Assembly (NCBI GenBank): GCA_963781585.1
Contig: CAWAGQ010000011.1
Location: 128,001-192,000, forward strand
Length of the DNA stretch: 64,000 nucleotides
Reading direction: 5' to 3'
DNA from: an uncultured Gemmatimonadaceae bacterium
Lineage (GTDB): Bacteria > Gemmatimonadota > Gemmatimonadetes > Gemmatimonadales > Gemmatimonadaceae
The notes under the pieces are model-generated. The model did no database searches. It saw nothing but the letters and a program-made list of their open reading frames with translations, and had not been told where the DNA came from. Each line of letters starts with the position of its first letter. The stretch's first letter is position 1. This document shows, in pieces, positions 1 through 64,000 of this stretch. Made by a program: the position numbers and the translations under genes.

Positions 1-1396
1 CGCCGTACTGGTTGATCACCGTATCGGCGATCCCGGCGTACTTGGCGCGCCAGAAGGGCGTGGTCACGTCCATCGCCACACAGGGTTGCGGGTCGAAGAC
101 GTTGTAGACCTCCTCGTGAACCTTGCCGTCCTTCCCCTTCACCGCCCATCGCGCGGCGCCTTCCGCCTGATAGCTTGGCGTGTGGATGCACCACAGGCGC
201 TGGTTCATGTACACGATGGCGTGCACCCGACCGGCGTGGGCGTCCTGCAGCGCGCGCTCGAAGGGCGCCACGCCCTCGCGCGGGGGGAGGTAGTCGGGGA
301 AGCTCGTGTCGTACGCGCCGTGGTGCCACCAGTGCCAGTAGATGCTCACGGGCAGCCCGAGGGCGTCGCCTAACGCGAGAGCCGGCGGCACCACTCCCGG
401 CGAGCGCCCTCGGTTCCATACCCACATGCCCGTCTCGCGGAGCCACGACGGCACGACGCCGCGGTTCAGCCGGCTCTGGCGCGCCCAGCGCTGTCGCGTG
501 CCCCATTCCCGATAGATCTCTGCCGCCGTGAGCCAGTCGCCTTCGAACGTCCCTACCAGCGCGGAATACCCGGGTGACCAGCGCTGCCTGGGCCGATTCG
601 GATCGGGGAGTTGTTGTGTGATCTCGTACGACAGGCTTCCCGCGCTGTCCCCCCACAGGGCAAAGCTCTTGCGAAATGCCAACGTGTCGTCGGCGGCGAG
701 GTACAGACCCGCCGCGCCGGGACGATACAGGGCAAGCGCCTGCATGGAGAGCGTGCCGGGGTAGGGCCATTCCTGGCGCCGGCCGGCGCCGTTGCGATCC
801 ACGAACTGTTTCGCCGGGTCGCGGGAGAGTTGCCCCATCCATCGGGGGACCGCCAACGCCTCGCCGCTTCCGAGAGGCAGGATTCCTGTCACCCGGGGGA
901 AGCGCACCTCGTCGATGCCAAGGGCACCCAGTCCCTCGACCACGATGTTCCACGCGCTGAACGGCGTATTCCCGCGCGCGCTGACGGTGACCGTCACGTG
1001 CAACCCGGGAGCCGCGACCAACCCGAAGTCCCCCCACTCCAGGCGCAGGGCCGCCTCGCTGCCCTCCGGACGGCTCCAGGTGAATCGCTTCGCGTCGTCG
1101 GGTGCAACCACCGCCGCGCCGCCAACCTGAGACAGGTTCAAGAGCCAGGGCTCACCCCTGGACGACGGCCCCCCCACGAAGGAATGCCCCGTCCGGATGT
1201 CCACCAGCTCAGTCAGCCTCCCATCCGCCGCGTCGAAGCCGACGCGGATGCGACCGTTCTGTACTCGGATGGTGTCGGCCGCGGCGTACGCCATCGCAGA
1301 CGCGACCGGGACCGCGGACGCCGGAATGGAGAAGGAGGAGAAGAAAAAGACGGCGGCCAGGAACGTTCCGGCCGAGGCGCGGCGAGTCCCGTTCAC
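1..1396 (-). CDS. Secreted DUF6259-like glycoside-hydrolase-fold protein (3' end runs off the window)
   Basis: Not in the ORF track because it has no stop in the window. Manual translation from GTG at 1396 gives an open frame with a signal-like N-terminus and the motifs FEGDWLTAAEIYREW, YWHWWHHGAYDTSFPDYLPPREG and VYMNQRLW. Lies downstream of susC/susD. Confidence 0.7.
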   Translation of the reverse strand, partial: MNGTRRASAGTFLAAVFFFSSFSIPASAVPVASAMAYAAADTIRVQNGRIRVGFDAADGRLTELVDIRTGHSFVGGPSSRGEPWLLNLSQVGGAAVVAPDDAKRFTWSRPEGSEAALRLEWGDFGLVAAPGLHVTVTVSARGNTPFSAWNIVVEGLGALGIDEVRFPRVTGILPLGSGEALAVPRWMGQLSRDPAKQFVDRNGAGRRQEWPYPGTLSMQALALYRPGAAGLYLAADDTLAFRKSFALWGDSAGSLSYEITQQLPDPNRPRQRWSPGYSALVGTFEGDWLTAAEIYREWGTRQRWARQSRLNRGVVPSWLRETGMWVWNRGRSPGVVPPALALGDALGLPVSIYWHWWHHGAYDTSFPDYLPPREGVAPFERALQDAHAGRVHAIVYMNQRLWCIHTPSYQAEGAARWAVKGKDGKVHEEVYNVFDPQPCVAMDVTTPFWRAKYAGIADTVINQYG

Positions 1397-1487
1397 ATAC
1401 GTGTTTCCGCGAGACGGCCGGGGGATCGCGGGCTCGTGCGCTGTCGGCGCACGAACCTCGATCCCCCGGCCGGTGATTCCCGCCAGC

Positions 1488-2774
1488 TCACTTGGAGTAG
1501 AACGGATTCGTTGCCTTCTCGCTCAACGGCACGATGAAGCATTCGGCGCCGCTGTAGACCTCGTTGGTGACTGGGTACTTCCCGGTGGGGAAGAGATCGA
1601 TCCCGAGCGTGGCCTTGTACCGCCTCAGGTCGCCCAGGCGCTGACCGGTGAGGTAGAAATCCAGGCTCCTCTGGGTCCGCAACTCGGTCATCAGGTCGTC
1701 CCCCGTTAGGCTCACGGGTGCTTCCCCGCCCACGGCACGTCGATCGTTGACGAACGCCAGTGTAGCGGCCGTGGGCCCCTGGGCCTCCGCCACCACGTAC
1801 TGCGCCTCCAGTCCCGTGGCGAATGCGATGTTCGTGGTGGTCAGGATCTTGTTGTTCACCGTGGTCGCCGACCAGCCGGTGTACATGTAGGGAGTCTGCG
1901 GTGGCACGATGGGGTTGGAGTTGAGCCCTCGCAGGGTCGTCAGCGTCGTCATCGGAGCGCGCGGATCGGCCAGGGCGAGGAAGTGGGGGCCCATGCTCAG
2001 CCAGGCGCCGGACACGCCTGCCGGCACATTCATGATGTTGTTCTCGCGTACCGAGTTGGCCGAGTAGTAGATCAACTGCTGGTAGGCCGCGGGAACCTGC
2101 GACGCGTACGTCAGCGCGGCTGTCTTGTCACCTCTCTTGAGCGAAGCCCGGGCGGCCCCCACTCGCGCCATGTTGATGATGTCGGTTGCCCCAGCGCTCG
2201 AACCCGAAGCGGTGGCGGTGGAGATAGCCTGGTCGAACATCGAGACAGCCTTCTGGAGCAGCTCGTCGGACGAAATCGGGGCGCTCAGATCGACCGGCGA
2301 CTCGCAGAAGCCTTCGCCAAGAAGGGTGTAGGCGTATCCGCCGTAGGCGAGCACCGTTGCCATGTTGAGACTCGATGAGCTGGAGTCGCCCAGCATCGCC
2401 TTGAGCCGCACCACCGCGTCCTCCGCGGACTGGCGCGCCCGGTGGAGGTTCGCGTACACAGATGCGTCGACGTCGTTGCTCTCGAGGATGTTGTGCAGCG
2501 ACAGCTCGCGGACGCCGACGTTCGTGTGGTCCGTGAAGGTCTCGTCGGAGAGTATGCCCGAATAGAGAGCGTAGTAGCCGTAGGCGTACTGGAACTCCCC
2601 GATGACGCCGTTGACGACGAGCTGCTTGAGGGCGGGGTCGGTGAGTTGGCCCTCGCTGATGAAACGGGGATTGGTCACGTCCAGCAGGCTGCCGCACCCT
2701 GCCAGGGCCATCCCCATGAGGAGCGCAAGTGCCGTCGCCGGAAGGCGCAGGCGGCGCGAAGTGGTCACGTTCAT
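1488..2774 (-). CDS. RagB/SusD-like nutrient-binding lipoprotein
   Basis: Start MNVTTSRR, lipobox LAGC, GFCES motif, C-terminal GQRLGDLRR...IVPLSE..NP. Directly downstream of a SusC-like gene. Confidence 0.88.
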   Translation of the reverse strand: MNVTTSRRLRLPATALALLMGMALAGCGSLLDVTNPRFISEGQLTDPALKQLVVNGVIGEFQYAYGYYALYSGILSDETFTDHTNVGVRELSLHNILESNDVDASVYANLHRARQSAEDAVVRLKAMLGDSSSSSLNMATVLAYGGYAYTLLGEGFCESPVDLSAPISSDELLQKAVSMFDQAISTATASGSSAGATDIINMARVGAARASLKRGDKTAALTYASQVPAAYQQLIYYSANSVRENNIMNVPAGVSGAWLSMGPHFLALADPRAPMTTLTTLRGLNSNPIVPPQTPYMYTGWSATTVNNKILTTTNIAFATGLEAQYVVAEAQGPTAATLAFVNDRRAVGGEAPVSLTGDDLMTELRTQRSLDFYLTGQRLGDLRRYKATLGIDLFPTGKYPVTNEVYSGAECFIVPLSEKATNPFYSK

Positions 2775-2806
2775 GGTCGCCTCTCTGTAAGCCAGCCGGG
2801 TAGCCA

Positions 2807-5800
2807 TCAGAAGGACACCGTCATCGAGGCGGAGAACCGCCGGGACTGCGGCACCGTCCACGAATCGTTGCGGTTGAATGTCGATTCACCGTGGAAGTTC
2901 ACTTCGGGGTCGGCTCCTCCGTACTTCGTCCAGATCTTCAGGTTATGGCCGGAGAGTGTGAGCGTGGAGCGGGCCACACCGATCCGGCGTGTGACGGAGG
3001 CCGGAAGGTCGTAGCTCACGGACAGGTCGCGCAGCTTGATGAAGTCCGCTTTCTGGATGTGCAGGAACGTCTGCGATGCGAACTGGCGCACCAGCACCTC
3101 GTCGGGGTCGGCCGCCGGGTTCACCGTCGCCCACGACACGCCCGACCGGTCGCGCCGCCAGTCCTTCACGTTGAACTGATAGTGTCCGCCCTTGTAGTCG
3201 AGCAGCCCGTACAGCCGGATCTTGTCGAAGAAAGTGAACGTGTTCGAGAGCGCGATTTCCCGGGTCGGGATCGACGGTCCCATATAGAGGGACGAGTCCT
3301 CGAGAATGGGGCGACCCTGCGCGTTCTTGATGAGCTTCCCGCTGGCGTCGTACTGGACCTTCTGCGCCCAGAACCCGGCCAGTGGATACCCCACCTGGTA
3401 CCGCTCGACGGGAGCGTACGCGCCGAACACGATGGGGGCGCGATTATCCCCGAACGAGAGCAGCTCGTTGTGGTTGGTGGCGAGGCTGAGCGTGGTCGCG
3501 ATGGTGAGGAAGGAGCTTCGGAGCGGAGTGCCGTTGACCAGCAGCTCGATGCCACTGTTCGCGATGGTCCCCAGGTTCTGGAGCTGAGTGCCGGTAAAGC
3601 CGGTGGAGGGAGCCACGTCTACGGGAAGCAGCGCGTCCCTCGTGCGGCTGTTGTAGTAGCTGGCGTCCAGTCCCAGGCGACCTTTGAAGAGACCGGCTTC
3701 GAATCCGACCTCGATCTCCGAGGCGCGCTCGGGTTTCAGGTCGGTGTTGCCCACCGAGTTGTACCGCAGGGCCGAAGCCGTGGAGCTTGGCCCCGTCTCC
3801 ACGGACGTCGTGTAGCTGCGAACGGCGTCGAAGGGGCCGGGTGAGTTGCCTGCCTGACCCCACGCGGCGCGCAGTCGGAGCTGGTCCACGCTCGGGATGT
3901 GGAAGTAGCTCTCGTCCGAGATGACCCACGAGGCCGAAACCTTGGGGTAGAACACCCGGTTCAGCTTGGAGCCGAACGCGGAGTTGTTGTCCATGCGGAG
4001 CGCAGTCGTCACGAACAGCCGGTCGTGCCAACCCAGCTGTTCCTGGGCGTAGAGGCCCAGCGACTTCTGCTCCGAAAAGCTCTCGTTGCCCCAGGTGACG
4101 GCGGCCGAGGCGATGGAGCGGATGCCGGCGGCGCCAAGGTCCTGCCCAAACGCCTGCGTGTTCTGGTTGCTGTTCTTCAAGAACTGCATGCCCACCGAGG
4201 TGTTGGACACCAGGTTGGTGTTGATCTGGCGCGTCGCCTTGCCGGTCCAGTCTACCGTCAGATTCTTGTTGAACGGGCGTCCCTCGGCGATCAGCCCCTT
4301 GGTGTTGTCGACGTCGAAGCTGGCCCGGGCGGTGAACGGGTTGGTGCCCGCCGGTGCCGGAGGGAAGTAGACCTCGGCCTGACCGGCGTCGAGGTCGTAT
4401 CCCACGACGAGCTTGCTGCTCAGCCAGTCCGTGAACTTGTACTCGGTTGTCCCGCCAAGGATGTATCGGTCCGAGCGCGTGATGTTCTCGTACGTGTTGA
4501 ACACCGAGGGCTCGATGGTGAAGTAGTTGAGCCCTGCGGGGAACGGGTACTTGCGCCCCGGGGTCGCGAGGTACGAGCTGATGATCAGCCCGGTGGCGAT
4601 GTTGTCGCTCAGGGGGAGCCGCACCGTGTTGATGCTGTAGCCGACGTCGGTCGAGAATGTGAGCTTCGGCGTGGGACGGAACTGGAAGTTGCCGCGCAGC
4701 GACGTCCGGTTCGAGTAGTTGTTGAAGTAGCTTCCATCCTCTGCGTCCCGACCGCCGGAGACATAGAACGAATGGTTCTCCGCGCCCCCGCGAGCGCTCA
4801 GGTAGTACTTGGTGAGTTGGCCGGTGCGGAGGGCATCCGACTCGTTCATGACCCGGTGCGAGATGATGTCGCCCTCTTTGAGGCCCTGGTAACCGGGATA
4901 GTTCGTCGGGTCCGCGATGCGGGCGGCGGTAGCCACCCCGTAGTTGATGGGTCGGAGGTTGTCCGGCCAGTCATTGCCGCCGAACTCCCCGCTGGCGTCC
5001 CATTGCACCGCGCCGGCGCGGCCTTTCTTGGTGATGATCTGAATTACGCCTGACGCGGCCTCGGCGCCGTACAGCGTGGCCGCCGCCGGGCCCTTGATAA
5101 CCTCGATGGACTCGATGTCGGCCGGGTTGATGGCGTCCAGGGCGGAGGTGTTCTGTCCGAACACGTTGAAGTTGCCCGAGCTGTCGGAGTAGATCCGCAC
5201 GCCGTCGACGTAGATCGTGGGCTTCGTGTTGGCGTACACCGACGACGCGCCGCGGAGACGGAAGTCGGCCCCGGTGCCAGCCTCACCGGAGCCCGGCATG
5301 ATGGTGAGCCCTGGCGTCTTCGCCTGCAGTACCTCGGTGATGTTGGCGGCCGGAGCCTGCTCGAGCACCTGGGGTGCGCTCAACGACGTGACCGCGTTGC
5401 CAATGACCTTCCTTCTGGTATCTCCGGTCGCCCCGGTGACCACGACGGCGTCCAGTGAAATGGCGCTGGGGTTCATTCTCAGCTCGACGCTGGCCCGCGC
5501 GCCGGCCTGCACAGACACCGTAGCACTGGCCGTCTGGTACCCGATGCGAATGGCCCGAACCACGTGGGTGCCCACGGACACGCTCGCGATGGTAAAACGT
5601 CCGTCGGCATCTACGACCACTGCCAGGGACGTTCCCACGATGACGACCTGCGCCGCGGCGACCGGAATGCCCTTCTGCGCGTCGAGGACACGCCCGGTCA
5701 CAGTGCCCGTCTGGGCTGCGACGGGCTGCGCTGCTGCGAGTCCCAGTGCAACAGCAAGGCTGAGCAGCAGACGGCGCCTCATCCGCGGACCTGCTCCATC

Positions 5801-5818
5801 CGACCCTGAATTCAACAT
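2807..5818 (-). CDS. SusC/RagA-like TonB-dependent receptor
   Basis: Signal peptide, N-terminal beta-sandwich (GTVTGRVLD), plug motif DIESIEVIKGPAAATLYG...GVIQIITKKG, NTDLKPE, terminal Phe. Start is 5818 or 5782. Confidence 0.93.
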   Translation of the reverse strand: MLNSGSDGAGPRMRRRLLLSLAVALGLAAAQPVAAQTGTVTGRVLDAQKGIPVAAAQVVIVGTSLAVVVDADGRFTIASVSVGTHVVRAIRIGYQTASATVSVQAGARASVELRMNPSAISLDAVVVTGATGDTRRKVIGNAVTSLSAPQVLEQAPAANITEVLQAKTPGLTIMPGSGEAGTGADFRLRGASSVYANTKPTIYVDGVRIYSDSSGNFNVFGQNTSALDAINPADIESIEVIKGPAAATLYGAEAASGVIQIITKKGRAGAVQWDASGEFGGNDWPDNLRPINYGVATAARIADPTNYPGYQGLKEGDIISHRVMNESDALRTGQLTKYYLSARGGAENHSFYVSGGRDAEDGSYFNNYSNRTSLRGNFQFRPTPKLTFSTDVGYSINTVRLPLSDNIATGLIISSYLATPGRKYPFPAGLNYFTIEPSVFNTYENITRSDRYILGGTTEYKFTDWLSSKLVVGYDLDAGQAEVYFPPAPAGTNPFTARASFDVDNTKGLIAEGRPFNKNLTVDWTGKATRQINTNLVSNTSVGMQFLKNSNQNTQAFGQDLGAAGIRSIASAAVTWGNESFSEQKSLGLYAQEQLGWHDRLFVTTALRMDNNSAFGSKLNRVFYPKVSASWVISDESYFHIPSVDQLRLRAAWGQAGNSPGPFDAVRSYTTSVETGPSSTASALRYNSVGNTDLKPERASEIEVGFEAGLFKGRLGLDASYYNSRTRDALLPVDVAPSTGFTGTQLQNLGTIANSGIELLVNGTPLRSSFLTIATTLSLATNHNELLSFGDNRAPIVFGAYAPVERYQVGYPLAGFWAQKVQYDASGKLIKNAQGRPILEDSSLYMGPSIPTREIALSNTFTFFDKIRLYGLLDYKGGHYQFNVKDWRRDRSGVSWATVNPAADPDEVLVRQFASQTFLHIQKADFIKLRDLSVSYDLPASVTRRIGVARSTLTLSGHNLKIWTKYGGADPEVNFHGESTFNRNDSWTVPQSRRFSASMTVSF

Positions 5819-6053
5819 ATCGCGCCTTCCTGCGAAGAATGTGAAATCGACGAGGCCAAACGCCACGTAGATACGTTCCGCGAATCGAAGTTGCAACGGT
5901 CGACGATCGGCCGCGACACAAGCCTGGCGCCGAAAAGATGTGGCAGCGAGACAGACACATGCCAGCTGGACGCGACGACCCGGGTCCGCCGCCGCCGACC
6001 GCGCTATCTTCCCGTCGCGAATGAGGAGCCGACCACCTGGGGAGGGCGCGTCC

Positions 6054-7061
6054 ATGGATATGATGGTTCTCCTGGTCACGGCAGGAATCGCCTTCACGGG
6101 ACCGCATGGTGACGCGCGTGGTTCCCGATGGTGGGGCGTTCGCGGCCACGAGATGGCCGCCCGGGCCGCACTCGCGGCGCTTCCCGTCGAGATGCCGTCG
6201 TTCTTCAGAAATGCGGCCGACCAACTCGTCTATCTCGACCCCGAGCCCGACCGTTGGCGAGTTCGCGAGCTCGCGGCCATGGATGGAGCGTTCGCCCTCG
6301 ATCACTTCATATGGATGGAGAACGTCCCGCCGGGAGCCCTGGACGCCCCCGACCGATTCGCGTTCATACAGGCCCTGTACGGTGCCGGCATTGCCGACGG
6401 CCCGAACAACGTGGGCCTTCTCCCGTACCGGATGCTCGAGCTCTACCAGCGGTTGGTCGCGGAATGGCGGCTGTGGCGTCAGGAGCCCGACGCCCGCCGG
6501 CGGGAGTGGATCGAGCAGCGCATTGTGAACGACGCCGGGATCCTGGGCCACTACGTCACCGACGCGTCCAACCCCCACCACGCGTCCGCCAACCACGCTG
6601 GCTGGGCTGCTACCATCCCCAATCCCGGAGGCTACACCACCGACCCGGGCTTTCACAGCCGCTTCGAGCGCGACTTCGTGGACTCGTTCGTTAGGCAGGT
6701 GGACGTGACGTCGCGGGTGCGCGGTGAGCCGCGCTCGGTGGCGGGGAAGGCCTGGCAGGCGATCCTCGACGAAATCCGGGAATCGCACGCCCAGGTGGAG
6801 ACGCTGTTCCGCCTCGACCGCGACGTCGGCTTCGACCCCCACGGGCCCCTCCACGCCGCCACGCGAGACTTCGCCGCCGAGCGACTCGCCGCCGGCGCCG
6901 ACGCGCTCCGGGTGCTGTGGTGGTCGGCCTGGCTGGAGAGCGTGAAATCCCAGGCCCCGCTCAGGATCCCGGGGCGATCTCCAGGTCTGCTACCAGCGGC
7001 CGGTGATCCGACGCTTGCGTCGCCACGACGCGAGCCGACCGGACGCGGATCCCGCCCGTGA
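6054..7061 (+). CDS. S1/P1 nuclease / Zn-phospholipase C-like protein
   Basis: WGVRGH N-terminal Zn motif after a signal-like segment, then PEPDRWR, GHYVTDASNPHH and FHSRFE. The 3' end overlaps the convergent gene by about 100 nt. Confidence 0.8.
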   Translation: MDMMVLLVTAGIAFTGPHGDARGSRWWGVRGHEMAARAALAALPVEMPSFFRNAADQLVYLDPEPDRWRVRELAAMDGAFALDHFIWMENVPPGALDAPDRFAFIQALYGAGIADGPNNVGLLPYRMLELYQRLVAEWRLWRQEPDARRREWIEQRIVNDAGILGHYVTDASNPHHASANHAGWAATIPNPGGYTTDPGFHSRFERDFVDSFVRQVDVTSRVRGEPRSVAGKAWQAILDEIRESHAQVETLFRLDRDVGFDPHGPLHAATRDFAAERLAAGADALRVLWWSAWLESVKSQAPLRIPGRSPGLLPAAGDPTLASPRREPTGRGSRP

Positions 7062-7806
7062 AGAGCACGTAGTCGATGCGCTCCGCCGGTGCCGACGCCG
7101 GGTACGTAAAGCCCGGGCCGGAGCCCGCCGTCCACGCATCAGTCAGGGTCTGGAAGAGTGGCGCGAGTTCGCCGGCCTCGGGCGATGCGTTCATGTCGCC
7201 GACCAGGATCGCGGGGCCTCCGACCTTGCCGATGATCCCTAACATCTCGGCGACCTGCGTTTGGCGAACGGCCGGGTCGCGACGGTAGTCGAGGTGCGTG
7301 TCGAAGACGTCGACGTGGCTACCGCCCACGTCGAGGGTGACCTGGAGGAAGCCCGGCATGATCTGGGGCGGCAGGTCGGCCTGGGTCGACAGCCGCGTGA
7401 TCTCGTGATTCTCGGAACGGACGATGGGTCTCCGGCTCAGAATGGCCACCCCGAACTCGCGAGCGGGCGCGCCGGGCGACAGCGCCGGCAGCTCGTAAAT
7501 GGGCCCGAAGCGCACCTGCATGCCGCACGCTCGCGCAAGCGAGTCGGCCTCGTCCACGAAGCTGCTCCGGTCGGCCCAGTGCACGTCGACTTCCTGGAGG
7601 CCTACGATGTCGGGCGCTGCCTCCCGGATGGTAGCGGCCACGTTGGTCAGCCCCTCCTGACCACCGTGGATGTTGAAGGTCATCACGCGCAGGGGCACAC
7701 CGGCCTGCGCACCGAGCTGCGGCTGGCACACCGCGAGCGCGGCGATGGCCTGAAGAGCGATGCGGGCGACGGAAGACCGGAGGGTCTTCAAGGGATTGGC
7801 CCTCAC
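6961..7806 (-). CDS. Secreted endonuclease/exonuclease/phosphatase (EEP) family protein
   Basis: Motifs MTFNI, GLQEVD, THLD, GDMN, RIDY, SDHRP. GTG start overlaps the namZ stop (GTGA). Confidence 0.9.
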   Translation of the reverse strand: MRANPLKTLRSSVARIALQAIAALAVCQPQLGAQAGVPLRVMTFNIHGGQEGLTNVAATIREAAPDIVGLQEVDVHWADRSSFVDEADSLARACGMQVRFGPIYELPALSPGAPAREFGVAILSRRPIVRSENHEITRLSTQADLPPQIMPGFLQVTLDVGGSHVDVFDTHLDYRRDPAVRQTQVAEMLGIIGKVGGPAILVGDMNASPEAGELAPLFQTLTDAWTAGSGPGFTYPASAPAERIDYVLFTGGIRVRSARVVATQASDHRPLVADLEIAPGS

Positions 7807-9074
7807 GGATACAACAGGTACGGAGCGCGAAGCTCGCGGAAGCGCTGCGCGTCCCGGTCCCACTCGGCCAGAAGAGCGGGCAGCGTGCCGTTTTCGATGG
7901 CATGGCGCAGCCGGTCAGTTCCGGCGAGCCGGTCCAGGGAGTAAGTCGTCTGGCCGTCCTGACCCGTGCTGCTCGTCCAGGCGAAGTCGTTCGGATGGAG
8001 GCGTCGCACCATGTCGATGAGGAGCATCGTGGTCGCGATGGGCCGGTAGCTTGAGCGGTCCGTGGCAACGAGACGGACACCATGGACCCGCTGACCTCCG
8101 TATTTCCGGGCGTCGGGCCGGATGTCGTAGTCCACTGCATCGAAGCGGACGCCGGCGAGCCTCAGCGCGTTCATCGAGTCCGCCACCTCTTCTGCCCGCA
8201 GCCAGGGGGCTCCCACCTGCTCGAAGGGCTTCTCGGTTCCGCGTCCCTCCGACAGGTTCGTGCCCTCGATGAAAACCGTTCCCGGATAGTGCAGGGTGCC
8301 TTCGAAGTTGGGCAAGTTCGGAGACGGCCCCTTCCAGGGGAGGTCGGTGCCGTCCATCCACAGGTCCCGTCTCCAACCGGTCATCCTCACCACCGTCAGC
8401 TCCGCGTGGATGCCGAAATGGTCGTTGTAGAATCCGGCCAGTTCCCCGGCGGTCATGCCGTGTCTGGACGCGATCGGGTAGAGTCCAACGAACGATGAGA
8501 AGGCCGGGTCGAGGATGTTGCCCTCGACGAGCGTTCCGGTGATCGGGTCGGGACGGTCGAGGACGACGAACGGGATCCCCTTCTCGGCCGCGGCCTGCAT
8601 GGCCAGCGCCATGGTCGACAGGAACGTGTACTGGCGGACTCCGACGTCCTGGATGTCGAAGACCAGCGCGTCGACGCCCCGTAGCTGCTCTGGTGTGGGC
8701 TTGCGCGTCTGCCCGAACAGCGAGTGCACCGGCAGTCCCGTCTCCTGATCGACCTCGTCGCCCACGCGGCCGGTCGCGACGCCCCGGATCCCGTGCTCGG
8801 GGGCGTAGAGGGCCACGAGCGTGAGATCGGATCGTTTCGCGAGGATGTCGATCGTGCTGGTGCCGTGGCGGTCGCGGCCGGTGTGGTTGGTGATCAGGCC
8901 CACGCGCTTGCCCACGAGGACAGCGGGCATCGAGTCGGCGAGCCTGTCCACACCCAGGAGGACGTGCGCCTGTGCCTGAGCCGGCGCCGCGGCTGAGGCG
9001 AGCGCCACCGAAGCCGTGAGGAGACCATGCAGGAGCCACGAGGTCCTTCCCCGGATCGTCGCATGCGAGAACAT
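7803..9074 (-). CDS. namZ: Exo-beta-N-acetylmuramidase (DUF1343 family)
   Basis: Motifs RVGLITNHTG, APEHGIRG, FDIQDVGVR, LDRPDP, RHGMTAGE, SEGRGT..PFEQVGAPW and terminal YLLY. Confidence 0.88.
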   Translation of the reverse strand: MFSHATIRGRTSWLLHGLLTASVALASAAAPAQAQAHVLLGVDRLADSMPAVLVGKRVGLITNHTGRDRHGTSTIDILAKRSDLTLVALYAPEHGIRGVATGRVGDEVDQETGLPVHSLFGQTRKPTPEQLRGVDALVFDIQDVGVRQYTFLSTMALAMQAAAEKGIPFVVLDRPDPITGTLVEGNILDPAFSSFVGLYPIASRHGMTAGELAGFYNDHFGIHAELTVVRMTGWRRDLWMDGTDLPWKGPSPNLPNFEGTLHYPGTVFIEGTNLSEGRGTEKPFEQVGAPWLRAEEVADSMNALRLAGVRFDAVDYDIRPDARKYGGQRVHGVRLVATDRSSYRPIATTMLLIDMVRRLHPNDFAWTSSTGQDGQTTYSLDRLAGTDRLRHAIENGTLPALLAEWDRDAQRFRELRAPYLLYP

Positions 9075-9199
9075 GACGACATGCCCTCTCGAGTCAGGCG
9101 GCCTGCACACGGAGCGGAGCAGACGCACCGCGAGTCCGACGGCAGGCCGGTCGGTTTGAATCAGCGTCGACCCAATATGGGCGTTCAGGCAGGAGACCG

Positions 9200-9293
9200 G
9201 ACAGTGTACGCGCGATCGACGCGCGTTTCATCGGGGCAGCATTCCAGACAGTGTACGCGCGATCGACGCGCGTTTCATCGGGGCAGCATTCCA
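9200..9293. repeat. Perfect 47-bp tandem duplication containing an internal palindrome
   Basis: GACAGTGTACGCGCGATCGACGCGCGTTTCATCGGGGCAGCATTCCA occurs at 9200 and 9247. Each copy has the inverted arms ACGCGCG/CGCGCGT. Confidence 0.95.
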
Positions 9294-9322
9294 GCGGCCG
9301 GTACGCCGGGTCCGTCAGGCCC

Positions 9323-9790
9323 TCACAGGCATCTGAACACCTGCCCGGACGCATCGCGTCTCAGGTCGAACGTCCCCACGACCTCGTTGGTCTCGGTCAG
9401 TGTCACGGTGAGTGACAGCCGGTCGCCGGAAACGAAACCGTCGTAGCGCGCCGGGAGCTTCGGCGGAACCTCGCCCTCCATGACAGGTCCACCATGCCCG
9501 GGCGAATGCGTGCCCAGAGCGCTCACGTGCCCGCCCTCGTCGGGTACCAACGGCGCGTCGATGGTCCCGCTGGCGCAGTCGTACTCGAGTGTCCCTCCGG
9601 ACTCGTTCAGCTGCGCCAGCAGGTGGACGCCGCCCCACGTGCCAGTGAGCGGGACGCCAGGCGCGGTGACGAACGTGCCGCAGGCCGCCGCGATGCCCAA
9701 CGCCACGATGGCGCACCCCCGGCGCAGGGCCGCCGCGAGGAGACCCGGGTGTCCGGTCGATGAGCCTAACGCGATGACGGATACAACGCA
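9323..9790 (-). CDS. Hypothetical lipoprotein (start uncertain)
   Basis: Hydrophobic stretch ending IAAAC, then GTWGG, EYDCASGTI and terminal FRCL. No clear in-frame start codon was found. Confidence 0.6.
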   Translation of the reverse strand, partial: CVVSVIALGSSTGHPGLLAAALRRGCAIVALGIAAACGTFVTAPGVPLTGTWGGVHLLAQLNESGGTLEYDCASGTIDAPLVPDEGGHVSALGTHSPGHGGPVMEGEVPPKLPARYDGFVSGDRLSLTVTLTETNEVVGTFDLRRDASGQVFRCL

Positions 9791-9827
9791 TCGGTGACCG
9801 CCCGGTGCCAGCGCGCGCGCCCTCGGC

Positions 9828-10325
9828 TCAGAGCGCCTTCCGGACCGCCGCGTCGATGTCCTGGTCGGCGCCCACGCCGGTATACACCACCTTGCCAGCG
9901 GCGTCGATGACGACGATGTACGAAGTGGCCGGTGCCTCATAGTTGCCTGCCGCGTTGCCGTCCCGGTCCCAGACGATGTCCTGCTTCATCCCGTGCGCGT
10001 CCCTGTAGGCTTTGACACGCTCGACCGTCTGGTTCACTGACACAGCCACCGCCACGAATTTCACCTTTCCGGCATACTTCCCGATGGCGGCCTTCATCCG
10101 CGGCTCCAGCGCCCGGCAGTTGGGGCACCACGTCGCCCAGAACTCCAGCAGCACCGGTCCCTTCCCGATGTACTGGGACAAGTCGGCGGGCTGACCGTCG
10201 AGCGTCTCGACCGCGGCGGCCGGCGCCACGGAACCCACCGCAATCCCCGACTCCTGACTCCACGCCGTGGCCGGGATGCCGGCCGCGAGCGCGATCAACG
10301 CCACCTTCACCAGGCTCGATGTCAT
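9828..10325 (-). CDS. TlpA/ResA-family thiol-disulfide oxidoreductase
   Basis: Signal peptide, LLEFWATWCPNC, APAT cis-Pro loop. Start overlaps the ccdA stop. Confidence 0.9.
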   Translation of the reverse strand: MTSSLVKVALIALAAGIPATAWSQESGIAVGSVAPAAAVETLDGQPADLSQYIGKGPVLLEFWATWCPNCRALEPRMKAAIGKYAGKVKFVAVAVSVNQTVERVKAYRDAHGMKQDIVWDRDGNAAGNYEAPATSYIVVIDAAGKVVYTGVGADQDIDAAVRKAL

Positions 10326-11038
10326 AGCAGGACCTGTCCCATCTTCACCAGATAATACTCGGCCGCCCCCAGCATCACGAATCCGAAGACGCGCTTCACG
10401 CGAAGCATCCAGACACCGGCCCGCGGCAGCCGGGCCAGGGCGCCCGAGGATACCCCGACCAGGAAAAGAAGTGCGCACATGCCGAGCGAGAAGACAAACA
10501 GATAGCTGAATCCGAGCACGGCGCTATGGGTGTGCGTCACCCAGGTGAGTACCGCGGCCATCACGGGCGCGGAGCATGGCGCCGCCACCAGCCCCGACAC
10601 CGCACCCATCGCGAACGCACCGGCGCCGTGTCCGCCACGTCCCACCCGATTCGCCCACTCCATGGTGGACTGCGGCATCCGCAGCGTGAACACGTCCAGC
10701 ATGAACAGCCCCGCCAGCAGCAGCGCGTTTGCCTGCACGAAGTAGAGCCACGGATTCGAGCTCACGGTGCCGAAGATCGTGCCCGAGAGCCCCGCGAAGA
10801 GACCGAGCGACGCGTAGACGAGTGACAGTCCGAGTACGTACGCCAGCGTCAGCATCACCGGCTTTCTCGCAGGCGTCCCCACGCCGACCGACTCGCCCCC
10901 GACCAGCGCGAGCGTGATCGGGATCATCGGGTAGATGCATGGTGTGAGGCTGGTGAGCACGCCGCCCAGAAACAGCAGCGGGAGCGCGGTCAGGGGGCTG
11001 GCTGTCAGACGATCAGCGATTCCGGTGAAGTCGATCAT
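10322..11038 (-). CDS. ccdA: Cytochrome c biogenesis CcdA / DsbD transmembrane domain protein
   Basis: Cys pair in SLTPCIYPMIP and VAAPCSAP; multiple transmembrane helices. Confidence 0.88.
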   Translation of the reverse strand: MIDFTGIADRLTASPLTALPLLFLGGVLTSLTPCIYPMIPITLALVGGESVGVGTPARKPVMLTLAYVLGLSLVYASLGLFAGLSGTIFGTVSSNPWLYFVQANALLLAGLFMLDVFTLRMPQSTMEWANRVGRGGHGAGAFAMGAVSGLVAAPCSAPVMAAVLTWVTHTHSAVLGFSYLFVFSLGMCALLFLVGVSSGALARLPRAGVWMLRVKRVFGFVMLGAAEYYLVKMGQVLL

Positions 11039-11042
11039 TTTG

Positions 11043-11078
11043 AAAGGCCAAAGGCCAAAGGCCATAGGCCATAGGTCA
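11043..11078 (-). repeat. Heptamer tandem tract (TGRCCTW, about 5 units)
   Basis: Plus strand reads AAAGGCC AAAGGCC AAAGGCC ATAGGCC ATAGGTC, between two co-oriented genes. Confidence 0.85.
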
Positions 11079-13358
11079 ACTGCGGAACTGGTAGGCTAAC
11101 TTCACGAAGAATCCGTCCTGGGCGCGGCGCAACCGGTCGAGCCCGGGGGTCTCGGGGCGCTCGAGCGTACTCCCGTAGCCGAAGAACGCCACGGTGCCGG
11201 GCGTGGGCTCGAACGAAATCAGCCAGTCGGTGCGCAGGTTCCTGGTGTGCGTGGCCACCGAGGGCGCGCCGTTGACGTACAGGGGGCTCAGGGTCGTCCC
11301 GGCGGCCAGCAGCGCGGCCGTGCGCTCGTCGCGCAGCTCGCTCACCACCCGGAAGAAGAGCGAACGGGACGGTTGATACTCCAGCTTGAGCCGCGGAATG
11401 AACGTGCGGGCGTACTCGGAGCCGTCGCGCACCCGCGAGATATGCGAGAACGCCGCCAGCGCCTGCACCCTGATGCTCGGCGTGGGCCGGAAGCCTAACG
11501 AGACATTGTAGCGGGTGGTGGTCCCTTCCGATCCCTCGGCGAAGATCGGGACGTGCGCCCAGACCAGCGCCAGCGAGGCGTCCACCGTGCGCAGGACCGG
11601 CGTGCTGACCGCCATCGAATCGGACCAGAGGTTGCGCAGTTTGCGTGGCGGCAGGTAGGGCACCAGCTCGCCGCCGGCCGTGGCCACCGACAGATTGCGG
11701 AAATTCGCCGGGTCCATGCCGAAGAAACTGCGGGCGGCAATCCCGTTCACCCGCCATCCCCCGCGCAGATTCACCATCATCCGCACGTTCTCCTGCCCCT
11801 CGAGCGCGGCGTGGTGGAGAAAATCGTCGTAGTGCCAGATACGGTTCGGACCCCCGAAGAACCACGCGCTCTGGATCAGCGAACGATCGGTCCTGCCCCA
11901 GAAGGCGACGCGGTTGAAAAAGCCCAGGTTGACGTTGTCGGAGCGTGGCACGAACCCCGCAGCGCTCTCGAAGTCCGGGCCGAATCCCACCAGCGAATAG
12001 TGGAAGCCCCAGGTGTGTCCGGTGCGATCCCAGACCGCGCTGTACAGGGGCGACGAGCGTGTCCCGTCGCCGTGTCGTGTCCAGGACTGCCCGAACTGGG
12101 TCTCCAGGTAGTAGTACCTGGCGAAGACCAGCCGGGAATCGGCGGCCAGGACGGTGTTGGTCGTGTCGCCGGCGCGCCGGTCGGTGAACGTGATCCCGCC
12201 AATCGAGTTGCCGCCGAAGTCCGTCCGCAGTCGCGACACGTTGAAGAGCGCGTTAGGCCCGGGCCGGTCGTCGACCGCGGTGAGATGCGCCAGGCCGAAC
12301 CGCCCGAACTTTCCCGTGATCTTGGCGCCGGCCGCGGGAGTCACGATCTGGCGCGTGTAAACGAGCTGGTTGGGCGTACTGAAGAGCTCGATCCCTTCCA
12401 GGAAGAAGGGGCGCTTCTCGGGAATGAACAACGCGAAGCGCTCGTTGGCGGTGACCAGGCCGACATCGGTTTCCACCTGGCTGAAGTCGGGATTGATGGT
12501 CCCGTCGAGCGAGATGGCGGGGAAGCCGAGCCGCAGATTGACCCCGGCGTCCGCCTTCGCATTCTCGCGCTTGAATCCGCCGGTCACCGCGTCGCGCGCG
12601 CCGTTCATGGTGCCGGTCACGAACGGTTGCCATTCGCCGACGATCCCGCGCTCCACGTTGGCGATGCCGCTCATGGTGCCCGATTGCACCAGGAAACTGG
12701 CCGAGGCGCGCTTGGTGTCGACCCAGGTGTCCTCGGTGTTGGCGCTCGGCGTGTAGCGGGCGATGTTGAGGCCCCAGGTCTGTGACCCCGACGACGCGAA
12801 GCGGAGGCTCTTGAACGGAATCCGCACTTCCACCACGTAGGCGCTGTCGGTAATGCGCCCCGCCGACTGGTACTGAAAGTCCGGGTTGAGATCCTCGCCG
12901 AACCCGAACATCTGTCCGGCCGCTCCGGATCCTTCGCTCAGCACCCCGTCGAGCTGCACGCCGAGGGGGTTGACGCCGAACATGAACGCCCGGCGGTGGT
13001 CGTTGAAGGTGTCGAGGTAGATGACCACGCGATCGTCGCTGGTGATGTTGTCGCGCTTGGAAAGCGTGGCGCTCACCTGAACGCCCGGTCTCACGTGGGC
13101 GACGATCCCGAAGTACAGCGCCTTGGCCGTGTAGAGCACGAGCACGTCGGTCGGCTGGTCGGCCGGCCGGCCGTCGACCGGCTGGTATTGTGAGAACCCC
13201 GTTAGGCGGGCGGCGCCGGACCAGGCGGAATCGCCGAGCACGCCGTCGACGACGGGCTCGCTGGATGCGCGCGGCACCGTGAACTGGGGGGCCCCGGTGC
13301 CGGGAATGGCCTGCGTGGTCCGGATCTGGAAGAACGCGAGAAGCGCGACGGCGATCAT
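11076..13358 (-). CDS. CBM9-like / DUF5916 outer-membrane protein
   Basis: Motifs VDGVLGD.AW, FGVNPLGVQ.D, EVRIPFKSLRF, INPDFSQVE, EKRPFFLEG and terminal FVKLAYQF. Confidence 0.85.
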   Translation of the reverse strand: MIAVALLAFFQIRTTQAIPGTGAPQFTVPRASSEPVVDGVLGDSAWSGAARLTGFSQYQPVDGRPADQPTDVLVLYTAKALYFGIVAHVRPGVQVSATLSKRDNITSDDRVVIYLDTFNDHRRAFMFGVNPLGVQLDGVLSEGSGAAGQMFGFGEDLNPDFQYQSAGRITDSAYVVEVRIPFKSLRFASSGSQTWGLNIARYTPSANTEDTWVDTKRASASFLVQSGTMSGIANVERGIVGEWQPFVTGTMNGARDAVTGGFKRENAKADAGVNLRLGFPAISLDGTINPDFSQVETDVGLVTANERFALFIPEKRPFFLEGIELFSTPNQLVYTRQIVTPAAGAKITGKFGRFGLAHLTAVDDRPGPNALFNVSRLRTDFGGNSIGGITFTDRRAGDTTNTVLAADSRLVFARYYYLETQFGQSWTRHGDGTRSSPLYSAVWDRTGHTWGFHYSLVGFGPDFESAAGFVPRSDNVNLGFFNRVAFWGRTDRSLIQSAWFFGGPNRIWHYDDFLHHAALEGQENVRMMVNLRGGWRVNGIAARSFFGMDPANFRNLSVATAGGELVPYLPPRKLRNLWSDSMAVSTPVLRTVDASLALVWAHVPIFAEGSEGTTTRYNVSLGFRPTPSIRVQALAAFSHISRVRDGSEYARTFIPRLKLEYQPSRSLFFRVVSELRDERTAALLAAGTTLSPLYVNGAPSVATHTRNLRTDWLISFEPTPGTVAFFGYGSTLERPETPGLDRLRRAQDGFFVKLAYQFRS

Positions 13359-13398
13359 CCGGGCGAATTTACAGGGTGCGCGACCGCCGCGAAGGCTG

Positions 13399-14385
13399 TC
13401 ACGCGTCGGCCGCGATCGTCCCGACCATCGCCACCGGCTCGCCCGTGCTCATGGCCGGCGACGCCACCACGTACAGCACCACGCCATCCAGCGGTGCGCG
13501 CACCTCGCCGATCTGCTCCCCGAAATAGTCCGTCAGGCGGCCGAGCAGATCGCCCTTCCGCACCTGCTGATCGGGTGTCACCGCCGGATGCCAGGTGCCC
13601 GATCCGGGACTCGTCAGCACTTCCGACGGATCGATCCACCGCGGCTTCCCCGCCGCCTCAGGCGGTCCCGGGAGCATGCCGAGGTACCGCATGACGCCGA
13701 ACGCACCGCGGACATTGAGGGCGACCATCTCCCCGGTCGGGACCCCGACCTCGCCTGCCTCGGTGGTCACGGCCGGCTTGCCGCGCACGTGCGCGGTGTT
13801 GGAGCAGAACACGGTGGCGCCGCGATCCCGGGGCCGTCCGCGATCGATGACGATGTAATCGAGCCCGAAGGCCACCGCCATCTCGCGCGCCGTCGCATCC
13901 ACCCGCGCATCGAGGCCGAGGTTGTTCCAGTACGAGTACGGCCGCAGCGACTCGTTCCCGTCGCCCGAGTGCATGTCGACCAGGTACTCGCACTGATCGA
14001 TCACCTGCGTGGTGATGGCGTGGGCGATGCGTTCGGACGCCGTCCCATCCGGCTGACCCGGAAACACGCGATTCAGGTTCTTCTGATCCCACGGGCCGCG
14101 GTAGATGGTGCGATGCACGAACGAGGGGACGTTGGCGATGTGGACGAGGATCACGGTCCCCGAGAGGTGCGCCGGATCGAGCTCGGCGCGCACCCGCTGG
14201 AGCGCGAGAATCGGTGACGGCTCCGACCCGTGGGTCCCGGCGATCAGCGCCAGGACCGGCCCATCCTTGGCGCCGGAGACGATGCTGACGGGAATGCGCG
14301 TGCCGGGATCACGGCCTTCAGGCACGTCGATGAATCCCGAGACCTTCTCGCTGGGTCGCGACGTCGCGGATCCGATGGTCGGCAT
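13399..14385 (-). CDS. Succinylglutamate desuccinylase/aspartoacylase (M14-like) family protein
   Basis: Motifs AGTHGSE, NLNRVFPG, DMHSG, TTEAG, plus a C-terminal biotinyl-like domain. Confidence 0.88.
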   Translation of the reverse strand: MPTIGSATSRPSEKVSGFIDVPEGRDPGTRIPVSIVSGAKDGPVLALIAGTHGSEPSPILALQRVRAELDPAHLSGTVILVHIANVPSFVHRTIYRGPWDQKNLNRVFPGQPDGTASERIAHAITTQVIDQCEYLVDMHSGDGNESLRPYSYWNNLGLDARVDATAREMAVAFGLDYIVIDRGRPRDRGATVFCSNTAHVRGKPAVTTEAGEVGVPTGEMVALNVRGAFGVMRYLGMLPGPPEAAGKPRWIDPSEVLTSPGSGTWHPAVTPDQQVRKGDLLGRLTDYFGEQIGEVRAPLDGVVLYVVASPAMSTGEPVAMVGTIAADA

Positions 14386-14679
14386 GGCTCAGCGACCGCC
14401 CCAGCCGCTGCCCGGGAAGAGGGCGCGCCCGGGCAATCCGATGCTGATTCGCATGACGACCTCTCCGTCGGGGAAAGCGCGCCAATCGGACGTGGTGGAA
14501 CCGGCGGCGCCCTGATGAAAATGGCCGGGATGAGGCCGGCCGCCAATGGCACGGCTGGTCTCGTGACGCGCCGGGGGTGCGGCCGCCGGCAATCGGCGGG
14601 AGGCCATTGGCTAGATTATCTGCCCCGGGTCGCCCGCGTGTCCGGCCCCGGCGTGTGTGCTCACCGAGTCGAAGCAGCG

Positions 14680-16356
14680 ATGCCGCCGCAATTCATCTAC
14701 GTCATGAAGGCCCTGACGAAGGTCGTACCTCCGTCGCGGGTCATCCTGAACGACATCTGGCTCTCGTTCTATCCGGGGGCCAAGATCGGCGTGCTGGGCG
14801 CCAACGGGGCCGGGAAGAGCTCGCTCCTGCGCATCATGGCCGGCATCGATCAGGATTACAACGGTGAAGCCTGGGCCGCGCAGGGTACCAGGATCGGCTT
14901 CCTCCCGCAGGAGCCGTCGCTCGATACCGCGCTCGACGTGCGCGGCAACGTCGAGCTGGCGGTGAAGGCACAGCGCGCACTGCTCGACCGCTTCAACGAA
15001 ATCGCGATGGCGTTCGCGGAGCCCATGGACGACGGCGCGATGCAGAAGCTGCTCGACGAGCAGTCGCGGGTCCAGGACCGCATCGACGCCATGGACCTGT
15101 GGAACCTCGACAATACGATCGAGGTGGCGATGGATGCGCTGCGCCTTCCCCCGCCCGACGCCGACGTCTCCAGGCTCTCGGGCGGGGAAAAGCGTCGCGT
15201 CGCGCTCTGCCGGATCCTGCTCGAGCAGCCCGATCTGTTGCTGCTCGACGAGCCGACCAACCATCTCGACGCCGAGAGTGTGGCGTGGCTGGAGAAACAC
15301 CTCGAGACCTTTCCCGGCACCGTGGTGGCGATCACCCACGACCGGTACTTCCTGGACAACGTGGCGAAGTGGATTCTCGAGCTCGACCGCGGCCGGGGGT
15401 ATCCGTACGAGGGGAACTACTCGCAGTGGCTGGAGCAGAAGCGGGTGCGTCTGGCGCAGGAGGAGAAGGCGGCCAGCGCCCGCCAGCGAACGCTGGAACG
15501 CGAGCTGGAGTGGGTGCGCCTGGCGCCGCGCGCTCGTCAGGCAAAGAACAAGGCCCGGATCCAGAAGTACGAGGATCTGGTGAGCGATCAGCAGCTGGAG
15601 CGGGTGGCCCAGAACGAAATCGTGATCCCGCCACCGCCCCGACTCGGCAACGACGTGGTCATCGCCGACAAACTGAAGAAGGGATACGGCGACAACCTGC
15701 TGTTCGACGGGATGTCATTCGCGCTGCCGCGCGGGGGGCTGGTGGGGATCATCGGACCGAACGGGGCAGGGAAGACGACCCTGTTCCGGCTGATCAACGG
15801 GGGCGAGACGCCTGACGCCGGCTCGCTCCGGATCGGGGAGACGGTGGTGATCGCGTACGCCGACCAGACCCGGACGCTCGACGGCGCGCGCACCGTGTGG
15901 GACGAGATCTCCGGCGGCCGCGACACCATTCCGGTCGGGAAGCGCGAGATGAACTCGCGCGCCTACGTGGCGGGATTCGGGTTCCGCGGGGCCGACCAGC
16001 AGAAGCTCGTGGCCAATCTCTCGGGGGGCGAGCGCAACCGGCTGCACCTCGCGAAGACGCTGATGTCGGGCGGCAACCTGCTGCTGCTCGACGAGCCGAC
16101 CAACGATCTGGATGTCGATACGCTGCGCGCGCTGGAGGAGGCGCTGCTCGACTTCGCCGGGTGCGCGGTGATCATCACTCACGATCGCTGGTTTCTCGAC
16201 CGGATCGCGACCCACATTCTGGCGTTCGAGGGCGAGAGCGAGACCGTCTGGTTCGAGGGCAATTACCAGGCGTACATCGACGATCTGCGGAAGCGCAAAG
16301 GCCCGGACGCGGACCAGCCGCACCGGATCAAATACCGCAAGCTCGTGCGGGCATGA
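14680..16356 (+). CDS. ettA: Energy-dependent translational throttle A (ABC-F)
   Basis: QFIYVM...LSFYPGAKIGVLGANGAGKS, two ABC domains, and terminal PHRIKYRKL. Confidence 0.96.
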   Translation: MPPQFIYVMKALTKVVPPSRVILNDIWLSFYPGAKIGVLGANGAGKSSLLRIMAGIDQDYNGEAWAAQGTRIGFLPQEPSLDTALDVRGNVELAVKAQRALLDRFNEIAMAFAEPMDDGAMQKLLDEQSRVQDRIDAMDLWNLDNTIEVAMDALRLPPPDADVSRLSGGEKRRVALCRILLEQPDLLLLDEPTNHLDAESVAWLEKHLETFPGTVVAITHDRYFLDNVAKWILELDRGRGYPYEGNYSQWLEQKRVRLAQEEKAASARQRTLERELEWVRLAPRARQAKNKARIQKYEDLVSDQQLERVAQNEIVIPPPPRLGNDVVIADKLKKGYGDNLLFDGMSFALPRGGLVGIIGPNGAGKTTLFRLINGGETPDAGSLRIGETVVIAYADQTRTLDGARTVWDEISGGRDTIPVGKREMNSRAYVAGFGFRGADQQKLVANLSGGERNRLHLAKTLMSGGNLLLLDEPTNDLDVDTLRALEEALLDFAGCAVIITHDRWFLDRIATHILAFEGESETVWFEGNYQAYIDDLRKRKGPDADQPHRIKYRKLVRA

Positions 16357-16497
16357 GTCGACAGTCCAGAGGCCGAAACCGGCACCGGCATCCAGCACCG
16401 GCAGAGAGCATCCTGTTCAAGCGTGCAGTGTCCAGCATTCAGCTCTGGAACGAGGAATCGGTTCAGGCATTCAGTAACCGGCAGTCACCGGTAGTCC

Positions 16498-16571
16498 GCG
16501 CCCGTAGCTCAATTGGATAGAGCTTCTGACTTCGGATCAGAGGGTTGGGGGTTCGAGTCCCTCCGGGCGCA
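16498..16571 (+). tRNA. tRNA-Arg, anticodon TCG; CCA not encoded
   Basis: Acceptor stem GCGCCCG/CGGGCGC, D-arm AGCTCAATTGGATAGAGC, anticodon arm TCTGA-CTTCGGA-TCAGA, T-loop GTTCGAGTC. Confidence 0.95.
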
Positions 16572-16695
16572 TCCGCCATCGTGCCGTCGACTCCCGGCGC
16601 GCCAATGAAACGTCGTCGATCCGCGCCGCGCGTGAAGAGAGTGCCCGGTCGCCGGTCAGACGTGCGCCAACGCGCCTCGGCAATGCAGCGCCCGG

Positions 16696-17727
16696 TCAGG
16701 GCTGCGGGCGCAACTCCCGCAGCAAATCCGTGTTGGTGAACACGCGCCCCAGGGGTGTCCGGGACTTCAACCAGTGCCGTGACTCGAAACGGAGCCGATA
16801 GAGCGCTCGCAGCAACCCGTCCGCCGCACTGGTCCGCAACGCCTCGCGAGGCGATTCAAGCGAATAGCCGAGTTCCTCGAGAAACGCGCCGATCAGCGAC
16901 TCGAGCCGCGCCAACTCCCGTTCCGAGTAGCCCTTCCTCCATCGGCCCACGGGATTGAACCGCGCGCCCGGCTCCTTCTCCGGAAAGGAGGTGTTCGGCC
17001 GGCTCACCGAACCGATACCTGTCTCCAGGATGCGGTCGTAGTCCAGATCATGTTCCAGAAATGGCTCCAGCGCCGCCAGTGCTTCGCGCGGCTTCGTGGT
17101 GAGCGTTTCGAAGGACACCTCGGCGTACACATCCGGATACCGTCGCCCGTTGGTTCTTCCCCTTCCCACAATCCATTCCCAGAACAGGGCCGACGCGAGC
17201 ACGGCCTGCAGAGGACTCTTCAGGAACGGACGGATCCACCCCTGCTGCGCGAGCGAAAGGGCGACATCCCGGCCGTCGCGGATGATGTGCACGAACAACG
17301 CGTCGGGGATCGTGCGCCTGATCTCATCGATGTACAGCAGGTTGTCCGGCGAGCAGTCCGCCCAGCGACGCACCCCCTGTTTCTCGGCGATGCTCTCCAT
17401 GAAGATGCGCAGGAAATCCCCGGCGTTGTGACATCCGGCACTGATCCGGTTCCGGAATTCCGCGGGATCCAGTCCGGATCGAGTGAAGTAGGCGCTCGGC
17501 AGCCACTCGGCGAAAAGCGCGTCGCGGTTGCGTGCCTGCCCCGGGTTGCCGAACCGCGGCTCGAGCAGGCTGAAGACGAGGGCTTCAGACCGATACACGG
17601 CGAAGTCGCCGGCCGAGAGCAGCATGTGGTACAGCAGCGTCGTCCCGGAGCGGGGAGAGCCAATCACAAAGACCGGCGCGCGATTCCTTGCGCGCGCAGA
17701 TCGTCCGACCGGCGTTGGGTCTTCCAT
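16696..17727 (-). CDS. PAPS-dependent sulfotransferase (Sulfotransfer_3-like)
   Basis: 5'-PSB loop GSPRSGTTLL, 3'-PB motif HIIRDGRDVALS, and VGRWR. Confidence 0.9.
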   Translation of the reverse strand: MEDPTPVGRSARARNRAPVFVIGSPRSGTTLLYHMLLSAGDFAVYRSEALVFSLLEPRFGNPGQARNRDALFAEWLPSAYFTRSGLDPAEFRNRISAGCHNAGDFLRIFMESIAEKQGVRRWADCSPDNLLYIDEIRRTIPDALFVHIIRDGRDVALSLAQQGWIRPFLKSPLQAVLASALFWEWIVGRGRTNGRRYPDVYAEVSFETLTTKPREALAALEPFLEHDLDYDRILETGIGSVSRPNTSFPEKEPGARFNPVGRWRKGYSERELARLESLIGAFLEELGYSLESPREALRTSAADGLLRALYRLRFESRHWLKSRTPLGRVFTNTDLLRELRPQP

Positions 17728-17848
17728 TGCTCCTCGTGCGGGTGATGCCGTTCCTGTTTGCCGATGGGTATGTGAAATTCACCCTGCGCCGGTCGCGCGG
17801 CAACTCCATTCTGGATGATCGCAGTCCCCGCGAGGGCGGGAGCGTGAC

Positions 17849-18496
17849 GTGACGAAATCAGCGGCAGCGAATGGGGCATCCGGAACGACCGGCATGGTCG
17901 TGCACTGGGCTGCTCGCTACGACCTCCTGCTCCGGCTGTTGACGCTCGGCAGGGAGCGGGTCTTTCGTGAGAGGCTCCTGGACCTGGCGCAGCTGCAGAC
18001 CGGCGAGTCCGTGCTCGACGTCGGCTGCGGAACAGGAACGCTCGCGATCGCGGCCCGGCGGCGCGTGGGGTCTGCGGGCACGGTGCACGGGATCGACCCA
18101 TCGCCCGAGATGATTGCCAGGGCGACGGGGAAGGCAGCCAGGGCCGCCGTCGATGTCGTGTTCGGAACCGGGGTCGCCGAGTCGCTGCCGTTTGCGGATG
18201 CCCGATTCGATGTCGTCCTGAGCACGGTGATGCTTCATCATCTTCGCGGGAACGCACGCCTGCAGGGTGTGCGCGAAATGCGGCGCGTGCTGCGGCCCGG
18301 AGGCCGACTGCTGGCGGTCGACTTCGCCGGAGTCGGGAGGGGGAGGGGCCTGCTCGCGCATCTGCATCGTCATGGTCGGATCGATGCTCGCGACCTCGTG
18401 GCGCTGGTGCGCGAGGCGGGCCTGCAAGTCGTCGAGAGCGGCGCGGTGGGAACGATGGCCCTGCAGTTCGTGCTCGCCGCGGCTCCGCGCGAGTGA
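17849..18496 (+). CDS. Class I SAM-dependent methyltransferase
   Basis: Motifs VLDVGCGTG, GIDPSPEM, LPFADARFDVV, RVLRPGG. Confidence 0.9.
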   Translation: MTKSAAANGASGTTGMVVHWAARYDLLLRLLTLGRERVFRERLLDLAQLQTGESVLDVGCGTGTLAIAARRRVGSAGTVHGIDPSPEMIARATGKAARAAVDVVFGTGVAESLPFADARFDVVLSTVMLHHLRGNARLQGVREMRRVLRPGGRLLAVDFAGVGRGRGLLAHLHRHGRIDARDLVALVREAGLQVVESGAVGTMALQFVLAAAPRE

Positions 18497-18524
18497 ACGC
18501 GAGCGTCCCGGCGATCCAACGGTG

Positions 18525-19202
18525 TCAGGTCCCGGGCTCGTCGCTGTCGATTCGCTCTGCTGGCTCACAGGTCTCGCACCACGCGACCATCCGCGACGGC
18601 GAGCTCCCAACCAACGGCTCCGTCCGGCACCCCCGCGCAACATAGAACAACAACGCCTCGCGGTTGCGCGCCTCCACCACCGCTCGGCACTCCCGCACGC
18701 CCTGCGCGCGGAACCAGGCGAGGGCGCCATCGAACAACTCGACCGAGATGCGCCGTCCGGTCTCGCGCACAAACCGGGTACTGCGGAAATCCGGCTCGAC
18801 ACCGAACGAGAGGAGCTCCCCGGCGTTCGGATCGAGCGGGGCTCCGGTCTGTCCGCGCATGAACGCCATGGTCCACAGGATCACGCCCAGCCGGCGCGGA
18901 CTCGCCAGCACCTGCCCGGCGACCAGGGCGCCTAACGCGAGCCAGTGGCGCCGCAGTCCCTCCGACATGAAACGCGCCGGCTGGCTCGTGTACGCGATGA
19001 ATCCTACCGGCGCGCCGTCATGGTACGCCAGATCGCAGCCGATCAGACCGTCCGCGACCAGGGTTGCGTAGTAGAAACGGCTCATGAACCGGAACCCGAG
19101 CCGCGCGATCGGACTGTCCGGGAGCAGTGACGCGTGGAGCCGCGCGGCGTGTTCCGCTCCCTCGCGGTCGCCGGGGGCCAGTCGCTCCACCCCCTGCTTC
19201 AT
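18525..19202 (-). CDS. GNAT-family acyltransferase
   Basis: ELLSFGVEPDFR and N..ALLFY...G. Start overlaps the upstream ligase stop. Confidence 0.72.
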   Translation of the reverse strand: MKQGVERLAPGDREGAEHAARLHASLLPDSPIARLGFRFMSRFYYATLVADGLIGCDLAYHDGAPVGFIAYTSQPARFMSEGLRRHWLALGALVAGQVLASPRRLGVILWTMAFMRGQTGAPLDPNAGELLSFGVEPDFRSTRFVRETGRRISVELFDGALAWFRAQGVRECRAVVEARNREALLFYVARGCRTEPLVGSSPSRMVAWCETCEPAERIDSDEPGT

Positions 19203-20539
19203 AGCCGGCGGATCTTCTTGAATCGCGCGCTGTGCAGCGCGTCACCCACCACTTCGATCTTCACCGGAACCTTGAACGGCGCCAGTCGCTCGCGACAATA
19301 CCCGCGCACACGCTTGCGCAGCTGCTGGATGTCCTCCGGCTCCTTGAGCGTGAGCCGCGTGGCCACGATCTGCCCGGTGATCGGATTCGACTCCGCATAC
19401 ACGGTCGCGTCGCTCACGTTGTCCAGCTGCAGCAGCACGCTCTCCACCTCCGCCGGATACACCTTGCTGCCGCCGACGTTGATGATCTGCGACTTGCGCC
19501 CGAGGAACCGGACGTACTCGCCGTTGACCTCCACCTGATCCTCGGTATTCAGCCAGCCGTCGGTGTCGATGGGATTCGGCGCGTTGAGATAGCCGAGCAT
19601 CGCCGAGGGAGCTCGGATCCAGAGCGTGCCGTCCACCACCTTCGTCTCGATGCCTTCACCCCCGACCTTCACCCACAGCGAGCCGGAGTCCTGCGACTTT
19701 GTGCGGAGGATCCCGAGTTCGGTGAGTCCGTACGTCTGTTGCAGGCGCGCGTTGGGGAAGGCCTCGTGCACGCGCCGCAGAGTGGTCTCCGGCATCACCT
19801 CCGTGCCGTACGTGATCAGGCGGAGCGATGAGAGGTCGTGTGCGTGATGGGCCTCGGACAGCAGCAGAAGATTCAGAAAGGTCGGTGTGGTGGGCAGCAG
19901 CTCCACACGGTACCGCTCGATCAGCTCGCAGATCTCCTCGGGCGAATGACTCTGGGTGGTGACCGCGGTACCGCCGTTCGACAGGGTGTAGAGCAGCGTG
20001 TTCACCCCGCCGATGTGGTCGAACAACAGGAACGTCAGTGTCGTGAGGCGCTGCCGCGAAACCTTGAACTTCTCCAGCAACCGGCCGAAGTCGTTCAGCA
20101 CCCCCTTGTTCTCGCCGGTGGATCCGGATGAGAACAGCACCAGGCCCGGCGAGTCCTGATCGCGCAGCCGGCGAATCAGCGGATGACCGCCCGGCTCGTC
20201 GCGGGATTCCACGCGCCACCCGCCCTCGTCATCGAACTGGAAGATCTTCTGGACCTCGGCGATGCGCAGGAAACTCTCCCAGTGCGCCCGCACCGATGAA
20301 GTCAGGGGGACGACGATCGCGCGCCGCTGGATGAGAGCCAGCATGAGCGCACAGGTGTCGGGCGAGAAGTCACCCTGGATCGCCACCACCTGTCCCGGTG
20401 CGATCCGCTGCTCGTCGAGGCGCGCGGTCCAGGCCGCGATCGCGTCGACCAGCGCGCCGTATCGCACCGATTGGCCGCGCCAGACGACGGCCACGTGGTC
20501 GCGCCACTGCTCCATGCGCTCCAGGAGCCAGTCCAGCAC
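19199..20539 (-). CDS. Adenylate-forming (AMP-binding) acyl-CoA/acyl-ACP ligase
   Basis: Motifs LFSSGSTGENKG, YGLTE, GRKSQIINVGG.KVYPAEVE. Confidence 0.9.
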   Translation of the reverse strand: MLDWLLERMEQWRDHVAVVWRGQSVRYGALVDAIAAWTARLDEQRIAPGQVVAIQGDFSPDTCALMLALIQRRAIVVPLTSSVRAHWESFLRIAEVQKIFQFDDEGGWRVESRDEPGGHPLIRRLRDQDSPGLVLFSSGSTGENKGVLNDFGRLLEKFKVSRQRLTTLTFLLFDHIGGVNTLLYTLSNGGTAVTTQSHSPEEICELIERYRVELLPTTPTFLNLLLLSEAHHAHDLSSLRLITYGTEVMPETTLRRVHEAFPNARLQQTYGLTELGILRTKSQDSGSLWVKVGGEGIETKVVDGTLWIRAPSAMLGYLNAPNPIDTDGWLNTEDQVEVNGEYVRFLGRKSQIINVGGSKVYPAEVESVLLQLDNVSDATVYAESNPITGQIVATRLTLKEPEDIQQLRKRVRGYCRERLAPFKVPVKIEVVGDALHSARFKKIRRL

Positions 20540-20540
20540 C

Positions 20541-21242
20541 TCAGGCGCCTCCGAGATAGATGATCTGTCCGGTGATGAAATCACTCGCCGGATCCACGAA
20601 GAAGTCCACCACGTGCGCCACATCCTCGTACCGGCCTGTCCGGCGCACCGGCAGTTGCGCCATGATGCGCTGGATCTTCTCGGACGGCACGCCGCGGATC
20701 AGATCGGTGTCGATCGGTGTCGGCGCCACCACGTTGCAGGTGATGCCCCAATCGGCGAGCTCGCGCGCGAGCACTTCGGTGAATGTCACCACCGCGCTCT
20801 TGGACGCCGCATACACCGCTTCGCCCGCCAGCCGCATCGGCGAGGCAATCGAGCCGAGGTTGACGATCCGGCCCCGCTTGCGCGGGCGCATCAGCTTGGC
20901 GGCCTCCCGGCAGATGAGAAACGTGCCGAGAAAGTTGGTGGCCATGATCTGTTCGGCCGACGAGAGCGGCGTGAGAAGCACGTGATTCATCGACGCGATG
21001 CCGGCGTTGTTGATCACCACGTCGAGCCGCCGGTGGCGCGACCCAATGGATACCATCATCGCCCGGACATCCTCCTCGTTGGTGACGTCCACGAGGTGAT
21101 GCGTGTAACGGTCGCCGGTCAGATCCGACGCCTGGCGGCTGCATCCCTCGACGATCGCCCCCTTCCCGAGGAAGTGCTCCGCGAGGTGACGCCCGATCCC
21201 CTTCCGCGCGCCGGTGATCAGAACGACGTCAGCGACCGCCAT
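20541..21242 (-). CDS. SDR oxidoreductase (FabG-like ketoacyl-ACP reductase)
   Basis: Motifs TGARKGIG, NNAG, YAASK, ITGQ. Confidence 0.92.
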   Translation of the reverse strand: MAVADVVLITGARKGIGRHLAEHFLGKGAIVEGCSRQASDLTGDRYTHHLVDVTNEEDVRAMMVSIGSRHRRLDVVINNAGIASMNHVLLTPLSSAEQIMATNFLGTFLICREAAKLMRPRKRGRIVNLGSIASPMRLAGEAVYAASKSAVVTFTEVLARELADWGITCNVVAPTPIDTDLIRGVPSEKIQRIMAQLPVRRTGRYEDVAHVVDFFVDPASDFITGQIIYLGGA

Positions 21243-21543
21243 GCGCGCCCGCCTCGTCGATCAGGGTCGCGACGTAGTCGGAGAAGGTGCCCACGGTGCG
21301 AAACGGGCTCTTCGCCTGCGACATTGCGCGTTCGTCCGCCAGAGTGACGTGTACCTCGTGCGCCTCGGCCAGCCGCTGTTCCACTTCCAGGATGAGACGT
21401 ACCAGTCCCAGCGAGTCGAGTACCGCGGCCCGCCCGAGCAGGCGGGTTTCATCGGTAAGGGGATCGGCCGGCAGCGCGTCCTGTTCCTCCAGCACGTCGT
21501 GCAGACATGCTGCCACCAGATCCCTGATTCCCGTTCTGTCCAT
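21229..21543 (-). CDS. Acyl carrier protein
   Basis: 104-aa acidic protein with the LDSLGLV phosphopantetheine site; RBS GAGGAG. Confidence 0.85.
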   Translation of the reverse strand: MDRTGIRDLVAACLHDVLEEQDALPADPLTDETRLLGRAAVLDSLGLVRLILEVEQRLAEAHEVHVTLADERAMSQAKSPFRTVGTFSDYVATLIDEAGAHGGR

Positions 21544-21551
21544 GGCTCCTC

Positions 21552-22487
21552 TCAGATCGTCGGTACTCCCGCAGACGCCAGTTCCTGCAGCAACGATGCC
21601 GTGGTGGTGAGTCGGAAGTGCTGCCGGGTGAGGTCGAGCATCTCCTGGCACCTCCGCCGTTTCGCCTCCCCCGGCGTCCCCGAGAGCGTGAACAGTCGCA
21701 TCTTCCACCCGGGCAGACGATCGGCGGGGAGGGGGTCGGCGAGGTCGATGAGGTGAAACAGCAGAACCAGCGGGCGGCCACGCCGGGCGGCGCGGCCCAG
21801 TCCCCAGCGAAAATACGGCATTCCCAGAAGGAGGCCGTACGACGGGTTGAACGGCACCGGCGACGGGCGGTGGTCCGGCAACGGAAGCTCGACCAGGGTG
21901 CTGCCCGCCACCGGCCGGTGCGGCCTGGCCAGCAGGTCCACCGGCACGCCGATCCGTCGGGAGAACGCGCGCGTCGGGAAGACCGACGAATCGTACTCGT
22001 AGCCGCACTCCGCCAGCAGCTCCAGCGATTCGCGATCGATCCGATACCCCGGCGCTCGAAAGCCGCGCACCCGCACGCCTAACGCGTTCTCGATCTGGTC
22101 GCGACTGGCCGCGATCTCCATTCGCTTGTCTTCGCGTCCCAGCCCGGTAAGGTAGGAGTGGGTCCGGGTGTGAGACGCGATCTCATGGCCGGCCCGGACC
22201 GCCGACGCCAGCAGTTCCCGGTGTACCGGCCTCTCCACCGACGACGTGATCGCGAACAGCGTGGCCCGAATGCGGTTGCGGTCCAGGAATTCCAGGAGGT
22301 GTCGCATCCCGCTTTCGAAGATCGGATCGCTGCCTCCGTCGAACGGATTGGGCACGCCATGGCCGCGGAAGATCTCCGCGGCGCCGTCGAGATCGACGTG
22401 GACCACCGCCGGAACCTCACTGCCGGGCCGTCCCGGCACCCCGGAATGATCCACTCGAGGCCGGGATGCCGACACCGCATCCGTCAC
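21552..22487 (-). CDS. Polysaccharide deacetylase (CE4-like)
   Basis: Motifs HVDLD, RATLF, GHEIASHTRTH, GFRAPG, YDSS, LFHLIDL. GTG start overlaps the upstream stop. Confidence 0.85.
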   Translation of the reverse strand: MTDAVSASRPRVDHSGVPGRPGSEVPAVVHVDLDGAAEIFRGHGVPNPFDGGSDPIFESGMRHLLEFLDRNRIRATLFAITSSVERPVHRELLASAVRAGHEIASHTRTHSYLTGLGREDKRMEIAASRDQIENALGVRVRGFRAPGYRIDRESLELLAECGYEYDSSVFPTRAFSRRIGVPVDLLARPHRPVAGSTLVELPLPDHRPSPVPFNPSYGLLLGMPYFRWGLGRAARRGRPLVLLFHLIDLADPLPADRLPGWKMRLFTLSGTPGEAKRRRCQEMLDLTRQHFRLTTTASLLQELASAGVPTI

Positions 22488-24397
22488 CGGACGGCCGCGA
22501 ACCCGGTGAGCGAATCGAGCAGCGCGTGCAGCCTGGCGGCTACCACCCGGCCGCTGTCGGTGGCCGCGAGGTTGTGTTGCTCGAGGGAATCGTGCTCGAA
22601 GTCGAACAGCTCGGCGTCTCCGTCGCGGCGGAAAACATACCGCCAGGGACCTTCGATGATGGCGTGAATGGGACCCGAGCTCACCGGATACCACGCCTGC
22701 ACATTCGCCGCGAAGTTCAGCTCGCTCAAGACCGGGCTGCCTGGCGAGGGTCGCGGTCGTTCCCCGCCGGGTGTCGCGGCGCCTGACGTCGCGACCGTTC
22801 CGGCGGAATCGCCGCCTTCGCGCCAGAGTCCGGCCAGCGAGCGTCCGGGGAAGGTCGTGTCGGCGCTGGCGCCGATCAGGTCGAGCACCGTACGCCCGAT
22901 CGCGCGAGTCGACACCGGGGTGGTGATCCGCCGATCCGAGGGAACCCGCGGACCGACGATAACGAGCGGCACCATCACGCTCGGTCGATACAGGCTGTTG
23001 CCGTGGCCGATGACGCCGTGCTCCCCGAACTCCTCGCCGTGGTCGGCGGTCACTACGACGATGGTGTTGGCAAGCGCCCCACGGCGATCCAGATCGTCGA
23101 ACAGATGGCCGAGCTCCGCATCGATGTACGCAATCGCTGCGTCGTAGGCATCGCGGCTCCCCCGCATTTCGGATGCGGTCCATGGCTGCCCCGGCTGGTG
23201 CCGGGGCTGCAGGTCGGAGAGAAATGGAATGCCGGGAGTGGAGAATCGCGCCTGGAACTGCGCCGGGCTCGTATACGGACGATGCGCGTCATAGAAGTTC
23301 AGGAAGGCGAAGAAGGGTCGCTGCGCCGCCTGCGCATCGCGGCCGTCGAGCCACGACACGAACAACTCGCGAATACTCTCCGCGTCACGTTCCTTCTCTT
23401 CCGTATCGAGCGACTGTCCCTGGAGGAGCCACTTGCCCAGTTGCCGCACGTGTCCGAGGAGCCCGGTCCGCAGGATGCGAGCCACCGAAACGTCGTAGCC
23501 CACGTAGTGCGCAAAGCCGCGCGCCAGTCCCGTCTCGGGCGAACAGTAGCGCACGTTGCCGACGAATCCGCCCGTGACGTAGCCACGAGCGCTCAGCGCT
23601 TCGGCCAGAGTGGGGAATTCGTCGTCGAGCGGGCGCTTCCAGTCTGCCGACAGCTCGTGAGGCCACCGACCGGTGAACATGCTTGCGTGCGACGGGAGCG
23701 TCCACGGCGCCGGCGATACGGCGCGCTCGAAGAGCACTCCACGCTGCGCCAGTCGCGACAGGGCCGGCGAGGTCGGACGCGGATACCCGTACAGGCCGAG
23801 GTCCCAGGCTCGAACCGTGTCGAGAATGATCAGCAGCACGTTTGGCGCGCCGGCCGCGCTCCCGCCCAGGCGTTCGATGTCGCGGCGCTCGCGCCAGCGC
23901 CGGCTGCCGGGCACCAGCACGACCGCGAGGATCGCCATCGCAATGGCCGGGATCAGCGTGATGCGGAGCAGGCGCATGAACGTCTGCTGATGTGCCTGGG
24001 CCCAGCGCGCGCCCTGGATCCCCGCGCCGGTCGCCAGCACGATCGATGCCGCCCAGTGAAGACGGGGCAACAACAGCAGCGGGTTGAGAATGCACAGCGC
24101 GAACTCGATTCCCAGCAGCACCGGCCAGTAGAATCGAGAGGGGCGCACGCGGCTGGCGATGGCGAACACCACCGCCGGCACCAGGAGTGCGAGCACCGCC
24201 GCGGCCGGCTCGATCCAGACCGCATCGATGGGCGTGAAGACCAGCCCCAGACGTTCCTTCCGCACAGCGAAGATGAGCAGTCTGGCGGCGGCTGCGATGA
24301 GACCGCACCACAGCGCGAGAGCGAGATACCAGCCTGGCCGGTCGCGTTGCGTGCCGCGCGCGAACGGCTGCACGCCTGCGCTCTCGGACGAATTCAT
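22484..24397 (-). CDS. Membrane-anchored sulfatase-fold (alkaline phosphatase superfamily) protein
   Basis: Several N-terminal TM helices, then PNVLLIILDTVRA, WTLPSHASMFTG, YDAHRPY and TADHGEEFGEHG. Confidence 0.85.
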   Translation of the reverse strand: MNSSESAGVQPFARGTQRDRPGWYLALALWCGLIAAAARLLIFAVRKERLGLVFTPIDAVWIEPAAAVLALLVPAVVFAIASRVRPSRFYWPVLLGIEFALCILNPLLLLPRLHWAASIVLATGAGIQGARWAQAHQQTFMRLLRITLIPAIAMAILAVVLVPGSRRWRERRDIERLGGSAAGAPNVLLIILDTVRAWDLGLYGYPRPTSPALSRLAQRGVLFERAVSPAPWTLPSHASMFTGRWPHELSADWKRPLDDEFPTLAEALSARGYVTGGFVGNVRYCSPETGLARGFAHYVGYDVSVARILRTGLLGHVRQLGKWLLQGQSLDTEEKERDAESIRELFVSWLDGRDAQAAQRPFFAFLNFYDAHRPYTSPAQFQARFSTPGIPFLSDLQPRHQPGQPWTASEMRGSRDAYDAAIAYIDAELGHLFDDLDRRGALANTIVVVTADHGEEFGEHGVIGHGNSLYRPSVMVPLVIVGPRVPSDRRITTPVSTRAIGRTVLDLIGASADTTFPGRSLAGLWREGGDSAGTVATSGAATPGGERPRPSPGSPVLSELNFAANVQAWYPVSSGPIHAIIEGPWRYVFRRDGDAELFDFEHDSLEQHNLAATDSGRVVAARLHALLDSLTGFAAVR

Positions 24398-24496
24398 CGA
24401 TTGCTGGTGGAGCCGTGTCGCACCACGGCGGGCCTCTCGGGAGTACAGGAACGCTCAGTACGGTAAGCAATCGCTGGCGCGTTGGATACTGCCGGA

Positions 24497-24780
24497 CTAC
24501 CCAGCGCGCTTCCCGGATGGTGGCGGCTGCAGCCGGGTGAGCACGTCCAGCATCCCCGGAGACAGATCGGTGTGGTGATGGGTCATCTTCCACCCTCCGG
24601 CTTCCCGCTTGTACACATTCGTCACGCGATGCTCGATGGAGAGCCGATGCCCGGCGAGCGTGAACTGTGCGGCCTCGACGCCGATTTCGTACGCCATGTC
24701 GCCGGTGACATCGATGAGCTGATCCTTCAGCTGGATCTTTCCGTCCGACGCCAGTTGAGCGACCTGGTCGAACGATGCCT
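24497..24780 (-). pseudogene. 5'-truncated NTF2/SnoaL-like (DUF4440-type) gene fragment
   Basis: The C-terminal half looks authentic (GDMAYEIGVE...RVTNVYKREAGGWKMTHHH). The upstream in-frame sequence does not resemble the expected N-terminal half. Confidence 0.6.
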
Positions 24781-25003
24781 TGCCGGCTCGATCGCCGCTC
24801 TGGGGACTGGCTGCTCCAGGAGGCGGCGCTACCAATCCACCACAGTTCGTCAGGGATCGACGGACACGTAAATGGACCGCCCCTGCACCACGCGTCACCG
24901 GGCGAAACGGCGGCGGGTTGCCGACCGTTGTAGATACGCAGACCACCGAGGCCCGAATCCCGTTTCCCACCCGGGCTCCGACAACGTGCTGACGGGAGAA
25001 CGC

Positions 25004-27421
25004 ATGCCCGACTTGCGCTTCAGCATCCGAATGGCCGTGCGTGCCCTGCGTGCCGCACCGCTGGTTTCACTGCTCGCCATCTTCTGCATCGGACTGGGCA
25101 TCGGCGCGGTCACCACGGTCTACAGCACCGCGTCCGCGTTCACGTTTCATCCGTTGCCACAGCTCGCCGACCCGGACCGACTGCTCATCGTGGGCGACGC
25201 TCCGGCCAAGTCGCCCACCGCCAACTCGACGATCGCCGCAGGCACGTTCACGGACCTGGCGTCGCTCGGGGAATTCACCGTCGTCGCCGCGCTGACCGAC
25301 TTCACCGCCAACATCGCCGGTGACGATCTTCCTGAGCGCGCCAGCGGAGTGCGGGTCAGCGCCGGCTTCTTCCGACTGACCGGTCGCTTGCCGATGCTCG
25401 GACGCGCCTTCCTCCCGGAAGAGAACGAGCCGGGGGCCGATCGCGTCGTGATCCTCTCGCACGGCCTCTGGCAGCGCCGCTTCGGGGGCGACCCCGCCAT
25501 CGTGGATCGCACCGTCCGCATCAACGGCGAAGCCTGGAAGGTCGTCGGAGTGATGCCCGAAGACTTCGTCTTCCCAGCCGGCACGCAGCTCTGGGTCCCG
25601 CTCGCGCTCTCGCCGGTGGAGGCGGCCGATCGCGGAGACCGGAACCTCTTCACGATGGGTCGGCTCGCTGCCGGTGTGAGCGAAGAGGGCGCCGCGCTGG
25701 CAGTCCGCTCCCTCGGCTCGCGTCTGGCCGCGACCTGGCCCGACGCGTACAAGGACCGCGTCCTCTCCGCGCAACGCGCCGAAGCGATCTTCGGTGAAGG
25801 ACCGCGTCCGTTCATGATGGTGCTGATCGGTGCGGTGGTGTTCCAGTTGCTGATCGCGTGCGCCAACGTCGCGAACCTGCTGCTGGCGCGCGCTACGGGC
25901 CGGCGGCGCGAAACGGGTGTGCGGATCGCCCTCGGCGCGTCTCGCGGCCGACTGGTGGGACAACACCTCACCGAGAGCCTGCTGCTCGCACTGGCCGGCG
26001 GCGCCCTCGGAGTGCTGCTGGCCTGGTGGGGCGTCAGGGCCACCGCGGCGACGGTGCCCGTCGAAGTGCAGCAGTACATCCCGGGATTCGGTGCGATCCA
26101 CCTGGATGCGCGCGCCCTGGTGGTGGCGGCCACGGTGTCCATGTTGTCCGGCGTTCTGTTCGGGATCGTCCCGGCGCTGGCCGGCTCCAACGTCGACGTG
26201 GTCGCGTCCCTCAAGGATGGGGGACGCGGTGAGTCGCGCCGCTCCGCGCTGCGGCGGCTCCGGTCGAGCCTGGTGGTGGGAGAGATCGCGATGGCGCTGA
26301 TCCTGGTCGCCGGCGCCGCCCTCATGGTATCCACGTTTCGCCGGTTGTCGGTGGCCTACCCGGGTTTCCGCACCGAGCATGTTCTCACCGCCGCGGTGAC
26401 GCTTCCACAACGCGACTATCCTGACGACAGCGCAGTCGTGCGGTTCTGGGATCGCCTGCGTGTTGCGACCGCATCGCTCCCCGGTGTGGAAGCGGCCGAA
26501 CTGACTACCGTCCTGCCGATGTCCTGGAATGACCAGCGGGCGCAGTTCTACGTCGAGCACGAGCGCCCCCAGCGGTTGGAGGACGTTCCGTCATCCGGCA
26601 TCCGGCGCGTGTCGGCGGGCTTCCTCCGGGCTCTCGACGTAACCCTGGTTCACGGCCGACTGTTCGAGTCCACTGATGCGCAGGATGCCCCGGGTGTCGC
26701 GATTCTCTCGGAGCGGGCGGCGAGACGCTACTTTCCCGGCGGCGACGCCGTGGGCCGGCGGCTGGTGTGGCGCGAGCGGCCGTTGGAAGTGGTTGGCATC
26801 GTGCACGACGTGCGCGCCAACCCGCTCATGTCCAAGGAGCCGCTCGACGTCGTGTACGTGCCGCTGGCGCAGTGGGTATCCCGCACCGCGTCCCTTGTCA
26901 TTCGTTCCCGGCAGGAGCCTGCTTCGCTCGCCCCTGCGCTTCAGGCGGCCATCGGTCGGCTCGATCCACGGCTCGCGGCCGGCGATGTCGCTCCCATGGA
27001 GCGCGTGATCGCCTCGGCAACGTCCCCGCAGTCCGCAACGGCGCGGATGCTGATGACGTCGGCGCTCATTGCCCTCGTCATGGCGGCGGTCGGAACCTAC
27101 GGCGTGATGTCGTACGTCGTGGGACGCCGCGCTCACGAAATGGGAATCCGGGTGGCCCTCGGCGCCACGCACGGCAGCGTGGTCCGTCTGGTTGTCGGCA
27201 GCGTCGCGCGCCTTACCGGGGTTGGGGTGGTGTTCGGCCTGCTGGGGTCGCTGGCGCTCGGTCGCGGGATGCAGGCCATTCTGTTCGATACCAGCCCGTC
27301 AGACCCACTGGTGCTCAGCGGCGCCGCGCTGCTGCTCGGGATGATCGCGGTTTCCGCGGGGTACTTTCCCGCCCGTCGCGCCGCCACGGTCAACCCGCTG
27401 GTCGCGCTGCGCGGCGATTGA
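25004..27421 (+). CDS. Duplicated-domain orphan ABC permease (MacB/FtsX, ADOP-like)
   Basis: DLRFSIR start, LIACANVANLLLAR, RRAHEMGIRVALGA, PARRAATVNPLVALR. No adjacent ATPase gene. Confidence 0.92.
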   Translation: MPDLRFSIRMAVRALRAAPLVSLLAIFCIGLGIGAVTTVYSTASAFTFHPLPQLADPDRLLIVGDAPAKSPTANSTIAAGTFTDLASLGEFTVVAALTDFTANIAGDDLPERASGVRVSAGFFRLTGRLPMLGRAFLPEENEPGADRVVILSHGLWQRRFGGDPAIVDRTVRINGEAWKVVGVMPEDFVFPAGTQLWVPLALSPVEAADRGDRNLFTMGRLAAGVSEEGAALAVRSLGSRLAATWPDAYKDRVLSAQRAEAIFGEGPRPFMMVLIGAVVFQLLIACANVANLLLARATGRRRETGVRIALGASRGRLVGQHLTESLLLALAGGALGVLLAWWGVRATAATVPVEVQQYIPGFGAIHLDARALVVAATVSMLSGVLFGIVPALAGSNVDVVASLKDGGRGESRRSALRRLRSSLVVGEIAMALILVAGAALMVSTFRRLSVAYPGFRTEHVLTAAVTLPQRDYPDDSAVVRFWDRLRVATASLPGVEAAELTTVLPMSWNDQRAQFYVEHERPQRLEDVPSSGIRRVSAGFLRALDVTLVHGRLFESTDAQDAPGVAILSERAARRYFPGGDAVGRRLVWRERPLEVVGIVHDVRANPLMSKEPLDVVYVPLAQWVSRTASLVIRSRQEPASLAPALQAAIGRLDPRLAAGDVAPMERVIASATSPQSATARMLMTSALIALVMAAVGTYGVMSYVVGRRAHEMGIRVALGATHGSVVRLVVGSVARLTGVGVVFGLLGSLALGRGMQAILFDTSPSDPLVLSGAALLLGMIAVSAGYFPARRAATVNPLVALRGD

Positions 27422-27634
27422 GTGATCGGCTCGGCTCGGCTCATGCTCTCGCTTCGCGGTGGCCGTCCCTCGATTTGGTGAGCGCCACGACGGAGCTGGT
27501 CCGCGAAGGAAAGGTCCGCTTCCGGCGAGGCGATGATGGCGATGCTGGACCGGTAGCCCGCGCTGCAGGCGCGGTGATGCCCGCAGATGCCTAACGCCTA
27601 TTTTGTGGTTTTTTTTGTGGCGGCGGCTTCGCGG

Positions 27635-28012
27635 TCACTCCTTGTTCGGCGGCGTCATGAGGATGACGCCCTTCCCGCCATCAGGATCCAGGCAGTCCCC
27701 CTGGTAGCTCCGGTCCTGGCGCAGCATGAGCGTGCAGTTCACGACCGGACCCGGCGTGAACTTGAAAGTGATCCGATCCGCCAGGATTCTGATATCGCTC
27801 AGCAGCTGCGAGCCCATCGGTCCGGCGTTCATCGTGATCTTCGTCGAGTCGCCGCTGGCCGCCACGTCGAACGTGACCTGGAGCACCGCGCCGTTCGGCG
27901 GCGTCACCGTACCGGTCCACTGGCCGGTCTCGAGCTTCTGCGCCGCGACCGCTGCAGGCGCGAGCAGCAGGATCACGCACGGCAGCAGGAACGACTTCGA
28001 TCGACGGGGCAT
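27635..28012 (-). CDS. Small secreted hypothetical beta-rich protein
   Basis: RBS AGGAG, signal peptide ending AVAAQ, GQWTGTV and a Cys pair. Confidence 0.7.
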   Translation of the reverse strand: MPRRSKSFLLPCVILLLAPAAVAAQKLETGQWTGTVTPPNGAVLQVTFDVAASGDSTKITMNAGPMGSQLLSDIRILADRITFKFTPGPVVNCTLMLRQDRSYQGDCLDPDGGKGVILMTPPNKE

Positions 28013-28229
28013 GTCGGTCTCCTGGAGGGGGGTGTCCAGCGTAAGCGATGGCTCAACGACCCGGGCAATCGGGTCTTCGGCAGCCCGGAGGGTGTGGTCA
28101 TGTCGGCATTTGTGTTGCGACGATCTCCATCGTCCGGAGTTTCCGGCCGGCGGAATGACAAAGCGTCAGGAGGGCAGCTTCGGCCGGTCGAGACGGACGA
28201 CGCGAATGTGGCTGGACCAGCAGTCTGTC

Positions 28230-29087
28230 TCACATCGGATGCCGTGACAGGAAACCGGCAATCGCCCGAGCTGTCGCCGCGGGGGCCTCGATAGGGAACA
28301 TGTGTGTCTGCCCGGGGAATTCAACGAATTCCATCTCCGGCCACCATGCGGTGGCCGAGTCGACGGTTGCGGCGCGTTCCTGCGAGATGTAGAGGATCGG
28401 CGCGGTGATGCGCCGCGCCCGCGCTGCGTCGAGCTTCCACGCTCCCAATGCGATCCACTCGACCGTGTTGAATCGACGTTCGTCAGTTCTGGCCTGCTGA
28501 AGGGCGCCGGGCAGCTGTGCGTCCAATAGTCCTCTCAGACCCGGGGCGCCCTTGTTCAGCAGGAATGCCTCCACGCTGTCGGCTCCGCCGGTCCGTGGCC
28601 GGAGTGACCGCGCTTGCGCGAAGCCGAGCGGCGGGTCGAGCAGGACAAGCGTCTGGACCATATCCGGAAACGCAGCGGCCATCTCAATGGCCACGATTCC
28701 GCCGGACGAGTGGCTAATGACGTGGGCGCGGGCAATTCCAAGGTGCCGGAGGAGCGCGGCCGCATCGGCCGCGTCCTGCGCCACGCTGAACGAGTCACCG
28801 GCGGCCGAGCTGCCAGCGTACCCTCGCCTGTGCACGCGGATCAGGCGGTAACCAGACAAGGCCGGTTCGTCGCTGAGCGGACGCAACAAGTCCGCGATGA
28901 GCGCCCCATGAATGAGAAGCACGGCTTCACCATGACCTCGTACTTCGTACTCGAGTCGACCGCCTGGCACGGGGGCGTATTGAAGGCCTGTGGCAGGCTG
29001 TTGTCCGACGGCCGAACCGACCGACATGAGTCCGATGGCGACCATCGCCAGGCAGACATCGCGGATAGCAAGGCGATTCCAGCTCAT
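28230..29087 (-). CDS. Secreted alpha/beta hydrolase
   Basis: Motifs LLIHG, RRGYAGS, nucleophile elbow SHSSGG, THMF; RBS AGGAGG. Confidence 0.88.
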   Translation of the reverse strand: MSWNRLAIRDVCLAMVAIGLMSVGSAVGQQPATGLQYAPVPGGRLEYEVRGHGEAVLLIHGALIADLLRPLSDEPALSGYRLIRVHRRGYAGSSAAGDSFSVAQDAADAAALLRHLGIARAHVISHSSGGIVAIEMAAAFPDMVQTLVLLDPPLGFAQARSLRPRTGGADSVEAFLLNKGAPGLRGLLDAQLPGALQQARTDERRFNTVEWIALGAWKLDAARARRITAPILYISQERAATVDSATAWWPEMEFVEFPGQTHMFPIEAPAATARAIAGFLSRHPM

Positions 29088-29112
29088 CGCTTGGTGCCTC
29101 CTGATTCAGGTC

Positions 29113-29274
29113 GCCTAACGTCGTGCGCTTCTGCTGCGGCGACCTATTGGAGCAAAGGCTATTCTATTGCTGTACGACCGCCCGCAGCAAGCGCACGCCG
29201 CTCACGTTTGAGCCCGTTGCCGGTCCTGACGACCACCTGACTCCGGCGGGCCAACGAATCGGGTTGTGCTGCGG
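29113..29274 (-). mobile_element. Degenerate attC-like recombination-site remnants
   Basis: Minus-strand GTTAGGC core sits just upstream of the hydrolase RBS. Imperfect inverted arms at 29122-29139 and 29182-29197. A second related half-site lies at 29249-29274. Confidence 0.45.
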
Positions 29275-29594
29275 GCCGCCACCTGGCCGCCTGGTTGAGC
29301 CGATAGTCGCTGGCGACGTCTCACTCCACGGTACTTCACTACGCCGTATTCCGTGATCACCAACTCTACTTGCCCATCGGGCAAGCGGCGGAATGCGGCC
29401 CGCCAGTCGCGGTAGAACGGAGGCACGCAGGATCCGTCTGTTTGCTTCAACATGCGCGCGCCGAACATGAATGGCTGGCCGGCCTTCTCCGAAACAATGG
29501 CGACACGTTGCCGTGTGTCCGGATCGACATCCCCGCCGAGCAATGGCAGCCACTCATCACGAGAGACCGGGTCTGCTCAATGCCTGGGACAAGG

Positions 29595-30227
29595 TCAGCC
29601 GCGCGTCATCCGCCGCTGCACGTGCTTCAACCGCAGATGCTCCTCCCGCTCCCGTTCCTCCAGCGTCTGCTTGAGGTTCAGAATCTGCGCGTTGAGCTGC
29701 GGCGCCACGCGCTGCTCCAGCGTCCGCACCCGCCGCGAGCACGACGCCACCGCTTCGCCGATCCGGCGGATGCGCTGCTCCGCCGCCGCCGCGTCGAGCA
29801 ACAACTCCGCCAGCGACTCGAACCGCGACGCGGTCCGCGAGGTCGTGGGTCCGGTGGTTCCGGGCGCCACCCCCCGCGCGTCGAGCGTTCGTTTCAGCGG
29901 AGGACGCTCGGCGATGTCGGAGACGCTGATCCCCCACACCTGCTCCGGCACCACGCGCAGCGCGATCGTGCGCGGCGGCCACGCCAGCGCGCGCAGCTCC
30001 GCGCGTCCATGTGCCGCGAACGCACCCAGCAGCCCGGCGTACGCCTCCGAAAAACCGTCGGCGATTCGCGCGCGCATGTCCACCGCCGGGCGCGCGAGAT
30101 GGAACAGCTCCCGCACCAGCGCCTCGCGCTGCCGCCGCAGCAGCACCGTCCCCTTGTCCACCTGCGCGAGCTGACGCCGCACGCGCAGCAGATTCACGCG
30201 GGTCGCGGCAAGACGCACGGCGTTCAT
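29595..30227 (-). CDS. V/A-type ATP synthase subunit D
   Basis: ATRVNLL...G..LLRRQREAL and RRVRTLEQ...LEEREREE..RLK. Confidence 0.9.
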   Translation of the reverse strand: MNAVRLAATRVNLLRVRRQLAQVDKGTVLLRRQREALVRELFHLARPAVDMRARIADGFSEAYAGLLGAFAAHGRAELRALAWPPRTIALRVVPEQVWGISVSDIAERPPLKRTLDARGVAPGTTGPTTSRTASRFESLAELLLDAAAAEQRIRRIGEAVASCSRRVRTLEQRVAPQLNAQILNLKQTLEEREREEHLRLKHVQRRMTRG

Positions 30228-31621
30228 GCGTGGCTCCTCTCACCGACGGCCGGACCCGAGCGCGCCTGCCACGTGGCATCGCTGATCCGGATCAGATCCT
30301 CCCGCGGCAGCTGCTCCAGTAGCGTCCAACCGAGCTGCAACGTGTCCTGCATGGACCGTCGGTGCGTTCCCTGCGCCACGAACTCGCGCTCGAATCGCTC
30401 GGCGAACGCGAGCGCGCGCCGGTCTTCCGGCGGCAGCCCGCCCTCGCCGAGTATCGCGGCCATCGTTCGCGCCTCGCGGCCGCGCGCGTACGTGGCGTAG
30501 AGCTGGTCCGACCACTCGCGGTGATCGGCACTGGTCTTGTCCCGTCCGATGCCGGCGTTCATGAGTCGCGAGAGTGACGGAAGCACGTCGACCGGTGGAT
30601 ACAATCCGCGTCGATGCATCTCGCGATCGAGCACGATCTGTCCTTCGGTGATGTATCCGGTGAGATCGGGAATCGGGTGCGTGATGTCATCGTCAGGCAT
30701 GGTGACGATGGGGATCTGCGTGATGGAGCCGGACCGGCCGCTCAGCACGCCGGCCCGCTCGTAGAGACTGGCCAGGTCGGTGTACATGTAGCCCGGATAG
30801 CCCCGCCGGCCCGGGATCTCCTCGCGCGCGGTCGCGATCTCGCGGAGCGCCTCGCAGTAGTGCGTGAGATCGGCGATCACCACCAGCACGTGCATCCCCA
30901 TGTCGAACGCCAGGAATTCCGCGGCCGTGAGACCGAACCGCGGCGCGAGCAGACGCTCGACCGCCGGATGACTGGCTTCGTTGAGAAACAGCGTGGTCCG
31001 CTCCAGCGCGCCGCTGCCGCGGAAGCGGTCGAGAAACTCGTCGGTTTCGCGCGCGGTGATGCCGACCGCCACGAACACCACCGCGAACGGCTCGCCGTGC
31101 GGCGCGCGTGCGCCCTCGACGATCTGGGCCGCCAGCTGCAATCCGGGAAGCCCCGGTCCGGCGAAGATCGGAAGCTTCTGCCCCCGCACCAGGGTATTGA
31201 GTCCGTCGATCGCCGAGATGCCGGTCTCGATGAAGTCGTTAGGCCTGGCGCGGCGCGCGGGGTTCATCGGCGCCCCTTCCACGGAGCGGATCGCCTCGCC
31301 CACCGGCGGCGGCAGCCCGTCCACCGGAACGCCCGCCCCGCTGAACGCGCGCCCCAGCAGCTCGCGTCCCACGACCGAGGTCGCCACATCGCCCGTCAGC
31401 GTGATGTCCGCGATCATGGGGGCGAGACCGACCGTGTCGTCGAGCACCTGCACTACCGTGAACCGCTCACCCGCCTCGATCACCTGCCCCCGCCGGTCGA
31501 CCTGACCGGGCGCCCGAACGGTGACCCATTCTCCCAGCGCGGCGCGATGCGTGCCGCCCAGAAACAGGAGTGGCCCCGCCGCCGACCGCGCGCCGCGATA
31601 GGTGCGTGGAATCCGGCTCAC
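30224..31621 (-). CDS. V/A-type ATP synthase subunit B
   Basis: TGISAIDGLNTLVRGQKLPIF, PGRRGYPGYMYTDLA, DDITHPIPDLTGYITEGQI. Confidence 0.96.
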   Translation of the reverse strand: MSRIPRTYRGARSAAGPLLFLGGTHRAALGEWVTVRAPGQVDRRGQVIEAGERFTVVQVLDDTVGLAPMIADITLTGDVATSVVGRELLGRAFSGAGVPVDGLPPPVGEAIRSVEGAPMNPARRARPNDFIETGISAIDGLNTLVRGQKLPIFAGPGLPGLQLAAQIVEGARAPHGEPFAVVFVAVGITARETDEFLDRFRGSGALERTTLFLNEASHPAVERLLAPRFGLTAAEFLAFDMGMHVLVVIADLTHYCEALREIATAREEIPGRRGYPGYMYTDLASLYERAGVLSGRSGSITQIPIVTMPDDDITHPIPDLTGYITEGQIVLDREMHRRGLYPPVDVLPSLSRLMNAGIGRDKTSADHREWSDQLYATYARGREARTMAAILGEGGLPPEDRRALAFAERFEREFVAQGTHRRSMQDTLQLGWTLLEQLPREDLIRISDATWQARSGPAVGERSHA

Positions 31622-33519
31622 GGTGTCCCTCCGTCACGCGCGTCATCGGACGTCGCGGGGCCTTCGCCGCTGACCTCCGACCTCTGGTCTGTGGCTTGTT
31701 GCTGGCCTGTGGCCTGTGGCCTCTGAGCTTTGGCCTGGATCCAGCAACTCTCCGCGGCGCGCTCCGCCGCCAGCGCCCGCCCCTCCACCTCCTCCGGCCC
31801 CGCATCGCGCAACAGCAGCAACGCCCGACGCACCGGCTCCAGTCGAAGCTGCGCCATCGTCGCGCCGCCGTCGAGCGCCGCCTGCGACGAGCGCTGCAAC
31901 GCCCACACGGCCTTCGCCAGCTCGTACGTCTTCCGCACCGACGACGATCCGTCGTGCCGGTGATAGGCGTTCTGCCGCAGCATCACTTCACGCACGATCG
32001 CCGTGATCTCGATCGTGAGCCGGTCCCGCGGCTCCAGCGCGTCGGCCCCCACCAGCGACGCGATGTCCCGCAGCTCGCGCTCTCGCTGCAGCAGCGCCAT
32101 CAGTTCGTTCCGCAACTCCGGCCAGTCGGGCCCTACCTCCGCCACGAACCACTGCGCGCAGGCGTCGGCGTAGAGCGAGTAGCTGGTGTCCCAGTTCACC
32201 GCCGGGAAATGTCGCTGATGCGCCAGCGACGGGTCGAGCGCCCACAGCGCACCGGTCACCCGCAGCGCGGCCTGCGTGACCGGCTCCGAAAAGTCGCCGC
32301 CCGGTGGCGAAATGGCGCTCACGATCGTCACGGCGCCGTCGCGCTCCGGCGCGCCTGACGCGCGCACCCGGCCGGCGCGCTCGAAGAACTGGCCGAGCCG
32401 GGTTGCCAGGTAGGGCGGAAATCCCTCTTCCCCGGGCATCTCCTGCAGCCGGGCCGAGATCTCGCGCAACGCCTCCGCCCACCGCGACACACTGTCCACC
32501 ATCATCGCCACCCGATACCCCATGTCGCGGAAATACTCCGCCACCGTGGCCCCGAGATAGATCGATGCCTCGCGCGCGGCCACCGGCATGTTCGACGTGT
32601 TCACCACCAGCACCGCGCGGTCCATGATCGAGCGACCGGTCCGCGGATCCACCAGCTTCGGGAACTCCTCGAGCACCTCGGTCATCTCGTTGCCGCGCTC
32701 ACCGCATCCCACGAACACGACCACATCGGCATCCGAGAACTTCGCCAGCGAATGCTCGATGACCGTCTTGCCGGTCCCGAAGCCGCCGGGCGCTGCGGCA
32801 CTCGCCCCCTCCGCTACCGGGAAGAAGAAATCGAACACCCGCTGTCCGGTGATGAACGGCCGGTCGCCCGGAAGCCGGCGCGCGATGGGCCGGGGAATGC
32901 GCACCGGCCACCGGTGCGCGAGCCGCAACGATGTCCCGTCCTGAAGCGCACCGATCTCCTCGTCCACCGAGAACTCGCCAGCGCGGAGTTCGACAATCGT
33001 CCCCGACACGTCCGGCGGCACGAGCACCCGATGCAGAAGTCCGGGGCGCTCGTCCACCGCCCCGAGCACGCACCCGCCGGTCACCTTGTCGCCGGCGGCC
33101 AGCGCCGGCTCGAAACGCCAGCGCTGCGCCCGGTCGAGCGTGTCCGCGCGCGCGCCGGGCGCGAGATAGTCGCCGGCAATCGCGGCCAGACGGTCAAGCG
33201 GCCGCCCCGTTCCGTCGAGAATGGACCCGATCAGTCCCGGGCCGAGCTGCGCGGTGAGCGTGCTCCGCGTCAGGCTCACCGGTTCGCCCAGCGCCAGCCC
33301 GCGTGTATCCTCGTAGACCTGGAGCGTCGCCGTGTCGCCGTCGAGGCGAATCACCTCACCCAGCAGCTTGCGTTCGCCCACCAGCGCCATCTCGTACAGA
33401 AACGCCTCACGCGCTGGCCGTGCCTCCACCAGCACCCCGGATATCCGTACCACGTGCGCCGTGCCCGACGCGGCCTTCACCGGGGCGCCGCCTGACGAGG
33501 GAACCGCCGGCGCGCTCAC
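31618..33519 (-). CDS. V/A-type ATP synthase subunit A
   Basis: Walker A GGFGTGKT, GCGERGNEM, NTSNMPVAAREAS, SPPGGDFSEPVT. GTG start overlaps the subunit F stop. Confidence 0.96.
   Translation of the reverse strand: MSAPAVPSSGGAPVKAASGTAHVVRISGVLVEARPAREAFLYEMALVGERKLLGEVIRLDGDTATLQVYEDTRGLALGEPVSLTRSTLTAQLGPGLIGSILDGTGRPLDRLAAIAGDYLAPGARADTLDRAQRWRFEPALAAGDKVTGGCVLGAVDERPGLLHRVLVPPDVSGTIVELRAGEFSVDEEIGALQDGTSLRLAHRWPVRIPRPIARRLPGDRPFITGQRVFDFFFPVAEGASAAAPGGFGTGKTVIEHSLAKFSDADVVVFVGCGERGNEMTEVLEEFPKLVDPRTGRSIMDRAVLVVNTSNMPVAAREASIYLGATVAEYFRDMGYRVAMMVDSVSRWAEALREISARLQEMPGEEGFPPYLATRLGQFFERAGRVRASGAPERDGAVTIVSAISPPGGDFSEPVTQAALRVTGALWALDPSLAHQRHFPAVNWDTSYSLYADACAQWFVAEVGPDWPELRNELMALLQRERELRDIASLVGADALEPRDRLTIEITAIVREVMLRQNAYHRHDGSSSVRKTYELAKAVWALQRSSQAALDGGATMAQLRLEPVRRALLLLRDAGPEEVEGRALAAERAAESCWIQAKAQRPQATGQQQATDQRSEVSGEGPATSDDARDGGTP
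31671..31737 (+). repeat. Degenerate heptamer tract (TGRCCTN) inside the 3' end of the subunit A gene
   Basis: TGACCTC CGACCTC TGGTCTG TGGCTTG ... TGGCCTG TGGCCTG TGGCCTC TGAGCTT TGGCCTG. Confidence 0.75.
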
Positions 33520-33842
33520 TGCAGCCTCACCCGGTAGCCGATGGCCCGGCGCAGCAACTCGAGCACGTAGGACTCCGCTCCCTCCGCCCGTTCCTCCCAG
33601 GCAGGAGCCGGGAAGGGCACGATCACCGGCATCGGCCGCGCCAGCAGTTCCTGCCGCTCGGCGTCCGGCATGGCGTCGAGCAGTCCCTGCTCCACGAGCA
33701 GCACCCCGACGTCGGAGCGGTCGGCGAACGCCTGGAGGAGCGCCGCTCCGTGGACGGCGTCGCTTGCCTCCGTGGTCGGGAGCCCCGCGAGCGAGAACCC
33801 CGTGCAGGCGGCCGGGCCGCCGATCACGCGCAGACCCGTCAT
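33516..33842 (-). CDS. V/A-type ATP synthase subunit F
   Basis: VIGG....GFSLAGL, DVGVLLV, LLRRAIGY. Confidence 0.88.
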   Translation of the reverse strand: MTGLRVIGGPAACTGFSLAGLPTTEASDAVHGAALLQAFADRSDVGVLLVEQGLLDAMPDAERQELLARPMPVIVPFPAPAWEERAEGAESYVLELLRRAIGYRVRLQ

Positions 33843-34870
33843 ATGGTAGTGAGCAGATCGCCTGGTCCGGCCGCTGGCGCACCAAGCGCCACTCGCCAGA
33901 TGATGAGGCGCAGGTCGCGCAGTTCGGCGCGAAGTCGCAGCAAAAAGGCGACGAGCGGCGCCACCCCGAGCGGACTGCGACGCGCCGCGGCGATGGATTC
34001 GCGGAGCTGCGCGGACAGCGCCGCCGCCTCCCACGAACTGCGACGCGCGGCGCTCAGCACGCCGGAGAGGGCACCCCCGCGGAAGAAACGCTCCAGCACC
34101 GCCTCGGCGGCTGGAACGTCAGGCGAGCGCGCGGCGGCGATAAACGACGCCTGATCAAGGCCCCGCCCGCCGGGGATGAAGAACGACGCGGGATCGACAC
34201 TCGTCGGTTCGGCTGCGAGCTGCACGACGGTCCATGTGTTCTCCACGTCGATGCCGCGGCGCACGAATGCCTCCAGGTCGCGCCGCGCGCCATCGGCCCG
34301 TGGAGCCCGGTGCACTGCGCGAAGGGCTGTCGCCGCGTAGCAACGGTTCACCGTCAGTTCGAGACGCAGCAGGTCGGGATGTGGCGCCCGCGATTCCGGG
34401 AGCAGCGGCTGCCCGAACGGATGTCCCCATACCGAGAGCAATGCGGCCACCTGGCCCACCGATGCCTGACGAGCGAGTTCCTGGAGCGCGCGTTCCGGCA
34501 GCGCCGGCGTGGCCACCAGCCCCGCCATGCGTTCCCCCTCGGGCCTGCCGGCCGCGGCGCCCCGCAGCATGGCACGCACGCTGCGCCGGTCCTCGTCGAG
34601 AAAGATCGGCGCCAGCAACGGCGCGCGGTCGCCGCTCCAGCGGGCGATGATGTGGAGATACCCGGCGGCGGTGCGACGCTCCGCCAGCTCGAGGCGCTCG
34701 GGTCCGGGCGCGACTTCCTCGAGGAGCACCTCACTCCGGGCTTCAGCGAAGGCCCTGGCGAGCTGCGGGAGATCACGAGCGTGCGCAAACGCGGCGAGTC
34801 TGGCGTGCCCCAGCAGATGCGTCGTCAGGCCACGCACCCGCGCCGCGATATCCTCCCAGCCACGTCTCAC
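33839..34870 (-). CDS. V/A-type ATP synthase subunit C (d)
   Basis: ARVRGL...LL, IDVEN, E.RDLRLI; position between E and F. Confidence 0.82.
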   Translation of the reverse strand: MRRGWEDIAARVRGLTTHLLGHARLAAFAHARDLPQLARAFAEARSEVLLEEVAPGPERLELAERRTAAGYLHIIARWSGDRAPLLAPIFLDEDRRSVRAMLRGAAAGRPEGERMAGLVATPALPERALQELARQASVGQVAALLSVWGHPFGQPLLPESRAPHPDLLRLELTVNRCYAATALRAVHRAPRADGARRDLEAFVRRGIDVENTWTVVQLAAEPTSVDPASFFIPGGRGLDQASFIAAARSPDVPAAEAVLERFFRGGALSGVLSAARRSSWEAAALSAQLRESIAAARRSPLGVAPLVAFLLRLRAELRDLRLIIWRVALGAPAAGPGDLLTTI

Positions 34871-35451
34871 GGCGTCACGCCGGCGCGCGCCAGCAGCGCG
34901 ATCGACAGTGCCGGGCGGAGGCGGCGCACACGCTGCACGAGAGTGTTGTCCACTCGCATCGATCCGTCTCCCGCCTCGAGCACGACCCCCGCGGCGACCG
35001 ACTCATCGATCTCGACATGCGCCGAGCGCGATCCGCCAAGTGCCGCGCGAACAGCGGGAACGAGTACAGCCGGACACCGCGCCACGAGCCCCGCATCCGG
35101 GAAGAATCCGGCGGCCTCGCGAACCAATGCGTCGACAACAGCCGTTCCCTCCGGTTCGGTGACCGCCCTAGCGAGTCGTGCCTCCACTCCGTCGAAGACG
35201 CGGTCGAGGAATCGCTGTCGAGCCTCCAGTACGCGCACGCGTGCCTCGTGCACGGCATGCGCACGCTCCGCGTCCGCCTGCCGGGCGAGCTCCGAATCAC
35301 GCGCCGCGACTGCCGCCTCGCATCGTTGCTCCACCAGCGCCGCCGCGTCGCCACCGATGCGCCCGGCTTCGGCGCGCGCAGCCTCCAGAATTGCGCGCAC
35401 CTCATTGTCCGCGTCGCGCGCCAGCGACTCCAGCAGGGTGTCGAGCGCCAT
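34867..35451 (-). CDS. V/A-type ATP synthase subunit E
   Basis: MALDTLL coiled-coil N-terminus, then GVVLEAGDGSMRVDNTL. Confidence 0.85.
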   Translation of the reverse strand: MALDTLLESLARDADNEVRAILEAARAEAGRIGGDAAALVEQRCEAAVAARDSELARQADAERAHAVHEARVRVLEARQRFLDRVFDGVEARLARAVTEPEGTAVVDALVREAAGFFPDAGLVARCPAVLVPAVRAALGGSRSAHVEIDESVAAGVVLEAGDGSMRVDNTLVQRVRRLRPALSIALLARAGVTP

Positions 35452-35461
35452 CCGCCCGGTC

Positions 35462-35680
35462 TCAGCCGCCGCGCAGGATCATCATCATCGCGACCACGAA
35501 TCCCAGAATGGTCATCGTCTCGGGAATGGCCACCAGGATGACGATCGTGTTGGTGAGCTCCGGCTTCTCCGCCAGCGTCGCCGCGCCGGCCGCACCGATG
35601 CGCGACTGCGCCCAGGCGGTGGCGATGGCCGAAATGGCCATGACCAGCGCCGCGGCCAGGGGAATCCACATCGTAGTCAT
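35462..35680 (-). CDS. V/A-type ATP synthase subunit K (c), single hairpin
   Basis: 72-aa two-helix proteolipid with AWAQSRIGAAG and AIPET (essential Glu). Confidence 0.92.
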   Translation of the reverse strand: MTTMWIPLAAALVMAISAIATAWAQSRIGAAGAATLAEKPELTNTIVILVAIPETMTILGFVVAMMMILRGG

Positions 35681-35699
35681 GCACGCTCCAGCGCAAAGG

Positions 35700-37595
35700 T
35701 CATTTCGAACTCACCGACGGCGTGGGCCGCCAGTGCGCCAACGGCTGATACGGTCGTCCACCCGGACTGTAGAACTTCCCGAAGAACTCCACGTAATGCA
35801 GTCGCAACGCATGGATCGTCGGACTGAAGATCCCGATCGCGAAATTCACGAGGTGAAAGAGCAGGGCGAACAGAAACCCCACCACCGTACTGCCGACGGC
35901 GCCGGCCATGCGATTGGCGACCACCGCCAGCATCACACTCGCCACGCCGAGTGCCATCACGCGCGCGTAGGACAGGATGTTTCCGAGCGTCGAGAGAAAC
36001 TCCACCGGCGCGATGATGCCTTCAACCGCCACCAGCAGCGGGAACGCGACCAGCAGAGCCACCACGCTCGGCGTGAGGAAGGCGCGCGGCAGGACTTCCA
36101 GCGCGGCGAGCAACGACAGGACGATCAGGACGACCATCACCGCCGATACGCCGTTGCCGATGGCGTGTCGGCGTTCGTGACGCCAACGCGTCAGCGCGCC
36201 GAGTACCAGGCCGAGTACGATGTGCACCACCCCCAGGCCGACCGCCACCAGCAGAAACGCGAACAGCGCCTCCTCGCGATCGAACAGGATCGCACGCATG
36301 CCGAACGCATGTCGACCGAAGTCGCCGAAGAATTCGCCGAACAGCACGCCGCACACGATCGCGACTGCCGCGCACGGACCCATGATCTCCGCCGCTGTGC
36401 GCGCAAACGAGCCCGGCTTGGCACGGGCGTGCAGTACCAGTCCGAGTGCGACGAGAATCAGCCCGTATCCCACGTCTCCGAGAATCAGCCCGAAGAACAC
36501 CGGGAAGAAGACGCCGACGAACGGCGTCGGATCGATCGATCCATAACGAGGCAGCGGCATCATCCGCACCAGGGACTCGAACGGACGGAACAGGCGCGGA
36601 TTGGTGAGAACCACCGGCGCGTCCTGTCCAACCCAGTCCTCGGTGGCCAGTTCTTCCACCGCGACCAGAGGGCCGAGGGTCTTCGACAGCAGCTCCAGCA
36701 GCCGCGCTTTGTGAATCTCCGGCACCCATCCGTCGATGGCGAACAGCCGCGCGGTGGTGCCGCAGTGTGCGAACGCGTCGAGCGTCGTGAGCGCGTCGTG
36801 GGCCGCTACCCGCGCGCGCTCCAGCTCGGGGCCATCCTCGCGCGCAATAGCGCGTAATGCGCGAGCCGCTTCCCCTTCCTCGCGCGGGATGGCGCCGAGC
36901 CGCGCCATCATCATCGGCACTGCCTCGGTCAGCGACCGCGCGCGGAACTCGGAAGGAAGCGGCACCTCGGGAAGTCGAGCCTCGGTGAGCATTCGCTCGA
37001 TCTTCTCGGCCGACCGCGCCGGCATCACGATCAGCACGACGATGTCTCCGCTGCGCAGCGGCTGCATGGTCACCGCCAGATCGCCGTTCCCGCGGGCCCG
37101 CATGGCGGCGATCACCTCCTCGGCCGCCGATCGCTCCGCGGCCGGGATCACCACCGCGTGCGTAACCACCCGTGGCATCCGCGCGAGCTTCTTCAGTTGC
37201 GGTCCCAGCGCGTCCAGGAGCTCCCGATACCGCTGGATGAGGGCCCGCTCCTCCCGAAGCCGCACCTGCGAGGCGAGCAGCTCGGCGACGCGCCCGCGGA
37301 CCCGGAGGGCACGCCGCGCCCATCGCGCCAGGTCCGACACCTCCGCCGGCGCGGCCGCGGGTGCCATCTCCTGATGAAACCCGAGGGCTTCCAGCGAGAA
37401 CTGGATGTCATCCACCAGTCGAACGAGCTGACGACGCCGTCGCAGATCGCGCGGCGAAAGAGCCATTGGTGCCAGAGGCTCGTGCGGCGTACTCTCCGCC
37501 AGGTGCAGCAGACCAAAGTCCTGCAGCACGCGCAGCGTTTCGGCCAGGCGTTCGCGCGCCCCGACCACGCGGATCTTCGCCATGCGCACGATCAC
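35700..37595 (-). CDS. V/A-type ATP synthase subunit I (a)
   Basis: DPTP..FFPVFFGLILGDVGYG, LSYARVMAL, IHALRLHYVEFF.KFY. Confidence 0.95.
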   Translation of the reverse strand: MIVRMAKIRVVGARERLAETLRVLQDFGLLHLAESTPHEPLAPMALSPRDLRRRRQLVRLVDDIQFSLEALGFHQEMAPAAAPAEVSDLARWARRALRVRGRVAELLASQVRLREERALIQRYRELLDALGPQLKKLARMPRVVTHAVVIPAAERSAAEEVIAAMRARGNGDLAVTMQPLRSGDIVVLIVMPARSAEKIERMLTEARLPEVPLPSEFRARSLTEAVPMMMARLGAIPREEGEAARALRAIAREDGPELERARVAAHDALTTLDAFAHCGTTARLFAIDGWVPEIHKARLLELLSKTLGPLVAVEELATEDWVGQDAPVVLTNPRLFRPFESLVRMMPLPRYGSIDPTPFVGVFFPVFFGLILGDVGYGLILVALGLVLHARAKPGSFARTAAEIMGPCAAVAIVCGVLFGEFFGDFGRHAFGMRAILFDREEALFAFLLVAVGLGVVHIVLGLVLGALTRWRHERRHAIGNGVSAVMVVLIVLSLLAALEVLPRAFLTPSVVALLVAFPLLVAVEGIIAPVEFLSTLGNILSYARVMALGVASVMLAVVANRMAGAVGSTVVGFLFALLFHLVNFAIGIFSPTIHALRLHYVEFFGKFYSPGGRPYQPLAHWRPTPSVSSK

Positions 37596-37963
37596 GTGGT
37601 TGGCTCCGGGCCCTCGATCCGCAGCACTCGCTCCACCACGAAGTCCACCAGCCCGGCTATCCCGGCCTCATCCCACGCGGCGAAATCGGCTGCCCGGCGA
37701 TCGGCATCGCCCACGATTTCAGCCAGCGCTGCGCGAAGGCTCTCTCCACGCCGCGACTCCAGCAGCCGGATGCGCTCTTCTATGGTTGAGGCACAGGCGT
37801 GGTCGGCCAGTCCCGCCGCGTCCCGCGCGCGGCGCACGATCTCCCCGGCTTCATCACGTGCCGCATCGAGGCGCGCCGCGAGGCGATCCTCTGCCTCCAG
37901 CAGCGTCGCGAGCATGTCGTCGGGCGTATCCGTCGTGCTGCCCTTCTGCTTCTCGTGCCGCAT
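37592..37963 (-). CDS. Probable V/A-type ATP synthase subunit H/G (peripheral stalk)
   Basis: Helical Ala/Glu/Arg-rich protein; first gene of the operon, with its stop overlapping the subunit I start. Confidence 0.7.
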   Translation of the reverse strand: MRHEKQKGSTTDTPDDMLATLLEAEDRLAARLDAARDEAGEIVRRARDAAGLADHACASTIEERIRLLESRRGESLRAALAEIVGDADRRAADFAAWDEAGIAGLVDFVVERVLRIEGPEPTT

Positions 37964-38132
37964 GCTCCTCCCGAACGCGGGGGCGGGGGCGGGGCGGACG
38001 CGACCGACGACGCAGCCACACCGCATGCTGACGGTGAGCCCGCCGCAGCACCTTCGAGCGGACGCTACTCCGCCCCGGGAGCACTGAATAGGCGGGGAAA
38101 GGCTCCGACGTGTCGGGTAAAGCCGGACAGGT

Positions 38133-40676
38133 TCAGAACTTCGCGCGGACGCCGAGGCTGAGCGTGCGACCCGGGACGACAGTCACGTTGTCGGGTTCGC
38201 CGCGCTGCTGGCCCAGCAGATTGTCCCCTGTGAGGACGAGAGAGAAGCCACGCAACAAGTCGCGGGAGAGGCTCGCTCTCAACCGCGTCACTCCGCTGTA
38301 GTCGATCCAGTAGGAGCGCAGAAGCGCTCCCGTGAACTGGCCGGCGCCGCCCTGGGCCGTGGCGAGGTTCTGCGCCAGCGAAAGCCGATCATAGTTGATC
38401 CAGTTGGCGGCCCTGGTCACGCTCCAGGATGTCAGCCAATGCGTGCCGCGCCAACTGGCGGACAGACTGGTTGTGCGCGCGGGCACTTCGAGCATCCGGT
38501 CGCCCGGCCGAAGGTCTCCAGTGTAGCCGGCGGCGATGCGCTGGACCCGGCTGTCCACCAGCGACAGCGCCCCTGAAAGGGAAAGCCGGCCCAGATCGGC
38601 CGTGCTCTGAAACTCCCAACCGCGGTTGGCGACCTGCCCCATGTTCTGCAACTGATACCACACGTGCTGACCCTGCGTGGGCGTTCCCGACTGCGGGTCC
38701 GCGGTGACGGCAACGGACTGAATGAGCCCGGAGGCGTGCTGGTCGAAGCGCGTCACCTTGAGGGAGAGTGTCCTTCCGATCAGGATGTCGGTCCCGACCT
38801 CGATACCGGATTGCGTTTCCGGCTCCAGTTCGGGATCCCCGTTGTCGTCGCCGCTTCCCCTCCAGAGCATCCGGTGAAGTGGTGTCTGCGGCGGGCGAAT
38901 GCCCTTGCCGTAGGCGGCCCGCAGCTTCACCGTCACCGGCCCGCGATCCTTCACGTACGCAATCCCGAGCACGGGGAGTGTCGCCCACTGTGCCTCGTCG
39001 GTGTAGCCGCTGTTCCGCTCGAGCCGCAACCCGCTGGTCAGGAACCAGGTGTTGTGAATCGCGAGGCTGGTCTGCGCCACGAGTCCGGTCGTGTTACGCC
39101 ACGACACGGCGCGAGCCGGCGCGGCGGAGAACATCGGACCCAGGTCGGCAACGGTCGCTTCACGGAGGGTCGACTGTTCGGCAGTCAGCGTCACCCTGGC
39201 CGATGTCCTCTCGGGTGCGCCAAACCGTGCCACGCTGCTCAGACGCACGGTGCCCCGGTCGGCGCCCCCCCGCGCCGCCCGCAGCGCCGAGTCGGTGGCC
39301 GAGGGGATCGGTCCGTTGTCGAAGGCGACGTTCGTGAGACGATAGCCGTCGATTCCGAGCACCACGATGTGCGTCCAGCGGCTGCCGGCGAGCAGGGTCC
39401 CGGTGGTGCCTAACGTGTATTCCCGCACCGCCTGCGGCCCGGCGGGGTTGGGCGTGCCTGACGACTCCATCGAGTCCCCGGGCGGTCGCTCCAGATCATC
39501 GTACGTCCGGCGGGTGGACTGGGAATGCGACGCAAACCATGCCGCCAGCACCGGACTCGGCGCCGTACCGGCGCGCTCGTCGAAAAACCGGGCCGACCCC
39601 GTCAGACTGCCGTGCGCGCCGATCAGTCGAGTCGTGCCGTTCAGGCTGAGGTACCGGCTGTTTCCGTCGGCCACGAAGTTCCCCATGCTGCCGACCGTCA
39701 TGTCCAGATCGGCCGACCGCAGGCTGTTCCCTGCCCGGAGCGACAGCGCGTGATCCTGCACCAGCACACCAAGCGGCGAGAAGGCGCTGCGCGACACCCC
39801 CGCGCTGGTACGCAGCGTGGCACGCGGCTCGTCCGGCGACACGCCGTCGTGACGGGTCACGACGTTGATGACGCCGCTGACCGCGTCCGCCCCGTACAGC
39901 GCGGCGCCCTGCGGGCCACGAATCACCTCCACACGCTCCAGCGCTTCGGGATTGAACTGGGTCAGGAGAAGCGGATTGGCCACCTCGATGCCGTCGATGT
40001 ACACCTTTGGATAGTTCACGCCAAACGAGCTGGCGCCGCGGATACTCGCGTATCGTGACACCAGGCTCGCCGGGGACTGCTCCCAGACCCAGACGCCGGG
40101 AACGACGCCGTCGAGGGCATGCGAAAAATTGTCGGCGTCGCGCTGCTGCATCTCGCGCGAAGACACCACGTCCAGCAACATGGTGCGCGCGCGCTCGGTC
40201 GTGCCGGTCGTGCTTCCGGTGACCACTACGCGGTCGAGCGCCTCAGCCGATCGTGGCGGTGCCGCGGTCGCCCCGCTGTCGGGACGCGCGCGTCGCGGCG
40301 CGAGCACGACCTGGTCCGGACCAACGGCAACCGGCGTCACCGCCGCCCCGTCCAGGAAGCGCTGGAGTACGTCGCCCACCTGCGCCTTGACGAAATCGCC
40401 GCACACGCGTCGATCGAGCTCCAGCAACTCCGAGGAGTACGAGAAGCGGATGTGCGACGTGGCGCTCAGATGGTCGAGCGCGCTGCGCAGCGAGGTCGCG
40501 CCCACGTGCAGGGAAACGAGCCGGTCGAGCGGCGGAAGCCACTGGCGCGATTCCGCAGCCGAATGCTGCCCGCAGGGTTGGAGGGCGCGCGCCGTTCCCG
40601 GCGCCGCGGCCGCACCGACCGCGACGACGCAGGCAATGAACAGGCGAGGTCGGCCGGGATGGCCGACCCGCCTCAC
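38133..40676 (-). CDS. TonB-dependent transducer with N-terminal STN-like signalling domain
   Basis: SLRSALDHLS...IRFSYS N-terminal extension, plug ERVEVIRGPQGAALYG, LEPE, terminal Phe. Translationally coupled to fecR. Confidence 0.88.
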   Translation of the reverse strand: MRRVGHPGRPRLFIACVVAVGAAAAPGTARALQPCGQHSAAESRQWLPPLDRLVSLHVGATSLRSALDHLSATSHIRFSYSSELLELDRRVCGDFVKAQVGDVLQRFLDGAAVTPVAVGPDQVVLAPRRARPDSGATAAPPRSAEALDRVVVTGSTTGTTERARTMLLDVVSSREMQQRDADNFSHALDGVVPGVWVWEQSPASLVSRYASIRGASSFGVNYPKVYIDGIEVANPLLLTQFNPEALERVEVIRGPQGAALYGADAVSGVINVVTRHDGVSPDEPRATLRTSAGVSRSAFSPLGVLVQDHALSLRAGNSLRSADLDMTVGSMGNFVADGNSRYLSLNGTTRLIGAHGSLTGSARFFDERAGTAPSPVLAAWFASHSQSTRRTYDDLERPPGDSMESSGTPNPAGPQAVREYTLGTTGTLLAGSRWTHIVVLGIDGYRLTNVAFDNGPIPSATDSALRAARGGADRGTVRLSSVARFGAPERTSARVTLTAEQSTLREATVADLGPMFSAAPARAVSWRNTTGLVAQTSLAIHNTWFLTSGLRLERNSGYTDEAQWATLPVLGIAYVKDRGPVTVKLRAAYGKGIRPPQTPLHRMLWRGSGDDNGDPELEPETQSGIEVGTDILIGRTLSLKVTRFDQHASGLIQSVAVTADPQSGTPTQGQHVWYQLQNMGQVANRGWEFQSTADLGRLSLSGALSLVDSRVQRIAAGYTGDLRPGDRMLEVPARTTSLSASWRGTHWLTSWSVTRAANWINYDRLSLAQNLATAQGGAGQFTGALLRSYWIDYSGVTRLRASLSRDLLRGFSLVLTGDNLLGQQRGEPDNVTVVPGRTLSLGVRAKF

Positions 40677-41821
40677 TGCGGACCTCCTTTGGCGTGGATG
40701 ATCGCCGTGTCGCCGCGATGCTCCACCCGGGCTCCGAGCGCGAGCGCGACGTTCTGCAGCACTCGCTCCAGTGGTTCGCCGGTGAAGGTCATGGTCAGGT
40801 GACGCGATTCGAGGCTGGTGTCGGCAACCCGTACATCTACGCCGTACCATCGCCGCAGTTCCGAGCGCACCTCCGCCATCGTTGCCTCCCGGAACACCAG
40901 CCGCCCGGCGGTCCACGCGAAATCGTCGCTCGATGCCGCGCCCCTCTGCGCCACCACCCCCCCGTCGCGCGCGAGCACGCCGACGTCCGAATCGTGCAGA
41001 ACCACTCCGCGGTCCGCTGGTGCTCCGGCAGGTGAGAAAAGAACGGCTCCGGATCGCATTGCCACCCGGATTTCCGCGCCATCCTCCGATCGTACGCTGA
41101 AGCTGGTGCCCACGTCGCGAATGATCGCCCTCCCCACGTGCACCGTGAAGCCATGGGCGTCGTCATGCCGCACGTCGAAGAAGGCCTCGCCGGCAAGCGT
41201 CACCTCCCGCGCCGGGTCGCCGAAACGCTGCGCCACCTCGAGCCGGCTGCGTGGCCCGAGCACCACCAGGCTGCCGTCGGCCAGGTGCACGGAATCGCGC
41301 TCGCCTATGGCCGTCTCGTAGCTTCGTGTCAGCGCCGCGCGCAACGGGCCGCCGTCCGCCTGGCCGCGTCGCCGACCCACGCTGTTCCAGAGCAGGGTAC
41401 TCCCGGCGATGACGCCCACGAGCGCGGCCGCACGCAACGCGCCGTGCCGCCACCACGGCACGGGAGCGCGGAGCGGCACGTGCGTCCGCGGACGCACCGA
41501 ATCGTTCCGGTGCACGGCGACCCGGTGCAAAGCTGTCTCGACATCTCCCTCCCCGGCGACATCCCGGCGCAGCGCCACGCGGTGGAGCGCACCCTCGATG
41601 TCGATCTCCTCGGTGGCCACATTACCCACCCGATCGAGGATCCCATCGAGCGCGCCCACCAGCTCGGCATCAGCCGGATGAGCATCGAGCCAGGCGCGGA
41701 CCCGAGCTGTCTCGTCCGGCGGGCTCTCCTCAGCCAGAAACCGGGCAAGCATCTCCCAATCCGGAGTGCCGAGCGGCGACATCCTGGGGGGCGGTCCTTC
41801 AGGAGGGGGGGAGGCGGTCAT
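40673..41821 (-). CDS. fecR: FecR-family anti-sigma factor
   Basis: W..A.P N-terminal domain, one TM helix, LADGS.V.LGP.S, REVTLAGEAFFDV, DVGTSFSV, AWTAGRLVF. Confidence 0.9.
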   Translation of the reverse strand: MTASPPPEGPPPRMSPLGTPDWEMLARFLAEESPPDETARVRAWLDAHPADAELVGALDGILDRVGNVATEEIDIEGALHRVALRRDVAGEGDVETALHRVAVHRNDSVRPRTHVPLRAPVPWWRHGALRAAALVGVIAGSTLLWNSVGRRRGQADGGPLRAALTRSYETAIGERDSVHLADGSLVVLGPRSRLEVAQRFGDPAREVTLAGEAFFDVRHDDAHGFTVHVGRAIIRDVGTSFSVRSEDGAEIRVAMRSGAVLFSPAGAPADRGVVLHDSDVGVLARDGGVVAQRGAASSDDFAWTAGRLVFREATMAEVRSELRRWYGVDVRVADTSLESRHLTMTFTGEPLERVLQNVALALGARVEHRGDTAIIHAKGGPQ

Positions 41822-41925
41822 GCTATACCTATATACAGCCAGCCGCGGTCGTACCCTACGTTTCGCATTCTGCTCCGCCGCCCGGCGCCTGTAGTCGGAA
41901 GAGGGGAGGGGAGGGGTTGGTCCTT

Positions 41926-42038
41926 CGGCCTCTGGCCTTTGACTTCTGGCCTTTGACCTCTGGCCTTTGACCTCTGGCCTTTGACCTCTGGCCTTTTGGC
42001 CTCTGGCCTCTGGCCTCTGGCCTACAACCTTTGGCCTC
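41926..42038 (+). repeat. Heptamer tandem tract (TGRCCTY, about 16 units, partly a 14-mer TGGCCTTTGACCTC)
   Basis: Directly visible in the fecR-sigma divergent intergenic region. Confidence 0.95.
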
Positions 42039-42105
42039 CTACAGGAGTATCAGATCGCGCCTTTCGTTCAGCCAGTCGTTCTCCTTTGCCCGCCGCCGAC
42101 CGCGA

Positions 42106-42657
42106 ATGACCGACGAGGAGCAGTTCCAGCGCTTGCGTGACGGCGATTCGGCGGCTTTCGAGGAGATCTTTCGCACGTCATACGCGGCGCTTGTGGGAAG
42201 CGCGGAACGAATCGTACGCAGTCGCGCGCAAGCCGAGGAGATCGTGCAGGACGTGATGCTCGAATTGTGGCGCCGCCGTGAAACGCTCGCTCCGCATGGA
42301 TCGCCACAGGCATATCTCTTCCAATCGGTTCGCAACCGGGCGCTGAACGAGGTCCGTCACCAGCGGGTGGAGCGCCGCAACGAGCCGCACCTGTCACTCG
42401 AGCTCGCGCGACACGCCGGTGCCGACTCTGGCGCGATTGAAGAGGAGATCGAAGCGGCACTGCACGACGCGATCGTATCGTTGCCCCCGAAATGCCGCCA
42501 GGTATTCGAGATGAGTCGCGTACGCGGTTTGCGATACGCCGAGATCGCCCAGATCCTGGGGGTCTCGGTAAAGGCAGTGGAAGCGCACATGGGGCGTGCC
42601 CTGCGCACCATGCGCGAGCGTCTCGCGCCATGGCTGCCGGACGGGGAGGCGTTGTGA
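42106..42657 (+). CDS. ECF sigma-70 factor (FecI-like)
   Basis: AEEIVQDV..ELW, YLFQSVRNRALN, LPPKCRQVFEMSR..GLRYAEIA..LGVS.KAVE. Confidence 0.93.
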   Translation: MTDEEQFQRLRDGDSAAFEEIFRTSYAALVGSAERIVRSRAQAEEIVQDVMLELWRRRETLAPHGSPQAYLFQSVRNRALNEVRHQRVERRNEPHLSLELARHAGADSGAIEEEIEAALHDAIVSLPPKCRQVFEMSRVRGLRYAEIAQILGVSVKAVEAHMGRALRTMRERLAPWLPDGEAL

Positions 42658-42726
42658 GTGGGAGAGGGTGCGCCGCCACATGACCAGGCAATCACGAATG
42701 TGCGCCGGCAGTGGGGCTGATACGAC

Positions 42727-44343
42727 GTGCAGCCGATCGCGATGACGGTGGCACGCCGCGCGCGAATCTCATTCGTCGCATTGCTGGCGTGGGTCGTGCC
42801 CGCGCTGGCGGGCGCGCAGAACGTGGTGGGCGACACTGCAACGCATCGCGCTCCGGTCATTCGCGCCGTCGAGATCGCGCGACAGACTGTGTTCGACTCA
42901 CTCGAAGCCGAGTTCTGGCTCTATCATCTCGTCAACTCGCTTCACGTTCGTACCCGCCCCTATGTGATCCAGCGCGAGTTGCTCTTCGTCCCGGGTGAAC
43001 CCTACGATTCGGCGCGCGTCAACGAGTCCGAGCGCAACCTGCGCGCCCTCGGCATCTTCCAGGATGTGTCGATCGACACCGCGATGACCGATTCCGGCGT
43101 CGTGGTACGCGTTCGAACCATCGACGCCTGGACGACCACCGCCGGACTGGGACTGAGCACATCGGGGTCGCAGTACATTCTCGATCTGTCGCTCCAGGAG
43201 CTCAATTTCCTGGGCACGCATACCATTGCCGCGATCGGGTATGTGAACGATCCGGATCGCAGCAGCATCTCCGTCGGCGTCAGCACACCCCGCGTCATCA
43301 ACAACCGGATCGGCGTTGGCGCGTCGTACCTCGACCGGTCCGACGGGCATGCCGGGGCGCTGTCGCTCACCTATCCATTCGTGAGCCTCTCGTCACGCCA
43401 CGGCGGCTCGCTTCGTACGACATTCGTCAACGGCCGGGTGCTGCGGTTCTTTCGGGGCAATCCGGTTCCTTCTCAGGAGCTGCGTCGGCTGTATTCCATG
43501 GTTCGGGGTGACGCGGCCGTGGCGCTGATGGGCAGCCCGCGCGGCTACGTCCGGCTGGGTCTTGCCGCCCAGGTGCGACGCGAGGACTTCGGACCGGACG
43601 ACGGCTCGATCGCGATTCCACGGACCATCACCGCGGCCGCGGGGCCCACGCTCGGCGTCAGGCGGCCGCACTATATCCGGATGCACAACTACCAGACCAT
43701 GGGCCGCGTTGAGGACGTCGATCTCGGCGCCTGGATGCAGAGCGAGATTCTGGCTGCGCCCCGCGCCTGGGGCTATGACCGGGATGGCGTCGGCGCCGCG
43801 GTCACGGCCGGGATCGGGCATCGCATTCCTTCGGGATTCGTCCAGATCGTCGGAGGCGCCAACGCGCTCGTCACCAGCCAGGGAACGGACTCGGCGTCGG
43901 CCGGCGCGTCGGCCGTACTCGTTATGCAGGCCGGTCCGCGGCACCTGCTGGTGGCGCATGCCGGCGCGGGACTCCTCAGGAACCAGTTCCCGGGCGGCGA
44001 GTTCGACTACGGGCTGGGCAACGCCCTGCGCGCGTTTCCCGCGCACGCCTTCACCGGCAACCGTGAATACCAGCTCCACGCCGAGTATCGATTGATCATC
44101 TGGCCGCGCATCCTCGGCCTGGTGGGGGTCGGGGTCGCCGCGTTTGTCGATCACGCCGGTGCCTGGTACGACGGCCAGCCCTCGCGGACGGGGACGGATC
44201 TGGGCGTGGGGCTGCGGCTGGCCTCGCTGCGCGAGCCGGGGAGCGCTTGGCGCTTCGATCTGTCGCGCCGCCCGACAACCGACGTGCTGAGAGCGGCGTG
44301 GGTGATCTCGGTGGGGCGCGGGTTCGTCTTCCCGACGTTCTGA
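42727..44343 (+). CDS. Omp85/BamA-TamA-like outer membrane protein (POTRA + barrel)
   Basis: TRPYVIQRELLF..GE.Y...ESERNLRALGIF, ELNFLG, LRAFP, GVGLRL, terminal Phe. Confidence 0.8.
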   Translation: MQPIAMTVARRARISFVALLAWVVPALAGAQNVVGDTATHRAPVIRAVEIARQTVFDSLEAEFWLYHLVNSLHVRTRPYVIQRELLFVPGEPYDSARVNESERNLRALGIFQDVSIDTAMTDSGVVVRVRTIDAWTTTAGLGLSTSGSQYILDLSLQELNFLGTHTIAAIGYVNDPDRSSISVGVSTPRVINNRIGVGASYLDRSDGHAGALSLTYPFVSLSSRHGGSLRTTFVNGRVLRFFRGNPVPSQELRRLYSMVRGDAAVALMGSPRGYVRLGLAAQVRREDFGPDDGSIAIPRTITAAAGPTLGVRRPHYIRMHNYQTMGRVEDVDLGAWMQSEILAAPRAWGYDRDGVGAAVTAGIGHRIPSGFVQIVGGANALVTSQGTDSASAGASAVLVMQAGPRHLLVAHAGAGLLRNQFPGGEFDYGLGNALRAFPAHAFTGNREYQLHAEYRLIIWPRILGLVGVGVAAFVDHAGAWYDGQPSRTGTDLGVGLRLASLREPGSAWRFDLSRRPTTDVLRAAWVISVGRGFVFPTF

Positions 44344-44408
44344 GTCACGAGTGCTTGGGTCCGGCGGCGAGGTAATGTCTGCGAGTTGTATCAGCCGTCG
44401 CGGCACTC

Positions 44409-44437
44409 TTGACGCCTCGCGACCGGCATCCTATCAT
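44409..44437 (+). promoter_or_regulatory. Sigma70 promoter
   Basis: TTGACG-N17-TATCAT immediately upstream of the riboswitch. Confidence 0.75.
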
Positions 44438-44454
44438 CACCGCACAATCGAACG

Positions 44455-44507
44455 TCCGTGGTGATTTGCCGCCTATTGCCGCCACGTAAAACAATGAGCT
44501 AAAAAGC
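44455..44507 (+). ncRNA. SAM-II (SAM-alpha-type) riboswitch aptamer
   Basis: CGTGG-TGATTTG...TTGC..CCACG-TAAAACAA...GCTAAA matches the SAM-II pattern. P1 is 44457-44461/44482-44486; ATTG/CAAT and the 3' GCTAAA tail provide the pseudoknot elements. Confidence 0.8.
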
Positions 44508-44511
44508 GACG

Positions 44512-44548
44512 CGCCCGGCGGCAGTGTCAGCCCGGGCGTTTTCGTTTT
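44512..44548 (+). terminator. Intrinsic terminator downstream of the SAM-II aptamer
   Basis: CGCCCGG...CCGGGCG stem followed by TTTTCGTTTT. Confidence 0.7.
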
Positions 44549-44570
44549 GGTGCCTTTCACCGGCCAGTCC

Positions 44571-44681
44571 ATGATCGCGTATCGCGCGCAGTCATCGCAG
44601 GTCTGCATGTGTACACCCTGGCGGCCTCCCTCGGGAGAGCGGTCCGGGGTTGCCGTGCATGGCGCACGCGACCCGAGCTAG
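44571..44681 (+). CDS. Putative 36-aa leader peptide with Cys-Met-Cys (MIAYRAQSSQVCMCTPWRPPSGERSGVAVHGARDPS)
   Basis: Short ORF ending 23 nt before a terminator, with alternative pairings present. No obvious Shine-Dalgarno sequence. Confidence 0.5.
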   Translation: MIAYRAQSSQVCMCTPWRPPSGERSGVAVHGARDPS

Positions 44682-44704
44682 AGCGAGAAGTCGCTCCAGC
44701 GCCC

Positions 44705-44740
44705 GGCCCGGCCCTCCTCGAGGGCCGGGCCTCTTTTTTC
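44705..44740 (+). terminator. Attenuator terminator upstream of the ATP-grasp gene
   Basis: GGCCCGGCCCTC-CTC-GAGGGCCGGGCC followed by TCTTTTTT, about 20 nt before the start codon. Confidence 0.88.
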
Positions 44741-44760
44741 TTGCACGCAGGAGAAATGAT

Positions 44761-45803
44761 ATGACTGCCATTCAGACCTGGAGCCGGCCGCTCGCTGTGC
44801 TCCACGAACATCCCGACTGGTTCCGCCCGCTGTTCGCCGAGCTCGATCACCGGGGCCACGAGTATCGCCGGCTCGACGCGGCCTCGCACACCTACGATCC
44901 CGGTGAACGCGACGTGCCGTATTCGATCGTCTTCAATCGCGCCAGTCCGTCGGCGTATCTGCGCGGCCACGGCGCCTCCACCTTCTTCACGCTCCACTGG
45001 CTGCGTCACCTGGAGCGCCACGGCGTTCCGGTGGTCAACGGCAGCGCCGTCTATGCGCTGGAGCTCTCCAAGGCGTCGCAGCTCGATCTCCTCGATCAGC
45101 TCGGGTTGCCGTATCCGCGCGCGGTGATCATCAACGATCCCGCGCACGCCCTCGCGGCCGCCCGCCTGCTGCGCTACCCGATCCTGGTCAAGGCGAATAT
45201 CGGCGGCAGCGGCGCCGGCATCGTGCGCTACGACTCGCCGGCCGCCCTCGCCGACGCGGTGGCGGCGGGGGCGGTGGCCCTGAGCGTGGACGGCACGGCG
45301 CTGGTGCAGGAATGCGCGCCGCTGCGCGGGGGGCACATCACCCGCGTCGAAACGTTAGGCGGCCGCTATCTGTACGCGATCGATGTCTTTCCCGCGGCCG
45401 GCTCGTTCGACCTCTGCCCGGCCGATGCCTGCCAGACCACCAGCGGGGTGGAACTGGTGCGCGGCGCCTGCGCGGCCGACGCGCCCCGCGGCGGCCTCCG
45501 CGTCGAGGCCGCCCACCCGCCGGCCGCCGTCATCGCGCAGGTCGAGCGAATCGCCCGCGCCACGCAGCTCGATGTCGGCGGCATCGAGTATCTGATCGAT
45601 GATCGCGACGGCCAGGTCCGCTTCTATGATATCAACGCCCTCTCCAATTTCGTCGCCGATGCGCCGAACGTGATCGGCTTCGACCCGTTCGTGAACCTCG
45701 TCGACTACCTGGAATGGCGGGCACTCGGCGACCAATGCGACGCGTCATCCGCGGCGTTCGCGCCTCCCCGCCTCTCGCTCTCCACCGCTCACCACGTCAC
45801 GCC

Positions 45804-45807
<4 letters not shown>
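44761..45807 (+). CDS. RimK/GshB-like ATP-grasp ligase with a Cys-rich insert
   Basis: RBS AGGAG; VFNRASPS, SKASQ, YPILVKANIGGSGAGI, LVQE, GGIEYL, DINALSNF, and the insert FDLCPADACQ...GAC. Confidence 0.85.
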
Positions 45808-48070
<2,263 letters not shown>

Positions 48071-48116
48071 CTTTTAACACAGCTACTCTGCGGTGAAAAA
48101 GATTGCGGTGAAGAAA

Positions 48117-50861
48117 TTAGCGCCCGGGCGACGCGGTCGGCGGCGTCCAGAATCCCGGCGCCCCGTGGGCCTGCGCCGCGACGTCGTGCGAGAAGAACGC
48201 CGCGTTGAATACTGCCCGGAACGACCCCTGTGGTTGGCCCCGCCACTCCGGCTGGAACGCGAACAGCACCACATGGCCATCCCCATGTCGCGCGTCGATG
48301 GCAGCCGCATATCCCTCCATGTACTTCTCGCCTTTCAGAAAGCCCGATCGAAGGGGCGAAACATCGCTCGCGTACTTCGCCAACACCGCACCCTCGAATC
48401 CGTCGAGTGTGGTGAACACCGGGCTGCCACTCACGAAGACATCGGCCTGCTCCGGCATCCCCGCCATCACCGGATGGGTCGGATCGGTTGTCACGCGCAT
48501 GATCGAACCGCCGGTGAAGTACTCCTGGCGCGAGACACCCGCGACGACGTTCCGCACCGGCAACTGGAATGTGCCGATCGCCGACGAGGTCCCCTGGTTC
48601 CAGAAGACGACCGTCCCGCCGCCCCGCACGAATTCGTCGACTGCGCGCACACGCGTGCTGTCGTCCATCGCGCGCATCCGCGCACTGTCCTGCGCCGCCT
48701 GACTGGGTGGTGCCCCTCGGCCACCCCCACGCCCTCCGCGGCCGCCACCACCACCGCCGCGGCCGAAGCCCCGCCCGCCAGCCGACAGCGCCTGCGACCC
48801 GAACAGGATCGCATCGAAACGCGAGGAGAGGTTCCCCCCCTTCAGATCGTCCGGCCCGATGAGCGAATAGCGGTAGCCGTGCGTGTCGAGCAGCCATTCG
48901 CTCCATCCCTCGTCCATGTTCCCCGGCGACGCCTTGTAGAGCGCAATCCGCGTCGCCACCGGAATCGACGATCCGGCGGCTGACGACATGCGCTCACCGC
49001 GCACCCACAGTTCGCTCGCCCACGCGCCAAGCTTCGTCGCGTCGACCCCCGAGACCAGATACCGCGCCGCCTTCCCGCCGGCCGCCGGTTCGTAACGCAC
49101 CGATCCGCCGGCGCCGAGTGCACGGTTGATGAGACGGAAGGCGTTGGTCTGCGCCGGGTCGAGTGAAACGACGTCGCCGGAACCGGTGAGCCCACCGGGC
49201 GGTGGAACGATCCCGGCCGCCTCGGCGTTCGTCGTGAACGGATAGTCCGGCGCCGCTCCCCACGCGTCCGCCTTGCCCGATACCGGCGCGAGCGCGGACC
49301 GGAATGCGGCCGGCAGCGGCACCGAGCCCTCCACTACTTGCACATTCATTTGATAGGGGAGCGTCCACCCGGCCGCATCGTACGGCAGGTCTTCGCCCAG
49401 ATCCGGGTACTGCTGTGGCTCGAACAACTCGCGTACCAGCTGCGCGAATTCCTGGTCCATGGGAATGACCCAGGTGCCGCGCGGATACGTCGTGCCGTTG
49501 TACGACGCCTCGCGACTCAGCTGCTGTATGCGCACCCCGAGGAACGCCATGCGGCGCAGCAGCTCAACCGGCGCCACCGGATCCCACTGGTCTTGCGGGA
49601 TGAGATACGCATATGGCGCCGAAGTCCGGAACTGGTGAATGGTGCGCGTCCCCGCCTGATACCGGTTGTACAACACCTCCTCCTTGAACTTCGAGGCGTA
49701 CCGGAGCGTCGCGATCGACGCCGTCACCATGTAGTCGACCGCATCCCGGAGCCCCCATTTCCCTTCTGCCCACGGACTCACGTACAACGGGAGCGGGCGG
49801 AGGTCTCGGTACGCCTGCGGCAGACTGTCCACCGTGGTCGTGCGCGGCGTGGCGCAGTTTCCGCCCTGCGTCTCCGTCCACCACGACGGGATGTTCTGGT
49901 ACATCGGCATGTAGTCGATGTAGCCGGGATACCAGGCATCGTACGTCTCCAGCATGTGCACCGCGCCCGGCTTCCCTTGAGCGTCGAGCTCCTCGGCAAT
50001 CCGCGTGCCGATCGCGTTGACCTCGCGCGCCATGATCGGCGGCACGCGCAGCCCCACCGGATCGGCGAACGGCGGAATCCAGATTCGGGTGGGGAACGGC
50101 GACGACTGGTGGTGCACGTAGATGATGTCCGGTTCCCACGCCCGCCACGTGTGGGCGATCACCCGCGACTCGATCTGGTTCAGCATGTAGCTGTCGCGGT
50201 TGTTGTCGTGCCCGACGTATTTCTGGTAGAGCTCCATCGGTCCCGGGTTCTTTCCCTCGTCGCGCGCCCGGCACCAGTTCACCACGATGTCCTGACCGTC
50301 CGGATTGATCGAGGGCCAGAGGAAGAGAATCACGTTGTTGAAGATCGCCTGCATCTCGGGGTCGTCGGCGTGCGAGAGCAGTTCGTAGGCGAGTTGCGGC
50401 GTGTGCTGCGAGCCCGCGATCTCGGAAGCGTGCAGCCCGCCGCTGATGTCGACGATCGCGCGCCCCTCCCGCGCCAGCCGGTGCGCCTCGGCGTCCGTCA
50501 GCCCCTCCGGATGCGCCAGCTGCATGTTGATCTGCCGGAAATGATCGATGGCCGCGAGGTTCGCCGGCGACGAGATGAGCGCGACCGTCCACGGGTGGCC
50601 GAACGATGTCTTGCCCACCTCCATGAGGCGGATGCGAGGGCTTGCCGCCGCCAGCTTGCGGAAATAGGCGATCGACTGGTCATAGCCGAACAGCTTGTAA
50701 TCGGCGCCGACCGGAAACCCGAACACCGACTCGGGTGTGGGGATGGCCGGTCGCTGCCCCGGTGCCTGTGCCTCCGCTGGCTGGGCGACCGCGACGGCGA
50801 GGGCGAGGGTGGTGGCGAAGGATCGAAGGGCGCGGTGGCCCCTGGAAACAAGGCGCGGCAT
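48117..50861 (-). CDS. Secreted M14 zinc carboxypeptidase-family protein
   Basis: GLHASE, SINPDG, GHDNNRD, HHQ, PYDAAGWTLP, and a C-terminal GATase-like domain. Confidence 0.9.
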   Translation of the reverse strand: MPRLVSRGHRALRSFATTLALAVAVAQPAEAQAPGQRPAIPTPESVFGFPVGADYKLFGYDQSIAYFRKLAAASPRIRLMEVGKTSFGHPWTVALISSPANLAAIDHFRQINMQLAHPEGLTDAEAHRLAREGRAIVDISGGLHASEIAGSQHTPQLAYELLSHADDPEMQAIFNNVILFLWPSINPDGQDIVVNWCRARDEGKNPGPMELYQKYVGHDNNRDSYMLNQIESRVIAHTWRAWEPDIIYVHHQSSPFPTRIWIPPFADPVGLRVPPIMAREVNAIGTRIAEELDAQGKPGAVHMLETYDAWYPGYIDYMPMYQNIPSWWTETQGGNCATPRTTTVDSLPQAYRDLRPLPLYVSPWAEGKWGLRDAVDYMVTASIATLRYASKFKEEVLYNRYQAGTRTIHQFRTSAPYAYLIPQDQWDPVAPVELLRRMAFLGVRIQQLSREASYNGTTYPRGTWVIPMDQEFAQLVRELFEPQQYPDLGEDLPYDAAGWTLPYQMNVQVVEGSVPLPAAFRSALAPVSGKADAWGAAPDYPFTTNAEAAGIVPPPGGLTGSGDVVSLDPAQTNAFRLINRALGAGGSVRYEPAAGGKAARYLVSGVDATKLGAWASELWVRGERMSSAAGSSIPVATRIALYKASPGNMDEGWSEWLLDTHGYRYSLIGPDDLKGGNLSSRFDAILFGSQALSAGGRGFGRGGGGGGRGGRGGGRGAPPSQAAQDSARMRAMDDSTRVRAVDEFVRGGGTVVFWNQGTSSAIGTFQLPVRNVVAGVSRQEYFTGGSIMRVTTDPTHPVMAGMPEQADVFVSGSPVFTTLDGFEGAVLAKYASDVSPLRSGFLKGEKYMEGYAAAIDARHGDGHVVLFAFQPEWRGQPQGSFRAVFNAAFFSHDVAAQAHGAPGFWTPPTASPGR

Positions 50862-51020
50862 CGAAATCTCCTGCGTGGTATTCGCGCGAAACTGCCGGAA
50901 TCAATCGAACGAGTGCGTCTGCCTAACTGTACCAGGTCGCGAACGGCTCACTCCCCCACCCACGCTCGCGAAGATGCGTGCGCTCTCCCGGTCCCACCAG
51001 TCCTGCATCACCCATCGACA

Positions 51021-51824
51021 TCAGCGTTCACGGGTCCAGAGGAGCAGGACCCCGCAATCGGAATTCATCGGGCTGTATCCGGCCGGGAGCGTCGCTCCGC
51101 CGGGGTGATACTCCACGCCGGCAAAGTCGCGGACGCTCAGCCGGCTGAAGTCGGGTCGTGTCGCGGCCGGCTGGGTGTAGTCCCAGATGCGCGCGCCGTC
51201 CATATACACGGTCACGAAGCACGTAATCATCCGGTCGGCGTTCAGGAACACCGGACCCGGTGCCTGCTTCCGACCGGACGCCAGATAGATCGACCCGTTC
51301 ACGCGCACCAGATACACCCCCGGGATCTGCGAGAGGATCACGCTGTTCAGCATCTTGTCGTCGTTCTTGCGGAGCGTCTCCTCGGAAATGAAGTGTCCGA
51401 ATCCGCGCGCCCGCCGCTCCTCGAACGCGCGCAGGGCCGGCGAGATGTAGGTGTGGGTCGTCGTGGTGTGCACCGTGTCCAGCACCGTGACCTGCCGCGT
51501 GAGTGCATAGTCGCGGTGCAGCGTCTGGTCCGCGGCCAGCGTGACGGTGTCTCGTCGGGGCAGAAAGCCGATGCGCCGCACTTCGACCGCCAGAGCGCCC
51601 GCGGGCAGCCCCGCGAGCCGGAACCGGCCATCGGCCGAGGTCACGACCCGCTGATGCAGCAGGGGAATGGACACCTCCGCGTCGGGGAGTCCCATCCCCG
51701 TCGAATCATCCGTCACCGTCCCCACCAGAGCCGCTGCCTGGGTCGGTTGCTGCGCCGGGATCGCGCGCACGCCCGCGGCGAGCAGCAGCCCCGCGGGGAT
51801 GAGCTGTCGCGTCCAGCGACGCAT
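51021..51824 (-). CDS. Secreted carboxypeptidase-regulatory-like domain + TonB plug-like domain, no barrel
   Basis: LVGTVTD..G..L.DAEV, ADGRFRL, RRIGF; then IPGV, VYMDG, GVEY and CGVLLLWTR. Confidence 0.75.
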   Translation of the reverse strand: MRRWTRQLIPAGLLLAAGVRAIPAQQPTQAAALVGTVTDDSTGMGLPDAEVSIPLLHQRVVTSADGRFRLAGLPAGALAVEVRRIGFLPRRDTVTLAADQTLHRDYALTRQVTVLDTVHTTTTHTYISPALRAFEERRARGFGHFISEETLRKNDDKMLNSVILSQIPGVYLVRVNGSIYLASGRKQAPGPVFLNADRMITCFVTVYMDGARIWDYTQPAATRPDFSRLSVRDFAGVEYHPGGATLPAGYSPMNSDCGVLLLWTRER

Positions 51825-51854
51825 CGGCGGTCCCGGGGCGCGACAGAGCGCCGG

Positions 51855-52622
51855 CTACAGCGCGCCGACCGCGACGGTGCGGAGCGTAGAGCTGCGCAGG
51901 ATGCTTTCGACGACCATGCGCTCGGTGGCGTGAATCTCCTCCTCGACGAGTCGCCTCGCCTCGGGTGCCTGCTTGCGACGGAGAGCGGCAAGCAGGGCCT
52001 CGTGGCTATGGACGGCTTCCTGACTCTGTGGGTGCAGGAGCATTCCGAACTGGATGATGCGCTGACTCTCCACCAGCAGCTGGTCGACCAGCGCGGCCAG
52101 CTTCCGGTTGCCGCAGGCGTCGGCGATGGTCGCGTGGAAGAGGCGGTTCGCGTGCAGGAATGCGCGGACAGACTCCGGTTTCGTCACGTCGTATCCAACG
52201 TGACAGAGCTCGTCCAGGGCGTTCGCATGTGCTCGATCCAGCCGGCCGGTGGCCAGGGTGATCGCGGCCGGTTCGACGATGAGCCGCAATCCACACAGGT
52301 CTTCCACGTCCCGGAGGCTGATCGGAGCGACGGCATATCCCTGCCTGGGACGCACCACCACCAGCCCCTCATGCACCAAACGGCGCAGGGCTTCCCGCAC
52401 GGGCGTCTTGCCGGCCCGCATCTGGTTGGCGACTTCGCTCTCCGTCAGGCGCTCTCCGGGCGGCCGCTCGCAGGCGATGATCGATTGGCGGAGTTGAACG
52501 TACGCGATTTCGCTGGCGGAGCCCGCGGCGAGCGATCGCGTCGGGCCACCCCGTCGTCCAGGCCGCGCCGCCGTGGGTTGGTCCGCGAGGCGACGCGGAA
52601 TGCCTTTCAGGATCTTTCTCAT
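51855..52622 (-). CDS. GntR-family (FCD) transcriptional regulator; start uncertain
   Basis: PGERLTE, KTPVREALRRL..EGLV, N..FH..I...CGN, H..LL.AL. Confidence 0.9.
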   Translation of the reverse strand: MRKILKGIPRRLADQPTAARPGRRGGPTRSLAAGSASEIAYVQLRQSIIACERPPGERLTESEVANQMRAGKTPVREALRRLVHEGLVVVRPRQGYAVAPISLRDVEDLCGLRLIVEPAAITLATGRLDRAHANALDELCHVGYDVTKPESVRAFLHANRLFHATIADACGNRKLAALVDQLLVESQRIIQFGMLLHPQSQEAVHSHEALLAALRRKQAPEARRLVEEEIHATERMVVESILRSSTLRTVAVGAL

Positions 52623-52660
52623 GCCGTCCCCGGGGTCGGACTGCTCTCGTCCCATGTGCA

Positions 52661-52689
52661 TTGACACGACATACCAGGAGCCGTACAGT
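52661..52689 (+). promoter_or_regulatory. Sigma70 promoter for the susC/susD/peptidase operon
   Basis: TTGACA-N17-TACAGT followed by the AT-rich AATATATCAC, a possible GntR site. Confidence 0.6.
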
Positions 52690-52967
52690 AATATATCACG
52701 ACCCGGGCTTCGGGCCGAGAGTTTTTTCGCAGCGACTGTCGTCTCCAGCGGCGCACGCGCCGGTGTCGAGCGATCGTCGGTGCGGGCGTTGGTCGGAGTC
52801 ACCAGAATGCCCGGCCCACCGGCGGCCCGTTCGCCGGCAGGCCTGAGTGGTTTGCGTCAGCCGCCTAACGAACGATGCGCACGTCGCGACCTGCGGCAGG
52901 CGCCCGCCGTTGCGACGGCAGACGAGTCGGCAGGTCGTTCGCATTCATCAGCAGGAGGACTCCGATT

Positions 52968-55900
52968 ATGAACCTGTTTCATTGCAGACGTCTGGCGGTC
53001 ACGGGCGCGGTGCTCGCCCTTCTCGGACCGCCCCTCCACTCCCTCGCGGCGCAGGGCACGCTCACCGGCAAGGTCACGGCCCAGGCCAACGATCAGCCCC
53101 TCGCCGACGCCACCATCCTCGTCCTGGGGACCAACTCGTCGGCGCTGACCGGACCGGACGGCAGCTACACCATCAAGAACGTCCGCGCCGGCACGTTCGA
53201 CGTGCAGGCCCTCCACGTCGGGTTCCGGCCAATCAAGAAATCGGTCACCGTCAGCAACGGCTCGACCACCAAGGCCGATTTCGTCCTCGAGATCTCGATC
53301 GTGCAGCTCCAGGAGGTCGTCACCACCGCCACCGGACAGCAACGACGCATCGAGCTCGGTAACGCGGTCTCCACCCTCGGCAACGTCTCCAAGGTCGTGG
53401 AGCAGTCGGCGGTGCGATCAGTCTCCGACCTGCTGCTCGCCAAGTCGCCAGGCGTGGTGGTCCTTCCCAACACCACGCTGGGGGGCGCCCCGACGGTCCG
53501 AATCCGCGGGACGTCGTCGATCAGCTTGAGCAACGCGCCCATCTACTATGTGGACGGCGTGCGCTTTTCCTCGAATGATCTGACGTCGGGCACCGACACC
53601 CGGTTCTCGCTGCTGAACACGCTCAATCCCGATGAGATCGAGGATGTCGAGATCGTGAAAGGGCCTTCGGCCGCCACCCTCTACGGCACCAACGCGGCCA
53701 ACGGCGTCGTCCTCATCACCACCAAGAAAGGGAGATCGGGGCAGACCCACTGGAACTGGACCGCCGAAGGCGGACAGGTCAAGGACGAGGTCCCCTATCC
53801 CACGATGTACGCCAACTGGGGACACTCCCCCACCGATCCGAGCAAGATCATCCGCTGCCGGCTGGCGACGATGGGACCGACCACCTGCATCTCCGACAGC
53901 CTGACGAGTTACAACTACCTGCGCGACCCCAGCCGCACCTTCCTGAATACCGGCAACCGGAGCCTGTACGGCGTGAGCGTGCAGGGTGGGAACGACGTCG
54001 TGCGCTTCTTCGCCAACGGAGACCTCGAAAACGAGATCGGGCCGATGCAGATGCCCGGCTACGAGATCCAGCGCTTCGACTCGCTGCACGTCAAGGTGCT
54101 GGATCAGTGGAAGAACCCGCTGGCGATGAACCGGAAGTCGTTCCGCGGTAACCTGTCTGCTACGCTGAGCCCGAAAATCGACCTGAGCATCAGTTCGGGA
54201 TTCACGAACCTCTACAACCGGATCCCGCCCGAAAGTGATCTGATCATCTCGTTGCTCTACGTCGGGATGCAGAACTACGGATTCAAGGGCCCTGGACTCG
54301 ACAAGATCACCAATCAGGTGAATGGCACGCCGCTCAACGACGCCTTCCAGTGGGCGCCGGGCGACATCATGCAGAACATCAACGAATCGACCGTCCAGCG
54401 GACCACGATGAGCACCAACGGCAACTGGCGGCCGTTCTCGTGGATGCAGAACGACGCGACGATCGGCATGGACCTGTCCAACGCCGGATACTACCAGATC
54501 TGTCGCCTCGAAGAGTGCCCGCCGCAGAACGCCACCGCGCGACTCGGGCGTGTAACCGACAACAAGCACAATTACCTGAATCTCAGCGCCCGCTTCTCGA
54601 GCAACTCCTCGTGGAACGTGAGGCCGTGGGCCAACCTCCAGACCTCGATCGGGGGTGACTACACGAACGTCGAAGACGACTTCGTGAATTCGGGTGGGAC
54701 CATCCTGCCTCCGGGCGCGTCGACGGTAAGTGCGGCATCCACCCGGTCGGCATCGCAGCAGCAGCCGACGGCGGTGAAGACGCTCGGTCTGTACGTGCAG
54801 GAGCAGGCGTCGCTCCGCGATCGCCTCTTCCTCACCGCCGCGATCCGCACCGACCAGAACAGTGCCTTCGGGACCAACTTCCAGAAGGTCTACTATCCGA
54901 AGGCGAGCATCTCGTGGCTCGTGTCGGATGAATCATTCTTCCCGCGCCTGTCGTGGGTAAACAGCTTCCGACTGCGCAGCGCCTACGGCGCGAGCGGCGT
55001 GCAGCCGGGCGCCACGGCGTCGTTGGTGACGTTCAACCCCGGTAGCGTGAGTATCCCGGCACGCGGATCCACCACGGGGTCCGACACCCCGGGGCTCACC
55101 GCCAATCAGCCGGGGAATGCCAATCTCAAGCCGGAGAAGTCCACCGAACTCGAAGCCGGCTTCGAGTCCCAGCTGCTCGGCAACCGCCTGCGCCTCGACT
55201 TCACCTACTATCGGAAGCAGACCAAGGATGCCCTGGTCTCGGTGAGCCTCGCGCCGTCGTCCGCGTCGTCGCAGCTCAGCCCCCTCCAGAACATCGGCTC
55301 CACCCGCAACTGGGGCCAGGAAGCGACCATCAACGCCCAGCTGCTCGACATCAGGCCCGTCACCTGGGACGTCACCATCAACGCGTCGCACAACAGCAGC
55401 AAGGTCGTCAACCTGGGCCTCGATCCCAACACCGGCGAGCCGCGCATTCTCCGCAGCGGCAGCCAGGGCGGCGAGGTGCGCCAGATACCAGGCCTGCCGA
55501 TCAACTCGATGTTCTACCGCCCGTACACCTATAACGACGACAACGGCGACGGCATCCTGCAGGTTGACGAGGTACACGTCGACTCGGCATTCAAGTACTT
55601 CGGCTATCGCACGCCGCGCGACCTGGTCTCCATTCAGACCGGGGTCGAAGTGCTCAATCACCGCCTCCGCATCAACGCCACCTTCGATCACAAGGGTGGG
55701 GGCGGCACGCAGGACGGCGCGAACAACTTCCAGTGCTCCACAGGACCGTTCGCGTGCCAGGAGGTCGAGGATCCCAGGGCTCCTCTCGCGCTGCAGGCCC
55801 GCGCCGTCGCCAAGACCTATGGGACCCTGCTCGGCGGCACGACCTATAAATCCGGTGCCGGCTACTGGATGTCGAACAACTTCTGGAAGTGGCGTGAGAT

Positions 55901-56120
55901 CTCCGCGGTGCTCACGTTGCCCGACCGTGTGGTGGGCTACATCAGGGCCCAGACCGGATCGAACATCGTCTTCGCGGCGCGCAACCTGCGCGTCTGGACG
56001 AATTTCACCGGCTACGACCCCGAGGCGAACTACGGCCTCAATCAGTCGGACGCGCAGAACGAGTTCCAGACTGCCGGCGCGCCGACGTACTACACGATCC
56101 GCGTCAACCTGAAGTACTGA
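52968..56120 (+). CDS. SusC/RagA-like TonB-dependent receptor
   Basis: RBS AGGAGG, GTLTGKVT, IEDVEIVKGPSAATLYG...GVVLITTKKG, NANLKPE, terminal Tyr. Confidence 0.94.
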   Translation: MNLFHCRRLAVTGAVLALLGPPLHSLAAQGTLTGKVTAQANDQPLADATILVLGTNSSALTGPDGSYTIKNVRAGTFDVQALHVGFRPIKKSVTVSNGSTTKADFVLEISIVQLQEVVTTATGQQRRIELGNAVSTLGNVSKVVEQSAVRSVSDLLLAKSPGVVVLPNTTLGGAPTVRIRGTSSISLSNAPIYYVDGVRFSSNDLTSGTDTRFSLLNTLNPDEIEDVEIVKGPSAATLYGTNAANGVVLITTKKGRSGQTHWNWTAEGGQVKDEVPYPTMYANWGHSPTDPSKIIRCRLATMGPTTCISDSLTSYNYLRDPSRTFLNTGNRSLYGVSVQGGNDVVRFFANGDLENEIGPMQMPGYEIQRFDSLHVKVLDQWKNPLAMNRKSFRGNLSATLSPKIDLSISSGFTNLYNRIPPESDLIISLLYVGMQNYGFKGPGLDKITNQVNGTPLNDAFQWAPGDIMQNINESTVQRTTMSTNGNWRPFSWMQNDATIGMDLSNAGYYQICRLEECPPQNATARLGRVTDNKHNYLNLSARFSSNSSWNVRPWANLQTSIGGDYTNVEDDFVNSGGTILPPGASTVSAASTRSASQQQPTAVKTLGLYVQEQASLRDRLFLTAAIRTDQNSAFGTNFQKVYYPKASISWLVSDESFFPRLSWVNSFRLRSAYGASGVQPGATASLVTFNPGSVSIPARGSTTGSDTPGLTANQPGNANLKPEKSTELEAGFESQLLGNRLRLDFTYYRKQTKDALVSVSLAPSSASSQLSPLQNIGSTRNWGQEATINAQLLDIRPVTWDVTINASHNSSKVVNLGLDPNTGEPRILRSGSQGGEVRQIPGLPINSMFYRPYTYNDDNGDGILQVDEVHVDSAFKYFGYRTPRDLVSIQTGVEVLNHRLRINATFDHKGGGGTQDGANNFQCSTGPFACQEVEDPRAPLALQARAVAKTYGTLLGGTTYKSGAGYWMSNNFWKWREISAVLTLPDRVVGYIRAQTGSNIVFAARNLRVWTNFTGYDPEANYGLNQSDAQNEFQTAGAPTYYTIRVNLKY

Positions 56121-56142
56121 CCCCCTTCCGAGGACGATACTC

Positions 56143-57549
56143 ATGACCAGATCTGCATATCGCGCTCGTTGGGTGGCCAGTGCAATGGCCGCTTCCGTCG
56201 CTTTCGCGGCGGCCGCGTGCAACGTGAAAGACACCCTGCTCGAGCCACAGAACCCGGGGTTGATCGACGAGACGGCGGTGGGATCGCCGTCGGCGGCCCT
56301 GGCGCTGAAAGTCGGCGCCATTGGCCGACTCAAGCAGCTCGTAAACTGCGGGGGCGAGTGCATGTGGGAGGAAGGCGGGCATCTCGCCGACGAGTTCAAG
56401 AACTCCGATTTCCAGCCGGCCCGCCAGGACGTCGATCAGCGCACGATGACGACCAGCAACAACCTCCCGAGCTACGCCACTATCACCACCATCCGGGGAT
56501 ATATCAGTACCGCCATCGAAAAGATGCAGCAGTACCTGCCCGACGACCATGCCAACATCGCCGAGCTGTACATGGCGCTGGGATTCGTCGAGATGTCGAT
56601 GGCCGAGACGTACTGCAACGGTATTCCGCTCGGCAAGACGGTGGCCGGCGTGGTCGACTACTCCGACCCCGCGTTCACGCCGCTGACCAACGCCGAGGTG
56701 TACGCGATCGCCGCGACACATCTCGACAGCGCACTGACCTTGGTCGGGTCGGCGTCCGATGCGGCCAGCACCGACGTGCGCCGGGTCTCGCTGATCGTCA
56801 AGGCGAGGATCCTGGTCGACCTGAAGCAGTTCAGCGCGGCGGCGGCTCTCGTGTCAACCAGTGCGGTGCCGTCCACCTACCAGTACATGTGGACCAGCTC
56901 CACGGCCAGCAATGGCGACGATCTGGGAATCTGGAGCCTCAACAACTCCGTGGCCCGTATCACCGTGAGCGACAGCTTCGACATCATCAACGGAGAAGTC
57001 AACCTCATTCACAACGCGATCCCGTTCGTCTCGGCGAATGATCCGCGCGTACCGGTGATCCCCGGGAGCCAGGTCAACGTGGTGGCCGAAGACGGCGTCA
57101 CGCCGCTCTTCATCCAGCGCATCTGGCCCAATCGCGACGATCCGATTCCGATGGCGTCGGGAATCGATGCGCGGCTGATCGAGGCCGAGGCGAAGTTGAA
57201 CGGCAACGATATCGCGGGGATGATGACCATTCTGAACCAGCTGCGCGCCGATCGTCCCAAGATCGGCAACTACCAGCCGGGGACGATGGCTCCCCTCCCC
57301 ACGCCTTCCTCCCAGGACGCGGCCGTTTCGCTGTTCTTCCGCGAAAAGGCGTTCTGGACGTTCGGTCGCGGACAGCGGCTGGGCGACCTGCGCCGCCTGA
57401 TCCGGCAGTACGGCCGGCCGCAGGACCAGGTGTTCCCCACCGGGAACTACCTCAAGGGTGGCGTCTACGGCAGCGACGTGAATTTCCCGGTGCCCGACGG
57501 CGAGCTGGTCAACCCGAATTTCCACGGGTGTCTCGACCGGAACGCCTGA
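56143..57549 (+). CDS. RagB/SusD-like lipoprotein
   Basis: Lipobox AAAC, ETYCNGIP, ARLIEAEA, GQRLGDLRRL, FPVP..E..NPN. Confidence 0.88.
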   Translation: MTRSAYRARWVASAMAASVAFAAAACNVKDTLLEPQNPGLIDETAVGSPSAALALKVGAIGRLKQLVNCGGECMWEEGGHLADEFKNSDFQPARQDVDQRTMTTSNNLPSYATITTIRGYISTAIEKMQQYLPDDHANIAELYMALGFVEMSMAETYCNGIPLGKTVAGVVDYSDPAFTPLTNAEVYAIAATHLDSALTLVGSASDAASTDVRRVSLIVKARILVDLKQFSAAAALVSTSAVPSTYQYMWTSSTASNGDDLGIWSLNNSVARITVSDSFDIINGEVNLIHNAIPFVSANDPRVPVIPGSQVNVVAEDGVTPLFIQRIWPNRDDPIPMASGIDARLIEAEAKLNGNDIAGMMTILNQLRADRPKIGNYQPGTMAPLPTPSSQDAAVSLFFREKAFWTFGRGQRLGDLRRLIRQYGRPQDQVFPTGNYLKGGVYGSDVNFPVPDGELVNPNFHGCLDRNA

Positions 57550-57568
57550 CGCATCGTGTCGTGCAACG

Positions 57569-57609
57569 CGCAGCCCGCGCCGGACCATCGGTGCGGGCTG
57601 CGTCATTTT
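57569..57609 (+). terminator. Intergenic stem-loop (weak terminator or mRNA stabiliser)
   Basis: CGCAGCCCGC...GCGGGCTGCG stem followed by TCATTTT. Confidence 0.55.
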
Positions 57610-57677
57610 CCGGATGCAGGAAGGGTCGCGCAGCTGCGCGCCCCATGAGTTCATCGTTTACGCTCAGGAGTGGTCCA

Positions 57678-60593
57678 ATGTCCCGCGTTCTCCGGTGCCT
57701 CACGCTCACCGCCTCCCTGATCGCGGTGCCGGTCGCCGCCCAGCAGGGTGGCCCGCACGTCACTCCCGGGGTTTCGGCCCTGCCGCGCGTCCCCGAGAAG
57801 GACTATTCCCGGTGGGAAACGTTAGGCAGCGGCGCGCTCTCGCCCGACGGCCGCTGGGTGGCGTATGACTTCCGCCGGGTGGGCGGAGGGGGCGAGCTCC
57901 ACTACCGGGCCGTAGCCTCGGGCAGCCAGCAGGCCGGAACCGAACGGATCGTGCACAACGGATCCGGCCCCGCCTTCACCAGCAACAACCGCTGGCTGCT
58001 GTATACCGTGAACGGCGATACGACCGGCGGGGGCCGGGGAGGCGGCGGGGGTCGGGGTGGGCGGGGCGGTGGCGCCGCGGGCGGCCGTGCCGGGAACCGC
58101 AACAAGGTCGGTATCGTGGATCTCGGCTCGGGAACCACGACGATGCTCGAGGAAGTGCAGTCGTTCGACCTGAGCAATGACGGCGTACACGTGGCGCTCC
58201 GCCGCTATCCGCCGCAGGGAGGCGGCCGCGGTGCCGACCTCGTCGTCCGCGACCTCGAACACGCCACCGACGTCACGTTCGGAAACGTGGCCGATTTCGC
58301 GTGGAGCGATGACGGCGCGCTGCTCGCCATGATCATCGACGTACAGGGCAAGACCGGGAACGGCGTCCAGGTGCTCGACGCGTCGACCGGCACGCTGCGC
58401 GCGCTGGACGCCGGTGACATGCTGTACGCCGGCCTGCAGTGGCGGGACAAGAGCGACGATTTGGTCGCGTTGCGGAGCCGCGCCGACAGCGCCTTCGCCG
58501 ACACCAGCTATGTCGTCATCGCCTGGCGCGGAGTACACTCGGCAAACCCCGAGAAGCGCCTGTACGACTTCGCGAGCGACAATGCGTTTCCGGAGGGGAT
58601 GCGGGTGGCGGCGTATCGGGATCCCCAGTGGTCCGATGACGGCGCCACCCTGTTCTTCGGCATCGCACCGCGCGAGGTGAAGGTGCCGCCGCCGCCGCGC
58701 CGCGGCGGTGGGCCGATGCCCGCCCGCGTCGAGGTCTGGCACTGGAAGGATCTGCGCGAATACCACCAGCAGGATCGCCAGTCCGCCCAGGACCGGACGC
58801 GGACGCACCTGGTGGCGTGGCACCTGGCGTCGAACAAACTCGTCCGCCTGGCCGATGACTCGCTGGAGAACGTGCAGTTGTCCGCGCACCGCAATGCCGC
58901 GATGGCGTCCGACGAGGATCCGTACTTCATGGACGTGATTTCGGGTCGCGCCTACCGCGACGTCTATACGGTGAACGTCGCCACCGGCGAACGACACAAG
59001 GTCGTGACCAGGACGGCGTTCAACGCCGACCTCAGTCCCAGCGGCCGCTACCTGCTCTACGTGCAAGGCGGCCAGTGGTGGTCGCTCGACCTCACCTCGC
59101 AGGCCCGCACCAACCTCACCGGCAATATCCGGAGTGTCTTCGTCGACATGGAGGACGATCACCCGGTGCACGAACGCCGGCCGTACGGCCTCGCCGGATG
59201 GACGCCTGACGAGAAGGCGGCGCTGCTCTACGATCGCTTCGATGTCTGGCAGGTGAACGTCGACGGGACGCACCCGGTGCGGCTCACGCGCGGGAGCGAA
59301 GACTCCACCGTCTACCGGGTGGTGTCGCTGGACGAGGACCGGCCGGTCTTCGGCGGCCGAGGCGGAGGCGGCGGGGCGACGACCGTCGATCCCGCGAAGC
59401 CGATCATCCTGTCCGCCACCGGCGAGTGGAGCAAGAATAGCGGCTACGCCCGCCTCACGCCCGGTCAGCCGGTCGAACGGCTGATCTGGCTCGACAAGAG
59501 CGTCACCCGCCTCACGAAGGCGAAAGACGCGGACGAGTACCTGTTCCTCGAGCAGACGTACGAAGACTCGCCCGACTTCTTCACGAGCGCGGCGACGATG
59601 CACGACCCCCAGCAGATCTCCCACACCAACGCCTTCCAGAGCGACTATGCGTGGGGGAAGCAGGTGCTGATGAACTACCGCAATGGACACGGCGACCGGC
59701 TGCAGATGATGCTGACGTATCCGGCCGACTACCAACCCGGGAAGAAGTACCCGATGGTGGTCTACTACTATGAGAAGCTGTCGCAGGGCTTCCATCAGTA
59801 CGTGGTTCCCACCGATCGGGCCACCTACAACACTACGGTGTTCAGCCAGGAAGGGTATTTCGTATTGCGCCCCGACATCCGCTTCCGTCCGCGCGACGCC
59901 GGATTCTCGGGCCTCGACTGCGTGACCTCGGCGGTCAGGGCGGCCATTGCCGCCGTCCCGGACATCGACGCGAAACACGTGGGCAACATGGGCCACTCGT
60001 GGGGCGGGTATCAGTCGGCGTTCTACGCCGTGCACAACAAGGGCGTCTTTGCCGCCACCATCGCCGGCGCCCCGCTCACCGACTTCATCAGCATGTACGG
60101 CTATACCTCGTTCAACACTGGCGCGCCCGAGACCGGCCACTTCGAGACCGGACAGGAACGGATGCAGGTCTCGCTATGGCAGGATCCGATGGCCTACGTC
60201 CGCAACTCCACGGTGTTCGCCATCGACTCGCTCAAGACGCCGCTCCTGCTGGAGGAGGGTGACGCCGACGGCAACGTGAACTACTGGCAGTCGATGGAGC
60301 TGTACAACTTCGGACGGCGGCTCGGGAAGCAGGTGGTCTTCCTCATCTATAATGATGAGAACCACAGCCCTGCCCGTCCCGAGAGCCAGATGGACTACCA
60401 CCGCCGCCAGATCGAGTGGTTCGCCCACTTCCTCAAGGGCGAACCTGCCTCGGACTGGATCACGAATGGCGAGAGCTACCTCGCCCGGCAGAAGTTGTTG
60501 CGCGCCGCCGGAGCCAACGGCTCGGCGACCGCTGATGCGGCCGCTCCGGCGGGAGGGGGACGTGGGCGCGGCGGCGGGCCGCCGAATCCGTAG
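57678..60593 (+). CDS. Secreted S9 prolyl-oligopeptidase-family peptidase
   Basis: Beta-propeller region, KKYPMVVYYYE, nucleophile GHSWGG, D.NV and ENH. Confidence 0.92.
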   Translation: MSRVLRCLTLTASLIAVPVAAQQGGPHVTPGVSALPRVPEKDYSRWETLGSGALSPDGRWVAYDFRRVGGGGELHYRAVASGSQQAGTERIVHNGSGPAFTSNNRWLLYTVNGDTTGGGRGGGGGRGGRGGGAAGGRAGNRNKVGIVDLGSGTTTMLEEVQSFDLSNDGVHVALRRYPPQGGGRGADLVVRDLEHATDVTFGNVADFAWSDDGALLAMIIDVQGKTGNGVQVLDASTGTLRALDAGDMLYAGLQWRDKSDDLVALRSRADSAFADTSYVVIAWRGVHSANPEKRLYDFASDNAFPEGMRVAAYRDPQWSDDGATLFFGIAPREVKVPPPPRRGGGPMPARVEVWHWKDLREYHQQDRQSAQDRTRTHLVAWHLASNKLVRLADDSLENVQLSAHRNAAMASDEDPYFMDVISGRAYRDVYTVNVATGERHKVVTRTAFNADLSPSGRYLLYVQGGQWWSLDLTSQARTNLTGNIRSVFVDMEDDHPVHERRPYGLAGWTPDEKAALLYDRFDVWQVNVDGTHPVRLTRGSEDSTVYRVVSLDEDRPVFGGRGGGGGATTVDPAKPIILSATGEWSKNSGYARLTPGQPVERLIWLDKSVTRLTKAKDADEYLFLEQTYEDSPDFFTSAATMHDPQQISHTNAFQSDYAWGKQVLMNYRNGHGDRLQMMLTYPADYQPGKKYPMVVYYYEKLSQGFHQYVVPTDRATYNTTVFSQEGYFVLRPDIRFRPRDAGFSGLDCVTSAVRAAIAAVPDIDAKHVGNMGHSWGGYQSAFYAVHNKGVFAATIAGAPLTDFISMYGYTSFNTGAPETGHFETGQERMQVSLWQDPMAYVRNSTVFAIDSLKTPLLLEEGDADGNVNYWQSMELYNFGRRLGKQVVFLIYNDENHSPARPESQMDYHRRQIEWFAHFLKGEPASDWITNGESYLARQKLLRAAGANGSATADAAAPAGGGRGRGGGPPNP

Positions 60594-60642
60594 CCCGACG
60601 CTGGCGACGGGATCGGGACCGGCGCACCGCCGTTTCCCCGGA

Positions 60643-60681
60643 AACACGACGGGCCGAGCATCTTGCTCGGCCCGTCGTGTT
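60643..60681. terminator. Perfect 18-bp hairpin between convergent genes
   Basis: AACACGACGGGCCGAGCA-TCT-TGCTCGGCCCGTCGTGTT. Confidence 0.75.
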
Positions 60682-60787
60682 CATCCGGGGCACCGCAAAC
60701 CTGGCCATTTGCTTCGGACCGTGTTCCCGTCTGCTGTGCAGACGACCCACATCCGTCCGATCCGTAGCCAGAGTTCTACAGGTTCAG

Positions 60788-61729
60788 CTACTTCTCCTGT
60801 ATGCAGCCGGCGTGATCGTAGCCCGACTTACTGTTGTAGGCCGCGTTCGACCAGTTGCCCTGAATCTTCCACTTGCTGCCATTCGCGAACGTTACCGATA
60901 AGGAGCCGAACGTCCACGCGCACTTGTCGGCGTTCTCCGCCCCGCTCCGGTCGTACCAGGCGTTGAGGTGCGGATCGGTAAGCGCTTCCGACAACTCGTG
61001 TCCCGCGACATTCGCGAGTGCCGAAAGACCCTGGCTGTGATTGAGCGTAGCGCTTGCTCCGGGGTCGCATCCCGGATCGCCGTCCAGGAGGAAGAAGAAC
61101 GCGAACTGCACTGTCTTTCCACCGCAGGTGCCGGCGCTGTGCCAGGCGCAGTAGCCGTTGCTGCCTCGCGGCAGATCCACGTACACCGGATAGTATCCAT
61201 CCGCCCGTGGACTCGAGATCAGGCTGCACACTTTGGCCAGCACAGTGCTGGTGCTCGGCGCCTTCTTGGGGCCTGCGGAATTGTCGATGATGGGCGTCGA
61301 GGTCGAGATGTCAGTGGTCACCTGCCCGCTGCCGTCCGTGTATTCAGTTGTCGTGTTGGCGTACTTCGATCCGCCGATCCCCGCGTAGAACAAGCTCATG
61401 CCCGAGATCTTGTCACCGGCAAAGCTGCTGTTGGTCCATGAACTGCCCCAGAAAATCGGAGTCACCGCGGCGCCGTGCATGACCGGGCCGCCATGATAGA
61501 CCATGTTGGCGGACGCCCGACCGTGCGATGCTTTCGCCGCCCGGGTCAGTCCGCGAATCAGGTGCAGGTGCGCCTCTGGTTCGCCCGGCCGTCCCTCGTC
61601 AGGCAGCGTCACACTCAGCGAGGGCTCCACCACCGTCCCGATGTTCGGCGCTGTCGGCGCAGCATCGGGATTGGTACAGGCGGCGACCACCAGCATCGTC
61701 GTCGCCGACATCCAGACCGCTCTCTTCAT
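60788..61729 (-). CDS. Lipoprotein with a Phi-1/EXORDIUM-like Cys-rich domain
   Basis: RBS GGAGG, lipobox VAAC, YHGGPVM, YCAWHS, GHELSEALTDP..NAWY, ENADKCAW, IQGNWSN. Confidence 0.7.
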   Translation of the reverse strand: MKRAVWMSATTMLVVAACTNPDAAPTAPNIGTVVEPSLSVTLPDEGRPGEPEAHLHLIRGLTRAAKASHGRASANMVYHGGPVMHGAAVTPIFWGSSWTNSSFAGDKISGMSLFYAGIGGSKYANTTTEYTDGSGQVTTDISTSTPIIDNSAGPKKAPSTSTVLAKVCSLISSPRADGYYPVYVDLPRGSNGYCAWHSAGTCGGKTVQFAFFFLLDGDPGCDPGASATLNHSQGLSALANVAGHELSEALTDPHLNAWYDRSGAENADKCAWTFGSLSVTFANGSKWKIQGNWSNAAYNSKSGYDHAGCIQEK

Positions 61730-61800
61730 AAAACGGCTCCTCCAGGCGAAAAATGTGCTGCACGTAAACTCGTCCCGACCCTGAACCCGGCCCAAATGCA

Positions 61801-62592
61801 TCACCGCGTGCCGGTCCCGCTCAGCACGCGATCGATGATCCGCTGAAATGCTTCCACCGGCTGCACTCCCTCGAGCGGCACACCGTTCACCACGAAGCCC
61901 GGCGTTCCCGAGAATCCGAACCGCCTGGCCTCCTCCCGGTCCGCGTCGATCACCGCGCGCACCGCCGCGCTCCCCGCATCCCGCTTGGCGCGCGATAGAT
62001 CGGCACCCACCTTCTGCGCCGCCGCGTCGACGAACGCCGCACCCTGCGTCGCCAGCTGATCCTGGTGCTCGTACATCTCGTCGTAGAATCGCAGCGCTAT
62101 GTCCGGATTCTGGCGCACAATCGCCTCGAACATCAGCGCCGCCGGCATGGCATGCGGATGAAACTCCATCGGCATCTGCTTCACCACCAGCCGCACGTCG
62201 TCGCCGTACTGACGCATGACGTCCACGAGCACAGGCCGTGCCTCGCGACAGTAGGGACACTCGAAGTCCGTGTACTCGACGATCGTGACCCGGGCACGTT
62301 CACTGCCAAAGCCAATCCGGTGATCGAGAACCGGATGCAGGGGATGCTGGAACGCCGCCTCGACGCGCCGGGTCTCTTCGTCCGCCATCCGCGACTGACG
62401 CGTGGACTGTGTCGCGCGCGCCACACTGTCCAGCAGCACAACGAACTGCTCGGGGTGCGCCCGAATGGCATCGAGAACCACCTCGGGGTGTCGCACCAGC
62501 GTGTCGCGGATCTGGTCCGGTGACGGTGAGGCACAGGCCGCGGCGGTCAGGAAGGCTGCGATGGCGCCGCCCCGCAGGCGGGCGCCTAACAT
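61801..62592 (-). CDS. DsbA/Com1-family thioredoxin-fold lipoprotein
   Basis: AAAC lipobox, TIVEYTDFECPYC, GTPGFVVNG. Confidence 0.9.
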   Translation of the reverse strand: MLGARLRGGAIAAFLTAAACASPSPDQIRDTLVRHPEVVLDAIRAHPEQFVVLLDSVARATQSTRQSRMADEETRRVEAAFQHPLHPVLDHRIGFGSERARVTIVEYTDFECPYCREARPVLVDVMRQYGDDVRLVVKQMPMEFHPHAMPAALMFEAIVRQNPDIALRFYDEMYEHQDQLATQGAAFVDAAAQKVGADLSRAKRDAGSAAVRAVIDADREEARRFGFSGTPGFVVNGVPLEGVQPVEAFQRIIDRVLSGTGTR

Positions 62593-62803
62593 GTCTCTTC
62601 GTCCACGCGCTGGAGTCTCCTGCCGCTGGTGCACCACGACCACCGGATGCCCCTCGTGTCCGTGCCGAAGCGATCGGGACACTCTAGGGCCCTCCGGCCA
62701 ATCGCGCAATTGTCGCGCGCGCGCATGGGGGGATGTCACCGCGCCCGGGCCACCTGGCGCACATCGCCGTGGTGTGCTCTCGACCTCCGACCCTCAGCCA
62801 AGA

Positions 62804-62882
62804 GCGATCCCGCGACCCGATGCCCGCAGCGCGATCCCGCGACCCGATGCCCGCAGCGCGATCCCGCGACCCGATGCCCGCA
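62804..62882. repeat. 27-bp tandem repeat, about 2.9 copies
   Basis: GCGATCCCGCGACCCGATGCCCGCAGC at 62804, 62831 and 62858; no spacers. Confidence 0.95.
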
Positions 62883-63077
62883 CGGTCGCGACCGGTTCCC
62901 CCGCTGCCCGGTTCGCCCGCGCCCGCGACCGATCTCGTGAGCGTGGGGCCCGACCCGAAGGGGCACGCGCCGCCGCAGTGTCCGGCTCGTCGTGCCTCGC
63001 CAGACTCCGCGGCGCGAGCTCGTGACGGGAACGGGGCCGTCACCTGCACCGCTGATGTAACGCGCCTCCGGGCTCAC

Positions 63078-63123
63078 TTGCCCCGGACAGACTCCCCACT
63101 ACGTTTAGTTCGATCTAAACGTA
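63078..63123 (+). promoter_or_regulatory. Promoter overlapped by a palindromic operator
   Basis: TTGCCC-N16-TACGTT, with the perfect inverted repeat TACGTTTAG-N6-CTAAACGTA at 63100-63123. Confidence 0.75.
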
Positions 63124-63153
63124 CGTAACTCTCCATTCCTAACCGGCCCACCT

Positions 63154-63636
63154 GTGTCTCCCCCCGCCGAGCGATTCACCGAGCAGATCGGCGTCATCCT
63201 CGAGAAGGAAGGACTCCCCCGCTGTGCAGGACGCCTCTTCGGCTGCCTCCTGATTGCCGAACGGGAAACGTCGCTCGACGACCTCGCCAGTTGCCTGGCC
63301 GTGAGCAAGGCCAGCGTGAGCATCAACGCCCGGCTCCTCGAACAGCACGGCGTGCTCGAGAAGGTCAGTCGCCCCGGCGACCGCCGCGACTACTATCGGA
63401 TCGCCGAAGACCTCTTCGAACGCATGATGGAACAACGCCTCGGCAAATGGACGCGTCTTCACGAAGCCGTCTCGGCCGCCCGGCGCACGCTGCCCGCCAG
63501 GAGTGAACTCGTGAGGCATCGGCTCGACGAGTTCGCCCACGGCTCCGAGCAGCTGATCCGCCTCATCCGCAAATCGATCGCCGCCTGGCGCAGGCAATCA
63601 CGCCGCCAGCGCCCCCTCCGCGCCGTGACACGCTGA
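63154..63636 (+). CDS. GbsR/MarR-family transcriptional regulator
   Basis: GLPRCAGRLFG.LL, SLDDLA..L.VSKASVS.NAR.L, PGDRRDYY. Confidence 0.88.
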   Translation: MSPPAERFTEQIGVILEKEGLPRCAGRLFGCLLIAERETSLDDLASCLAVSKASVSINARLLEQHGVLEKVSRPGDRRDYYRIAEDLFERMMEQRLGKWTRLHEAVSAARRTLPARSELVRHRLDEFAHGSEQLIRLIRKSIAAWRRQSRRQRPLRAVTR

Positions 63637-64000
63637 TGCGCATCTGCCTCGTCATCCGCGCTGCCGCGGTCGCGGGCGTGTTCATCGCCCGTCCTGGTGT
63701 CGGTCAGAGCCCCGGTCCCCGCGCCCTCTCGCTCGGCGATGCCGCCCGCCTCGCTGTCCGGCAAAGTGTCGATGCGGTCACCGCGCGGCTTCGCGTCGAC
63801 GAAGATGCAGCCAGGGCCCGGCAGGAACGCGCCGACCTGCTACCCGACCTCAGCGGAGCGTTCGGCGACGGCCAGCGGACCTACAACACCGCCTCGTTCG
63901 GGATTCCCTTCCCCGGCTTCGACCCCAACGGGCAGATCATCGGCCCGGTGCGGACAGTCGACGTGCGAGCCCGCGTCGTCATGAGCCTGTTCGATCCGGT
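63636..64000 (+). CDS. TolC-family outer membrane efflux protein (5' part only)
   Basis: Manual translation: signal peptide, LSLGDAARLA, RADLLPDLS, MSLFD. ATG overlaps the regulator stop. Confidence 0.75.
   Translation, partial: MRICLVIRAAAVAGVFIARPGVGQSPGPRALSLGDAARLAVRQSVDAVTARLRVDEDAARARQERADLLPDLSGAFGDGQRTYNTASFGIPFPGFDPNGQIIGPVRTVDVRARVVMSLFDP

Follow-up and report, generated by a model that had tools for sequence, protein, structure and literature searches.

A SAM-II riboswitch followed by a putative Cys/Met-codon attenuator as a candidate two-input leader of a sulfur operon in Gemmatimonadaceae

One leader in the window (the whole 64,000-nt stretch of DNA analyzed here, from an uncultured Gemmatimonadaceae bacterium) appears to hold two different sulfur-sensing elements. 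The leader runs from a promoter through a SAM-II aptamer, a first terminator, a short ORF (sORF) with clustered Cys and Met codons, and a second terminator into the operon. The reading that we favor, with a probability of about 0.6, is a two-input attenuator in which read-through requires both low SAM and poorly charged Cys/Met-tRNA. The promoter, aptamer, terminators, ORF, and TGC-ATG-TGT codons that an earlier note had picked out were all found where it had placed them, and the aptamer it had called SAM-II-like scores above the gathering threshold of the Rfam SAM_alpha covariance model. The features are as follows:

44409..44437, + strand: sigma-70-like promoter TTGACG-17-TATCAT (10/12 matches)
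44448..44524, + strand: SAM-II (SAM_alpha, RF00521) aptamer (Rfam 40.1 bits against a gathering score of 36)
44511..44548, + strand: terminator 1, the putative riboswitch expression platform (hairpin at approximately 44511-44539, then the U-tract TTTTCGTTTT to 44548)
44571..44681, + strand: leader sORF of 36 codons plus stop, MIAYRAQSSQVCMCTPWRPPSGERSGVAVHGARDPS (ATG 44571, TAG 44681)
44601..44663, + strand: long hairpin “1:2” (minimum-free-energy fold)
44604..44612, + strand: putative regulatory codons TGC-ATG-TGT (Cys12-Met13-Cys14, in the sORF reading frame)
44641..44649, + strand: segment 2 core GGUCCGGGG (predicted partner of the terminator 2 5′ arm with a ribosome at Cys14)
44705..44742, + strand: terminator 2 (stem 44705-44731, then TCTTTTTTCTT; 12 pairs, 11 of them G-C)
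44749..44763, + strand: Shine-Dalgarno sequence AGGAGA (44749-44754) and ATG (44761) of the first structural gene (from sequence)
44761..45807, + strand: ATP-grasp ligase-like protein of 348 aa, uncharacterized RimK/LysX-like family (LysX_preATP_grasp and CPSase_L_D2 matches, both weak)
45804..46850, + strand: luciferase-like flavin monooxygenase, nearest to SfnG/SsuD (Bac_luciferase 5.5e-62)

The start of the monooxygenase gene overlaps the ATP-grasp stop codon (ATGA). The ATP-grasp protein scores 55 bits against TIGR00768, under the cut-off of that model, and has at least 7999 relatives, labeled hypothetical or RimK-type ligase-like. The monooxygenase reaches 248 bits against the SfnG model TIGR04021 (cut-off 383) and 187 bits against SsuD. 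Because these family resemblances lie under curated cut-offs, we can only infer a function for the operon, although the gene context would fit sulfur scavenging. In three orthologous loci (L019-L021), an ORF identified by eye as SsuE-like lies directly upstream; SsuE is the FMN reductase of the sulfonate pathway.

The promoter at 44409 is the sole such site between 43800 and 45300 (shuffle mean 0.2) and places the predicted transcription start a few bases 5′ of the SAM-II aptamer. Promoters at the same position ahead of the aptamer were also seen by eye in relatives. The aptamer was matched with an E value of 1.4e-05 when the whole window was searched. Its P1 helix, CGUGGU/GCCACG, aligns to the RF00521 model and is invariant in 10 aptamers, and the UGAUUU and GCUAAAAAG strands are present and conserved; the pseudoknot that they would form falls outside what the model scores. 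Across 44300-44850, with E values up to 10, SAM_alpha was the only Rfam family near its cut-off, the next being sX13 at 22.6 bits against 50. The window aptamer presumably binds SAM.

The 3′ end of the aptamer overlaps the 5′ arm of terminator 1, which lies directly 3′ of the aptamer and ahead of a putative sulfur operon, as is expected of a SAM-II expression platform. Terminator 1 was missed by a consensus terminator scan and picked up by a separate scan of our own; folded alone, it has an energy of -21.2 kcal/mol. In the unconstrained fold, a candidate antiterminator appears instead, in which the terminator 1 loop and 3′ arm are paired to the 5′ half of the aptamer. Relatives carry the same GCCCGGCGGC...GCCGGGC-Tn design 3′ of the aptamer, and this aptamer-terminator module precedes the orthologous gene in 27 of the 99 distinct loci searched (15 at the Rfam cut-off, 12 detected solely by our own model R1). 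The second SAM-II aptamer of the window genome stands ahead of a metH-like gene, as do most of the 29 SAM-II loci that we took from 36 relatives (among the 58 matches listed in 37 genomes). Only one of these 29, which is itself an ATP-grasp locus (L131, identical to L011), has a Cys/Met sORF behind the aptamer.

The second half of the leader is organized around the sORF. It contains only two Cys codons and one Met codon, and these are adjacent. As the earlier note had cautioned, the ORF lacks a Shine-Dalgarno sequence, and it has no promoter of its own; its start lies approximately 125 nt into the transcript, behind the riboswitch, so it is not leaderless. The 5′ arm of the long 1:2 hairpin contains the Cys-Met-Cys codons and ACCCUGGCGGCCUCCC, and its 3′ arm is GGGAGAGCGGUCCGGGGUUGCCGUGCAUGG. 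The pairing of ACCCUGG..CUCCC with GGGAG..CCGGGGU, proposed earlier by inspection, is present in the minimum-free-energy fold, and the hairpin is kept in loci L002, L007, and L008 with some two-sided changes. Terminator 2 (-25 to -28 kcal/mol) begins 22 nt past the sORF stop codon and ends 28 nt ahead of the gene, placing an intrinsic terminator between sORF and structural gene as in classical attenuators. The leader from 44571 to 44745 folds with -96.5 kcal/mol, compared to -75.2 ± 4.2 in 200 shuffles (z -5.07).

When nascent RNA was folded with a ribosome on the second Cys codon, GGUCCGGGG paired with the 5′ arm of terminator 2. In the window, this arm has a pairing probability of 0.36 when no ribosome is present; the value is 0.70 for a ribosome placed at Cys14 and 0.39 for one placed at the stop codon. 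The means over 37 loci are 0.63, 0.73 (stalled), and 0.54, respectively. The alternative 2:3 pairing suggested in the earlier note is thus predicted for a ribosome at Cys14, but the duplex as such is no better than chance in this G+C-rich leader (-18.1 kcal/mol against a shuffle mean of -17.8, z -0.11). Antiterminator duplexes over the 37 loci have a mean z of -0.72 against shuffles, with p<=0.05 in 7/37. RNAalifold applied to the six leaders that carry both modules (tandem leaders) returns a covariation term of 0.1, near zero, with a two-sided change in at least one sequence at 12 of 35 pairs; in this consensus fold, the Cys-Met-Cys codons are base-paired within the 5′ arm of the long hairpin. 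The antiterminator pairings of both switches are best regarded as model predictions, and selection on the 2:3 pairing in the window as presumptive. The enrichment in Met codons could reflect RNA pairing (UGCAUGUGU with GCGCACGCG) instead of Met sensing.

The 101 distinct orthologous loci divide into 6 with both modules, 21 with SAM-II alone, 38 with just a Cys/Met-rich sORF, and 36 lacking both; because related loci are not independent, such counts overstate the support. A strict sORF test required an ATG ORF of 12-50 codons containing a five-codon stretch with at least two Cys and at least three Cys plus Met. This test is passed by 34/100 leaders but by only 2/100 reverse complements and 56/5000 shuffles (1.1%). 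A looser criterion (41/100 leaders against 16/100 reverse complements) was dropped, as it separates leaders from reverse complements too poorly. The earlier expectation that a Cys/Met-rich upstream ORF would be conserved ahead of orthologs is thereby borne out: clustered codons for the residues to be sensed recur in orthologous leaders, and the ORF together with a terminator appears in many genera, either alone or behind SAM-II. Despite wide divergence among the leader peptides, the Cys/Met cluster is kept in frame. TGT, a rare Cys codon, accounts for 74 of 141 Cys codons in the sORFs, compared to 19 of 120 in the adjacent ATP-grasp genes. We assigned a hairpin with a T-rich tail 3′ of the sORF in 37/42 curated loci, mostly beginning 12-64 nt past the sORF stop. 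Poly-Cys sORFs precede the ortholog at three Pontibacter loci and one Blastocatellia locus; a terminator search of the Pontibacter leaders gave no clear one. By eye, many sORFs have a GCGCACG-like sequence close to the stop codon.

How translation of the sORF would start differs between loci. A promoter-like site ends 6-10 nt 5′ of the sORF ATG in 22 of 37 non-tandem loci (background at that spacing, 84 of 13693 ATGs), which would make these 22 sORFs leaderless. None of the six tandem loci, including the window, has a Shine-Dalgarno sequence or its own promoter at the sORF, so a recognizable translation start is present in the family and absent at the window locus. Because 0/6 tandem loci have these signals and the sORF AUG is partly paired in the predicted fold, we can only infer that the tandem sORFs, which are neither leaderless nor preceded by a Shine-Dalgarno sequence, are translated, and these are the very loci to which the two-input reading applies. 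Ribosome stalling at the Cys-Met-Cys codons is likewise presumed.

We propose the following mechanism. A single promoter would drive the leader of approximately 315 nt, in which two premature-termination switches stand in series ahead of a two-gene sulfur-scavenging operon encoding the ATP-grasp ligase and the SfnG/SsuD-like monooxygenase. With SAM bound, the aptamer pseudoknot would hold the 5′ half of the aptamer, terminator 1 would form, and transcription would stop; in the absence of SAM, this 5′ half would engage terminator 1 at its loop and 3′ arm, letting RNA polymerase read on. If the sORF is then translated smoothly to its stop codon, or is left untranslated, the long hairpin would occupy segment 2, allowing terminator 2 to form. 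If Cys-tRNA or Met-tRNA is poorly charged, the ribosome would stall at Cys12-Met13-Cys14 and thereby cover the long hairpin on its 5′ side. Segment 2, which is G-rich, would then be free to pair with the 5′ arm of terminator 2, which is C-rich, permitting transcription of the operon. Because the two termination switches act in series, full expression would need low SAM together with low Cys/Met-tRNA charging, presumably making the leader an AND gate for the two shortages or, in terms of its two sulfur end products, a NOR gate.

The same region could also be read as RNA alone. The leader from approximately 44549 to 44745 would then be an untranslated structured RNA, such as a ligand- or protein-binding leader, whose Cys/Met codons are a by-product of an RNA motif (UGCAUGUG with GCGCACG). 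The very stable fold, the pairing of the Cys-Met-Cys codons in the consensus structure, the missing Shine-Dalgarno sequences and promoters at the tandem sORFs, and the GCGCACG-like sequence seen by eye near many stop codons are all consistent with this. The Cys/Met cluster, however, is always in frame with an ATG, and that ATG is in a leaderless position in 22/37 non-tandem loci. Reverse complements and shuffles fail the sORF test, the codon make-up persists across peptides of differing length and sequence, the Pontibacter leaders have plain poly-Cys runs of a different sequence, and no Rfam family besides SAM_alpha approaches its cut-off. We consider an untranslated RNA unlikely.

Also unlikely, in our judgment, is that the tandem sORF is a relic of a once-leaderless attenuator, the locus now being regulated by SAM-II alone, or terminator 2 being relieved by another factor. 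The ATP-grasp tree shows at least 26 changes of leader type, and SAM-only, sORF-only, and tandem loci are intermixed within one clade of 19; this turnover and the six tandem loci in which no initiation signal is visible count in favor of a relic. Against it, 6/6 tandem loci keep the Cys/Met frame despite differing peptides and ATP-grasp proteins only 72-91% identical to that of the window. Moreover, were the sORF not translated, terminator 2 would be constitutively active and the operon silenced.

Some ATP-grasp enzymes mature ribosomal peptides, and here a small Cys/His-rich ORF adjoins an ATP-grasp gene; similarity to TIGR04187, the model for ATP-grasp ribosomal peptide maturases, is weak, at 20 bits where the cut-off is 350. 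The sORF might accordingly encode a functional Cys-rich peptide, either a metal-binding micro-protein or, for the enzyme, a scaffold or RiPP precursor. We rejected the RiPP reading, and regard any such peptide as highly improbable, since the sORF is absent from 57/101 orthologous loci (including the 21 with SAM-II only), a strong terminator separates it from the enzyme genes, and the peptides share no conserved core or leader motif beyond Cys/Met richness, their apparent P-x-G and G-rich C-terminal motifs coinciding with hairpin arms. An unrecognized promoter between terminator 1 and the sORF, which would render the modules independent with OR instead of AND logic and would mirror the sORF-only relatives whose transcription is predicted to begin at the sORF ATG, is just as hard to credit, given that 0/6 tandem loci have a -10/-35 match at the right distance and that the scan of 43800-45300 returned the 44409 promoter only.

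We scanned the 5.7-Mb genome that carries the window, the only one scanned whole for strict sORFs. Of its 476 strict sORFs, one precedes a strong terminator, namely that of the window, and no wider Cys/Met-sORF regulon was found under these criteria. The combined scan replaced an intergenic scan that had missed the positive control; candidates for other Cys leaders from the intergenic scan, and from one anchored on 319 terminators, lie only inside genes or beside transposases. A search of sequencing runs listed no RNA run and three DNA runs of one soil study, two of which contain a small share of the words searched.

SAM-II, Cys/Met sORFs, and poly-Cys sORFs converge on one ATP-grasp/monooxygenase operon. 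A tentative and somewhat doubtful idea is that Gemmatimonadota and at least some Acidobacteriota and Bacteroidota run a “sulfur ribulon” of stackable, interchangeable RNA modules that are often gained, lost, and combined. One module would be SAM-II plus terminator, the other a Cys/Met-codon sORF, leaderless in most cases, plus terminator. If so, their convergence on the abundant, uncharacterized ATP-grasp/SfnG-like pair would mark it as a new pathway that converts an organosulfur compound into Cys/Met, and translation of the stacked sORF would begin at an internal AUG lacking both a Shine-Dalgarno sequence and a 5′ end, implying unconventional ribosome loading after read-through of terminator 1. 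The window leader would be a natural two-input RNA gate joining a SAM riboswitch to a ribosome-based sensor of Cys/Met-tRNA charging. Cysteine-sensing sORFs, experimentally shown solely as mycobacterial translational attenuators, would gain a terminator-based counterpart in soil phyla that are abundant and for the most part uncultured. A sulfur-starvation role would offer a clue to the function of a protein family whose soil-metagenome members number in the thousands and are unnamed, and the modular layout could supply ready-made parts for sulfur-responsive control in synthetic biology.

Each part of the leader is of a known kind, and the combination of SAM-II with a Cys/Met leader is apparently undescribed in the literature searched, as the earlier note had surmised. 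Our searches found no published terminator-type Cys/Met leaders outside Actinobacteria, and the accessible text of a review of tandem riboswitches (PMC9481103) contains none of the strings “peptide”, “attenuat”, and “uORF” and covers no combination of riboswitch and leader peptide. SAM-II with an intrinsic terminator has been predicted for Sinorhizobium meliloti metZ (PMC9373788) and for the first unit of SAM-II/SAM-V tandems (PMC9481103). The window shares with known SAM-II loci an aptamer above the cut-off, a terminator stem directly after it, and an association with sulfur or methionine genes. It differs in its host, a member of the Gemmatimonadaceae instead of an alpha-proteobacterium, in controlling an ATP-grasp/monooxygenase pair and not a methionine synthesis gene, and in its downstream partner, a putative leader-peptide attenuator where the SAM-II/SAM-V tandems have a second riboswitch.

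The classical leader-peptide attenuators are trpL, hisL, pheL, thrL, and leuL of Proteobacteria. As in these, a short ORF carries codons for the residue to be sensed, a hairpin starts there, a terminator precedes the operon, and segment 1 is similar to 3 and segment 2 to 4. The window ORF, by contrast, would sense Cys and Met, has its stop codon past segment 2 and 22 nt before the terminator, and has no Shine-Dalgarno sequence, the ORF of its relatives being leaderless.

In mycobacteria, the “Cys ribulon” is made up of attenuators with leaderless polycysteine sORFs (Canestrari et al. 2020, bioRxiv 10.1101/834739). In that preprint, the characterized Ms5788A leader is reported to act translationally by freeing a Shine-Dalgarno site, which the authors contrast with terminator models. 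On that description, both systems place Cys-codon sORFs, leaderless in the relatives of the window, before sulfur or cysteine operons, and in both a stalling ribosome is proposed to sense cysteine. The window, from a different phylum, has an sORF that is not leaderless, a strong intrinsic terminator 3′ of it, and Cys interleaved with Met; it lacks the two or more consecutive Cys codons of the ribulon, although many relatives have CC to CCCC. Its gene’s Shine-Dalgarno sequence (AGGAGA, 44749-44754) lies outside the folded leader, with the T-run terminator in between. Cys-codon leader peptides have also been predicted upstream of cys/cbs operons in Actinobacteria, reportedly without terminator hairpins, and the authors weighed Rho-dependent termination (Seliverstov et al. 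2005, PMC1262725). Compared with the leaders described there, those of the window and its relatives have clear intrinsic terminators.

Two sensors share one leader in Salmonella mgtA as well, where a Mg2+ riboswitch is combined with the proline-codon ORF mgtL. The mgtL ORF lies inside the riboswitch expression platform, whereas the window leader consists of two complete units in series that each end in a terminator. The review describes tandem riboswitches that bind different ligands as two-input RNA gates (PMC9481103). As in both of these arrangements, the window leader would join two sensors and make expression dependent on both inputs.

All the features of the leader upstream of the ATP-grasp gene that the earlier note had reported are present in the window, where direct reading and scans locate the promoter, the SAM-II aptamer, both terminators and the short open reading frame (sORF), with the Cys-Met-Cys codons at exactly the position first given.

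Features of the window, all on the forward strand
16498-16571, +, tRNA gene (Rfam RF00005, 69.4 bits)
42727-44343, +, gene upstream of the leader, POTRA-domain (Omp85/ShlB-like) outer-membrane protein (domain match)
44409-44437, +, sigma-70-like promoter TTGACG-17-TATCAT (promoter consensus scan)
44448-44524, +, full-length SAM-II (SAM_alpha, RF00521) aptamer (Rfam, 40.1 bits; gathering score 36)
~44511-44539, +, terminator 1 hairpin directly 3' of the aptamer, with TTTTCGTTTT to 44548
44571 (ATG) to 44681 (TAG), +, leader sORF, 36 codons (direct reading, ORF scan)
44604-44612, +, TGC-ATG-TGT, the Cys-Met-Cys codons (direct reading)
44705-44731, +, terminator 2, a 12-pair stem (11 G-C) with a T-run to 44742 (terminator scan)
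44761-45807, +, ATP-grasp protein of an uncharacterised RimK/LysX-like family (domain and family profile matches)
from 45804, +, luciferase-like monooxygenase, ATGA overlap with the ATP-grasp gene (family profiles)
46151-48070, +, IS110-family transposase (DEDD_Tnp_IS110 and Transposase_20; Pfam match, ORF residues 332-596)

The promoter is the sole promoter-like site in 43800-45300 (shuffles: 0.2). The Rfam covariance search that the earlier note had proposed returns the aptamer above the gathering score, and we consider it very probably a genuine SAM-II riboswitch. The terminator 1 hairpin alone has a predicted stability of -21.2 kcal/mol and is not listed by a simple consensus terminator scan. 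When folded without constraints, the aptamer is predicted to pair its 5' half (GUCCGUGGUGAUUUGCCGCC) with terminator 1 at the loop and 3' arm, and other folds of the riboswitch region are predicted when the terminator 1 3' arm or the pseudoknot strands are blocked. These predictions fit an OFF switch, in which SAM would lock the aptamer and leave terminator 1 free to form. The only other SAM-II in the genome (5.7 Mb, 67% G+C) lies at contig C3:326151-326225 (locus L031, 1501-1575; 44.3 bits) and is followed by a hairpin and then a metH-like methionine synthase gene, without a Cys sORF.

Terminator 2 ends 28 nt short of the ATP-grasp gene, whose ATG (44761) follows an AGGAGA sequence. The segment 44571-44745 folds at -96.5 kcal/mol, whereas 200 dinucleotide-shuffled versions average -75.2 ± 4.2 (z = -5.07). 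Many orthologous leaders likewise display, by eye, a Cys/Met-rich short ORF followed by a G+C-rich hairpin and T-run. Under a strict rule (an ATG-initiated ORF, 12-50 codons long and located between -380 and -20, containing a 5-codon window with ≥2 Cys and ≥3 Cys+Met), 34 of 100 testable leaders qualify, whereas the controls give 2 of 100 (reverse complements) and 56 of 5000 (dinucleotide shuffles), bearing out the conservation before orthologs that had been suggested as a check; a looser rule separates poorly (41/100 versus 16/100). Applied to both strands of the whole genome, the strict rule yields 476 ORFs, only one of which, at the window locus, has a strong terminator downstream (hairpin ≤ -14 kcal/mol plus T-run within 20-120 nt).

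This terminator test, leaderless placement, the downstream hairpin and TGT usage are all features outside the sORF selection criteria. A hairpin with a T-rich tail is assigned downstream in 37 of 42 curated sORF loci, mostly 12-64 nt past the stop codon. In the leader sORFs of 38 Gemmatimonadota loci, TGT accounts for 74 of 141 Cys codons (52%), compared to 19 of 120 (16%) in the neighboring ATP-grasp genes and 20% among the genome's long ORFs; this rare codon may tune stalling or serve G-U pairing. The sORFs are enriched in Cys (13.5% versus 0.7%) and Met (6.8% versus 1.9%), but these residues also served to choose the set, which makes the figures in part circular; some of the Met excess might stem from RNA structure, since UGCAUGUGU base-pairs with a stretch resembling GCGCACGCG. 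In 22 of 37 non-tandem loci, the sORF ATG lies 6-10 nt past the end of a promoter-like site, as against 84 of 13,693 for all ATGs of the same loci (0.6%), and these 22 sORFs would head leaderless mRNAs. None of the six tandem loci, which carry both SAM-II and sORF, has such a site. The caveat in the earlier note that no Shine-Dalgarno sequence precedes the sORF is thereby explained and at the same time sharpened. We judge it likely that the Cys/Met sORF family acts as a ribosome-mediated sensor of sulfur amino acids.

Outside the phylum, Cys-run sORFs precede the ortholog in three Pontibacter loci and one Blastocatellia locus. The Pontibacter sORFs (L085, L089 and L094) are conserved, span 36-39 codons, lie 315-357 nt upstream of the ATP-grasp gene, begin ~6-7 nt after a TATAAAT-like box and end in CCFC, CCCCCC or CCCCCCC. 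No clear terminator is seen after them, so these Bacteroidota sORFs probably use a different mechanism that is not terminator-based.

The stalled state was modeled with 27 nt blocked around the A-site at Cys14 in a nascent RNA lacking the terminator 3' arm. In the minimum-free-energy fold, the Cys-Met-Cys codons and ACCCUGGCGGCCUCCC form the 5' arm of a long hairpin (44601-44663); with the ribosome at Cys14, GGUCCGGGG (44641-44649) is predicted to pair with the 5' arm of terminator 2. Both the 1:2 and 2:3 pairings of the proposed attenuator thus appear in predicted folds, but at -18.1 kcal/mol the 2:3 duplex between the hairpin 3' arm and the terminator arm gains nothing over shuffles (-17.8; z = -0.11). 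On average, the window terminator 2 5' arm is paired with a probability of 0.36 without a ribosome and 0.46 with one at Cys12; the value is 0.70 for Cys14 and 0.39 when the ribosome is at the stop. Over 37 loci, the corresponding means are 0.63 (ribosome-free), 0.73-0.74 (stalled) and 0.54 (ribosome at the stop codon). Stalling raises arm pairing by >0.2 in 8 of the 37 loci, and none shows a drop of that size. Family antiterminator duplexes display a modest trend relative to shuffles (mean z = -0.72; p ≤ 0.05 in 7/37), and in one sORF subgroup the sORF 3' end visibly mimics the terminator 3' arm. RNAalifold analysis of the six tandem leaders retains the long hairpin and terminator, with two-sided changes in at least one sequence at 12 of 35 pairs and a covariation term of approximately zero. 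Given the window duplex, the modest family trend and this covariation term, the antiterminator is plausible, short of demonstrated.

Orthologous loci came from related genomes (23 loci; some match in 42 of 61 genomes) and from one-genome-per-species contigs (the best 80 of 597 confirmed stretches). After removal of exact duplicates (L056 = L012, L076 = L018), 101 distinct loci remain, and because they are mutually related, all counts overstate independent support. Locus L014, from the unpublished genome G008, is included in the counts and is the basis of no claim. Of the 99 distinct loci searched (all except L111 and L112), 27 have a SAM-II aptamer ahead of the gene: 15 reach the Rfam gathering score, and 12 variants (67-84 bits) are found only by R1, our own model built on ten Rfam-validated copies. 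Curation assigns 6 loci to the tandem class (L001, the window's own, and L002, L007, L008, L009 and L011), 21 to SAM-II only, 38 to sORF only and 36 to neither. The ATP-grasp protein tree (FastTree) requires at least 26 leader-type changes (possible minimum 3, shuffled mean 49.3), and all six tandem loci fall within one supported clade of 19, among SAM-only and sORF-only loci; the two modules are therefore separable and often exchanged. No further SAM-II/sORF pairing was found in the window's genome or among 28 additional SAM-II loci retrieved from 36 relatives; within this set, the pairing is specific to the ATP-grasp/monooxygenase operon.

Additional SAM-II copies lie near the operon in L013 (3646-3721, +, downstream) and L057 (2085-2160, -, on the opposite strand and facing a divergent gene; 59.4 bits). 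A palindromic MITE-like insert (GGGGTCAGAGTC ... GACTCTGACCCC, ~90-110 nt) separates the SAM-II terminator from the gene in L017 and L067 and is also present in the L074 leader, upstream of the ATP-grasp gene, an example of leader remodeling. L009 carries several direct ~24-nt repeats (GGGGACGTGTCCC..GTGTACCA) ~350-520 nt upstream of the gene, ahead of the promoter.

The ATP-grasp protein has at least 7999 metagenomic relatives, any names given being hypothetical or "RimK-type ligase-like"; where relatives of the locus bear a name, they are metagenome-assembled genomes of Gemmatimonadaceae and Gemmatimonadota. The monooxygenase is closest to the dimethylsulfone monooxygenase SfnG (248 bits, under the 383 cut-off) and to SsuD, and a putative SsuE (sulfonate-pathway FMN reductase) ORF lies directly upstream in L019-L021, judged by eye. 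From these family resemblances, the operon is best read as a putative organosulfur-scavenging unit. The IS110 transposase comes immediately after the monooxygenase gene and may have separated the operon from further genes downstream, as relatives have a variable third gene (amidase, OYE-type flavin oxidoreductase or MacB-like permease). A similar POTRA-type gene precedes the locus in L041 and, from ORF size and position, probably L050, so synteny reaches upstream.

With two full terminator units in series behind one promoter, the operon would be made only if both are read through, which would call for low SAM together with ribosome stalling at the Cys/Met codons. The comparison of orthologous leaders supports this interpretation. 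Its weakest link would be translation of an internal sORF that lacks a Shine-Dalgarno sequence, and we assign the full two-input mechanism a probability of roughly 0.6.

The earlier view that the combination had not been described agrees with full-text searches of open-access papers and preprints, which returned no description of a leader that stacks a SAM riboswitch and a Cys/Met leader peptide, or of Cys/Met terminator attenuators in Gemmatimonadota. The words "peptide", "attenuat" and "uORF" are absent from a tandem-riboswitch review (PMC9481103). SAM-II followed by a terminator is a predicted arrangement both at S. meliloti metZ (PMC9373788) and in the SAM-II units of tandem riboswitches (PMC9481103); Cys leader peptides have been predicted in Actinobacteria, without terminators (PMC1262725); and in mycobacteria, leaderless polycysteine sORFs have been demonstrated to act as attenuators of translation (bioRxiv 10.1101/834739), a class that a 2026 paper still cites as translational (PMC13236596). 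Three features define the mycobacterial class (the sORF start is leaderless, its Cys codons are consecutive and a Shine-Dalgarno site is sequestered); the window element has none of them and would instead work like a classical terminator attenuator. The element is a variant that joins a SAM-II riboswitch to a leader-peptide attenuator, each of a known kind.
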